IMG/VR virus record: IMGVR_UViG_2693429700_000023 | Source: a virus | Taxonomy: Duplodnaviria > Heunggongvirae > Uroviricota > Caudoviricetes | Reading direction: 5' to 3' (one strand) | Length of the DNA stretch: 10,586 nucleotides | Shown: positions 1 through 10,586 of the stretch, piece by piece | Layout of the letters: every line of letters starts with the position of its first letter | How positions within the stretch are numbered: position 1 is the stretch's first letter | The notes under the pieces: generated by a model | What the model saw: only the letters and a program-made list of their open reading frames with translations | Told to the model about the DNA's origin: nothing | Databases searched by the model: none | Position numbers and translations under genes: made by a program

Positions 1-87
1 CTGTGAGTCATATTCATCCTGACTTTCCAGAACCATACGAATCGCCCGCTGACGGACTTCGGGGGAAAAACGAGTATTTTTAGTCAT
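1..87 (-). CDS. IS3-family transposase OrfA (HTH subunit), N-terminal 29 codons, partial at window edge
   Basis: Reverse-complement translation from 87 gives MTKNTRFSPEVRQRAIRMVLESQDEYDSQ, which I recognise as the N-terminus of IS3-family OrfA proteins. Too short to appear in the ORF track. Confidence 0.6.
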   Translation of the reverse strand, partial: MTKNTRFSPEVRQRAIRMVLESQDEYDSQ

Positions 88-141
88 CCTGTTTACCTCT
101 TTCTCAGGGAGTTTAGTCTCCAGGATTTCCGGGGCGGTTCA
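1..141 (-). mobile_element. IS3-family insertion sequence, one end only (element continues beyond window start)
   Basis: Read on the minus strand from 141, the sequence begins 5'-TGAACCGCCCCGG, a TG-initiated terminal inverted repeat typical of IS3-family elements. It is followed by an SD (AAAGAGG) and an ATG at 87..85 opening a transposase OrfA-like ORF. The exact IS name cannot be assigned without ISfinder. Confidence 0.6.
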
Positions 142-887
142 TTCTGCATTGCTGCTGTTGGTGCATATGCTGACGTTAACGCATTTGCTCGGCTAATATC
201 CTGCCCTCTCGCCTGAAGTGCTTCGCCAGCCTGATTGCTGCGGATTGTCTCTGCCAACTCGCCGCGCTCAATATCCCGACCTTCCATTTGATCTTTGATA
301 TCGAAATACTTCTCATGACCGAGAGAAAACAGCGCCAGATTACCTGCGAAATGCTGGAAGCCCTGCGGGTCATTAACCTGCATTTCAGCAATAGTTTCTG
401 GAGGGATACCTAAACGACGCATCTCCTGCTCATTATCCATCATGAACCTGCCAAATGCGCCCGGACCAAGCGATGAGGCTACCTGTGCTTTGAGCGCCAG
501 ATTGCCATAATCATCCCTTTGAGCATCATCGACATAACTCATCCCTTTACGGACTTCCTCAAACTCTTCTGGGAATGCTGTAATAAGATTACGCATCTGC
601 TCCCTGTCGCCGGACGCATAAGCATCTGCATAACCTTTCTGGAATGCCGCTTTACGCTCCTGCTGTTGCTGCTGCTTATAAATATCAGCAACTCCAGCCA
701 GACCACGTAACGCGGTCAGACCAACGTTATTTGCACCTGAGCGAGCCAGTTCATTGTTTTCGCGGATCAGACCAAGCGTTGCGTTAATGTCGCTTGCCTT
801 TGGCGCATTCTCATTTTGCGTACCGATGCCAGCCAGAAAACCACCAGAATTAATACCCTGTTGCCACGTAGCCATTGATTTACCCAC
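93..887 (-). CDS. Hypothetical protein (~260 aa), 3' end disrupted by the IS insertion
   Basis: Long minus-strand ORF from the track. The track start at 887 is a GTG; the first ATG is at 875 (MATWQQGINSGG...). The last 16 codons (EPPRKSWRLNSLRKR) are encoded by the IS terminal repeat (93..141), so the native C-terminus is lost or replaced. Contains a QQQQQ run from a CTG/CAG tract near 661..676. No family recognised. Confidence 0.5.
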   Translation of the reverse strand: MGKSMATWQQGINSGGFLAGIGTQNENAPKASDINATLGLIRENNELARSGANNVGLTALRGLAGVADIYKQQQQQERKAAFQKGYADAYASGDREQMRNLITAFPEEFEEVRKGMSYVDDAQRDDYGNLALKAQVASSLGPGAFGRFMMDNEQEMRRLGIPPETIAEMQVNDPQGFQHFAGNLALFSLGHEKYFDIKDQMEGRDIERGELAETIRSNQAGEALQARGQDISRANALTSAYAPTAAMQNEPPRKSWRLNSLRKR

Positions 888-1053
888 GTCCAGTTAAAGT
901 GTAAGCCAGCGCCTTATCCATTAATCCCCGAGCAATTTCGTGGATCGTTGGCGCAACTCCTACCTCTGATTTTTTACGCTGCTCCTCCTGAATTTTCTTT
1001 ATCGCTTCCATTTGCTTCTCACTTATCAATACTGGCTTTACTGAAATAGCCAT
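880..1053 (-). CDS. Small hypothetical protein (57 aa), possibly a ribbon-helix-helix-type DNA-binding protein
   Basis: Found by hand translation (below the track length cutoff): MAISVKPVLISEKQMEAIKKIQEEQRKKSEVGVAPTIHEIARGLMDKALAYTLTGRG. ATG at 1053..1051 is preceded by SD AAGGGGG (1064..1058). The stop TAA (882..880) lies 4 nt before the ATG at 875 of the next gene. The strand-then-two-helices pattern suggests RHH, but this is inference. Confidence 0.45.
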   Translation of the reverse strand: MAISVKPVLISEKQMEAIKKIQEEQRKKSEVGVAPTIHEIARGLMDKALAYTLTGRG

Positions 1054-1066
1054 AACGCCCCCTTAG

Positions 1067-1092
1067 AACTGTATAAAACAACAGTTATTATA
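1067..1092 (-). promoter_or_regulatory. Candidate promoter -10 plus operator-like inverted repeat upstream of the 57-aa gene
   Basis: A perfect TATAAT on the minus strand (plus 1087..1092) sits about 35 nt upstream of the ATG at 1053. Immediately downstream is the inverted repeat AACTGT-N8-ACAGTT (1067..1086), between the -10 and the SD. No convincing -35 was found. Confidence 0.3.
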
Positions 1093-1145
1093 GTTTCACA
1101 AATCGCAATATTCATCATCGTAATTGCAAAATATGAAACAAATAG

Positions 1146-1181
1146 CACAAAAAAATGCCACCGCTCAGTAGCTGGTGGCAT
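1146..1181 (-). terminator. Intrinsic (rho-independent) terminator, minus strand
   Basis: The minus strand reads ATGCCACC-AGCTACTGAGC-GGTGGCAT followed by TTTTTTTGTG: an 8-bp GC-rich stem, 11-nt loop and 7-T tract. It lies downstream of the primase/ori region and upstream of the 57-aa gene promoter. Confidence 0.5.
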
Positions 1182-1375
1182 CGTTCTGTATGTCAGGTTT
1201 TGACAGGTTTTTTATGGACTCTAAAAACTATATTTATGGTGTCGCATTACTCTTCACGGCAGGCGCTTTCCAGTTCTGCCCTTGCTTCTGGCTCCATTGG
1301 TAATTTGATTCGCGATCAGCTATGCGGATGGTTTGCTGAACAGGCATAACAACTTCTCAAAGGCTGTTTTTTGAA

Positions 1376-1451
1376 CTACGAAAATTTCGTAGTGCTCACT
1401 TTCAAAAACGTCACGCCCTTGTACACAGGATTTTACGAAAGTCTCGTAAAA
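1376..1451. repeat. Two short perfect palindromes sharing a TACGA/TCGTA core
   Basis: CTACGAAA-A-TTTCGTAG at 1376..1392 and TTTTACGA-AAGTC-TCGTAAAA at 1431..1451. Both are just upstream of the iteron array; possible protein-binding sites. Confidence 0.5.
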
Positions 1452-1500
1452 CACTCTCTGATGCCAGCCAGGTGTTGTGCGCATCAATTCAGTCACATTG

Positions 1501-1613
1501 TGTTGGTTCAAAATACCGTGTTGTTGGTTCAGTGTTGGTTCAATAAAAAGAATAAAATCCTTATAAAACAATACTCTTTACAAATTGAACCAACTGAACC
1601 AACTGAACCAACA
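1501..1613. repeat. Iteron array (candidate origin of replication): 3 direct and 3 inverted copies of TGTTGGTTCA flanking an AT-rich spacer
   Basis: TGTTGGTTCA occurs at 1501..1510, 1522..1531 and 1533..1542. A ~43-bp AT-rich stretch follows (1543..1585), then three tandem TGAACCAAC units (the reverse complement) at 1586..1612. The array lies immediately downstream of the primase-helicase stop (1638). Confidence 0.6.
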
Positions 1614-1637
1614 CCTTTTCTACGCACATGAAGAAGC

Positions 1638-4394
1638 TCATTCTTCAGATGAGTTGTAATCTCCTGGCTGGTAATTGAGTACATAAACGTTTATTTGTCG
1701 TCCCTGAATACGTGGTGATTTTCTTTGGTATCCACGACCGCTGTTTGGTGGGGTTAGCATCCCGGCTTTTTTCAACACTTCAGCAAACTGTTTTGCGTTG
1801 AAACCACATGCGATCTCCTTTTCAAATGTGGCCGGGAATGTGTAGAAAATCATTGGGCTTTCGTCATGTTCTCCACGCTGACGGTATCCGGCTAAATCTT
1901 TGATTGGCAAATCTGCCGGGCTGTATGGAAATGGTGCAAAACGGCTAAGCCCATAGGCATTAAGAAATGCCTCCGTTTGTTCAATAATCTGCTGATGTTC
2001 TTTGTTACCTGTGCCGAACTCGCGCAACCATGCGTTATAGCTGTGCTGTATCGCATCACGGCATGTCTGAGCATCCCAGCCTGTTACAACCTCGCCTAAC
2101 AGCAATGCGGCCTCCAGAATGGCAAATCGCGCGGCTACACGGTGAACCTGCTCACCATAATCGGATGGAATCAGGCTTCTCCATCTGCTTTCGCAGTCAC
2201 GAACAGTTTTAATAGCCTGTTGCTGGTGGTCTGCCAGCCATTTAATCCACTCACGCCCGGCTGCGCCGTGGTGATGCTGGTAAGCGTCTTTCAGTGCGTC
2301 TGCGTGCTGTTTTCCGTTCTGGTAATCGTGAAAGCGTACTGCTTTACTCAACGGAATATTCAGCAGTCGCACCAGTTGCCCGGCTTTGGTTTTTCGCCCG
2401 GAAGTAGCGATAAATGTTTCTAAATCCATTTCTCCAGTGCTGATTGCCACTGTACGCCAGCGTTTTAGATCCCGGTTTCCACCATCTTTAGCGCCTTGCA
2501 GTTTCCCTACACCGTTAAATAACGCATAGGCAGACTGTGAAACACTGACAGGATCAGCGCCCTGACCAACTTCATCAAGCGGCATTAGTCCGTCATTGTG
2601 GGCGGCGGCTTCATTTGCCAGCCCCAGCGCGGTTCCGTACCACGTCAGCCGCAGTAAATCAGGGTTGCCGTATAAGCTGCTCGCCACGTTTGCCGTGGTG
2701 GTCTTACCTGCGCTCGACTGCTCATAGAAATGAATGCCGAACCCGTCAGCGCCCACCAGCCCAATCAATGGCGCTGCCAGTGCTGCGCCGATCCCGATCA
2801 TCATTGAATAGTTACCAAAGGCCAGACGCGCCACGTTATCACGCCAGCTTTTCGCGCTCCCTGAGACGGTATATCCGGCTGCGGCTGAGCTTCTCCCGCT
2901 GAACAGCACAGGATTTTCAGGTGTTCCGATGATTTCCCCATCAGGCATGATGTACGCTCCGCATTGCCAGCCAGTGGCATGAGCAACACGCCACAATTCA
3001 CGAGAGCCACTGCGTTGTAGCCAGTCTGCCAGTATTGCTCTGAGGCTGCTTTTGGTCGTGACATTTACCCCACCAGCTTTAAGTGTGCGCCATCCTTCAC
3101 GTTCACCAATATCAGCCAGTGGAATGGCAGCGGTTGTCGGCGTTTCAGAACCAAACGACAGCCAGCGAAGAATGAGATACTGGTCTTTATCGTCTCTGCC
3201 AGTACCGATAACGCTTAACGGAGAACATAACCAGCTTTCGTTATTGATGATTTCTCCACTCTGGCTGTCAGCTCTCGGAGATACCCAATAAATACCATCC
3301 TCGCGGCTTTCTATTCTTGGTTTCAGTGGGTCGGTATCCATAACCTTAAAATCGCTTCCCTCAATGGTCTGTGGCTGCTGTTTCACGCCATTACCCTGTG
3401 GTTGGTACATTGACTTATTGAACGCTTCTGTGGCGCATTTAATGCCGTGTTTTTGGTGGTAATCATTCCAGTCTGCTTTGTGATCTGTCGGGGGTAATGC
3501 CACCCATCCAGAAACAGATAAAGCTGCTTTTTCTGCTGCTATTCTCCCCGTGTTTTGTCTTCCTTCGCTGTGGTCGTTATCCGCAGCAATGATGATTTGT
3601 GCTGAAGGAAATTTATCCCGCAGTACCTGGGCGACATATAACAGGTTCCCGGCATCAATCGCCGCCACTGTCAGCGATTCTGGACGAATTAAATGGGCAG
3701 ATAATGCCGTTGCCAGCCCTTCTGCGATTAAGATGCTCTGTGTTGTTTCTGGTGCGTTTATGGCGTGATATGCCCCTCGCTTTGCTGAACCTGTCAGGAG
3801 TCTTTTTTCACCATGTGAGGTAATAGTCTGTGCTGCTGTGACTGCGCCGGATTTATCCACCAGCGCCAGCAACAGAGATCCATCGGGCAACACTGGGAAT
3901 GTAAAATCACCTACCCCTTTCGCAACCAGATAATCAGATTTGCCGTTTACAGCCTTTCTGCGCATGTCATCAAACTGACGGGAAAACGTATCCCGTCTTT
4001 GTTGTTCGTCCTTCTCTGCCCTTTTCAGGCGCTCCTGTTCGCGTCGCTGGCGCTCGGTTTCCAGTTGTTCCCGTTTCTGGCTGGTGGCTTCTGGTGTTTC
4101 CGTTGTCCGGTAATCAATACCCAGAACATCAGCGGCAAGAAGCGCCGCCTCTGTTGTGTCGCAGTTATTTACGCGTTTAATTAAATCCAGCCCATCACCA
4201 GCGCCGCACTGATTACAGATGAAGCTACCGCGCCCGTTGTCGTCGAACCGGAATCGATCTTTGCCCCCACATGCAGGGCAGGGAGCATGACGGCGAGGAG
4301 AGTCAGGGACATTTATGTTCAGACAGCCCAGCACATGAGGCCAGTTGTTTTCAGACGCACTGATAACCTGACGGATAAGATCAATGTTTCGCAT
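1638..4394 (-). CDS. Primase-helicase-like replication protein (N-terminal Zn-ribbon, TOPRIM, C-terminal P-loop/DUF927-like domain), 918 aa
   Basis: The N-terminus has CPACGG...CNQCG (CxxC-N17-CxxC zinc ribbon), then a charged ER-rich linker. The TOPRIM signatures are present: a conserved Glu (IAEGLATA) and DxD (IIIAADNDHSEGR). Further on is a deviant P-loop (SSAGKTT). SD GGGGG lies 5 nt upstream of the ATG at 4394. The family call is from motif recognition, not a search. Confidence 0.88.
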   Translation of the reverse strand: MRNIDLIRQVISASENNWPHVLGCLNINVPDSPRRHAPCPACGGKDRFRFDDNGRGSFICNQCGAGDGLDLIKRVNNCDTTEAALLAADVLGIDYRTTETPEATSQKREQLETERQRREQERLKRAEKDEQQRRDTFSRQFDDMRRKAVNGKSDYLVAKGVGDFTFPVLPDGSLLLALVDKSGAVTAAQTITSHGEKRLLTGSAKRGAYHAINAPETTQSILIAEGLATALSAHLIRPESLTVAAIDAGNLLYVAQVLRDKFPSAQIIIAADNDHSEGRQNTGRIAAEKAALSVSGWVALPPTDHKADWNDYHQKHGIKCATEAFNKSMYQPQGNGVKQQPQTIEGSDFKVMDTDPLKPRIESREDGIYWVSPRADSQSGEIINNESWLCSPLSVIGTGRDDKDQYLILRWLSFGSETPTTAAIPLADIGEREGWRTLKAGGVNVTTKSSLRAILADWLQRSGSRELWRVAHATGWQCGAYIMPDGEIIGTPENPVLFSGRSSAAAGYTVSGSAKSWRDNVARLAFGNYSMMIGIGAALAAPLIGLVGADGFGIHFYEQSSAGKTTTANVASSLYGNPDLLRLTWYGTALGLANEAAAHNDGLMPLDEVGQGADPVSVSQSAYALFNGVGKLQGAKDGGNRDLKRWRTVAISTGEMDLETFIATSGRKTKAGQLVRLLNIPLSKAVRFHDYQNGKQHADALKDAYQHHHGAAGREWIKWLADHQQQAIKTVRDCESRWRSLIPSDYGEQVHRVAARFAILEAALLLGEVVTGWDAQTCRDAIQHSYNAWLREFGTGNKEHQQIIEQTEAFLNAYGLSRFAPFPYSPADLPIKDLAGYRQRGEHDESPMIFYTFPATFEKEIACGFNAKQFAEVLKKAGMLTPPNSGRGYQRKSPRIQGRQINVYVLNYQPGDYNSSEE

Positions 4395-4406
4395 TCTGGC
4401 CCCCGT

Positions 4407-5009
4407 TTAGTGCGTCACTGGTGCTTCTGGGATGCCGTTTTCGTTTAGTTCGGCAATAAAGCTGTTGTGAAGATCGGCAAGCACTTCTCGCCCAAACGAA
4501 GTGAGTGTTCCCTGTTCGACATCGAACATGTTGCTGTAAAAAATGATGGCATTCTTTGTTCCGACATCAACACCATATTTCTCGATCATTGCGCCCTCAA
4601 TGTTGTTTGCCATAGCGAGGCGCTCTGCTACTGGATACAGCGGCATGGCGACGATGCCATTGGAATAAACAGAAACCACGGAATGATTGCCACTGTCATC
4701 AATAATGCTGACGGTGCCGTTTTCCTTTCTCATTTCATTGATGAATGCTGTTGCTATCAGCCAGCGCCACATAATCACGTGATGCTGTGATGTGTAATCG
4801 AAATATCCCTGGTTGCCGCCACTGGCAATAGCGAGATGTATAAACATGCCTTCATCTGGTTTATCGTCATAATCCCCGGCATCCAGACGATTTACGGCAT
4901 CAATATATGAGACGGTCTCAACGCGTTCTGTCATGCCATCGTTGCTGCGGTGCATGATGTTTACGCCGTCAGGCGTTGCTTCTGCATGGAAGGTTAAGAA
5001 ATTATTCAT
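4407..5009 (-). CDS. Hypothetical acidic protein (200 aa)
   Basis: The track ORF is 4407..5114, but I prefer the internal ATG at 5009 (MNNFLTFHAE...). It has SD GAGG 6 nt upstream and makes an ATGAATAA overlap with the stop of the upstream gene, whereas the longer N-terminal extension is Cys/Trp-rich and overlaps the neighbour. About 29 D/E versus 11 K/R. No family recognised. Confidence 0.6.
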   Translation of the reverse strand: MNNFLTFHAEATPDGVNIMHRSNDGMTERVETVSYIDAVNRLDAGDYDDKPDEGMFIHLAIASGGNQGYFDYTSQHHVIMWRWLIATAFINEMRKENGTVSIIDDSGNHSVVSVYSNGIVAMPLYPVAERLAMANNIEGAMIEKYGVDVGTKNAIIFYSNMFDVEQGTLTSFGREVLADLHNSFIAELNENGIPEAPVTH

Positions 5010-5223
5010 GTTTCGCCTCGCCTGAATGATTCTGTAACTCATATTTGCCCAACAATTCGTCCGCTTCCTGAATAGCTTCTGGTACGCCATTGAGCAGTGA
5101 CATAACCGCGCCAATCATTAACTTGTCTCTGTTGCTGGGGCTGGCCCCTTCAAGCCAGAACCCTAAAACAGTCTGAACCTGTTCGATGCGACATTGCGCT
5201 TCAATGAGCTGGATGTTGGTCAT
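5002..5223 (-). CDS. Hypothetical small protein (73 aa)
   Basis: Track ORF with SD GGAGAG 7 nt upstream of the ATG at 5223. Its start overlaps the upstream stop (ATGA) and its stop overlaps the downstream start (ATGAATAA). Net acidic. Confidence 0.5.
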   Translation of the reverse strand: MTNIQLIEAQCRIEQVQTVLGFWLEGASPSNRDKLMIGAVMSLLNGVPEAIQEADELLGKYELQNHSGEAKHE

Positions 5224-5483
5224 TTCGCACTCTCCACATCGATTAAACCGATATCTATCAGGGAGGTAACTTTTTGTAGCCAGCTATTGATTACTGTCGC
5301 CTGTTCCCCTCCCACCGAGGGAACAATCTCATTCATCACATGAACCAGACCTGTGCGCGCTCTGGTAAGCCGTTCAGTCGCGCAATCTGCGGGAGTGAAT
5401 GTGTCTGGATATGGCTCTTCACGCCCCAGCAATGATTCAATTTCCAGCTCACACGGATGACGATAAATTAAGTTGATATTCAT
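5220..5483 (-). CDS. Hypothetical small protein (87 aa)
   Basis: Track ORF with SD GGGGGTG upstream of the ATG at 5483 and ATGA overlaps at both ends. Net acidic. Confidence 0.5.
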   Translation of the reverse strand: MNINLIYRHPCELEIESLLGREEPYPDTFTPADCATERLTRARTGLVHVMNEIVPSVGGEQATVINSWLQKVTSLIDIGLIDVESAK

Positions 5484-5674
5484 TTTTCACCCCCAAGAAT
5501 TACCAGCTCGGCACGGGCATCGTTAACCAAAGATGAGCACGCTTTAATCGCATCCACGACATCAGCAGCGTCCATTTCTTCAGCCGAAAGACTGACAGCA
5601 ACCAGGACAGCCGCTGCTTGCTCGATTAATTGAAGTGCGGACGTAAGGCGAGGGGTATTAATTGAGTTATTCAT
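5480..5674 (-). CDS. Hypothetical small protein (64 aa)
   Basis: The track ORF is 5480..5731; I prefer the internal ATG at 5674 ([10 protein letters not shown]...), which has SD GGGGG upstream and overlaps the upstream stop as ATGAATAA. Predicted helical and acidic. Confidence 0.45.
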   Translation of the reverse strand: MNNSINTPRLTSALQLIEQAAAVLVAVSLSAEEMDAADVVDAIKACSSLVNDARAELVILGGEK

Positions 5675-5885
5675 TGGTTGCCCCCGTTTTTCCTGGCATT
5701 TCGCCACCTTCCAGCAGGAAATGAACGTCACGAACGGCGAGATCCAATATCGCGAGTAACGCCTTCAGCCTTTCGTCTCGTGAGGGAGAGTTGCTCACCA
5801 GAATGTCGTTAATCACTTCTGTCAGTGTGATGATCTGGCTTGTGCGTTCGAGGGGATCCATATGCACATCGTAGGTTTTAATCAT
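5667..5885 (-). CDS. Hypothetical small protein (72 aa), modelled as a separate gene in the 3' part of the 355-codon ORF
   Basis: The internal ATG at 5885..5883 ([15 protein letters not shown]...) is preceded by a strong SD GGAGGTGG and overlaps the stop of the frame-B gene as ATGATTAA. Codon usage from here to the stop at 5667 looks coding. This is an alternative model to the full 355-aa ORF. Confidence 0.45.
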   Translation of the reverse strand: MIKTYDVHMDPLERTSQIITLTEVINDILVSNSPSRDERLKALLAILDLAVRDVHFLLEGGEMPGKTGATNE

Positions 5886-6734
5886 GTGCCACCTCCATGC
5901 GGATACGACCAGCAAAAAAGCAGACGTGATCGCGCACCAGAGAACGGCGAGCATCGCGTTCAGACTCGGCAGCAATATGATGAATTTTGGCGGTAATTGT
6001 CGGGCAATCGCGGCGAACTGCGGCGATAATCCAGATAAATTGCGGTTTTTGGGTAGGGGTAGTAGCCAGCATGTGGCAGCCTCCATTCGATAGCATGTAA
6101 CGCTACCACCGGAAACGCCAATTTCGCTGGTGGTAGCCCAGACAGGGTTGGCGTAACCGGCTCGAATGGATACCGGCGCTTCCGAAGAAGCCCCTGCCTG
6201 AGCCACCATTGATTGACAAAGGCGCTGGATTATACACCAACGCCCAAAAAATGGGTGAGTCAGACCTACGACATAAAAAAAGACGCTCGGCGCGTCATAT
6301 GTCGCCATTCGATTTACCAGGACGCCAATCCCGGCACCCGTTTTATGAGGTGCCTTATAACCATAAACCGTGTTGCCGCATAACGGCAAGCTCTTTTTTA
6401 TGGACTCCGAAAACTCGCTATTGGAAGCACCAGATGCACAGTACATCGCGCTCATTTCGTTAACGTCACGCGCGTGGACGAATGTTTTTGTGGAGTCACT
6501 ACACGAGCGGAAGACATCATCTACGACCAGAAATTTTCTGGCGCAGCCGCTGACCTTCTCAATGCTAATATCATCGCCCGAGATTTCTGATATGGTTAAG
6601 GCATCCGTTCCGACCACCAGCAAATGATAAACTTTGCTTGTATCTGCTGTATTAATGCCTGACTTTGCCGTCATATTGCTGGATTTTGGCGACATACCAG
6701 CCAGTGAAAATGTCTTCTTCTGGACGGTTAGCAT
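5667..6734 (-). CDS. Uninterrupted 355-codon ORF; the N-terminal ~220 codons look like a real unknown gene, 3' boundary unresolved
   Basis: ATG at 6734 has SD GGAGG 7 nt upstream and overlaps the upstream stop (ATGCTAA). The N-terminal region is protein-like and contains KFLVVDDVF (6510..6536). The frame stays open to 5667, but between about 6072 and 5886 the coding signal moves to another frame. The true product is therefore either a 355-aa fusion or a shorter protein with an unseen end. Confidence 0.45.
5878..6072 (-). CDS. Hypothetical small protein (64 aa) in a different frame from the 355-codon ORF
   Basis: Track ORF 5878..6096; I prefer the second ATG at 6072 ([16 protein letters not shown]...), which has SD GGAGG 7 nt upstream. 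This frame uses common codons with G-rich first positions, whereas the overlapping frame of the 355-codon ORF is Leu/Pro/Ser-rich with rare codons (CTA, TTA, CCC, CGA, ATA, AGG). Confidence 0.5.
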   Translation of the reverse strand: MLATTPTQKPQFIWIIAAVRRDCPTITAKIHHIAAESERDARRSLVRDHVCFFAGRIRMEVAHD

Positions 6735-6910
6735 TTGTTAACCTCCGCGAACTCCTTCATGAAACGCGCCAGCGGTTGTACGCATGGCGATTGATACCCG
6801 TCGCGATAAAACGTCACTCGGTTGTGAGACACGCTTTCGACAGTAACGAGTGCTCCGTGGGCATCTTTGTAGCGTTTTTGTGGTTGTGGTGTTCCTGTTG
6901 GCTTAGACAT
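6728..6910 (-). CDS. Hypothetical small protein (60 aa)
   Basis: The track ORF is 6728..6997; I prefer the internal ATG at 6910 (MSKPTGTPQPQKRYK...), which has SD GGAGGTGG upstream and overlaps the antirepressor stop as ATGTCTAA. Its own stop overlaps the next start. Confidence 0.45.
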   Translation of the reverse strand: MSKPTGTPQPQKRYKDAHGALVTVESVSHNRVTFYRDGYQSPCVQPLARFMKEFAEVNKC

Positions 6911-7736
6911 TGACCACCTCCAGACGCTTGGCGAGCCAGCGTTGCGACAGGCGGGTGAGTTCTCCTTTGCGCTGCTCATATTCCATGCCCATATCAATTA
7001 ACGTGATATTGGTGCTTTCGAGATATGAGAGGTGCTCAAGCTGTTCTGCGTTCATATGGTCGCGAGGTTCGCCAGAATAGCCATTTATCCGCGCCCACTG
7101 CTTAGCAGTTAGCCCACCAAGAACGATACGAGAAATCATATTGCTCTCGTTTGTGTAGTGGTGTTGCTGCGTCGTTTTACCCATCTCGGCACGGGCCATA
7201 TTCAGCGCATCGCACATTGGCTTAAAGTTGTTTGCGGCACTGATACGGGCTTTTAGCTGGCGACGATAGCGGGCGGCGATTTCAGGCACGCTACGCTGTA
7301 ATTCTTCCTCGCACTGGATGAAATAACGGCGGATAGCGCGACCCTGATCATTGCGTTCGATCATTGCCAGTTCTTTCGCCATTCCGACACTTAACAGATA
7401 GTCTTTGCCGGGTCTGCCAGACTGCTTAATCTTGCTGTAAGCCGCGCCATTCGGGCTTTTCCCCAAATTTGGGGAAATTGTTTTATGGACTGAGTAATCG
7501 TGCCCAATGGTGAAGTCATATTCAGAGATGCGATCAGTGATCCATGTAGAGAAGTCTTTTCCCACGCCCAACGCTTTGTGTAACGCTTTTGCGCTAACAA
7601 TATTGGTTTCACGCCCACCGATATGACCAGGAATAACCGGGACAATTGCGGCAAATTCATTACCGTTAATTGTGCCCAGAGAGGCGTTCAGATGAGGGGC
7701 GGCCTCAGAAATTAATCTGCTTTTTTCGATGTTCAT
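6903..7736 (-). CDS. Phage antirepressor-like protein with an AntA-type N-terminal domain (277 aa)
   Basis: The N-terminal half matches the AntA/AntB antirepressor pattern as I recall it: SAKALHKALGVGKDFSTWITDRISEYDFTIGHDY ... DYLLSVGMAKELAMIERNDQGRAIRRYFIQCEE. SD GGAGA lies 7 nt upstream of the ATG at 7736. The C-terminal half is unassigned. Confidence 0.7.
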   Translation of the reverse strand: MNIEKSRLISEAAPHLNASLGTINGNEFAAIVPVIPGHIGGRETNIVSAKALHKALGVGKDFSTWITDRISEYDFTIGHDYSVHKTISPNLGKSPNGAAYSKIKQSGRPGKDYLLSVGMAKELAMIERNDQGRAIRRYFIQCEEELQRSVPEIAARYRRQLKARISAANNFKPMCDALNMARAEMGKTTQQHHYTNESNMISRIVLGGLTAKQWARINGYSGEPRDHMNAEQLEHLSYLESTNITLIDMGMEYEQRKGELTRLSQRWLAKRLEVVNV

Positions 7737-7748
7737 TTTCAGTCTCCG

Positions 7749-8180
7749 TTAGGCGGCGTTAAACGCGTCCGGGTAGAGTTTCAGAATGTCGGCAATTTCC
7801 TGCTGAGAAAGTCCGTTGTGATCATTTATGCTCGCAAGATGGTTAACATGAGTGATCACTTTCAGAACATCACCACGGCAGGAGAAACGGTAGCGAAGGT
7901 GTGTTCCGATACCATCAGGATTCTTTTCGTCGATACGCTCCAGAGTGATTCCAAGCTGGCGTTCTAACTCTGTTGCATAGTTACGACCAGAAGACAGACG
8001 GCAGTAGCGAAGAATGTCATTTTCTGTCCATCCCTCTATACCAGTACGCAGCATATAGACTCTGGCACGATGCTTTTTCGGTGTGCGCTTTGGTGCTTGA
8101 AGGGATTTTGTCAGGGGCGTAACATCAGATACGCGAATATCTGAATTAGCCGCCTGTAATGGGCGGTTTTTCTTTTCCAT
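7749..8180 (-). CDS. Hypothetical protein (143 aa)
   Basis: Track ORF. Its ATG at 8180 shares one base with the alpA stop (TGATG) and is preceded by GAGGTGG encoded in the alpA C-terminus. Basic N-terminus; no family recognised. Confidence 0.55.
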   Translation of the reverse strand: MEKKNRPLQAANSDIRVSDVTPLTKSLQAPKRTPKKHRARVYMLRTGIEGWTENDILRYCRLSSGRNYATELERQLGITLERIDEKNPDGIGTHLRYRFSCRGDVLKVITHVNHLASINDHNGLSQQEIADILKLYPDAFNAA

Positions 8181-8383
8181 CAGGCCACCTCGTCTCTAGA
8201 TTCTAATATACACTTCTCAATCCATTCATCTATTTCAGACTCAACAAAAGCAATTGCCCGACTTCCAATTTTTACCTGTTTAGGGAACCTCCCCTGACTA
8301 ATAAGACGATAAATCCATGCTTTGCTATAACCAGTTCGCCTTTGAACTTCAGAGAGACGAATTAATGAATTGTAATTAGCCAT
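8180..8383 (-). CDS. alpA: AlpA-family (prophage regulatory / excisionase-like HTH) transcriptional regulator, 67 aa
   Basis: A small protein with an HTH-like core (IRLSEVQRRTGYSKAWIYRLISQGRFPKQVKIGSRAIAFVESEIDEW) resembling AlpA-type regulators, placed directly downstream of an integrase remnant as in P4-like and PICI-like elements. Confidence 0.75.
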   Translation of the reverse strand: MANYNSLIRLSEVQRRTGYSKAWIYRLISQGRFPKQVKIGSRAIAFVESEIDEWIEKCILESRDEVA

Positions 8384-8470
8384 TTATTAATATCCTGTAC
8401 TAATGACGCAATAACTCCCTCCTGCAACGAATGGCGAGAGTTTTATTTGCATCAAATGTCGAATACGCCA

Positions 8471-8503
8471 AAGACCACAATATGAAAAACATATTGCGGT
8501 CTT
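8471..8503. promoter_or_regulatory. 33-bp near-perfect palindrome (operator-like) in the int-alpA intergenic region
   Basis: AAGACCACAATATG-AAAAA-CATATTGCGGTCTT: 14-bp arms with one mismatch, about 90-120 bp upstream of the alpA start. A palindromic TTTATAAA abuts it (8503..8510). Confidence 0.4.
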
Positions 8504-8662
8504 TTATAAAAGATAGTCAGATTGTTTTGGTTTGTTTGCTCCACAAGGGTAGAGCTACCCTGCATTTCGGCAGGATCACGCTATTAGGCGTGACATCCAG
8601 TAGTTTTAAAGAACGCCCTTTTTCAGGGCATGGTGGGCAGGCAAGAGAGCAATTGCGCTTTG

Positions 8663-8977
8663 TCAGCGCCGTAGATTCATATTTGAATCATTGTATGTTT
8701 CCCGGGCAATCTTTTCCTCTCGTTTCGCTTCCATCGGATCGATACCACCAGCGATACCTCTTTTCGCATCTTCACGTTTTGCCCGAGCATCGGCTAGAGT
8801 AACCTCAGGATACACACCTAGTGCCAATAGCTTCTCTTTACCAGCTACACGATATTTAAGTCGCCAGTATTTACCTCCATTAGGTTTTACCAAGAGATAC
8901 AAACCGCCACCATCGGCCAGCTTGTAAGCCTTCTCTTTTGGCTTGGCTGTGTCTATTTGACGGGCATTGAGTTTCAC
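8663..8977 (-). pseudogene. Tyrosine integrase (P4-family) remnant: N-terminal arm-binding region only, 104 codons
   Basis: The ORF (GTG start at 8977, SD GGAGGT upstream) encodes KLNARQIDTAKPKEKAYKLADGGGLYLLVKPNGGKYWRLKYR..., which resembles the N-terminal arm-type DNA-binding domain of tRNA-associated integrases. Full-length enzymes are about 400 aa, and only 279 bp remain before alpA, so the catalytic domain is absent. Confidence 0.7.
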
Positions 8978-9042
8978 TTGGGGGTACCTCCACTAAACCG
9001 AACAGCAAATACCCCCATAAGTACCCCCATCTGACCGTAGAT

Positions 9043-9125
9043 TTTGAGGGACTTTAGTAGACGTCAAAAGACGAACGGGGCTTTAATACGCGGATTATAA
9101 GGGGTTTTGAAAGACTTTAGTAGAC
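9043..9125. repeat. Direct repeats in the attL-proximal arm (candidate arm-type integrase or accessory-protein binding sites)
   Basis: TTTGAGGGACTTTAGTAGAC (9043..9062) and TTTGAAAGACTTTAGTAGAC (9106..9125) match at 18 of 20 positions. Nearby, TACCCCCAT occurs twice (9010..9018 and 9022..9030), with an inverted copy (GGGGGTA) at 8980..8986 next to the int start. Confidence 0.4.
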
Positions 9126-9142
9126 TTGGGGAGATGTTTGAA

Positions 9143-9218
9143 TGGTGCCGATAATAGGAGTCGAACCTACGACCTTCGCATTACGAATGCGCTGCTCTAC
9201 CAACTGAGCTATATCGGC
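9143..9218 (-). tRNA. thrW: tRNA-Thr (anticodon CGU)
   Basis: The reverse complement is a 76-nt tRNA with a 7-bp acceptor stem (GCCGATA/TATCGGC), a D-arm GCTCAGTTGGTAGAGC, anticodon loop TTCGTAA (anticodon CGT), T-arm GGTTCGACTCC and a 3' CCA. The CCA end (9143..9145) faces the mobile-element side. Confidence 0.95.
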
Positions 9219-9332
9219 CCTGAAAGGACATGTTCACGAACGTGAATCACGGTGGACAAGGTTAAAACTAACCGGGCGATGCGTCAATGGCCTTGTGAAT
9301 CAAATGGCTACTTTTGCATCACCCGGTTTTAT

Positions 9333-10586
9333 TTACGCACGAATGGTGTAATCACCAATGCCGATCCACTTGTAAGTGGTCAGTGCTTCCAGCCCCATTG
9401 GGCCACGCGCGTGGAGTTTTTGTGTGCTTACCGCCACTTCCGCACCCAGACCAAACTGGCCGCCGTCGGTAAAACGCGTAGAGGCGTTAACGTAAACAGC
9501 GGACGAATCCACTTCGTTAACAAAACGCTGGGCGTTGCGCATATCGCGGGTCAGGATCGCATCGGAGTGTTGTGTGCCGTGTTCACGAATATGGGCGATG
9601 GCATCGTCAAGATCGCTGACGATTTTGACGTTCAAATCTAATGACAGAAACTCATCGTCATACTCTTCGGCTTTAACAGCAACCACCTTCGCAGGGCCTG
9701 CCTGCAACTGCGCCAGTGCAGCTGCATCTGCGTGTAATGTCACGCCGCTTTCCGCCATTTGTTTGCTTAATGCGGGCAGGAAGCTATCGGCGATGTTTTT
9801 ATTCACCAGCAACGTTTCAACCGTATTACATGTGCTCGGACGCTGAGTTTTCGCGTTGACGATCACTTTTAATGCTTCAGCGATCTCTACACTTTCATCA
9901 ACGTAAATATGGCATACGCCTATACCACCTGTGATCACCGGGATTGTCGACTGTTCACGGCACAGTTTATGCAAACCAGCGCCACCACGCGGGATCAGCA
10001 TGTCGATGTATTTATCCATACGCAGCATTTCACTGACCAGCGCACGGTCAGGATTATCAATCGCCTGCACGGCACCCGCCGGTAAGCCGCAGGATTTCAG
10101 GGCGTCCTGAATCACCGCCACCGTTGCAGCGTTAGTGCGACACGTTTCTTTGCCACCGCGCAGGATCACCGCATTACCGGTTTTCAGGCACAGCGAAGCG
10201 ACATCAACCGTCACGTTCGGGCGCGCTTCATAAATCACGCCAATAACCCCCAGCGGTACGCGACGACGCTCAAGACGCAGGCCGCTGTCCAGTACGCTGC
10301 CATCGATTACCTGCCCCACCGGATCGGCGAGGTTACACACCTGGCGCACATCATCGGCAATGCCTTTCAGCCGTGCGGGCGTCAGTGCCAGACGGTCAAG
10401 CATCGCTTCGCCAAGGCCATTGGCACGCGCGTCAGCAACATCCTGGGCGTTAGCGTTGAGGATGATTTCGCTTTGTGCTTCCAGTTCATCGGCGATTTTT
10501 TCCAGCACGCGATTTTTTTCGCGGCTGGAGAGTTGCGCTAATTTATACGAGGCTTGCTTCGCGGCAATGCCCATTTGTTCCAGCAT
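9333..10586 (-). CDS. proA: Gamma-glutamyl phosphate reductase (glutamate-5-semialdehyde dehydrogenase), 417 aa
   Basis: The translation ([38 protein letters not shown] ... [14 protein letters not shown]) matches enterobacterial ProA as I recall it, at the correct 417-aa length. The ATG is the last three bases of the window. Confidence 0.95.

Follow-up and report, generated by a model that had tools for sequence, protein, structure and literature searches.

IS1203 disrupts a P22 gp20-type gene in an EcCIMP1-like island

In the window, by which we mean the whole 10,586-nucleotide stretch of DNA that was analyzed, the insertion sequence IS1203 disrupts a 488-aa gp20-type gene of an EcCIMP1-like island, a finding in which we place high confidence. 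The interrupted gene had initially been described as one of unknown function encoding a protein of about 260 aa with its 3′ end cut. That description was not upheld, as the gene is that of a 488-aa P22 gp20-type ejection protein (PF16928, phrog_917) halved at its midpoint. In the proposed mechanism, a 1310-bp IS1203 would have transposed into codon 245/246 of this gene, within a PICI located at tRNA-Thr (thrW) beside proA on an E. coli-type chromosome. As the IS and the gene point in the same direction, translation would enter the left inverted repeat and end after 15 codons, 5 nt short of the transposase start, and the resulting 260-aa product would be without the C-terminal 243 residues. The locations of the features are given in Table 1.

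Table 1. Features of the window. Positions are those of the whole stretch; L-numbers designate the loci used for comparison, as introduced in the text.
Feature	Position	Strand	Basis
IS1203 left-terminal 141 bp (IS629 isoform, IS3 family)	1..141	-	141/141 identity to L015 1501-1641
IS1203 transposase orfA, first 29 codons (MTKNTRFSPEVRQRAI...)	1..87	-	L015 transposase CDS begins at IS position 55
Chimeric ORF, 260 aa + stop (gp20-type 5′ half fused to IS)	93..875	-	exact product on 4 contigs
15 IS-coded codons (EPPRKSWRLNSLRKR) + TAA	93..140	-	codon table
Left terminal inverted repeat (IRL), TGAACCGCCCCGGAAATCCTGGAGA	117..141	-	22/25 matches to the reverse-complemented right end of the L015 full copy
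Native 5′ half, codons 1-245 of the 488-codon gp20-type gene	141..875	-	245/245 identity to the L001 allele
TTC, presumed copy of the target-site duplication	142..144		inferred by analogy with the 3-bp duplications of L015, L005 and L006 (AAG, TAT, ACC)
QQQQQ tract, CAG CAG CAA CAG CAG	660..674	-	codon table
57-aa ORF, conserved first gene of the ejection cassette	880..1053	-	WP_001018522.1 at the same position in L001 and L005
Primase/helicase (Zn-ribbon, Toprim, DUF927)	1638..4394	-	Pfam; 98.4% nt identity to the EcCIMP1 primase region (L004)
235-aa ORF	4407-5114	-	phrog_1515 match; conserved just before the primase gene in EcCIMP1-like islands
ash-family ORF, 355 aa	5667-6734	-	putative; contains the C4 antisense RNA and isrK matches on the same strand
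C4 antisense RNA	6126-6213	-	candidate; Rfam match, 79.5 bits
isrK	6276-6353	-	candidate; Rfam match, 67.1 bits
AlpA	8180-8383	-	Pfam
Integrase stub, 104 aa, Arm-DNA-binding	8663-8977	-	1264-bp deletion relative to L001
tRNA-Thr (CGU), attachment site with att core TCCTATTATC	9143..9218	-	ARAGORN and Rfam
proA	9333-10586	-	next to tRNA-Thr

Position 1 of the window is the terminus of the draft contig CYAS01000054.1 (GCA_001283645.1) and lies inside the IS. Read downward from position 141, the minus strand gave TGAACCGCCCCGGAAATCCTGGAGA..., and positions 1-141 were a 100% match to copies annotated as 'IS3-like element IS1203 family transposase' in many E. coli genomes. The reference copy was that of the O157:H7 strain PV15-279 (L015 1501-2810), which is 1310 bp long, has TGAACC...GGTTCA ends, splits espY2 and carries the 3-bp duplication AAG on both flanks. 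Its end is identical to that in the window, and its transposase is annotated with a programmed frameshift. The IS3-type terminus 5′-TG...CA-3′ with imperfect inverted repeats was present, the end being TGAACCGCCCCGG..., and the earlier claim that the gene is bordered at position 141 by an IS3-family element was thus confirmed by an unbroken match to IS1203 (141/141). Only 11% of the IS1203 copy falls inside the window, the other ~1169 bp lying outside the draft contig. IS1203 itself is considered an IS629 isoform (PMC3271280).

The orientation of the IS is the same as that of the interrupted gene, and orfA, whose ATG is at 87..85, 5 nt past the stop codon of the chimeric ORF, reads away from the junction. 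With so short a spacing, the two frames could conceivably be coupled in translation. A 23-aa partial gene was called at the orfA position on an independent ENA metagenome contig (L003). The initial annotation had further proposed an outward-reading IS that could supply promoter activity to the flanking DNA. This found no support in the sequence of the end, which is the IRL, from which orfA reads inward, and in which a consensus promoter scan found no promoter-like site; over window 1-1700 the same scan gave one such site, where 2.7 would arise by chance. If the IS acts outward at all, it would do so from its right end.

Alignment with the uninterrupted allele of strain 510016 (L001) was perfect from position 141 upward and random below it, with the break at 140/141. 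Codon 245 (AAT, 143..141) straddles the junction, and its last base is the first T of the IS. The IS-coded tail that follows reads GAA CCG CCC CGG AAA TCC TGG AGA CTA AAC TCC CTG AGA AAG AGG, with the TAA at 95..93, and the product is composed of 245 native and 15 IS-coded residues, 260 aa in total. The replacement of the native C-terminus by an IS-encoded tail, previously counted as 16 codons, was therefore borne out, as 15 residues and the stop codon. Moreover, the uninterrupted alleles continue beyond the break rather than ending there with a similar tail, and the TGAACC end is that of IS1203; both results agree with the truncation that had been proposed.

The start codon of the chimeric ORF was assigned to the ATG at 875, since the RefSeq start of identical alleles and the N-terminus of P22 gp20 agree on it; the P22 protein and the window protein, when the latter is read from this codon, share the N-terminal residues MATWQQGINSGG. 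The upstream GTG at 887 was considered as a start and rejected on the basis of the RefSeq annotation of the identical alleles and of homology.

The window begins at a contig end inside a multicopy IS, a setting in which a repeat can induce a chimeric contig end, and the junction might on that ground be ascribed to misassembly. We consider this highly improbable. The identical ORF and junction were called on four contigs, among them an NCBI assembly and the ENA metagenome contig L003, which is 100% identical to window 17-1160, and the recurrence of the same chimeric protein in these two sources argues against a one-off assembly artefact. In addition, the break falls at the exact IS terminus, TG...CA, as it would in a real transposition. 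The junction is real. Among 5,426 complete E. coli genomes, no record covered 80% or more of window 1-320, the segment containing the junction; the uninterrupted arrangement over window 141-1100 was found in 132 of these genomes.

The identity of the interrupted gene was established by profile searches. Residues 12-228 matched Pfam PF16928 (Inj_translocase, 'DNA/protein translocase of phage P22 injectosome') with an E-value of 1.3e-85 and a score of 287 bits against a curated cut-off of 29.7, over profile positions 1-217 of 218. The match to phrog_917 (E 5e-119) spanned profile positions 1-246 of 509 in the window copy and 1-504 in the intact allele, which identifies the window copy as a truncated member of the gp20-type family. 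The intact allele encodes 488 aa, of which 243 residues are lost after codon 245, and the window copy thus falls short of the ~440-510 aa, including a C-terminal half, expected of the family. The Pfam domain itself is wholly retained. Residues 1-238 were 54.8% identical to P22 gp20, and the C-terminal half of the intact allele was 52% identical to APSE P33 and not P22-like. A search of the PDB with the 488-aa protein returned no sequence relatives, and a search of NCBIfam with six proteins returned no matches.

In the intact alleles, the stop codon of the gp20-type gene is overlapped by the next gene, which encodes a 701-aa gp16-type injection protein (phrog_770). Our Pfam search of the 701-aa protein gave no match, although the precomputed tables assign it to PF26808. 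The order of gp20-type gene directly upstream of gp16-type gene was found in the uninterrupted alleles L001, L007, L010, L011 and L013. The start MATWQQGINSGG and the position upstream of a gp16-type gene, as seen in the intact alleles, are shared with P22 gp20, to which APSE P33 is homologous. Unlike its counterparts in P22 and APSE, the gene described here belongs to an island of satellite type in which genes for a capsid, a tail or lysis are not seen, and the window copy is, in comparison with P22 gp20 and APSE P33, without its whole C-terminal half.

The gp20-type proteins compared were mosaic, with the N-terminal ~215 residues conserved and C-terminal halves of unrelated types. The C-terminal type was P22-like in strains UTME-9 and E10 and in P22, and APSE P33-like in L001 and the window lineage. 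The IS site lies near the exchange boundary at residues ~215-245 (window ~141-230).

Over codons 1-210, dN/dS was 0.125 relative to another island copy, 0.077 relative to the copy of a P22-like prophage and 0.17 relative to P22. These values (0.08-0.17) indicate that until recently the gp20-type gene was functional and under purifying selection. The retained 735 bp of the window copy were 100% identical to intact alleles, from which we infer that the insertion is recent. The truncated gene would be best read from its sequence as a non-functional pseudogene.

A different reading is that the 260-aa protein is a selected, functional allele, with, for instance, the conserved N-terminal Inj_translocase half still being loaded into helper capsids, where it could be enough for injection or could work as a dominant negative against a P22-like helper. 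Its advocates could point to the complete Pfam domain (residues 12-228), to a cut placed close to the natural mosaic boundary (~215-245) at which P22- and APSE-type C-termini are exchanged, and to the presence of the chimeric ORF in more than one data set. We nevertheless judge it very unlikely, since a C-terminal half longer than 190 aa is retained in every phage homologue and in each of the 132 uninterrupted alleles, the tail derives by accident from the IS, and the integrase gene of the same island is also destroyed, which points to decay.

The genes of the window, all on the minus strand, are in the order proA, tRNA-Thr, integrase stub, AlpA, a 143-aa ORF, an AntA-type antirepressor, DUF4222, the ash-family ORF, small ORFs, the Zn-ribbon/Toprim/DUF927 primase, the 57-aa ORF and the gp20-type gene. 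This is the layout of a PICI, with int, a co-oriented alpA and a primase module, and with capsid, tail and lysis genes absent in view. The interrupted gene comes after the primase gene and so belongs to the post-primase module. The site is likewise that of a PICI, namely tRNA-Thr next to proA with the att core TCCTATTATC, one att end being inside the window; GATAATAGGA was located on the plus strand at about 9151-9160, within the tRNA gene. The integrase expected of a functional PICI is not intact, and because it is cut to 104 aa, the element is classed as a defective PICI relative rather than a functional PICI.

The closest described relative is EcCIMP1 of E. coli MP1, for which excision, induction and transduction by the P22-like phage Kapi1 were demonstrated experimentally (PMC11773190). 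The same study located EcCIMP1 at the tRNA-Thr between proA and yagU, with the att core TCCTATTATC, and named its P22-type genes as candidate packaging or 'DNA transfer' genes only (PMC11773190). The backbone of the window island (int, alpA, antA, DUF4222, ash/C4-isrK and primase) was 94-98% identical in nucleotide sequence to that of EcCIMP1, and the two islands have in common the integration site, the att core and the order int-alpA-antirepressor-DUF4222-ash-primase. In both island types, the primase gene is followed by P22-type 'DNA transfer' genes. The EcCIMP1 cassette comprises gp14 (DUF2824), gp7, a gp20 of 439 aa and a gp16 of 906 aa with a lytic transglycosylase domain, whereas the window island type, as represented by L001, has only the 57-aa ORF, a gp20 of 488 aa and a gp16 of 701 aa. 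The window copy further differs from EcCIMP1 in its truncated integrase and IS-split gp20 gene, and its mobilization is unlikely.

The 57-aa ORF at the head of the cassette had no match in Pfam, PHROG or NCBIfam. Between it and the primase gene is a noncoding gap of ~580 bp (1054-1637) with a terminator-like hairpin at 1172-1157 on the minus strand; the gap is presumably where the ejection cassette has its promoter or regulatory region. The 235-aa ORF on the other side of the primase gene is without a Pfam match and is annotated as 200 aa in relatives.

Over 8.5 kb, the window differed from L001 by four substitutions, a 10-bp indel and the 1264-bp deletion. The deletion (L001 17575-18838; junction near window 8697-8704) is bounded by the 8-bp repeat GTTTCCCG and takes ~313 of the 404 integrase codons, so that the catalytic domain is lost and the 104-aa stub remains. 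With the catalytic domain absent and the ejection gene split, this copy is best seen as an immobilized, decaying island, and in the proposed mechanism the IS insertion and the integrase deletion would together be the marks of that state. The 10-bp indel, at window ~6010, consists of GCGGCGAACT, which L001 has at 14870-14879 and the window lacks. This difference is the probable reason why the ash ORF is a single 355-aa frame in the window and in UTME-9 and is split in the annotation of strain 510016.

A simple insertion with a TTC duplication, with the 3′ half of the gp20-type gene and the gp16-type gene situated beyond the IS, is the outcome towards which the analysis leans, if only modestly. 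Under this outcome, the sequence beside the right IS end would be CTGATTGTAATTC, from the 3′ half of the gp20-type gene; the right end of IS1203 reads ...CCAGGAAACCCGGGGCGGTTCA, and the predicted junction sequence is ...GAGCGTACTGATTGTAATTC joined to TGAACCGCCCCGGGTTTCC. A search for the predicted second junction, CTGATTGTAATTC+TGAACCGCCCC, returned no hits in genome_contigs and none in metagenome_contigs, neither of which is expected to hold the source assembly. When the lost C-terminal half was used as a protein query, the short hits P0001, P0005 and P0023 proved to be contig-edge fragments or disrupted alleles of other assemblies, and a protein query with the gp16-type neighbor led to the contigs of P0033 and P0034 but not to GCA_001283645.1.

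In genomes of O157, matching duplications were found at only 21 of 47 IS629 sites (PMC3271280), and this proportion makes an IS-associated rearrangement a realistic alternative. The IS copy would then be the boundary of a deletion or rearrangement in which an adjacent deletion or IS-IS recombination removed the 3′ half, the gp16-type gene and possibly the distal arm. That fewer than half of the O157 sites retain a matching duplication (PMC3271280) speaks for such a boundary, as do the end of the contig inside the IS, the integrase deletion already present in the island, and the case of E. coli H386, in which an IS629-type end abuts the same gene and the distal arm is ~3 kb shorter than in L001. 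Against it, the two cases found in complete genomes, UTME-9 and E10, each show a clean insertion in which a 3-bp duplication and the two halves of the gene are present, and the complete identity of the retained part to intact alleles suggests a recent event that left little time for secondary rearrangement. On balance we regard a rearrangement as a serious contender, yet one that probably did not occur, and retain simple insertion as the preferred reading.

Insertions of IS629-family elements in gp20-type genes were found independently in at least three other strains. In the PICI of UTME-9 (L005 4830-6140) the insertion is near codon 411, with the duplication TAT and both halves of the gene present. 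In E10 (L006 ~4832-6140), where the gene belongs to a true P22-like prophage, it is near codon 344, with the duplication ACC and again both halves. In the PICI of H386 (L010 1-286), an IS629-type end lies near codon 277 in the opposite orientation, and the contig begins inside the IS. IS629 is biased toward prophage-like DNA. The repeated hits in gp20 may reflect a hotspot or simply this bias.

The event is ordinary pseudogenization by IS629/IS1203 in a published PICI family. Comparable insertions in prophage-like genes of E. coli include espY2::IS1203 of PV15-279 and those recorded in surveys of O157 (PMC3271280), and the window copy shares with them an IS identical over 141/141 positions, the TG...CA termini, a target within prophage-like DNA and the splitting of a gene. 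Copies with both ends visible carry 3-bp duplications, whereas the window shows one IS end. The target also differs, being a gp20-type gene of a PICI. The importance of the case is small: it is a further instance of E. coli prophage-like DNA being worn down by IS629/IS1203, and it accounts for a truncated ORF that might otherwise be taken for a new protein of 260 aa. It also draws attention to the EcCIMP1-like PICI family, published and little studied, and to the question of why satellites carry their own P22-type ejection genes, for which natural IS knock-outs could serve as ready mutants.

One tentative answer, which we hold to be possible and rather doubtful, is that satellites of the EcCIMP1 type keep an exchangeable P22-type ejection cassette (gp20 and gp16, with or without gp14 and gp7) under purifying selection, and that its products are loaded into helper capsids for the satellite's own injection or for interference with the helper. 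If this were true, the IS1203 allele and the IS629-type hits of UTME-9 and H386 would be natural knock-outs of the ejection module. In the literature on ejection proteins encoded by PICIs, the EcCIMP1 paper (PMC11773190) was the only one found to touch on the subject.

Two minor statements of the initial annotation concerned the composition of the protein. A QQQQQ tract, presented as a potential slippage site, is indeed encoded at 660-674, by two perfect CAG units on each side of one CAA. Tandem Repeats Finder did not report the tract as a tandem repeat, and its length was the same in L001 and L005 (L006 reads QQQKQ). Since the tract is not a tandem repeat and its length does not vary among the compared alleles, there is no sign of slippage. 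The richness in A, G and Q was also found (13.1%, 9.6% and 8.1%, respectively); it is common to the phage homologues and is without special meaning.

At least three versions of the ejection cassette were observed among EcCIMP1-like islands. The first (L004 12598-17944) consists of a small ORF, gp14, gp7, the 439-aa gp20 and the 906-aa gp16 with its lytic transglycosylase domain; the second (L013 270-5106) of a small ORF, gp14, gp7, a gp20 of 473 aa and a gp16 of 701 aa; and the third (L001 6164-9913) of a small ORF, the 488-aa gp20 and the 701-aa gp16 only. Two fusion proteins were found in other assemblies: P0006 (415 aa), in which the Zn-ribbon of the primase is fused to a gp20-type C-terminal part, and P0150 (818 aa), in which DUF927/Zn-ribbon/Toprim is fused to a gp16-type protein. 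These fusions imply that in other strains the island has undergone internal deletions.

Follow-up and report, generated by a model that had tools for sequence, protein, structure and literature searches.

A predicted Arc-like protein may head a LexA-gated operon of phage-type injection proteins in an EcCIMP1-like satellite of E. coli

The satellite and the locus of the small gene

The DNA analysed here (hereafter the window; 10,586 nucleotides, IMG/VR record IMGVR_UViG_2693429700_000023) is a phage-inducible chromosomal island (PICI, a phage satellite) of the EcCIMP1 type that has decayed at its site in E. coli, tRNA-Thr/proA. Comparison with EcCIMP1 of E. coli MP1 revealed that the island is inserted at the tRNA-Thr gene adjoining proA and that it keeps the EcCIMP1-like gene order, i.e., int, alpA, antA, ash/icd, DUF927 primase and DNA-transfer genes. 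Its minus strand encodes an integrase fragment, AlpA, AntA, Ash and a TOPRIM/DUF927 primase. For EcCIMP1, excision and transfer by a P22-like phage, Kapi1, have been shown, and AlpA, whose gene is positively autoregulated, is the master regulator needed for the EcCIMP1 cycle (Pick et al. 2025, PMC11773190). Promoter tests in that study were limited to the alpA promoter, and the paper discusses neither the small gene described below, nor its promoter, nor LexA. The region from the distal repeat to the start codon of the small gene is identical in the window and EcCIMP1, and the two small proteins are 87% identical. Unlike in EcCIMP1, the integrase of the window is reduced to a 104-aa fragment, of which the arm-binding domain alone remains, and an IS1203 has inserted, so that similarity to intact loci ends at window position 141. 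With its integrase truncated, this copy of the satellite is probably immobile.

The features of the locus were read from the reverse complement of window positions 1400–780 (Table 1). The 57-aa open reading frame, its Shine-Dalgarno (SD) sequence, a perfect TATAAT, the AACTGT-N8-ACAGTT repeat and the terminator, all of them named in the original prediction, are present on the minus strand. The terminator closes the primase unit and ends 9 nt short of the distal TTTCA repeat; beyond it lies a conserved TATAAT promoter, which would give the small gene a promoter of its own past the primase genes. The same coding sequence is annotated by RefSeq in intact relatives (WP_001018522.1), and a GGAGG-type SD is found at the equivalent position in all relatives. 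To compare promoters, upstream regions of relatives were aligned on TATAAT and IMG/VR loci were then added, giving 38 unique variants; the -10 hexamer is TATAAT in 35 of these and TATACT, ATAAAG or AAATTT in the remaining three. The small-gene promoter was not called by a sigma-70 consensus scan, due to its poor -35. A known RNA family was not found in the leader. Taken together, a real and conserved small gene with its own conserved promoter after the terminator is supported.

The spacer ATCA (879–876) separates the small gene from the ATG (875–873) of the next gene, and the same 4-nt gap is present in the RefSeq intact loci. Direct coupling of the small gene to the IS-truncated gene had been proposed on this basis. 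The short gap and the cut by IS1203 are as described, but the gap of 4 nt is specific to the lineage of the window, with values between -1 and 60 nt in relatives.

Table 1. Positions of the features discussed, numbered from the first letter of the window
Feature	Position	Strand	Remarks
IS1203 end (IS3 family)	1..141	-	truncates the ejection-protein gene; 100% match to IS1203 copies
P22 gp20-like DNA-ejection protein gene, 5' half	142..875	-	PF16928 (P22 injectosome protein), E 1.2e-85; phrog_917
57-aa gene, predicted ribbon-helix-helix (RHH) protein	880..1053	-	ATG 1053-1051, TAA 882-880
Shine-Dalgarno AAGGGGG	1058..1064	-	4 nt 5' of ATG
Inverted repeat AACTGTTGTTTTATACAGTT, AACTGT-TGTTTTAT-ACAGTT (N8)	1067..1086		halves AACTGT 1086-1081, ACAGTT 1072-1067
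-10 hexamer TATAAT	1087..1092	-	directly precedes the AACTGT repeat
Proximal inverted repeat TTGCG-ATTTG-TGAAA (family consensus TTTCA-N5-TGMAA)	1094..1108		between -35 and -10; candidate operator
Weak -35 candidate ATGAAT	1110..1115	-	17-bp spacer; 3/6 consensus positions
Distal inverted repeat TTTCA-TATTT-TGCAA	1124..1138		30 bp upstream of proximal; second candidate operator
Intrinsic terminator ATGCCACC-loop-GGTGGCAT, then T7	1148..1181	-	8-bp G+C-rich stem; terminator scan
tRNA-Thr	9143-9218		

The small protein and its predicted fold

The small protein belongs to a family that is confined to Enterobacterales, with 45 hits in one search and 55 representatives at 50% identity in another, and with lengths of 53–61 residues. 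Among complete E. coli genomes, 501 of 5426 (~9%) carry the module, which also occurs in many further members of the Enterobacterales. Alignment of the family revealed the conserved pattern VKPVLL-x3-Q-x6-IQE-x-ER-x-S-x2-G-x-AP(T/S)IH-x-IARGL-x-DKAL, in which R42 is invariant. A threonine or serine at position 36 is conserved at the start of helix B, and the net charge is positive; together with R42, these features fit RHH DNA binders. A second gene, of 61 aa, in the Raoultella loci was considered as a paralogue and proved unrelated. None of the 50,697 phage genomes searched carries the small gene. We therefore rejected it as a component of phage ejection modules and regard it as part of the satellite backbone rather than of the cassettes derived from phages.

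Proteins of the RHH superfamily (Arc/MetJ/CopG) are obligate dimers that pair their N-terminal strands into a ribbon for reading DNA, and their operators are repeated or inverted sites, which usually lie in the promoter of the protein's own gene. The AF2 model of the small protein, computed from the 45-sequence alignment (pLDDT 89.7, pTM 0.70), is a monomer with an extended stretch at residues 1–11, a helix at 12–28, an 8-residue loop and a second helix at 37–54 of the 57 residues, i.e., the RHH-type strand-helix-helix topology of ~45 residues. Sequence comparisons did not yield a significant match to any curated RHH family. Even with E values up to 10 allowed, none of the 45 members hit an RHH family of Pfam; searches of NCBIfam, PHROG and PADLOC with the small protein yielded no meaningful hit, and a PDB sequence-profile search and Foldseek against the PDB gave nothing relevant. 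In hhalign comparisons with Arc, Mnt, CopG, MetJ, ParD, CcdA, RelB and omega, the probability never exceeded 3.6%. For a strand that should read bases, the putative ribbon (VKPVLL) is unusually hydrophobic.

An RHH fold had been suggested from the DNA letters; structure prediction agrees with it, but similarity to the known RHH families does not accompany the agreement. Based on the confident strand-helix-helix model, we take an RHH fold to be the best-supported prediction for the small protein, with the model being that of a monomer and the dimeric ribbon being hypothetical. The protein is thus predicted to represent a new RHH family that has no Pfam entry, and it is reasonably probable that it binds DNA. 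It differs from the N-terminal RHH domain of TraM (F-like plasmids, pED208; PDB 3omy, 3on0), to which it has 8% sequence identity. TraM has, in addition, a C-terminal tetramerisation domain and works in the assembly of the conjugative relaxosome, whereas the small protein lacks such a domain.

Two kinds of inverted repeat in the promoter region

In the original prediction, the AACTGT-N8-ACAGTT repeat was regarded as the operator of the small protein. The repeat begins at the base after TATAAT and overlaps the promoter and transcription start of the small gene, and a box that abuts the -10 is at the standard position for LexA repression. Its CTGT-N8-ACAG core is perfect, and 14 of its 20 positions agree with TACTGTATATATATACAGTA, the consensus that PMC8072944 quotes for enterobacterial LexA boxes. 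The core occurs once in the window versus 0.15 expected and at least once in 29 of 200 shuffles, so that the single occurrence, taken alone, is weak evidence against chance; since the same promoter position is kept in other genera, the LexA-type core is more than a chance match. The box is identical in sequence in EcCIMP1 and is canonical, with differing spacers, in relatives from Serratia, Erwinia, Pantoea and Lonsdalea. Its heterology index is about 6.9, compared with 2.0–11.3 for the 20 E. coli SOS boxes on which the matrix was built, these values being approximate. No other 20-mer in the window scores better than 14.9, and an index of 6.9 was not reached in any of 200 shuffled windows. We also considered the repeat as an RNA hairpin and rejected it, as the folding energy (-7.6 kcal/mol, z -0.73) was no better than that of shuffles and the stem is lost in most relatives.

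Based on its sequence, the AACTGT repeat is most likely a LexA/SOS box rather than the operator of the small protein, and LexA is likely to bind it. The operon would then most likely be repressed by LexA and released by DNA damage in the E. coli lineage. When the 38 promoter variants were compared, the core was canonical in 9, which include all EcCIMP1-type E. coli copies examined; it was shortened by 1 bp to CTG-N9-CAG in 22 (index 13–16) and degenerate in 7. With the box canonical in only 9 of the 38, SOS control cannot apply to the family as a whole. A precedent exists in staphylococcal pathogenicity islands (SaPIs), in which operon I is LexA-regulated (PMC3152322, citing Ubeda et al. 2007). 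The resemblance to SaPI operon I is that of a satellite operon for virion functions behind a LexA box, in which the SOS response coincides with induction of the helper prophage. SaPI operon I differs in host, in LexA motif and in genes carried (terS and cpm in SaPI; ejection-protein homologues with the RHH gene first in the window), and LexA control of the present operon is predicted and not conserved across the family. A literature search for LexA control in Gram-negative PICIs found no paper apart from the EcCIMP1 paper.

The second kind of repeat, TTTCA-N5-TG(A/C)AA, is present as a pair at fixed positions in all 38 variants, from 12 or more genera. Family-wide, the proximal repeat ends one base before TATAAT and is centred near -21, and the distal repeat starts exactly 30 bp upstream. 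A centre near -21, between -35 and -10, is typical for the operator of a repressor. When IMG/VR was searched with a loose pattern of the proximal repeat followed by TATAAT, 120 loci matched, 26 of which have the distal repeat too; the small gene follows 25 of these 26 paired promoters, and the exception lies at a locus end. Given the presence of the pair in 38 of 38 variants, as opposed to a canonical AACTGT repeat in 9, and given its linkage with the gene, the co-inherited element is the TTTCA pair and not the AACTGT repeat, which speaks against the latter as the operator of the small protein. The N-termini of the proteins and the TTTCA half-sites are both nearly invariant across the family, making covariation uninformative.

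P22 Arc is a small RHH repressor that controls its own arc-ant operon (immI) from an operator between -35 and -10. Like Arc, the small protein has ~53–57 aa, a predicted RHH fold and a gene that stands first in an operon under its putative control; the candidate operator likewise lies between -35 and -10, and the spacing of its half-sites, roughly one turn of the helix, would be suitable for a dimer of dimers. In contrast to Arc, the small gene has two candidate operators 30 bp apart as well as a LexA box. The small protein has a longer helix A and an inter-helix loop of 8 residues versus about 4, and it has no detectable sequence similarity to Arc or Mnt of P22 (hhalign) or of Kapi1 (BLAST). 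From the linkage and the analogy with Arc, we tentatively suggest the TTTCA repeats as binding sites of the small protein; the linkage could also reflect simple inheritance as one block, and the repeats could be bound by another factor, e.g., AlpA or a host protein. By the same analogy, we infer that regulation by the small protein is negative in sign.

Alternatively, the RHH regulator might act in trans, on promoters of the helper or on other promoters of the satellite, while TTTCA is bound by, e.g., AlpA as an activator. The poor -35 would suit an activator-dependent promoter, helper gene expression is often disturbed by satellites, and AlpA is the master regulator required in the EcCIMP1 cycle (PMC11773190). 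However, the helper phage Kapi1 has no enrichment of the TTTCA-N5-TGMAA motif (15 occurrences versus 11.8 expected, none of them paired), which led us to reject the repeats as targets in the helper phage. Within the window the motif has no copy beyond the two, and none upstream of the positively autoregulated alpA, and the proximal site near -21 is located where a repressor would typically bind. Action in trans is thus unlikely, and autoregulation through the TTTCA pair is the reading that we carry forward.

Variable cassettes and a model for the operon

The gene that follows the small gene in the window encodes a homologue of P22 gp20; residues 1–212 of the ejection protein are 54% identical to the Kapi1 gp20 homologue. 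In intact loci (e.g., L001) the gp20-like gene encodes 488 aa and is followed by a gene for an 'injection protein' of 701 aa. One of the arrangements behind the small gene consists of a P22 gp20 and a gp16-like protein. EcCIMP1 and two further loci (L009 and L024) carry, in contrast, the full DUF2824/gp7/gp20/SLT-gp16 set. T7 gp14-like and SLT proteins occupy the same place in Leclercia and Klebsiella, a 108-aa protein with a TMP_3 tape measure of 850–1190 aa is found in Erwinia, Pantoea and others, and a hub with a gpV-type (P2-type) spike in Rahnella; other relatives have large uncharacterised proteins. Similarity between E. coli alleles breaks at approximately codon 50 of the small gene, which indicates that the constant module is composed of the promoter and the RHH core and that the variable cassette starts in the C-terminal tail. 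The variable DNA-delivery cassettes are a more unusual feature than the small gene itself. For satellites carrying ejection or tape-measure genes, the literature search again found no paper apart from the EcCIMP1 paper.

We propose a model in which an Arc-like autoregulator heads an SOS-gated satellite operon of phage-type injection proteins; read from sequence, the model as a whole is somewhat more probable than its negation. The 'DNA-transfer' operon of the satellite would always begin with the gene for a small dimeric RHH protein, with transcription starting from the perfect -10 and weak -35 promoter just past the primase terminator. In the E. coli lineage of the window, LexA on the AACTGT repeat would block the TATAAT promoter. 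DNA damage would remove LexA and also induce a lambdoid or P22-like helper prophage, such that one signal would serve both and the operon would be transcribed. The RHH protein would then accumulate, bind both TTTCA repeats and damp its own operon, and this feedback would limit the output of the satellite-encoded ejection proteins. The ejection-protein homologues may be made for incorporation into helper particles, or for interference with them.

A different role for the small protein, as an assembly factor or adaptor, e.g., for the entry of ejection or tape-measure proteins into helper virions, would make its RHH-like shape a means of protein–protein contact. It would explain why the small gene always precedes genes for virion-ejected proteins, and it is in line with the hydrophobic putative ribbon and with the lack of sequence similarity to RHH families. 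We consider such a role improbable, because the downstream proteins are mutually unrelated (P22, T7, tape measure, P2 spike), so that a common specific chaperone is unlikely, and the 50,697 phage genomes that lack the small gene bear the same kinds of ejection modules. Furthermore, the break at codon ~50 indicates that the small gene is inherited with the promoter and not with the cassette, and the best structural matches are DNA-binding domains.

The original prediction, that the RHH protein binds AACTGT-N8-ACAGTT and forms a toxin-antitoxin-like or fixed regulator-effector pair with the downstream gene, is very improbable, as the repeat is a canonical LexA site that is lost or shortened in 29 of the 38 variants while the strand and helices of the protein stay conserved, the intergenic gap is not conserved, the protein stops right after helix B (residue 54 of 57; 53–61 residues in the family) and thus has no toxin-binding tail, and the next gene encodes a homologue of P22 gp20 (PF16928 ejection protein), in whose place relatives have tape-measure, T7-core or spike genes. 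Neither the downstream genes of relatives nor PADLOC, which found nothing, revealed a conserved cognate toxin gene beside the small gene, and the variation of the downstream genes rules out a toxin-antitoxin pair. In these respects the small gene is unlike type II RHH antitoxins (ParD, TacA, CopG-type), which have a toxin-neutralising C-terminal region and a toxin gene. 'Regulator then regulated genes' is a fair description of the layout, but the partner genes vary between relatives. The case of the small gene corrects a tempting toxin-antitoxin annotation.

Returning to the autoregulated, SOS-gated operon, the genes behind the small gene are the sole phage-structural genes carried by EcCIMP1-like satellites. 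Gating of this operon by LexA and the small protein, if real, would account for the way in which satellites of the EcCIMP1 type make their own ejection proteins in step with helper induction. The role of these proteins, be it transfer, interference with the helper or the superinfection immunity reported for EcCIMP1, would also become easier to test. In a broader and rather doubtful extension, the TTTCA pair, the LexA-type box and the RHH gene would constitute a constant 'expression platform' at a site of swap-in cassettes in widespread enterobacterial satellites. Helper virions would be equipped with satellite DNA-delivery proteins matched to the type of helper, i.e., P22 gp14/7/20/16 for P22-like podoviruses, T7 gp14-16-like core proteins, tape measures for long-tailed phages, and hub and spike for P2-like myoviruses, with the RHH protein timing or dosing them. 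If this holds true, satellites would control the injection step of their carrier particles, and not packaging alone.

DNA-delivery cassettes behind the small gene

Across the satellite family, the same promoter and the same 57-aa small gene are followed by differing phage DNA-delivery modules (loci L001, L003, L005-L023 and L024-L026, and 142-875 in the window). The cassettes downstream of the small gene comprise sets resembling P22 gp14/7/20/16, T7 gp14-like proteins together with SLT proteins, TMP_3 tape measures, a baseplate hub with a gpV spike, and large proteins of unknown kind. In the literature, no description of the diversity of satellite DNA-delivery modules was found, except for a remark on EcCIMP1_017-019 (PMC11773190). 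When the E. coli module alleles were compared, homology covered query positions 1-236 of 265 and ended ~30 nt short of the stop codon; the junction with the variable cassette therefore falls within the part of the small gene that encodes its C-terminal tail.

To compare the island-encoded ejection proteins with those of the helper phage, proteins of the intact relative (L001, 6766-8232) and of L026 were set against Kapi1 (L027, 27948-32582). The likeness was chiefly in the N-terminal parts, and the 54% identity between the gp20-like protein of the window and that of Kapi1 extends only across residues 1-212. The EcCIMP1 proteins were also compared with their Kapi1 counterparts, and identity was 83% for the DUF2824 protein and 57% for the gp7-like protein, with the lowest values, 24-26%, for gp20 and gp16.

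Promoter variants and upstream repeats

Among the 38 unique promoters preceding members of the small-gene family (e.g., L006 5968-5990, L011, L014 and L028), 22 carry CTG-N9-CAG, a LexA box being one base longer. In these variants the spacer changes while CTGTAT and TATCAGG are kept, and the half-sites persist at the wrong spacing for a LexA box. Upstream of the distal TTTCA inverted repeat, many non-E. coli relatives have GATC-containing direct repeats (e.g., CGATCAAAACGATCAAAT), whereas the window has a terminator in their place. These repeats could be Dam- or SeqA-related, or a further binding site.

Positions of features in the window and in related loci
Feature	Position	Strand	Remarks
Homology break	905		codon ~50 of small gene; E. 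coli alleles
GATC direct repeats	L007 5910-5935; L014, L015, L018-L021		~65-80 bp upstream of TATAAT
Palindromes TACGAAAATTTCGTA and TACGAAAGTCTCGTA	1377-1391 and 1434-1448		15 nt each; 57 bp apart
GTTGGTTCA, three direct copies, and TGAACCAAC, three inverted copies	1500-1612		around A+T-rich spacer
C4 antisense RNA	6126-6213 and 6276-6353 (with isrK)	minus	Rfam, 79.5 bits
isrK Hfq-binding sRNA	6126-6213 and 6276-6353 (with C4)	minus	Rfam, 67.1 bits
ACCGCAATATG-TTTTT-CATATTGTGGT inverted repeat	8487-8513	minus	alpA leader, upstream of alpA
Integrase fragment	8663-8977		104 aa, arm-binding

Other features of the island

The integrase, 404 aa in EcCIMP1, is cut to an arm-binding fragment in the window and IS1203 is inserted at 1-141, so the island has probably lost its mobility here. 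The inverted repeat in the alpA leader, a possible AlpA or repressor site, has no sequence relation to the TTTCA repeats. Immediately downstream of the primase gene, the GTTGGTTCA/TGAACCAAC array looks like the iterons of a satellite replication origin, and the two palindromes are placed between these repeats and the terminator. Both Rfam matches, C4 and isrK, lie within the stretch interpreted as an 'Ash' ORF of 355 aa, which suggests that the island carries a P1/P4-type RNA immunity element.

Follow-up and report, generated by a model that had tools for sequence, protein, structure and literature searches.

A constrained element of CUS-3-type terS recurs in an EcCIMP1-type island and is a candidate packaging-site mimic

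The DNA analysed here, called the window throughout, is a stretch of 10,586 nucleotides from a virus of the Caudoviricetes (IMG/VR record IMGVR_UViG_2693429700_000023). It is an EcCIMP1-type PICI at thrW. A tRNA-Thr gene lies beside proA, and int, alpA, an antirepressor gene, a TOPRIM/DUF927 primase gene and ejection-protein genes are all present (table 1), together with an Icd-like gene and several small genes, also on the minus strand. Capsid and terminase genes were not found in the window island. Integration site, gene order and the motif copies described below are those of EcCIMP1, and identity to that element is 94-98% over positions 905-8626 (98% over 905-4394 and 94% over 4409-8626). 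The PICI EcCIMP1 measures 20 kb and resides in E. coli MP1, where it has integrated at the tRNA-Thr gene beside proA (PMC11773190). The P22-like phage Kapi1 induces and transfers it, at a very low transduction frequency, by a packaging mechanism that its authors could not work out; many 'Type C' PICIs look defective for want of a packaging module (PMC11773190). The window copy differs from EcCIMP1 in two respects. (i) Its integrase gene is truncated to an N-terminal (arm-binding) fragment, where relatives have a gene of 1,215 bp, and about 1.1 kb is missing (window 8400-8977). (ii) The left end of an IS3-family (IS629-like) element, with the start of a transposase gene, occupies positions 1-141 and truncates the gp20-like ejection-protein gene, where intact relatives go on into gp16-like 'injection protein' genes. 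The island copy in the window is probably immobile because of the truncated integrase and the IS insertion.

Table 1. Features of the window, with Sf6/Kapi1-type units of two related islands in their own coordinates.
Feature	Position	Strand	Details
P22 gp20-like ejection-protein gene	93-887	minus	cut by IS3-family end
57-aa gene	880-1053	minus	
Copy 1 of the 22-mer	1208-1229	plus TTTTTTATGGACTCTAAAAACT, minus AGTTTTTAGAGTCCATAAAAAA	intergenic; 14-nt core GAGTCCATAAAAAA identical to CUS-3 terS
Iterons	1502-1612		just downstream of primase gene; GTTGGTTCA three times, then inverse TGAACCAAC three times, 9-nt spacing
TOPRIM/DUF927 primase gene	1638-4394	minus	
C4 target boxes by Icd-like gene	6083-6089, 6115-6122		CGAATGG, ATTGGCGT
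C4/CI antisense immunity RNA	6126-6213	minus	Rfam RF01695, 79.5 bits
C4 loops complementary to boxes	6148-6154, 6163-6169		
isrK-family RNA	6276-6353	minus	Rfam RF01394, 67 bits; holds upstream C4 target boxes
C4 target boxes in isrK	6305-6311, 6322-6329		CGAATGG, ATTGGCGT
Putative sigma-70-like isrK/C4 promoter	6360-6389	minus	-35 TTGCCG 6384-6389, 18-nt spacer, -10 TATGGT 6360-6365; predicted from sequence only
Copy 2 of the 22-mer	6394-6415	plus TTTTTTATGGACTCCGAAAACT, minus AGTTTTCGGAGTCCATAAAAAA	24/24 nt identical to CUS-3 terS codons 48-55
Motif portion of copy 2 apart from A-tract			GAGTCCAT
P22-type terS (gene 3) fragment	6456-6590	plus	antisense to island operon; protein-level similarity
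DUF4222 gene	6728-6913	minus	
AntA/AntB antirepressor gene	6903-7736	minus	
Partial third copy, 11-mer	7481-7491	plus TTTTATGGACT, minus AGTCCATAAAA	in AntA/AntB antirepressor gene
alpA	8180-8383	minus	
P4-type integrase gene, truncated	8663-8977	minus	104 aa
tRNA-Thr gene	9143-9218	minus	
att core	9150-9159		TCCTATTATC
proA	9333-10586	minus	
Sf6/Kapi1-type units in EcCIMP1 (L322)	2358-2375, 4112-4129, 4400-4417		TTTyGnGACAAGTACGCG
Sf6/Kapi1-type units in island L125	16309, 19015, 19301		TTTyGnGACAAGTACGCG

Several further repeats are found in and around the island. A 21-nt direct repeat (TTTTGAGGGACTTTAGTAGAC and TTTTGAAAGACTTTAGTAGAC, 90% identical) lies at 9042-9062 and 9105-9125, between the integrase fragment and the tRNA gene, and its two copies are possibly arm-type sites of the integrase. 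A second, inverted iteron set (80% identical) is present at the far end of EcCIMP1 (L322 2729-2839), an arrangement that recalls the ori and crr of P4. Two palindromes occupy the stretch between the iterons and copy 1 of the 22-mer: CTACGAAAATTTCGTAG (1376-1392), which is perfect over 17 nt, and its imperfect relative TTTTACGAAAGTCTCGTAAAA (1430-1452). The iterons are unrelated in sequence to the 22-mer, and the notion that the latter is itself a replication iteron was rejected.

The recurrence of the 22-mer had been claimed in an earlier note on this DNA, and copies 1 and 2 lie where that note placed them. They share 20 of 22 positions on the same strand. Such a pair is unlikely to have arisen by chance, since a direct 22-mer repeat with two mismatches or fewer was found in only 2 of 300 windows simulated with a first-order Markov model (approx. 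0.7%). Copy 1 is intergenic, as the note held: the PGAP annotation has no CDS at the site, and in-frame stops occur immediately upstream. The primase/iteron region lies to one side of it and a terminator (1157-1172) to the other, and the 57-aa gene and the ejection-protein module follow downstream. The third, partial copy is indeed present in the antirepressor gene, and in EcCIMP1 as well, but its equivalence to the other two probably does not hold. The 11-mer is absent from the antirepressor homologues of other islands that have the main motif, and recurrence of any 11-mer sub-word of copies 1 and 2 within 10.6 kb, on either strand, has a probability of approximately 0.06. The figure of 0.005 expected occurrences quoted previously was post hoc and gives way to this fairer value. 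The third copy is probably a coincidence. Phased units of 10 bp, GTCAGGTTTT GACAGGTTTT, precede copy 1 (window 1189-1229) and may represent bent DNA or further binding sites. Three other islands (L013, L087 and L176) have a similar stretch, GACAGGTTTTGACAGGTT, some 100 nt away from their isrK-proximal motif, and a stretch of this kind also adjoins the second motif copy of L106, a 71-80% diverged relative.

Copy 2 is found just upstream of the presumed promoter of an immunity region of the P1/P4 C4-CI kind, a module that is complete in the window (isrK/a1b1 targets, C4 RNA and icd). One set of C4 target boxes is held by the isrK-family RNA. The second set coincides in part with the ribosome-binding site that serves the Icd-like gene (start codon ATG at 6072). 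This arrangement is the classical P1/P4 antisense immunity layout. The isrK/C4 promoter, which would be the equivalent of P4 PLE, is proposed from its -35 and -10 hexamers; a promoter scan called none at the copy-2 site. Relative to the 5' end of isrK, copy 2 spans -41 to -62. The motif is absent from phage isrK loci and from P4 itself, where no match was found within 6 mismatches though isrK and C4 are present. Nor is it complementary to the C4 loops, and a role as a C4 antisense target was discarded on that ground. Among 14 isrK-anchored island contexts, the core of the motif is invariant in 11 while the flanks vary; in the other three the core is replaced and the T-run is kept. The placement of copy 2 inside a gene, as first described, holds in part. 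The copy does lie within a 355-codon ORF (window 5667-6734, minus strand; 'ash family protein' in PGAP), but this ORF runs straight through isrK and C4, and its status as a gene is questionable. The Pfam family Phage_ASH matches only residues 124-232 of the ORF, which are the translation of the isrK/C4 RNAs. Many divergent islands nevertheless have the frame open over approximately 280-360 codons, which points either to selection for read-through translation or to a protein family founded on non-coding RNA.

The origin of the motif became apparent from its distribution. The pattern TTTTTTATGGACTCNNAAAACT is present in at least 120 viral contigs. Among the matches listed, most lie inside a gene of about 145 codons whose coding strand is opposite to the 22-mer as first given, and whose product reads ...PEF[S/L]ESIKKGK... 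at the motif. This gene is terS, which encodes the small terminase. Its product matches phrog_309 (E = 2e-68) and is 100% identical to the TerS of CUS-3, a P22-like phage, and the gene is located immediately upstream of terL. Read on the minus strand, the motif (AGTTTTnnGAGTCCATAAAAAA) shares 24-25 identical nt with codons 48-55 of CUS-3-type terS (24/24 nt in the window, at 6393-6416, and 25/25 nt in EcCIMP1). The rest of the contexts belong to P4-like or PICI islands, where the motif lies upstream of isrK; islands of the EcCIMP1 and L106 types carry it also after the primase region. A census of E. coli gave the same picture at genome scale. Of 5,426 complete genomes, 910 contain the motif, at one place in the median case and at no more than four. 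Only two contexts were encountered, the 'ash'/Icd island context and CUS-3-type terS, where the terS copies are annotated as 'hypothetical protein' or 'terminase' (one case was checked). These counts rule out a dispersed genomic repeat of the REP or ERIC kind, and frequent occurrence throughout host genomes, which would have spoken against the first description of the motif, is not seen. A string search for the motif sequence in the literature gave nothing relevant.

Within terS, the motif is constrained at the level of DNA. Homologues were gathered with degenerate protein patterns, so that codon choice was unbiased, and 55 representatives with less than 85% amino-acid identity were compared; entropy was printed for codons 30-75. 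Third-position entropy is approximately 1.8-2.0 bits at most codons and collapses only at codons 49 and 51-54. Codon 49 is TTT in 48 of 55 representatives. Glutamate at codon 51 is always encoded by GAG (36/36). The third base of codon 52 is C in all 55, with TCC in each of the 41 serine codons and GCC in the alanine variants, and that of codon 53 is A in 53 of 55, isoleucine, leucine and valine always being encoded by ATA, TTA or CTA, and GTA, respectively. Codon 54 is AAA in 40 of 48. The resulting pattern, TTT nnn GAG TCC nTA AAA, sits just past the coding region for the helix-turn-helix, and no further terS codon was flagged as synonymously frozen in the 55 representatives. Codon 55 is free (lysine in 35%, third-base entropy 1.98 bits). 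Phages of Acinetobacter, Riemerella (Bacteroidota) and E. coli share the string GAG TCC ATA AAA unchanged, and close variants occur in phages of Vibrio, Lactococcus and Pseudomonas. The constrained bases form a dyad, TTTnnnGA-G-TCnnnAAA, with the core GAGTCCATAAAA, and the two positions that differ among island copies fall within its unconstrained spacer. Since synonymous sites are frozen and identical across phages of three bacterial groups, these alignments identify the motif as a nucleic-acid element, not a protein motif; copy 1 is non-coding, which likewise makes DNA rather than protein the shared feature. Conservation of DNA had been proposed at the outset, and synonymous drift in homologous genes does not disrupt it. 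What the first reading missed was the origin of the motif in a terS gene of helper phages.

Segments of further terS types are present in the islands. In the window, 65 nt from copy 2, is a P22-type terS fragment whose TerS reading frame is preserved, with an in-frame deletion of 21 nt. Over 107 bp (6480-6586, plus strand) it is 86-92% identical to gene 3 of P22, IME10 and Bas106. The pac site of P22 is a 22-bp sequence inside gene 3 (PMC4669245), and window positions 6480-6501 align with the annotated site. With the published P22 pac/pseudo-pac pattern, window nucleotides 6481-6497 agree at 15 of 17 positions, the two mismatches falling on conserved ones, while the E. coli phage Bas106 agrees at 17 of 17 (pattern from PMC10996546; the comparison was made here). 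The TerS of Kapi1 is of the Sf6 type. Nucleotides 172-194 of Kapi1 terS, TTTCGCGACAAGTACGCGAAGGC, encode ..EDFRDKYAKA.., at a position homologous to EFSESIKKG of the CUS-3 type, and this segment is matched at 23 of 23 nt in island L106, beside a motif copy. Units of the Kapi1 type are found at three places in EcCIMP1 (17/18, 17/18 and 16/18 nt) and at three places in BKQ37E, an intact relative of the window island. Islands L004, L035, L080, L087 and L176 carry the unit upstream of the CUS-3-type motif and in the same orientation, at a distance of 46 or 87 nt. The units of EcCIMP1 and L125 listed in table 1 lie in that portion of the island which extends past the left end of the window, partly in a stretch of about 1 kb with no annotated gene. 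The Sf6-type patch also has reduced synonymous variation: TTT is kept in 12/12, GAC in 12/12, TAC in 11/12 and GCG in 10/12 homologues. Coming from a small set of 12 usable representatives with 55-99% identity, taken from a genome-wide sample, these counts are suggestive of synonymous constraint. An earlier sample with 90-100% identity was too uniform for the test. What the islands have gathered is thus precisely the constrained patch of each of three TerS types that P22-like phages use. A blastn search of four variable cassettes located upstream of the motif in other islands, as possible terS fragments, against 50,697 phage records returned nothing.

A conserved DNA site inside terS, by the region that encodes the helix-turn-helix, is what a pac site looks like. 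For this reason the frozen element, which lies in codons 48-55 of a gene directly upstream of terL and is the only patch of its kind among the 55 representatives, is most likely the pac site at which CUS-3-type TerS would start headful packaging. On balance, and with modest confidence, the 22-mer is interpreted as a copy of this helper element that may function as such in the satellite. Its identity to terS, the constraint on the DNA, the confinement to terS and these islands and the joint presence of three terS-derived elements are observed; binding by TerS and a pac function, in CUS-3-type phages as in the satellite, are inferred. The following mechanism is envisaged. (i) A satellite that has no terminase gene carries pac mimics, two in the window and in the same orientation. 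(ii) The TerS of a helper would recognize the copies on replicated satellite DNA. (iii) Bound TerS would recruit TerL, and headful packaging of satellite DNA would follow, much as cos-carrying satellites are packaged with cos. (iv) The best helpers would be phages whose TerS type matches the units of the island. A packaging recognition site was among the options first listed for the motif, and it is the one that the evidence now favours. The binding partners suggested with it, AlpA, the 57-aa protein and the primase of the island, are not those to which the evidence points; the helper small terminase is the better candidate. Several findings count against the proposal. Kapi1, the only proven helper, has an Sf6-type and not a CUS-3-type TerS. 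In EcCIMP1 itself copy 2 is exact, but copy 1 has a substitution in its core (TTTTTTTTGGACTC), and many islands with copy 2 lack copy 1. The pac-like P22-type sequence departs from the published pattern at the two conserved positions noted above, and the variable cassettes of other islands have no DNA similarity to any of the phage records searched. Binding of TerS to pac oligonucleotides is weak in vitro and hard to demonstrate even for P22 (PMC9611059).

The position of copy 2 also counts against the packaging proposal, for an UP element or an activator site of the isrK promoter would be expected at precisely this place; so does the replacement of the core, with the T-run kept, in three of the 14 isrK-anchored contexts. 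Copy 2 might accordingly be an UP element or operator of a P4 PLE-like isrK/C4 promoter, its identity to terS being incidental or left over. An A-tract, AAAAAAGAG, fits the UP-element position at about -46 to -38, directly before the -35 hexamer of the presumed promoter. All class-A island promoters keep the T/A-run even where the core is replaced, and P4 has an A-tract at the equivalent place too. A promoter role would nevertheless leave unexplained why 18 nt are synonymously frozen in terS across bacterial phyla, why copy 1 exists with no recognizable promoter beside it, and why Sf6-type and P22-type terS-derived elements are neighbours; nor did the promoter scan call anything at copy 2. As a full account of the motif it is considered unlikely, although copy 2 could both act in a promoter and bind TerS.

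Alternatively, the terS-identical segments could be remnants or substrates of recombination between islands and P22-like phages, with no function in packaging. Such scars would fit the acquisition of the gp20- and gp16-like ejection genes. The island holds these phage-derived genes alongside the 107-bp terS fragment, the motif marks a boundary between conserved and variable island segments, and terminase gene segments are widely exchanged among P22-like phages (PMC4669245). In L106, two direct copies (reverse-complement coordinates 494 and 6818) flank an ejection-protein module that comprises the 57-aa gene, a DUF2824 gene and gp7/gp20/gp16-like genes. Scars should decay, however, whereas the core is invariant in the 11 contexts mentioned above. 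Units of two TerS types form ordered, co-oriented arrays at the fixed spacing of 46 or 87 nt, and the pieces retained are exactly the synonymously constrained patches, not random parts of terS. Recombination without a packaging role is also considered improbable.

Two other explanations fare worse. A programmed -1 frameshift at A_AAA_AAG, within ATA AAA AAG and followed by a hairpin, could be imagined for terS and the long 'ash' ORF. CUS-3 terS and that ORF do both have the heptamer A AAA AAG in the right frame, and each of the three window sites has a minus-strand hairpin after the motif. It is not this slippery heptamer that is conserved, since codon 55 varies freely in terS homologues while GAG TCC nTA is frozen, and a dnaX-type conserved in-frame X_XXY_YYZ signal was rejected on this basis. 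Copy 1 is outside any ORF, the hairpin comes after a spacer of just 3-5 nt, and no conservation of the hairpins is seen in terS, all of which makes frameshifting very improbable. Plus-strand terminators, formed by a hairpin and T-run before each copy, were likewise rejected, given the same lack of conservation in terS; the GATG...CATC arms of the island hairpins are conserved but do not covary. That the repeat is a functionless accident, as its low-complexity T and A runs and the chance-level third copy might suggest, is hardly credible and is refuted for copies 1 and 2 by the simulation, the exact 24-25 nt identity to terS, the spread over at least 120 viral contigs and the restriction to two contexts across 5,426 genomes.

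The packaging reading invites comparison with established systems. Like the pac site of P22, the 22-mer element is a short asymmetric site in the terS gene of the phage itself that would start headful packaging, and the P22-type terS fragment of the window spans the corresponding P22 position. It differs in sequence and in TerS type (CUS-3/phrog_309). P22 pac lies mid-gene, whereas the 22-mer element is located just after the helix-turn-helix coding region, at codons 49-54; pac function of the latter is deduced from synonymous-site constraint and not from genetics. In Sf6, Leavitt and co-workers are said to have placed the TerS recognition site within the DNA that encodes the DNA-binding domain of the protein itself. 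The islands resemble this case in that the proposed recognition site travels with the segment encoding the DNA-binding domain, and the Sf6/Kapi1 patch is homologous in position and has also been copied into islands; the evidence presented here differs in being comparative only. Satellites with a helper cos site include P4 with the cos of P2, cos-type SaPIs and E. coli PICIs such as EcCICFT073 (cos and Rpp). With these the window island shares the lack of its own terminase and a proposed reliance on a cis site that the helper terminase recognizes. Those elements use cos, whereas the island would mimic pac directly, apparently for several TerS specificities at once. Pac-type SaPIs and PLE encode their own TerS with its own pac. 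To our knowledge, the pac-type satellites described so far either encode their own TerS or, in the case of PICMI, are packaged in a manner that is unexplained. No Rpp, TerS or capsid-remodelling genes were found in the window island. The EcCIMP1 paper describes neither these motifs nor any pac site (PMC11773190).

A wider version of the packaging model is more speculative. The islands might carry ordered, co-oriented arrays of pac mimics for the CUS-3, Sf6/Kapi1 and P22 TerS types, giving them a multi-helper range, and binding of helper TerS might also switch the immunity/replication operon. With such an array at -41 to about -150 of the isrK/C4 promoter, bound TerS might couple late expression of the helper to satellite derepression and packaging. 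This extension is regarded as doubtful.

If the motifs are pac mimics, they would explain how a terminase-less satellite of pac-type phages is packaged. They would predict which helpers mobilize which islands, by the match of TerS type, and may explain the very low transfer of EcCIMP1 by Kapi1. The motif would also provide a candidate recognition site, at nucleotide level, for the very widespread phrog_309 TerS family, which has no defined pac site, and pac sites could be sought more generally by looking for synonymous sites that are frozen. Such a nucleotide-level candidate for phrog_309 would be new, and so, among satellites, would the mimicry of pac sites, apparently of several TerS types.

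Follow-up and report, generated by a model that had tools for sequence, protein, structure and literature searches.

The stretch of DNA analysed here, 10,586 nt in length and referred to below as the window, is a segment of E. coli chromosome from the thrW-proA locus (proA at 9333-10586(-)). It raises the question of what is encoded in a 585-bp non-coding stretch (1054-1637) that follows a gene for a 918-aa protein, Pri-Rep, and that holds 2 opposed sets of short repeats. The first-pass annotation read these repeats as a probable replication origin. Every prediction of that reading that could be tested at the level of sequence has held, namely a layout that recurs in dozens of species, covariation between the repeats (iterons) and a wing peptide of the protein, and a SaPIbov-like fold. 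We consider it very probable that the array at 1502-1612 is the cognate replication origin of a PICI-like island at thrW, working like the origins of SaPIs and PICIs. Besides the 3 observations just named, this reading is drawn from the occurrence of the array beyond chance, its match to validated PICI and SaPI origins (PMC6092414, PMC9371898), PICI synteny, the existence of circular relatives and the lack of a DnaA box. Coordinates of the features discussed below are collected in Table 1.

Table 1. Features of the window and of the second array in relatives, with positions and strands.
Feature	Position	Strand	Remarks
gp20-like gene	93-887	-	interrupted by an IS3-family element, whose end is at position 140
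Terminator-like hairpin and T run	1157..1172	-	beyond the array, following the orientation of the primase gene; consensus scan only
Conserved CCTGGCTGGCA motif	1464..1474	-	just past the array; precedes the second array in many relatives (alignment of downstream regions)
Gene-distal iteron set	1502..1542	+	three GTTGGTTCA (1502-1510, 1523-1531, 1534-1542); spacing 21 and 11 nt; opposed to the proximal set
AT-rich spacer, putative DNA-unwinding element	1543..1585		43 nt, 16% GC
Gene-proximal iteron set	1586..1612	-	three contiguous GTTGGTTCA, 9-nt period (1586-1594, 1595-1603, 1604-1612)
Linker from stop codon to iterons	1614..1637	-	loosely conserved CAYRTG-type box, here CTTCATGTGCGTAG
Pri-Rep gene, 918 aa	1638..4394	-	primase zinc ribbon 34-69, Toprim 221-318, DUF927 helicase 365-643 (Pfam); C-terminal winged-helix domain 791-918
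Coding region of the C-terminal winged-helix domain (residues 791-918)	1641..2024	-	putative iteron-binding domain
Codons of the wing hairpin, residues 889-900 (YQRKSPRIQGRQ)	1695..1730	-	follows helix 867-876; putative determinant of iteron specificity
C4 antisense RNA and isrK	6126-6213, 6276-6353	-, -	Rfam gathering-level, 79.5 and 67.1 bits; inside the 'Ash' ORF 5667-6734
AlpA-family regulator	8180..8383	-	Pfam PF05930, E 7e-20; PHROG 'excisionase and transcriptional regulator'
Integrase remnant, N-terminal arm-DNA-binding domain only	8663..8977	-	Pfam PF13356, E 9e-30
tRNA-Thr (CGT), thrW	9143..9218	-	integration site, left end of the island; ARAGORN, Rfam, RefSeq annotation of relatives
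Array 2	L082 8436-8556; L084 2999-3119; L090 10687-10786		all outside the window

The repeats had been described as three direct copies of a 10-mer and three reverse-complement copies, and the positions given for them are borne out. The 10-mer TGTTGGTTCA is exact on the + strand at 1501, 1522 and 1533; on the - strand it is exact at 1604-1613 and has A, not T, as its first base at 1595-1604 and 1586-1595. The unit that is exact in 6/6 copies is the 9-mer GTTGGTTCA, so that 3 + 3 exact 9-mers in opposed orientation flank the AT-rich region. The ~43-bp AT-rich stretch that had been noted between the sets was likewise found, and of all 43-nt duplexes in the window it has the lowest stability (rank 1/10,544 by nearest-neighbour energy). 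The description of the array as symmetric did not stand: its halves differ in spacing (9/9 vs 11/21), and this asymmetry is kept in relatives. Beyond the array, the window holds a single match with at most 1 mismatch, at position 156. A total of 7 matches was not reached in any of 200 dinucleotide-preserving shuffles (mean, 0.82), and these shuffles, together with the conservation described below, rule out a chance origin of the array. A distance of 24 nt separates the array from the stop codon (1638-1640) of the 918-aa ORF, and this location immediately 3' of pri-rep is the same in ~45 relatives. The DnaA box (TTWTNCACA) is absent from the whole 10.6-kb window, which fits, and would be compatible with, a mechanism independent of the host initiator. 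In the AT-rich spacer itself, a TTATAAGG-like conserved motif recurs.

The array strand is predicted to fold into a long hairpin (-51 kcal/mol, z = -5.8 vs shuffles), and the interval from the stop codon to the array gave no canonical terminator in our scan. These 2 observations could be taken to mean that the array acts as an RNA or single-strand signal, that is, as a 3' hairpin of the primase transcript (a terminator, a stabiliser or a processing site) or as a single-strand initiation signal. We regard this as very improbable. Folding is expected of any inverted-repeat array, the copy numbers of the 2 sides are often unequal in relatives, and the conserved spacing of 9 vs 11/21 forces bulges in such a hairpin; moreover, the covariation of the repeat with a winged-helix peptide, described below, would be left unexplained. 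Consensus scanning found no promoters in or near the array. With the array read as an origin, the position of the terminator-like hairpin in Table 1 suggests that primase transcription may read through the origin. Also just past the array are 2 near-identical 15-nt palindromes 57 nt apart, 1377-1391 (TACGAAAATTTCGTA) and 1434-1448 (TACGAAAGTCTCGTA), which occupy the place where other genera have a second array. This pair may be the operator of a regulator.

A scan of one genome per bacterial species yielded 77 loci with relatives of the 918-aa protein. Nearly all of ~45 full-length Enterobacterales homologues (52-99% amino acid identity) share one layout, which starts 23-47 nt after the stop codon and consists of 1-4 copies of the iteron at a 9-nt period, an AT-rich spacer of ~43-55 nt and then 3-4 inverted copies spaced 11/21 nt; in a partial match, L061, there are up to 7 copies at the 9-nt period. 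This length and the AT-richness of the spacer are kept in all the iteron classes inspected. Copy numbers on the opposed sides are often unequal (2 vs 4, 4 vs 3, 7 vs 3 and 1 vs 3). The 31 loci that have the iteron of the window contain 200 exact copies in the first 350 nt past the stop codon, and a single copy was counted in the rest of their sequence (320 kb). When nine of these downstream regions were aligned, the iterons proved invariant and the flanks diverged. PerC or SSB directly follows the array in relatives. Within E. coli, a 261-bp region spanning the array is present in ~365/5,426 complete genomes. The origin reading would thus assign a function to a 585-bp non-coding stretch that is common in E. 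coli and whose layout recurs in many Enterobacterales.

The first-pass annotation had placed a primase-helicase beside the array, and Pfam agrees with this in detecting zinc ribbon, Toprim and DUF927 domains. Over the N-terminal 360 aa, the protein shares 33% identity with the primase domain of P4 alpha (E 1e-41), the alignment being confined to residues 7-361, and the helicase core from residue 401 to residue 813 matches the SaPI Rep chain 8tch by sequence (E 3.8e-12). With a P4-alpha-like N-terminal third and a SaPI-Rep-like helicase, the protein therefore corresponds to a P4-type primase fused to a SaPI-type Rep. The remaining C-terminal part gave no match in a Pfam search of residues 643-918, nor in a profile search of the C-terminal domain against PDB sequences. 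A first structure model (residues 699-918) was discarded for pLDDT values <50 in the last 120 aa, and a usable winged-helix model was obtained with a shorter query and a deeper alignment. In a fold search, the C-terminal domain of this predicted structure was closest to the iteron-binding SaPIbov Rep. The combination of a SaPI-Rep-type helicase with a C-terminal winged-helix domain is therefore found in Pri-Rep, the winged helix being taken from the predicted structure. In this way, a common and poorly annotated 'TOPRIM and DUF927' protein is linked to the experimentally studied SaPI Rep initiators.

An indication of which part of the protein might read the repeats comes from comparison of iteron classes. 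At least 7 classes were distinguished, the repeats seen being GTTGGTTCA, GTTGTCTCA, ACGGGTTAY, GTCGGTTCA, GGTCGGTTT, GTCGGGTAA, GTGGGTTAY (in L053) and ACTTATCCCA. Six classes are represented by a full-length protein in the alignment, and each has its own C-terminal peptide: QRKSPRIxG with GTTGGTTCA (class A), QGRV-RE(D/G)G with GTTGTCTCA (class B), KRKALK(R/K)(I/M)GG with ACGGGTTAY, TRK(T/S)LRIDG with GTCGGTTCA, TKKTLVVDG with GGTCGGTTT and TKKTLVHEG with GTCGGGTAA. Between residues 401 and 800, class-B proteins share 88-100% identity with the window protein, but at 890-897 they have QGRV-REDG where class A has QRKSPRIxG. Residues that do not overlap between class A (n=32) and class B (n=5) occupy 7 of the 918 columns, five of these being 891, 892, 893, 894 and 896, and class-A proteins down to ~61% overall identity retain both the peptide and the iteron. 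The class-specific residues map to the wing hairpin that follows helix 867-876. It is this covariation by itself that points to a cognate Rep-iteron specificity, and we infer from it that the wing (889-900) may determine which iteron is recognised. As a specificity rule, we propose that wing residues 891-896 pair with iteron positions 5-6; a rule of this kind could predict the compatibility of co-resident satellites or serve orthogonal replicons. Between the stop codon and the first iteron, a CAYRTG-type box, often the palindrome TCACATGTGA, was observed in all iteron classes (equivalent positions in L003-L059). Since this box is present in every class, the variable wing is probably not its reader.

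SaPI Reps load themselves as helicases and bind short iterons by means of a C-terminal winged-helix domain (PMC9371898). In the SaPI origins, found directly 3' of rep, an AT-rich centre is flanked on each side by 2 or more iterons, the sides being in opposite orientation, and binding and melting need no ATP (PMC9371898). In the mechanism that we propose for the thrW island, Pri-Rep would recognise the 9-bp GTTGGTTCA iterons through the wing of its C-terminal winged-helix domain; Rep assemblies would bind both opposed iteron sets and melt the 43-bp AT-rich spacer; Rep would then load itself as a helicase, in which case neither DnaA nor a separate loader would be needed; and the fused primase would prime synthesis. 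Binding, melting, self-loading and initiation in the spacer (1543-1585) are all presumed steps of this scheme. There are also differences from the SaPI origins (SaPIbov1, SaPI1 and SaPI5; PDB 8tch; PMC9371898). The present array is from a Gram-negative host, has 9-mers where the SaPIs have penta- or hexanucleotides, is served by a protein with a Toprim/P4-alpha-type primase, has the fixed asymmetric spacing noted above, and is accompanied in many relatives by a second, mirror-image array.

Gram-negative PICIs have the same origin organisation directly 3' of pri-rep, and in EcCICFT073 the pri-rep-ori segment drives plasmid replication, for which the gene and ori are both required (PMC6092414). 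The thrW island and its relatives resemble these PICIs (Fillol-Salom 2018, PMC6092414) in the order int, alpA, Icd/DUF4222, pri-rep, ori, SSB/PerC, with PerC or SSB after the array as in CFT073, IHE3034, ATCC 25922 and 042. The likeness extends to the 2 iteron sets around an AT-rich region in EcCICFT073, where the first two iterons form a 9-nt tandem 14 nt after the stop. The iterons themselves differ, however (CTGTCTACC in EcCICFT073, GTTGGTTCA here), and BLASTP gave no detectable similarity between the Pri-Rep of the window and that of CFT073. A DUF927 Rep is found in none of the four published E. coli PICIs compared, all of which carry other Rep alleles. DUF927 proteins have been pooled into a PICI 'Primase' family (PMC10111431). 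The iteron sequence is absent from the supplements of PMC6092414, thrW is absent from the published E. coli PICI sites, and our literature search found no paper combining thrW and PICI. The origin design itself is published; the Rep allele, the iteron and the wing-iteron pairing were not found described in the literature searched. The picture of satellite replication is extended by these observations and not changed.

Classical iteron plasmids (pSC101, R6K, RK2 and F) have 17-22-bp direct repeats, DnaA boxes and host DnaB/DnaC loading. The array and its protein are similar to these systems in the presence of repeated initiator sites beside an AT-rich region and in a winged-helix initiator, but they fall outside the class in having opposed 9-mer sets, no DnaA box and an initiator that is itself a helicase.

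Phage P4 shares several features with the island: a homologous N-terminal primase, immunity RNAs of the C4/isrK type (identified here by Rfam), a P4-type integrase (42% identity) and iterons clustered right behind the gene, where an AT-rich gap lies between an inverted set and a 9-nt tandem pair; in intact relatives of the island there are, as in P4, 2 separated clusters. The C4 and isrK pair has the appearance of P4-type RNA immunity, here within an otherwise PICI-organised island. Pri-Rep is nevertheless not of the alpha type, because its helicase and C-terminal domain are of the DUF927/SaPI-Rep type and those of P4 are of the D5 type. The P4 iteron is TGTTCACC, and neither the psu-delta-sid operon nor epsilon had a match in the window or in the annotated relatives. 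Also, the P4 cluster that follows alpha is crr, which is not the site of initiation.

This last point introduces a serious rival to the origin reading, in which the array is a crr-like auxiliary site, bound by Rep and either required in cis or modulating copy number (through looping or handcuffing with a second array, array 2), and initiation occurs elsewhere, for example at array 2. P4 crr sits just after the alpha gene and a terminator and consists of an inverted pair, a ~35-nt AT-rich gap and a 9-nt tandem pair. It is a cis-required helper site whose true origin is 4.5 kb away, so that position alone is no proof of initiation at the array. Furthermore, array 2 was observed as a mirror image just upstream of PerC in intact E. 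coli relatives, with 21/21 spacing, an AT-rich spacer and 9/9 spacing. We nevertheless judge this rival unlikely. Roughly 26 of the ~45 relatives have the first array (array 1, the one in the window) alone, which argues that array 1 suffices. In many other genera array 2 is adjacent (within ~50 nt) and its spacer is GC-rich, whereas array 1 keeps an AT-rich one. At the 31 loci, the 4 kb to either side contained no distant iteron cluster, and an array 3' of rep is the origin in PICIs and SaPIs (PMC6092414, PMC9371898).

Array 1 remains, in our reading, the very probable origin, and array 2 may be considered beside it. The 2 arrays are 1.9 kb apart in a circular record and ~7.3-7.6 kb apart in chromosomal islands, and between them are a 57-aa ORF, P22-type gp20/gp16 genes and other cargo; the gp20/gp16 cargo was located between two iteron arrays at L001 3164-6735 and L084 6164-9735. 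The window shows array 1 only, and the region corresponding to array 2 of the relatives would lie beyond the IS element that ends the window. A more speculative extension has 2 parts, which we weigh jointly and regard as rather doubtful. First, array 1 would be half of a two-site system in which the inter-array DNA is a cargo slot, here with gp20/gp16 and Abi, and Rep bound to the two arrays would bring them together by looping or handcuffing, as with P4 ori/crr, setting copy number or marking a cassette exchanged with helper phages. Second, origin specificity would be set by a simple, engineerable code in the five-residue wing peptide (891-896).

Related elements with the same Rep and iterons have been deposited as circular records of 12.2 kb and 16 kb, for which no replicon type is given in PLSDB. 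The records show that circular forms of such elements occur, and these could be excised copies caught during induction rather than stable plasmids. The 16-kb record, from Klebsiella, is capsid-forming-PICI-like and has a DUF927 Rep and the same GTTGGTTCA iterons. The Klebsiella capsid-forming PICIs (e.g. circular NZ_CP069874.1) resemble the thrW island in the DUF927 helicase and C-terminal domain (71% identity over 355-907) and in the layout of the GTTGGTTCA array. They differ from it in a Rep of 711 aa that has no fused primase domain and in a full capsid and terminase module. Among deposited phage genomes, none carries the full-length 918-aa protein, and the sole strong match, in Klebsiella phage P12620-1, covers the helicase and C-terminal domain alone (residues 355-907). 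The P12620-1 locus (L081, 96080-103741, in a 106-kb record) encodes a DUF927 Rep with 70.9% identity over these residues and has GTTGGTTCA arrays. This Rep matches the window protein exactly as does the Rep of the 16-kb circle, and the phage record may include a co-assembled satellite.

The genes that surround the array are consistent with a PICI-like island. All but one of its ORFs are on the - strand, and the order int, alpA, pri-rep, with an AlpA-type regulator, is that of PICIs; an AntA-type antirepressor, a DUF4222 protein, the 'Ash' ORF and several small ORFs are also present. Capsid-morphogenesis and/or small terminase genes are core components of PICIs (PMC10085698), and in this respect the island departs from them, as there was no Pfam or PHROG match to capsid-morphogenesis or terS genes in the window, nor in the annotated L001 and L084. 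In place of these genes, the cargo consists of P22-type ejection genes, Abi and PerC. In the window, a 57-aa ORF and then the P22 gp20-like ejection-protein gene are found past the non-coding stretch. The ejection-protein cargo may be a sign of a helper phage of the P22/HK620 type or of a role in interference. The IS3-family end that interrupts the gp20-like gene occupies 1-140 and includes the start of a transposase ORF on the - strand; in relatives that lack the IS, the alignment begins at 141.

Loss of the integrase, as claimed by the first-pass annotation, was confirmed by comparison with a 99.9% identical relative (L001, strain BKQ37E), in which a full 404-aa integrase lies between the island and thrW. 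Relative to L001, ~1.26 kb is deleted from the window and the arm-binding domain alone remains; the gene is intact in 99.9% identical relatives at thrW. An arm-binding domain in the island, and the fact that arm-type sites are also ~10-bp direct or inverted repeats, could suggest that the array is a set of integrase arm sites or an attP-like recombination site. The probability of this is close to nil, and we have excluded it. Identical GTTGGTTCA iterons occur with three integrase lineages that are 26-28% identical to each other and that use different integration sites; the array always abuts the primase gene and not the island ends; and in P4 the annotated arm repeats are distinct from the iterons.

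The truncated integrase and the IS3-family insertion also bear on whether the module is still active. It could be a decayed relic, in which the array was an origin and the module is now inactive in its host, a proposal that concerns present activity and not the identity of the array. We think this extremely unlikely, because the 918-aa ORF is intact and 99-100% identical to copies in islands that have an integrase (99.5% to the copy in the circular 12-kb record), and 6/6 iterons are exact. On the reading that array 1 is a functional origin, an island that is unable to excise still has an intact pri-rep and array 1, and its induction by a helper phage, should it occur, could lead to over-replication of the thrW-proA neighbourhood in situ.

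The far end of the island is outside the window. A search of the window and L001 for attR, which would repeat the 3' end of thrW, found only a local 13-nt duplication beside the tRNA. It is a direct repeat, GACTTTAGTAGAC, present at 9050-9062 and 9113-9125. The repeat resembles the att core (…TTTTAGTAGACTTAGG…) of a Dickeya PICI at proA listed in Table S1 of PMC6092414 and, judged by this resemblance, may belong to the attachment site.

Follow-up and report, generated by a model that had tools for sequence, protein, structure and literature searches.

Between positions 5667 and 6734 of its minus strand, the window (the whole 10,586-nt stretch of viral DNA analysed here) carries what is probably, at a rough probability of 0.7, the module for immunity and early control of a P4-like satellite. 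In this module one open frame runs over a promoter, a terminator, an isrK-type RNA, a C4-type RNA and an icd-like gene, and anti-termination would be achieved by the transit of ribosomes, as in the eta/kil/cI region of phage P4. The satellite is integrated at a tRNA-Thr gene adjoining proA, and the operon runs on past a 72-aa gene through small ORFs to the primase. A preliminary description had noted a conflict of reading frames here, a minus-strand ORF of 355 aa (6734 to 5667) overlapping a better-coding 64-codon ORF (5878-6072), and both the ORFs and the codon scores agree with it. The region contains the following features:

5667..6734, minus strand: long eta-like read-through ORF, 355 aa, named 'ash family protein' by PGAP
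6390..6734, minus strand: variable N-terminal module of the long ORF, of no known family
6360..6389, minus strand: PLE-like sigma-70 promoter, with the -35 element TTGCCG (6389-6384), an 18-nt spacer and the -10 element TATGGT (6365-6360)
6276..6353, minus strand: leader RNA of the isrK / P4-seqA type, Rfam RF01394, 67.1 bits (gathering score 50)
6126..6213, minus strand: antisense immunity RNA of the C4 / P4-CI type, Rfam RF01695, 79.5 bits (gathering score 45)
6080..6090, minus strand: seqC-like target TCGAATGGA (6090-6082), overlapping the icd Shine-Dalgarno (SD) sequence GGAGG (6084-6080)
5878..6072, minus strand: icd/kil-like gene, 64 aa, NCBIfam NF033153 (Icd-like) at 5e-20
5667..5885, minus strand: 72-aa gene with its own SD GGAGG (5896-5892), WP_000598361.1

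The internal promoter, the isrK-like leader with its terminator and the C4/CI-like RNA inside the long ORF had been overlooked in the earlier reading. A generic promoter scan did not pick up the promoter, and it was revealed by alignment; among 39 distinct aligned sequences both hexamers are conserved and the spacer between them is variable. An A-tract lies just upstream of it, and its +1 position is placed at G6353, the 5' end of the isrK RNA. The isrK-type leader is found in 18 of 19 genome loci and contains the target TCGAATGG (6312-6305), an 8-nt complement to the C4 loop, as well as an intrinsic terminator located by a terminator scan (stem 6296-6282 followed by a T-run). The C4-type RNA is present in all 19 genome loci from other genera, as well as in P4, and its stems display compensatory changes across the loci. 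Its hairpin-2 loop (6172-6161) includes the recognition core TCCATTCGA at 6170-6162, to which the target over the icd SD is an exact 9-nt complement. In 95 of 98 loci the C4 loop is complementary to its own icd SD site over at least 8 nt, the typical value for non-cognate pairs being 3-5 nt. Altogether 25 distinct loop sequences covary with their own icd SD site and usually also with their own isrK linker (three-way covariation), and these variants provide a ready catalogue of satellite immunity specificities.

The 64-codon ORF is a real gene nested out of frame, which was one of the possibilities raised in the preliminary description. In addition to matching NF033153, it is conserved across genera as an Icd-like protein of 62-65 aa, and its frame is under purifying selection (pN/pS approximately 0.2). 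Kil of P4 matches the same family at 1.6e-21 and is thus a homologue of the window ORF. The gene is wholly overlapped by the long ORF, the latter being in the +1 frame. Its start has the described GGAGG-N7-ATG arrangement, the SD being separated from the ATG at 6072 by a 7-nt spacer, and an alternative in-frame ATG is present at 6096. The 5' half of the gene is C-rich and G-poor, rut-like RNA. Over 5886-6072 the mean log2 codon score is +0.28 in the icd frame and -0.17 in the long frame, as compared to +0.12 for the primase and +0.37 for proA in their own frames, all calculated from what we take to be the Kazusa E. coli K-12 table. The rare codons pointed out earlier in this stretch of the long frame are there (CTA and TTA three times each, CGA, ATA and AGG), except that CCC occurs twice and not once, and the icd frame contains none of these six codons. 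In E. coli H9 the gene is annotated separately by PGAP.

The icd stop (TAA, 5880-5878) overlaps, via ATGATTAA, the SD-preceded in-frame ATG of the 72-aa gene at 5885, as had been described. This gene shares the frame of the long ORF and therefore forms its C-terminus. It differs from its counterpart in locus L009 by four synonymous and no nonsynonymous substitutions, and homologues occupy the equivalent position in loci L018, L019 and L023; no match to it was found in Pfam or PHROGs. Judged from the sequence, the icd-like gene and the 72-aa gene are evidently separate cistrons, each with an SD of its own. To this extent the three-gene reading proposed earlier holds, but its first 'gene' is not an ordinary one, the middle of it being a promoter and two RNA genes.

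The ATG of the long ORF (6734-6732) overlaps the end of the upstream DUF4222 gene (TAA at 6730-6728). Such overlap with the stop of the upstream ORF is seen in 82 of 99 loci, in 81 of them together with an SD and in one without a recognisable SD. The N-terminal module (6390..6734) has no match in Pfam or PHROGs and is weakly constrained in the long frame (pN/pS 0.38-0.48). At least three unrelated N-terminal modules occur in one alignment of the relatives and in some relatives the module is nearly absent; in L019 the long ORF begins just 365 nt ahead of icd. The ORF is mosaic, with unrelated N- and C-terminal modules among the relatives and an in-frame junction every time. Two plus-strand ORFs in this part of the window (6370-6627 and 6474-6590) were rejected, family support being absent and the substitution pattern unfit. 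A cluster of first-position changes suggested an alternative coding frame in 6503-6581, where pN/pS weakly favours the long frame and no alternative ORF of at least 40 codons is found.

Despite heavy divergence, the equivalent frame, counted over the 285 nt upstream of icd, is open in 104 of 106 related loci (97 of 99, plus all seven GTG-start loci), and wherever it is open its register relative to the C4 RNA is identical. The two remaining frames have a mean of 3.85 stops each, and in dinucleotide shuffles a given frame is open over the same 285 nt in 3.9% of the cases. Approximately 3% of substitutions would make a stop, and by a crude spanning estimate tens would be expected, as opposed to the two loci with a broken frame (L030 and L087). 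In one locus (L006) a 39-nt deletion keeps the frame. An apparent break of the long ORF in E. coli H9, a relative of 96.5% identity, came from the PGAP annotation, and direct analysis of the frame found it open. The stability of the frame is partly explained by conservation at the RNA level. In the long frame, pN/pS over the RNA region (6073-6353) is approximately 1.1 among E. coli variants (95 nt differences), and over icd, where the long frame is +1, it is 2-4. Over the RNA region and icd, stops in the long frame would seem clearly to be selected against and amino acid changes not, and what keeps the frame open appears to be the transit of ribosomes and not its protein. AF2 prediction for the long ORF gave a mean pLDDT of 31, with 20-40 over the segment matching Phage_ASH, no confident domain and the highest, still low, values (50-55) in the 72-aa segment; as the alignment was shallow (28 sequences), this is weak negative evidence.

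The position of the long frame relative to icd differs among the relatives by a single nucleotide. The spacer between the SD and the ATG is 7 nt in the window lineage (GCTGCCA-CATG) and 8 nt in the P4 type; with one more nucleotide in it (GCTGCCAC becoming GCTGCCACC) the window type would turn into the P4 type. Correspondingly, the icd ATG follows the C4 start at 141 nt in the window and at 142 nt in P4. Because the spacer is 1 nt shorter, the long ORF stands at +1 to icd, crosses it and joins the 72-aa gene. The indel of 1-2 nt suspected earlier near 6075-6100 was thus close to the mark, this spacer being where the window differs from the P4-type arrangement, although it is not an assembly error. 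The window-type frame is found in 59 of the 106 loci and in several genera: it accounts for 47 of the 72 ATG-start IMG/VR loci and also turns up in Klebsiella, Pluralibacter, Leclercia and Symbiopectobacterium. All 42 distinct window-type icd sequences have an open +1 frame through the gene, as do nine of the 36 P4-type ones, the openness predicted by synonymous resampling being 0.54 and 0.24, respectively. For nine representatives the joint probability of +1 openness is approximately 10^-4.6, a P-value that, like the others, is rough because the loci are phylogenetically non-independent, many IMG/VR loci being E. coli near-duplicates.

A more specific proposal, to which we give somewhat less than an even chance, is that the frame is maintained for openness only. 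The coupled start and the open frame would be kept so that ribosomes sweep the promoter, the terminator, two sRNA genes and an out-of-frame toxin gene, and late transcription would thereby no longer respond to the RNA repressor that the element itself encodes. With 1-nt changes in the stretch from C4 to the icd ATG, lineages would then repeatedly switch from an Eta-Kil fusion (P4 type) to a bypass of Kil or back, the bypass being combined with fusion to the next gene (window type) and uncoupling anti-termination from the toxic Kil moiety.

Several other explanations of the long ORF can be considered. It is unlikely that the ORF is an annotation artefact, i.e., a chance open frame over GC-rich structured RNA genes that is never translated, the real genes being isrK, C4, icd and the 72-aa gene alone. 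Its poor codon usage, pN/pS of about 1, low mean pLDDT and lack of a confident domain are what such an artefact would display; in addition, PGAP has two differing annotations for one and the same sequence, and the segment matched by Phage_ASH (aa 124-232, nt 6039-6365) is precisely the one that holds the -10 element, isrK, C4 and the icd SD. However, chance does not easily account for a frame that is open in nearly all of the divergent loci when the other two are closed, for the difference in +1 openness between the window-type and P4-type icd sequences, for the SD and start-stop overlap conserved in 81 of 99 loci, or for a 39-nt deletion that is in frame. Moreover, the homologous eta of P4 is reported to be translated, with nonsense mutations causing termination (Forti et al., 1999, as summarised in PMC10111431).

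The long ORF could also encode a genuine 355-aa protein of the 'Ash family' or the Bro network, for example a regulator, the sequence of which matters and in which the RNAs are merely embedded; this we find quite unlikely. The match to Pfam PF10554 (Phage_ASH) is strong (3e-30, 105 bits with a cutoff of 26), hundreds of database proteins of 320-375 aa are named 'ash family protein', the N-terminal module has a pN/pS of 0.4-0.5, and some authors regard the ORF as a Bro-network gene with embedded RNAs (PMC10111431). Amino acid constraint is, however, absent over the ASH region and the icd overlap, the conserved 'motifs' coincide with promoter hexamers and RNA helices, unrelated modules take the place of the N- and C-terminal ones or hardly any N-terminus is left, and AF2 finds no fold. 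The C-terminal third of the 'protein' is wholly different between close relatives because their frames relative to icd differ. Still, the values for the N-terminal module may leave room for some protein function. The preliminary description had regarded homologues with a conserved single protein of good codon adaptation throughout as evidence against its reading; what the relatives share is the openness of the frame, and not good codon adaptation throughout.

Phage_ASH does not behave like a protein domain, pN/pS in the matched segment being approximately 1.1 and pLDDT 20-40. The family goes back to the old P4 'ash/cI' ORF, and PF10554 looks like a nucleic acid signature (promoter, isrK/seqA and C4/CI) read as protein. 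It has served one survey of P4-like satellites as the marker of P4 epsilon, the true P4 epsilon being PF25738. In PHROGs and RefSeq the Kil/Icd-like ORF or the old cI ORF is labelled 'transcriptional repressor', and PGAP either hides the Icd-like and 72-aa genes within the long ORF or names the ORF a pseudogene. Since 'ash family protein' and PF10554 are labels in wide use, annotation is affected.

A programmed -1 frameshift from the long frame into the icd frame, which would recreate a P4-like Eta-Kil fusion, is very improbable. The window type is one nucleotide off the P4 type, and a U UUU UUG heptamer is located at icd +153 in the correct register, but this heptamer is found in only 13 of 46 distinct window-type sequences, where it results from the conserved Phe-Phe of Icd, and a slippery-site search of the same 46 sequences found no other heptamer in more than one of them. 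The +1 frame is also open through all of icd and beyond, which would be needless if ribosomes left the long frame. The recoding event suggested earlier is thus not borne out, a conserved slippery site being absent. That the long frame arose from an indel in sequencing or assembly, or from a stop lost recently by pseudogenisation, is hardly credible and effectively refuted by population data: the frame relationship does rest on a spacing that differs from that of P4-type loci by a single nucleotide, but the same 1068-nt ORF is found at 90-99.9% identity in many complete E. coli genomes, the configuration is present in hundreds of E. coli genomes, with roughly 480 full-length copies, and the frame type recurs in the other genera, in the IMG/VR loci and in hundreds of protein clusters, so the lost stop or assembly error of the preliminary description is not upheld either.

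Returning to the P4-like immunity module, its operation can be outlined from the homology with P4. The internal promoter at about 6360-6389 would start the isrK/seqA-type leader with its terminator, followed by the C4/CI RNA. In the immune state, the C4 RNA would block translation of icd, and the untranslated C-rich RNA would be terminated. When the transcript originates farther upstream, ribosomes starting at 6734 would pass over everything from the promoter and terminator through the two RNA genes to icd, and their transit would protect this transcript against termination as well as against the antisense RNA, allowing expression of the replication genes. In the P4-type module, translation of kil/eta counters termination of the Rho-dependent kind, which the antisense RNA brings about; the selection against stops and the C-rich, G-poor RNA at the 5' end of icd would fit this indirectly. 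The anti-termination role of the long ORF is one that we infer by carrying it over from P4, and the translating ribosomes would need to override the intrinsic terminator at 6282-6296 inside the ORF, which is plausible. The two frame states over approximately 100 loci represent a natural experiment, and they support the idea from P4 that it is the transit of ribosomes that matters and not the Eta protein. The region would also be a clear example of a complete gene crossed in another frame by an ORF selected solely for openness.

Similar modules are known from other phages. In the immI region of P1 and P7, the c4 RNA is followed by icd and ant1/ant2, and the C4-family antisense RNA is released by processing of the transcript that also carries its target. 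The C4 loop pairs with the ribosome-binding region of the small icd, the translation of which is needed for downstream expression, and heteroimmunity arises from variation of the loop and the target. The window is similar in having a C4-family RNA (RF01695), a loop complementary to the icd ribosome-binding region, and variation of loop and target. In contrast to P1 and P7, ant is absent downstream of icd, where the 72-aa gene, small ORFs and the primase are found instead, and AntA (6903-7736) is located upstream. To our knowledge, a long read-through ORF over c4 has not been described in P1.

In Salmonella Gifsy-1 the corresponding order is IsrK - orf45 - anrP, and IsrK is noted to be structurally homologous to SeqA of P4 (Hershko-Shalev et al., 2016, PMC4825925). 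Gifsy-1 and the window share the Rfam isrK family, and the Gifsy-1 terminator is partly read through (PMC4825925). The nucleotide sequence of orf45 is conserved and its amino acids vary, and its translation is required for that of the next gene, with which it has a stop/start overlap (PMC4825925). Unlike in the window, the short RNA activates translation in trans, an antirepressor is found downstream, and neither an Icd/Kil-like gene nor a long overlapping ORF is reported (PMC4825925).

The closest likeness is to P4, the immunity region of which has, according to the account in PMC10111431, the order PLE - seqA - cI (CI RNA) - seqC - kil nested in eta (Sabbattini et al., 1995; Forti et al., 1999, J Bacteriol 181:5225), with translation of eta protecting late transcripts from termination (Forti et al., 1999). 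Our analysis reproduced eta of P4 with three ATGs (8767, 8764 and 8761; 197-199 aa) and a Kil start at 8365, and located CI at 8420-8507 (RF01695, 74.9 bits) and the isrK-like leader at 8615-8692. P4 and the window have the same order of elements, namely promoter, isrK/seqA leader, C4/CI, SD-covering target, Kil/Icd of 64-65 aa and replication genes, and both have two loop targets, an upstream seqA and a downstream seqC. In both, the long ORF begins ahead of the internal promoter, with coupling to the gene before it, and covers the RNAs in the same frame relative to the C4 RNA. The gene before the long ORF differs, being an alpA homologue in P4 and in the window DUF4222, which is itself preceded by AntA, and the clear intrinsic terminator in the isrK element is another difference from P4. 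Most of all, kil of P4 is the in-frame C-terminal part of eta with a shared stop, whereas the long ORF of the window is at +1 to icd and runs to the stop of the gene that follows. The layout is thus known from P4, and the offset of the frames by one base is the difference.

The 355-codon ORF (5667-6734, minus strand) and the 64-codon ORF inside it (5878-6072, minus strand; GGAGG-N7-ATG) were both confirmed in the sequence, as was the ATGATTAA junction with the SD-preceded ATG at 5885, where a 72-aa gene (5667-5885) begins. Where the two overlap, the rare codons CTA and TTA occur three times each in the long frame, CCC twice, and CGA, ATA and AGG are also present; none of these occurs in the short frame, and the codon score is +0.28 for the short frame vs. 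-0.17 for the long one. The short ORF encodes an Icd-like protein (NF033153, 5e-20), and across it pN/pS is about 0.2 in the icd frame as opposed to 2-4 in the long frame. The preliminary description, which considered the short frame the better coding one and divided the region into separate genes, was correct in that the Icd-like gene and the 72-aa gene are real. Annotation by PGAP is inconsistent: essentially the same open frame is a single 355-aa "ash family protein" in Escherichia coli A29 (locus L001), and an Icd-like protein, a hypothetical protein and an "ash" pseudogene in E. coli H9 (locus L002).

The satellite genes are all located on the minus strand, from the tRNA-Thr gene adjoining proA to the left end of the window, and two RNA genes detected with Rfam lie within the long ORF on the same strand.

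Features of the element
9143-9218, tRNA-Thr(CGT), next to proA
8663-8977, minus, truncated integrase, Arm DNA-binding domain only, 104 aa, adjoining tRNA-Thr
8180-8383, minus, AlpA
between AlpA and AntA, minus, hypothetical gene
6903-7736, minus, AntA
6728-6910, minus, DUF4222 gene
5667-6734, minus, long ORF studied here
6276-6353, minus, isrK (67 bits), with an intrinsic terminator at its end
6126-6213, minus, C4 antisense RNA (79.5 bits)
between the long ORF and the primase, minus, four small ORFs
1638-4394, minus, primase (Zn-ribbon/Toprim/DUF927)

The gene order is that of a P4-like or PICI-type satellite; with its integrase truncated, it is probably a remnant that can no longer move. Downstream of the primase a 264-aa ORF (93-887, minus strand) matches Pfam Inj_translocase, a phage P22 injectosome protein (1.3e-85), an unexpected cargo.

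The Pfam Phage_ASH match from which the PGAP name derives (aa 124-232, nt 6039-6365) covers exactly the -10 region, isrK, C4 and the ribosome-binding site of icd. The leader (6353-6060) folds far more stably than shuffled sequence (z = -5.6). A possible operator is the inverted repeat TTGCCGTTATGCGGCAA (6373-6389), which overlaps both the -35 hexamer and the spacer of the conserved internal promoter; in the plus-strand scan it scored as a terminator-like hairpin. Further covarying hairpins, which suggest alternative structures of the precursor transcript, occur between C4 and the icd SD, at 6091-6125 and the equivalent positions of other loci; examples are GGTGGTAGC, for which the 3' arm of the outer C4 stem is a possible partner, and a small hairpin, TAGC-N7-GCTA.

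The loop of C4 hairpin 2, TCCATTCGA (6170-6162), has an exact complement at two sites:

6090-6082, TCGAATGGA, overlapping the icd SD
6312-6305, TCGAATGG, in the isrK linker

Nearly all divergence among the close E. coli relatives falls within 6085-6330, and among them the loop and both targets co-vary. There are 25 loop variants across 98 loci, and in 95 of these the SD site of the same locus is perfectly complementary to the loop over 8 nt or more, non-cognate pairs typically reaching 3-5 nt.

The long frame was compared among 19 loci from other genera, 80 from IMG/VR, the E. coli relatives and P4; these loci are not independent, many being near-duplicates from E. coli, their frames were typed automatically and the P-values are rough. 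Exactly one frame is open over the 285 nt leading up to the icd ATG in 97 of 99 loci and in all seven with a GTG start of icd, the remaining two frames containing 3.85 stops on average; in dinucleotide shuffles a given frame is open 3.9% of the time. The open frame usually begins 365-1235 nt upstream. In 81 of the 99 loci an SD precedes its start codon, which overlaps the stop codon of a preceding ORF of 40 codons or more; one more start is coupled without a recognisable SD. About 3% of possible substitutions create stops, and by a crude estimate of the divergence spanned tens of such changes are expected vs. only two broken loci. These are the IMG/VR loci L030, with a stop at about -240, and L087, where the frame seems to shift by 1 nt between -219 and -155; decay of the copies or sequencing error may explain both. 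Over the RNA region pN/pS in the long frame is about 1.1 (95 differences in 280 nt, E. coli variants), and conserved "peptide motifs" such as SIKKGL...VYGY coincide with the -35 and -10 hexamers conserved in the internal promoter. Long ORFs from the protein database combine N-terminal and C-terminal modules that are unrelated between ORFs, in every case with the frame kept across the join, and AF2, with a shallow alignment, found no fold for the long ORF (mean pLDDT 31). Conserved openness, a coupled start and the lack of amino acid constraint together argue, at the level of sequence, that the frame is selected to remain open and not for a particular protein.

With C4 as the reference, the open frame does not differ between loci, and what varies is how far the icd ATG lies from the start of C4. 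At 142 nt (or 139/145; 47 loci) the ORF shares the frame of icd and ends at the icd stop, as in P4; at 141 nt (or 138; 59 loci including the window) it is at +1. An SD-ATG spacer of 7 instead of 8 nt accounts for most window-type loci, and two (L018 and L026) reached the +1 state by other indels. Both states occur in each of four clusters whose RNA regions are 90% or more identical, on the evidence of which the frame state has switched repeatedly. No stop interrupts the +1 frame over the length of icd in 42 of 42 distinct window-type sequences vs. 9 of 36 P4-type ones, the expectation from synonymous resampling being 0.54 and 0.24, respectively, with a rough joint probability over nine representatives of about 10^-4.6. 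In 55 of 59 loci the window-type ORF merges with a downstream gene starting in that frame; otherwise it stops just after icd. A U UUU UUG heptamer at 5919-5925 (+153 of icd) has the register that a -1 shift out of the long frame into the icd frame would need; of the 46 related window-type sequences only 13 contain it. A limited literature search returned no description of the out-of-frame fused configuration or of evidence for selection on openness only.

The arrangement itself is known in kind. By BLAST the region aligns to the old P4 "ash"/"cI 137 aa" ORF, and in P4 we reproduced eta (three ATGs, 8767/8764/8761, giving 197-199 aa), kil (ATG 8365, 65 aa, NF033153, 1.6e-21), CI (8420-8507) and the isrK-type leader (8615-8692). 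Relatives of CI and seqA are picked up by the Rfam models for C4 and isrK (PMC10111431), and IsrK is described as a structural homologue of SeqA (PMC4825925). PF10554 has served as the marker of P4 epsilon in a survey of P4-like satellites (PMC8628076); P4 epsilon (locus L008, 589-876) matches PF25738 "Derepression", not PF10554, which matches Eta aa 37-161, the seqA/CI RNA region. The label "transcriptional repressor", which predates the demonstration of RNA as the P4 immunity factor, persists on the Kil/Icd-like protein and the old P4 cI ORF (phrog_1743, phrog_6928; RefSeq NC_001609, 8168-8584). According to the summary in PMC10111431 of Forti et al. (1999), a constitutive promoter lies inside P4 eta, its transcript is terminated via the CI/seqA interaction and yields CI by processing, Kil is Eta in truncated form, and translation of Eta from the late promoter prevents termination. 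By analogy, ribosomes transiting from the upstream start would keep late transcripts from being terminated and would shield them against C4. At its 5' end the icd RNA is rich in C and poor in G, as would suit a Rho loading site. The icd SD, GGAGGCTGCC, is the same as that of P4 kil, and the co-variation of loop and targets follows the heteroimmunity logic of P1 c4 and P4 CI.

Follow-up and report, generated by a model that had tools for sequence, protein, structure and literature searches.

What has become of a mobile element whose tyrosine integrase gene is reduced to its arm-binding end and whose other genes still look open: is it a locked island that the host keeps for some function, or an element that has only just been broken? 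This question is raised by a locus at the tRNA gene thrW in a 10,586-bp stretch of E. coli DNA (hereafter the window), which matches the final 10,586 bp of contig CYAS01000054.1 (GCA_001283645.1) at 100% identity. An earlier interpretation of these letters (hereafter the sequence-only reading) had recognized a 104-codon arm-binding remnant of a tyrosine integrase beside thrW and favored the first of these answers.

The minus strand of the window carries proA (9333-10586), thrW (tRNA-Thr(CGU), 9143-9218, recovered by both ARAGORN and the Rfam tRNA model), the truncated integrase gene int', alpA, a 143-aa ORF, an AntA-family gene, a DUF4222 gene and an Ash-family ORF, followed by a block of small ORFs, a 918-aa primase and a homologue of the P22 Inj_translocase protein. 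The alpA gene (8180-8383, minus strand) encodes a 67-aa AlpA-family regulator (Pfam Phage_AlpA, E = 7e-20), which is co-oriented with int and lies downstream of it, as in Gram-negative phage-inducible chromosomal islands (PICIs). It shows neither synonymous nor nonsynonymous differences from its counterpart in ETEC H10407 and a single synonymous and no nonsynonymous difference from that of strain MP1, and the accession WP_000035054.1 is common to A29, H10407 and MP1 in RefSeq. The primase/replication protein (1638-4394, minus strand) is intact, combines a zinc ribbon, a TOPRIM and a DUF927 domain in Pfam searches, differs from the A29 protein by one nonsynonymous change (I533T) and has 98.4% DNA identity to the corresponding gene of EcCIMP1. 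The window thus holds the arrangement typical of Gram-negative PICIs, namely an integrase gene, here truncated, followed by a co-oriented alpA, together with a primase module of its own.

EcCIMP1, the PICI of E. coli MP1, is a 19,963-bp element (GenBank OR778291 / CP139039; the MP1 locus is referred to below as L006) inserted at a tRNA-Thr gene between proA and yagU with the att core TCCTATTATC; Kapi1, a P22-like phage, acts as its helper and brings about its induction, excision and transduction (ISME J 2025, PMC11773190). The gene order, the insertion site and the sequence of the island in the window together assign it to the EcCIMP1-like PICIs at thrW. Of the genes that mark P4-like satellites, sid, delta and psu gave no Pfam match in ten window ORFs and four A29 proteins, and no such gene names occur in the RefSeq annotation of the full A29 and MP1 elements; the traits that the window does share with these satellites are confined to the Ash-family ORF and a C4-type RNA.

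The latter was recovered by Rfam as a C4 antisense RNA (79.5 bits; 6126-6213, minus strand) accompanied by isrK (67.1 bits; 6276-6353, minus strand). Both sit inside the 355-aa Ash-family ORF, between the antA/DUF4222 genes and the small-gene/primase block, and the same pair is found in EcCIMP1 (L006 24600-24687 and 24750-24827) and in the element of A29 (locus L005, 14986-15073 and 15136-15213). Their position suggests an RNA immunity switch of the P1/P4 type upstream of the replication genes in EcCIMP1-like PICIs; the paper on EcCIMP1 mentions neither isrK nor an antisense RNA (PMC11773190). Just downstream of the primase lie two sets of tandem repeats in mutually opposite orientation, TGTTGGTTCAG (1.9 copies, 1522-1542) and TGAACCAAC (3 copies, 1586-1612), which are probably what the sequence-only reading had called an iteron origin. 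The stretch 1533-1619 recurs, inverted and with ~87% identity, at L005 2881-2967, in the far part of the element in A29.

The gene int' (8663-8977, minus strand) has a GTG start preceded by a GGAGG about 9 nt upstream, and encodes 104 aa, of which the first 94 are those of a P4-type tyrosine integrase of 404 aa and the last 10 are unrelated. This tail, YNDSNMNLRR, is read out of context from the int-alpA spacer and is followed by a stop codon. Pfam searches recovered an Arm-DNA-bind_3 domain (PF13356) at residues 3-88, covering positions 1-83 of the 83-position profile (E = 9e-30), so that the arm-type DNA-binding domain of a P4-type integrase is present over its full profile. All 94 integrase residues are identical both to the intact integrase of A29 and to IntS_1 of EcCIMP1, the first mismatch against A29 being residue 95. 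In the intact A29 protein Arm-DNA-bind_3 (residues 3-88) is followed by Phage_int_M (PF22022, 100-194) and Phage_integrase (PF00589, 206-371), and as the break at residue 94 comes after the end of the arm domain at 88 and before the start of the next domain at 100, it falls in the linker.

A tblastn search of the window with the intact 404-aa A29 integrase returned, at E <= 10, a sole match to residues 1-94 (100% identity, 8977-8696), and the full-length integrase that would have overturned the sequence-only reading was thus looked for and only this segment of it found. The core-binding domain (PF22022) is absent from the 104-aa product and, by tblastn, from the whole window, and the catalytic domain (PF00589) with its conserved Arg and His residues and tyrosine nucleophile likewise gave no tblastn match in the window at E <= 10. 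The product of int' is therefore a fragment of a member of the integrase family rather than a functional member. The earlier claim that the space up to alpA is too small for a catalytic domain is borne out by the measured gap of 279 bp (alpA starts at 8383), which is too short to hold the ~310 missing codons; the identification of the remnant itself agrees with both the Pfam match and the ORF.

Comparison with an intact element at thrW, which had been proposed as a means of locating the deletion junction, placed it at 8697-8704 with both A29 and H10407. In blastn against A29, window positions 141-8704 correspond to L005 9001-17564 and positions 8697-10586 to L005 18829-20718. Exactly 8 bases, GTTTCCCG, belong to both segments, and H10407 gives the same result. 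The intact element has two copies of GTTTCCCG 1,272 bp apart, and the window has a single remaining copy of this direct repeat, which on the coding strand reads CGGGAAAC and spans codons R92-E93-T94. The 1,272-bp deletion removes int codons 95-404, from the last base of codon 94 and including the stop, along with 330 bp at the int-proximal end of the int-alpA spacer, which is 651 bp long in the intact element. A single event of illegitimate recombination or replication slippage between the two 8-bp copies of GTTTCCCG accounts for the loss, and translation of int now enters the spacer for 10 codons and then stops.

As the source is a short-read draft contig with an insertion sequence at its end, a collapsed repeat or a frameshift in the assembly or annotation could in principle have shortened the ORF of an integrase that is really intact. 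The chance of this is negligible: an independent Logan assembly of run ERR134522 has an identical int' junction and IS boundary, the identical int' protein has been deposited under three NCBI accessions, a repeat of 8 bp cannot collapse a short-read assembly, and 1,264 bp rather than one base are gone. The recurrence of the junction in the independent assembly and under three accessions rules the artefact out. We hold with high confidence that int' is the integrase pseudogene stump of an EcCIMP1-like PICI at thrW, produced by one recent 1,272-bp deletion, and no observation speaks against the deletion itself.

The same deletion also affected the region in front of alpA. The residual spacer (8384-8696, minus strand) is 313 bp long (321 bp if the junction repeat is counted), where the intact element has 651 bp. 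When the spacer of the window was aligned with those of A29, MP1 (EcCIMP1) and CFSAN061761, the alpA-proximal ~232 bp proved nearly invariant among these relatives and are still present in the window. A block of ~140-180 bp just past the int stop codon, conserved in all three intact elements aligned, is lost from it, and this block falls inside the -449..+50 fragment that was shown by Pick et al. to be helper-inducible (PMC11773190). A consensus scan found no sigma-70-like sites in window positions 8100-9300, including the residual spacer; the minus strand of the A29 spacer has three such sites, all in the deleted part, and loss of a promoter was considered on this ground, although their frequency is that expected by chance and they are suggestive only. 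At the gathering thresholds of Rfam no structured RNA was detected between 8384 and 9142. A plus-strand ORF in the spacer (8431-8802, 123 aa), which the deletion joins to antisense int sequence and which has an annotated 129-aa counterpart in A29 and H10407, belongs to no Pfam family and was treated as spurious.

The spacer (L005 17244-17894 in A29) additionally contains a box, GCGCTGACAAAGCGCAATTGCTC (window 8646-8672), with an internal 5-bp inverted repeat. Two copies of this box are present in spacers of the A29/H10407 type and one each in MP1 and CFSAN061761, and one is left in the window, where the new stop codon of int' sits within it. The invariant alpA-proximal part holds a 15-bp inverted repeat (8470-8504) and the palindrome GGGTAGAGCTACCC.

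On the other side of int', thrW is one of the classic hot spots for integration (PMC7545054), and the att core GATAATAGGA lies in the 3' part of the gene at 9150-9159, reading TCCTATTATC on the tRNA strand and matching the core published for EcCIMP1 (PMC11773190). The far-side core is present in A29 at L005 ~855-873; that of the island in the window (attR, core AATGGTGCGATAATAGGA) lies beyond the contig end. The repeats that the sequence-only reading had placed at 9043-9125 do exist, as two plus-strand direct repeats of 21 bp, TTTTGARRGACTTTAGTAGAC, recovered by a repeat search in the int-proximal arm at 9042-9062 and 9105-9125, 63 bp apart. Their core ACTTNANTAGAC has 2 matches against 0.01 expected by chance, and they occupy corresponding positions in EcCIMP1, in a relative of 90% identity and at the vat-island stump described below; they may be regarded as candidate protein-binding sites. 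An alternative candidate for the arm-type site is the motif RTACCCCCA, with three matches against 0.10 expected (8979-8987, minus strand; 9009-9017 and 9021-9029, plus strand) and two more in the arm at the other end of the intact A29 element (L005 934-954). Such a layout of two and three copies recalls the arm-type sites of lambda P and P'. The copy at 8979-8987 overlaps the ribosome-binding site and GTG start of int, and the arrangement hints at autoregulation by the integrase. Conservation did not discriminate between the two candidates, since both ACTTNANTAGAC and RTACCCCCA are conserved in the 90%-identical intact relative. In lambda Int the isolated N-terminal domain binds arm-type sites. 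Given that int' retains a complete arm domain and the sequence upstream of it, binding of the fragment to DNA is plausible.

Evidence on the age of the deletion comes from the near identity of the island to intact copies. Over 8,564 bp, the island part of the window has 3 substitutions relative to A29, with none in 8697-9325. Two of them alter proteins (A104V in the homologue of the ejection protein, I533T in the primase) and the third is synonymous, all being of uncertain polarity. In the adjacent proA region (9326-10586) 29 of ~1,260 sites differ from A29 and only 7 from CFSAN061761. Nearly identical islands beside diverged proA genes point to different chromosomal backgrounds, which indicates that the intact form of the island moved horizontally very recently. 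On this comparison the deletion is younger than the common ancestor of the window and A29 islands, and it would be recent and effectively neutral or slightly harmful to the element. Its rarity was assessed in 5,426 complete E. coli genomes, none of which had a place covering at least 80% of 8560-8760, and in a large assembly index, where the exact int' protein occurs on only six contigs from a few isolates, among them the carriers of CTT50015.1, CTZ31636.1 and CTZ38872.1.

The deletion is not the only damage. The first 140 bp of the window, which are also the contig end, match annotated copies of IS1203/IS629 (IS3 family) at 100% and represent its terminal part. Homology to A29 starts at position 141, placing the insertion point at 140/141 in the gene for the P22 injectosome/ejection-protein homologue (141-887 in ORF 93-887, minus strand; Pfam Inj_translocase, E = 1e-85), of which ~249 of 488 codons remain; the A29 protein has the full 488 aa. 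The Logan contig of ERR134522 crosses the same junction and stops after 27 bp of IS sequence. IS1203 is thus a second lesion in the island, and with the contig ending inside it, it may be either a simple insertion or the mark of a larger loss. At the corresponding position MP1 and CFSAN061761 carry another set of genes (DUF2824, a hypothetical protein, an ejection protein and a lytic transglycosylase), and EcCIMP1-like PICIs thus carry swappable P22-type ejection-protein modules.

These observations bear directly on the proposal that the host retains the island because its regulatory, cargo and replication genes are useful, for instance in immunity to helper phages, with the integrase fragment still acting on the arm repeats. 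There is material that accords with it: no ORF within 905-8614 is interrupted, and all are virtually the same as in intact elements; int' has a full Arm-DNA-bind_3 domain, preceded by a promoter-side sequence and ribosome-binding site that are unchanged. EcCIMP1 makes its host immune to superinfection by the helper and codes for a repressor of the LEE virulence genes (PMC11773190). Moreover, a non-excising island at the same locus, the vat island, is itself headed by an arm-only stump of a class found in ~9% of complete genomes. However, with at most three substitutions since the common ancestor, the expected number of ORF-disrupting changes would be well below one even without selection, and the intact ORFs of an island three substitutions from an intact copy are thus expected in any case. 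Furthermore, IS1203 disrupts another island gene, conserved spacer upstream of alpA has also been deleted, and the allele is found in none of the 5,426 complete genomes. The dN/dS ratios of the family are equally silent on the branch following the deletion. Against MP1, H10407 or CFSAN061761 they are 0.11 for the primase, 0.25-0.27 for orf200 and 0.28-0.37 for antA, the genes with enough differences (0.1-0.4 in round terms), and reach up to 0.9 in comparisons with few differences; such values reflect selection on the mobile family, mainly in lineages with intact integrases. When the dN/dS comparison that had been suggested for the retained genes was carried out, the relevant branch yielded 2 nonsynonymous changes and 1 synonymous change of uncertain polarity, and the comparison accordingly has no power.

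The deletion is therefore too recent for the intact neighboring ORFs to carry any information on retention by the host, and the claim of such retention is not supported, since an island only three substitutions away from the intact A29 element has had no time for decay. The accompanying description of an element with its mobility lost and the rest intact survives in part: the alpA and primase ORFs are indeed intact and the ORFs in 905-8614 open, but the ejection gene is cut by IS1203 and half of the int-alpA spacer is lost, including a conserved block. We judge domestication of the island to be improbable. Its recency shows no evidence for selection rather than evidence against it, and a benefit to the host is possible; the state of the island is nevertheless that of ordinary early decay of a mobile element and not evidence of host retention.

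A separate matter is whether the truncation immobilizes the island. Both alpA and intS_1 of EcCIMP1 are needed for excision and transfer, and its delta-intS_1 derivative shows no excision, no circularisation and no transduction; with Kapi1, excision, replication and packaging are all helper-dependent (PMC11773190). The missing catalytic domain and this deletion phenotype together imply that the island should not excise alone. The sequence-only reading had said as much, and it gains from the fact that the integrase whose loss abolishes excision in EcCIMP1 is identical to int' over the first 94 residues. It is well supported by this analysis that the island would lack excision, circularisation and transduction of its own unless an integrase of the same specificity were supplied in trans, and its helper-dependent mobilization is expected to fail at the excision step. 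The proviso leads to an alternative in which the truncation is no real lock, a related integrase from a co-resident or incoming EcCIMP1-like PICI or from a tandem thrW island making the island mobilizable. The attL arm differs from that of the functional EcCIMP1 at 1 of ~209 positions, so that an integrase of the EcCIMP1 type would meet normal substrates; tandem arrays at thrW have been seen in MP1 and inferred in H10407, and the family is widespread (350 of 5,426 genomes). On the other hand, a second integrase was not found within the 10.6-kb window, none of the other integrases tested in trans in MP1 had an effect on Kapi1 replication, with or without Kapi1's own integrase, which bears on the point only indirectly, and the IS insertion and lost spacer may impair induction or packaging whatever the supply of integrase. 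Rescue in trans appears unlikely on this evidence, if somewhat less so than domestication.

Arm-only integrase stumps at thrW are common. The vat island of MP1 is headed by a different one (L006 8213-8548, 112 codons, an open reading frame), which comes from the same integrase family, has 85% DNA identity and is cut at ~residue 111 as against 94 in the window, that is within 17 codons of the break in int'. This island adjoins EcCIMP1 in MP1 and gave no excision or circularisation product in any tested condition (PMC11773190). Its stump occurs in many B2 / ExPEC genomes. The identity class of this stump, the 80-90% band, is represented in 496 of 5,426 complete genomes (~9%), and all 20 of the full-length rows sampled from this band are annotated as 'Arm DNA-binding domain-containing protein'. 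The 90% protein cluster of the int' product comprises 540 proteins; among 40 of them read, the 14 others listed range from 75 to 270 aa, and many carry a 'partial' flag from their sources. Since int begins directly beside attL and the tRNA, any internal deletion that spares the tRNA would leave an N-terminal stump. The vat stump differs from int' in being an independent truncation with another junction, and in that its class is widespread whereas the int' allele is confined to few isolates.

It is conceivable, though highly improbable, that the 94-residue arm domain of int', if still expressed from the unchanged int promoter and ribosome-binding site, sits on the arm sites of thrW and hinders related PICIs in a dominant-negative or architectural manner, while the immobilized island keeps its helper immunity. 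In that event int' would block tandem integration or excision by related PICIs, the island with its intact alpA, C4/isrK RNAs and primase would go on giving immunity to P22-like helpers, and the widespread vat-island stump would be a second example of an active arm-only stump. Setting this aside, the loss of the integrase by a recent deletion is nothing new in kind, and both the element family and the hot spot are familiar. The value of the locus is mainly one of annotation: it marks one small E. coli clone with a freshly disabled satellite of the EcCIMP1 type and an exact junction. Its lesson is that a dead integrase with intact neighbors is not readable as domestication when a near-identical intact copy exists. 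The strain could moreover serve as a natural int-null control for PICI induction, in-situ replication and trans-complementation at thrW.

The architecture of int' can be compared with that of lambda Int, which likewise has an autonomous arm-binding domain and a linker followed by the core-binding and catalytic domains; int' ends in this linker. The arm domain of lambda Int belongs to a different Pfam family from the Arm-DNA-bind_3 / DUF4102 domain of int', and int' arose by an accidental deletion that gave it a random tail of 10 aa. Among PICIs, EcCIMP1 shares with the window the insertion site, the att core and the order int-alpA-antA-DUF4222-ash/C4-isrK-small genes-TOPRIM/DUF927 primase. Its DNA is 94.2% identical over 4409-8626 and 98.4% over 905-4394, and its attL arm is all but the same. 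EcCIMP1 has both int codons 95-404 and the downstream spacer, of which the window has lost 330 bp; the window spacer belongs with the longer ones of A29 and H10407 (651 bp when intact), whereas that of EcCIMP1 in MP1 is 427 bp. After the primase the window type has a single 488-aa ejection-protein homologue in place of the DUF2824, hypothetical and ejection proteins of EcCIMP1. Elements covering at least 80% of window positions 1-8614 are found in the 350 of 5,426 complete E. coli genomes noted above. The element of A29 (NZ_CP028746.1, 3,652,4xx-3,670,8xx), of which near-identical copies are also present in TOK-001, 21EVA and BKQ37E, is effectively the parental sequence of the island. Unlike the window, it encodes the integrase in all its 404 aa (WP_000772644.1), keeps the 651 bp of spacer and has a 488-aa ejection gene without interruption.

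Follow-up and report, generated by a model that had tools for sequence, protein, structure and literature searches.

The thrW locus and its integrative element

The window analysed here is the whole stretch of 10,586 nt from a Caudoviricetes record (IMG/VR IMGVR_UViG_2693429700_000023). On its minus strand the order is proA, thrW, a 165-bp spacer and an open reading frame of 104 amino acid residues, the truncated int gene (Table 1). The spacer (8978-9142) is the int-proximal arm, on the attL side, of a P4-family integrative satellite in thrW, and it is a well-preserved but ordinary case of the known attachment-site design of that family. The 67-aa product of the alpA-family gene is a candidate recombination directionality factor.

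Table 1. Genes and sequence features of the thrW locus (positions are those of the window).
Feature	Position	Strand	Remarks
alpA-family gene, 67 aa	8180-8383	minus	Pfam Phage_AlpA PF05930, E = 7e-20
Truncated int, 104 aa	8663-8977	minus	GTG start 8975-8977
Predicted inverted integrase arm-type site, TACCCCCAA	8978-8986	minus	P4 counterpart covers the int ATG
Predicted integrase arm-type site 2, TACCCCCAT	9010-9018	plus	12 bp from site 1; P4 annotation
Predicted integrase arm-type site 1, TACCCCCAT (ATGGGGGTA on the int strand)	9022-9030	plus	Homologous to the P4 'attP arm sequence repeat'
Distal array, four hexamers: GTCTTT 9067-9072, GTCTAC 9057-9062, GTCCCT 9047-9052, ATCTAC 9037-9042	9037-9072	minus	Putative AlpA site
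TATAAT box, perfect, no recognisable -35	9094-9099	minus	Just downstream of the proximal array; candidate activator-dependent int -10
Core-proximal array, three hexamers: ATCTCC 9130-9135, GTCTAC 9120-9125, GTCTTT 9110-9115	9110-9135	minus	Putative AlpA site
att core identity block, AATGGTGCCGATAATAGGA	9141-9159		Copy recurs at attR of intact relatives
thrW, tRNA-Thr(CGT)	9143-9218	minus	ARAGORN; Rfam tRNA match 71.8 bits; 3' end is the integration target
proA	9333-10586	minus	

The nearest intact relative is found in strain CP53. Its element of ∼17 kb is satellite-like (alpA, antA/antB, ash and a TOPRIM/DUF927 primase) and encodes a tyrosine integrase of 404 amino acid residues with arm-binding, central and catalytic domains (Pfam PF13356, PF22022 and PF00589). 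The window and CP53 are 100% identical from position 8697 across thrW into proA. As the original prediction had supposed, attR lies outside the window: a copy of the tRNA 3' segment was looked for in the 10.6 kb and none was found. The search for a repeat of the thrW 3' end, proposed at that time, located the other boundary in the CP53 relative, where an identical 19-bp copy of AATGGTGCCGATAATAGGA forms the attR core about 17 kb off (L002 14414-14432). At the far end of the island of strain 7CC, a degenerate core copy with a 1-nt deletion was observed.

Relative to CP53, int is truncated by a 1264-bp deletion (L002 29804-31067), and the two alignments flanking it overlap by 8 bp at 8697-8704. 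The remaining fragment of 104 amino acid residues contains the complete Arm DNA-binding domain (PF13356, Arm-DNA-bind_3; residues 3-88, E = 9e-30), and the catalytic part of the integrase has been deleted; the arm in the window is therefore unable to support self-excision. The copy has thus been immobilised by the int deletion, yet in the arm it retains 100% identity to the intact relative. When a junction-spanning probe was compared with 5,426 complete E. coli genomes, the best-ranked match started only at 8697, and therefore no genome appears to hold the junction contiguously. A plus-strand open reading frame of 123 amino acid residues (8431-8802), with no Pfam match, spans the deletion junction and, because it crosses it, appears to be a fusion created by the deletion. 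Its 5' part lies within the CP53-homologous region, and a plus-strand hypothetical protein is annotated at about the same place in CP53.

Two further features were observed at the other end of the window. Positions 1-140 are 100% identical to the transposase region of the IS3-family element IS1203 (IS629-like), and because homology to the CP53 element begins at 141, the insertion sequence has cut the element within the 'phage DNA ejection protein' gene region. In addition, the region immediately beyond the 3' end of the TOPRIM/DUF927 primase gene (minus strand, 1638-4394) has three direct and three inverted copies of TGTTGGTTCA, at 1501-1542 and 1586-1613, whereas 0.8 copies are expected from shuffles. 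These copies look like replication-origin iterons, comparable to the ori/crr octamers of P4.

Predicted integrase arm-type sites and their co-variation with the integrase

The paired TACCCCCAT sites and the inverted copy next to the int Shine-Dalgarno sequence were found where the original prediction had placed them (Table 1). The repeat finder returned a tandem AAATACCCCCAT/AAGTACCCCCAT pair 12 bp apart together with an inverted arm at 8974-8987, and an 8-mer present at least three times, both strands counted, was obtained in only 7 of 1000 dinucleotide-preserving shuffles of 8978-9142. On the int strand of the window, gatGGGGGTActtatGGGGGTA begins 113 bp from the tRNA end and ggTACCCCCaaGTG lies at the int start. 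The inverted site is placed exactly between the Shine-Dalgarno sequence GGAGG (8987-8991) and the GTG start codon, and is a probable autoregulatory operator. The TACCCCCAT triplet matches the integrase arm sites of P4 in position, spacing and orientation, and its assignment as a set of P4-type arm sites appears to be essentially right.

The far arm of the intact relatives carries a corresponding pair. In CP53, TACCCCCAA-aag-TACCCCCAT (L002 14494-14514) was found 61 bp inward of the attR core, in the same orientation. The far arm of the 7CC island uses the C variant, with TGCCCCCttttgTGCCCCCA located ∼60 bp past the degenerate core and TGCCCCC occurring twice (L088, about 26056-26075).

The survey of relatives covered one genome per species and comprised 80 loci with integrases 61-98% identical to that of CP53, adjoining tRNA-Thr, Arg(TCT), Arg(CCT), Gly(CCC), SeC, Ser(TGA) or Phe genes. 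In most of the 80 relatives the distance from the tRNA end to the int start is ∼165 bp, whatever the tRNA target. A GGGGGYA tandem pair was detected by a regular-expression screen in 66/81 arms, and according to the arm sequences an inverted copy precedes the start codon in nearly all of those with the pair. Position 6 of the motif (T or C) switches together in all copies within an element. Residue 50 of the integrase is L in all 43 GGGGGTA elements and R or S in all 23 GGGGGCA elements, and residue 53 is L, V or I with GGGGGTA vs F with GGGGGCA (66/66 relatives). The same rule holds in elements outside its derivation, namely P4, 7CC and four further E. coli elements, MEI1-1023, C11, BMH-17-0027 and FORC_028. 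Residues 50 and 53 (columns 50 and 53 of the L007-L086 alignment) are candidate specificity determinants of the Arm-DNA-bind_3 domain. Because the lineages are not independent, the co-variation of motif and integrase is indirect evidence, short of proof, that the N-domain reads the motif.

The integrase N-domain had originally been suggested as a ligand of both the triplet and the 20-bp direct repeats of the arm. For the triplet this suggestion is supported by the layout, the far-arm pair and the co-variation, and for the 20-bp repeats it is not; the 104-aa fragment is accordingly predicted to bind TACCCCCAT and not the 20-bp repeats.

In sub-clades with a different integrase N-terminus, TGTATAG takes the place of GGGGGYA and the layout is unchanged. 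These sub-clades (L063, L069, L070, L073, L075, L079, L082, L083 and L085) carry the motif twice in direct orientation and once inverted, the latter at the ATG; their integrases begin with M-x-LTD, yet GTCTAC-type hexamers and a type-I AlpA (see below) are kept. Among L031, L033, L049, L056, L057, L059, L061, L071, L072 and L092, some arms have two direct and two inverted sites, and some are longer, at about 195-198 bp. A perfect palindrome, GGGGGCATGCCCCC, occurs in L035.

Phased hexamer arrays and AlpA-family proteins

The direct repeat described in the original prediction (9043-9062 and 9106-9125, 18/20 matches, 63 bp apart) was recovered, and it extends to 21 nt (9042-9062 and 9105-9125) with 19/21 matches and a start-to-start distance of 63 bp. 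Among 1000 dinucleotide-preserving shuffles of 8978-9142, a 21-mer repeat reached a maximum of 17 matches and never 19/21. GTCTAC occurs only twice in the 10.6-kb window, once in each repeat. The two 20-bp repeats are best interpreted as those stretches, in two arrays of RTCWAY hexamers at 10-bp spacing, that match each other most closely, and not as integrase sites. On the int strand the core-proximal array reads ATCTCC-ccaa-GTCTAC-taaa-GTCTTT and contains the repeat at 9106-9125; the distal array reads GTCTTT-tgac-GTCTAC-taaa-GTCCCT-caaa-ATCTAC and contains the repeat at 9043-9062. The distal array stops 8 bp short of the first integrase arm site, with a spacing of exactly 10 bp as determined from gapless stacks anchored at that site.

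The arrays are kept across the clade, throughout the Enterobacterales and including P4 and CP4-57. In a set of 39 arms, dereplicated below 85% identity, the core-proximal block shows conservation, and it does not vary among four thrW elements. Within the distal array, hexamers 2 and 4 are the most conserved, as GTCWAC (T, C and A positions in 61-65 of 67 arms) and ATCWAY. The strongest stretch, TTGAAATC, falls on the -35 of the P4-type int promoter, and part of this conservation could therefore be due to the promoter. An absence of the repeats from related thrW elements had been named as evidence against the original prediction, and they were present in those examined. Within the 17-kb CP53 element, phased hexamer arrays occur only in the int-proximal arm, and a search of the CP53 far arm for a GTCTAC-type array found none. 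The self-similarity of the 21-mers is confined to the lineage of the window (19 of 21 in the window, 20 in L009 and 16 in L008), and elsewhere the two arrays have only the hexamers in common. Across the clade, the similarity of the arrays averaged 12.8/21 within an element vs 12.4/21 between elements, a value reached by 33 of 2000 permutations. The whole 20-bp unit, or a concerted 21-mer pair, was dropped as a conserved element given the weakness of this effect.

AlpA homologues were found within 3 kb of int at 49/80 related loci, with no match at 30/80. Type-I AlpA (RTGYSKAWIYRL) accompanies GTCTAC irrespective of integrase arm class and tRNA target; this hexamer was found beside integrases of the GGGGGTA, GGGGGCA and TGTATAG classes, and at Thr, Arg and Gly tRNA genes. 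Type-II AlpA (SDKWIYRL) accompanies GTCAAC. P4 Vis (SRSTIYE) and CP4-57 AlpA (ARATIYD) accompany TCCGR hexamers. Among the thrW elements of the GGGGGCA class, both variants are represented, GTCTAC in L020-L022 and GTCAAC in L024-L030. Elements checked afterwards agree: 7CC (with alpA 10 kb away) and C11 follow the type-II correspondence, and MEI1-1023 also fits. One exception is L014, with a type-II-like AlpA and TCTAC-type hexamers, and at the GTCAAC-type elements at tRNA-SeC no AlpA homologue was found within 3 kb of int. Three AlpA/Vis helix types appear to map to three hexamer types, in a comparison that comprises few independent lineages and in which int and alpA are linked in each element.

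As judged from these sequences, the hexamer variant appears to track the AlpA/Vis type, independently of the arm class of the integrase and of which tRNA gene is the target. The alternative wording of the original prediction, that the repeats serve accessory factors, fits the 20-bp repeats, given that the hexamer variant appears to follow AlpA/Vis and has no likeness to TACCCCCAT. We infer that the arrays bind the 67-aa AlpA of the element and overlap the int promoter region. P4 Vis has been shown by EMSA and footprinting to bind the attP region of P4 (PMC2603039). AlpA is required for excision of the P4-like prophage CP4So (PMC5148205), and related winged-helix excisionase-like proteins stack head-to-tail, one DNA turn apart (PMC11963761).

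In P4 itself, exact GTCCGT and ATCCGG hexamers form a cluster in the leader, shortly before the start of vis (ORF88); hexamer and decamer spots lie at L087 4060-4080 and 4177-4206 (about 9059-9079 and 9176-9205 of P4). The AAAGTC spacing units of the att arrays have lookalikes in P4, where three decamers (CACTTAAAGT-like) are annotated as 'ori type 2'. The PLL-leader hexamers and the 'ori type 2' decamers were considered as further Vis sites and were not used, the resemblance being within chance.

The int control region, reading of the arm and known systems

The perfect TATAAT of the window comes just after the proximal array (Table 1); among relatives, conservation of a TAnAAT-like box at the corresponding place is no more than moderate. 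Because a consensus promoter and terminator scan of 8900-9300 called nothing, the promoter positions are derived solely from the comparison with P4 and from the clade consensus. This consensus is TTGAAA-18-TATATT, where P4 has TTGAAA-18-CATAAT; its -35 lies in the spacer of hexamers 3 and 4, and its -10 between the two integrase sites. The corresponding P4-type promoter position of the window itself, 9018-9047, has poor hexamers (TCAAAA and TACTTA). Because the -35 and -10 overlap these sites, Int on the arm sites and AlpA/Vis on the hexamers would occlude the promoter. In P4, both Int and Vis repress int (PMC2951348; PMC7286903). Moreover, read-through from thrW into int may occur, since no terminator is predicted between the two genes; int of ICEKp1 is driven by read-through from the tRNA promoter (PMC13023037).

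We consider it probable that the arm combines integrase arm-type sites, excisionase hexamer arrays and the int control region. All three sites on this side, the TACCCCCAT tandem and its inverted counterpart by the int start, would be bound by the Arm domain of the integrase; together with the far-arm tandem pair (∼60 bp past the core in intact relatives), they would let the integrase bridge arms and core in the intasome. The position of the arm sites over the P4-type int -10 and the translation start would lead to autorepression by the integrase. Copies of the AlpA/Vis winged-helix excisionase may be placed head-to-tail on the arrays of 3 + 4 hexamers, one helical turn apart, and array-bound AlpA would modulate the transcription of int and, for excision, bend the arm. 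Which protein binds which site, and with what effect on transcription, we infer from the anatomy, conservation and co-variation of the sequences, which were directly observed.

Rather unlikely, in our estimate, is the alternative that the hexamer blocks are mainly promoter or regulatory elements of int (a -35 element, or operators for an activator or repressor) with no architectural role in recombination. The alignment of the clade consensus with the P4 promoter, with its -35 in the spacer of hexamers 3 and 4, and the TATAAT after the proximal array agree with this alternative, as does the AlpA of CP4-57, which is annotated as a DNA-binding transcriptional activator and activates intA. However, it is not exclusive of the combination of arm sites, arrays and control region, and the sites of P4 and KplE1 serve recombination and regulation alike. 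In the window, moreover, the scan gave no promoter and the hexamers of the P4-type promoter are of poor quality, and a -35 element would not need an array of four units, phased at exactly 10 bp, right beside the integrase sites.

The first option of the original prediction, under which the integrase N-domain would bind the 20-bp repeats as additional arm-type sites, is very unlikely. The repeats do lie within the arm, in direct orientation and, at 63 bp, in helical phase with each other, but they have no sequence in common with GGGGGYA. The hexamer stays GTCTAC while the integrase motif becomes GGGGGCA or TGTATAG, and within the GGGGGCA class it shifts to GTCAAC when the AlpA type shifts; the CP53 far arm, when searched, was without a GTCTAC-type array.

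A function at the RNA level, in which a GGGGGUA/UACCCCC hairpin in a thrW read-through transcript would attenuate int or mask its translation, we regard as highly improbable. It would suit the lack of a predicted terminator between thrW and int and the precedent of ICEKp1, which at tRNA-Asn uses the tRNA promoter and 5'-UTR stem-loops (PMC13023037). The inverted site could pair in RNA with site 1 or site 2, giving a predicted G/C-rich stem of 8-9 bp by the Shine-Dalgarno sequence and start codon, and this pairing is kept through the T/C switches. However, in the consensus fold of 31 leaders the pairing stops at the 8-bp protein motif and nothing more is supported, the whole arm folds no more stably than its shuffles (z = 0.29), and the Rfam search matched only the tRNA and nothing in the arm. 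The tandem direct copies, the far-arm pair and the direct repeats would also be left unexplained, and a structured-RNA reading of the arm was not adopted on the strength of the z value and of the limit of the pairing in the 31 leaders.

That the repeats are due to chance, are relics of local duplication or are sites of host factors such as IHF or Fis can practically be dismissed, even with the near-identity of the 21-mers restricted to the lineage of the window: the shuffles never reached the observed repeat, the blocks are conserved across the Enterobacterales, no IHF consensus (at most 1 mismatch) was found in the arm or in the CP53 far arm, and the coexistence of three hexamer variants among elements of E. 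coli points to a factor encoded by the element and not by the host. Because the high 21-mer identity is confined to that lineage, recent duplication or gene conversion may nevertheless have contributed to it.

The assignment of the arm to integrase, excisionase and int control can be extended to a joint reading, which is put forward tentatively and as possible rather than probable. In this joint reading, the 3 + 4 phased RTCWAY arrays would be a conserved feature of P4-clade attL, read through an AlpA/Vis code; residues 50 and 53 of the integrase would set the T or C of its motif; and the int remnant would act as a lock. The proposed recognition code, equally tentative, pairs SKAWIY with TCTAC, SDKWIY with TCAAC and S/A-R-S/A-TIY with TCCGR. 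The lock, a suggestion of the same modest standing, would consist of the 104-aa remnant, still made, acting on the arm sites as an autorepressor or in a dominant-negative manner. The N-terminal part of P4 Int reportedly acts in this way (Piazzolla et al. 2006). No description of RTCWAY phased arrays in P4-clade attL arms was found in the literature searched.

The arm alone is textbook-style and mostly confirms that the thrW element belongs to the P4 integrase family. The by-products, which are modest and drawn from sequence comparison, are the residue 50/53 rule and the AlpA-hexamer correspondence. The analysis gives exact site assignments for widespread islands and satellites of the Enterobacterales, together with a prediction that integrase residues 50 and 53 select GGGGGTA vs GGGGGCA and a proposal that AlpA/Vis helix type is matched to hexamer type. 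Such rules could predict the cross-talk of co-resident islands, that is, which integrase or excisionase mobilises which element, and could also guide the retargeting of integrases.

Among the known systems, the P arm of lambda attP offers a parallel in concept only. There, a filament of Xis forms on the direct repeats X1-X1.5-X2, about one helical turn apart, beside the integrase site P2, so that an excisionase filament borders directly on an arm-type site of the integrase. Neither the proteins nor the motifs are related to those of the window, and the lambda Xis sites are on the arm opposite to int. In ICEKp1, as in the window, int is directly downstream of the tRNA gene with no terminator between them; in contrast, its transcription is state-dependent through 5'-UTR stem-loops, whereas the arm of the window is without conserved structure beyond the 8-bp motif (PMC13023037). 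The attL of KplE1 (CPS-53) is closer in organization: int lies by attL, its promoter is buried among the arm-type P' sites of IntS and the sites of TorI, and int is down-regulated by both integrase and excisionase (PMC2951348). It differs in its arm-site motif, which has a conserved TAAA, in its excisionase, TorI, and in its target, argW.

The attL of CP4-57 (IntA and AlpA, in ssrA of E. coli K-12) shares the tandem pair, the inverted copy before the Shine-Dalgarno sequence, phased hexamers that end 7-8 bp before the first integrase site and an AlpA-family gene downstream of int. It differs in the arm motif (AGGCCCA), the TCCGA-type hexamers, the ssrA terminator inside the arm and the integrase N-terminus.

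The system closest in layout is P4, whose arm repeats were reportedly described by Pierson and Kahn in 1987. The differences from P4 are in the details of the sites and their partners: the window has GGGGGTA and an integrase with L50 and L53, whereas P4 has GGGGGCA and R/F at these residues; the hexamers of the window are GTCTAC-type and its target is thrW, whereas those of P4 are TCCGR and its target is leuX; and the window has a 67-aa AlpA as partner, degenerate P4-type promoter hexamers and a truncated int, whereas the partner in P4 is the 88-aa Vis. The likeness extends to the integrase, with the same domain set and 43% identity between the Int proteins of CP53 and P4, and to insertion at a tRNA 3' end. 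In P4 (GenBank X51522), the annotated 'attP arm sequence repeats' consist of two tandem 12-mers per arm and one inverted copy over the int ATG. The tandem 12-mers on the int side, cattGGGGGCAt and aattGGGGGCAt, are located about 113 bp from the core, as in the window, and the far-arm tandem pair lies about 54 bp from the core, the range with the relatives included being 54-62 bp. Between the core and the integrase sites, P4 likewise has 3 + 4 phased hexamers, TTCCAA/ATCCGA/GTCCAA and GTCCTG/TTCCGA/GTCCGT/ATCCGG.
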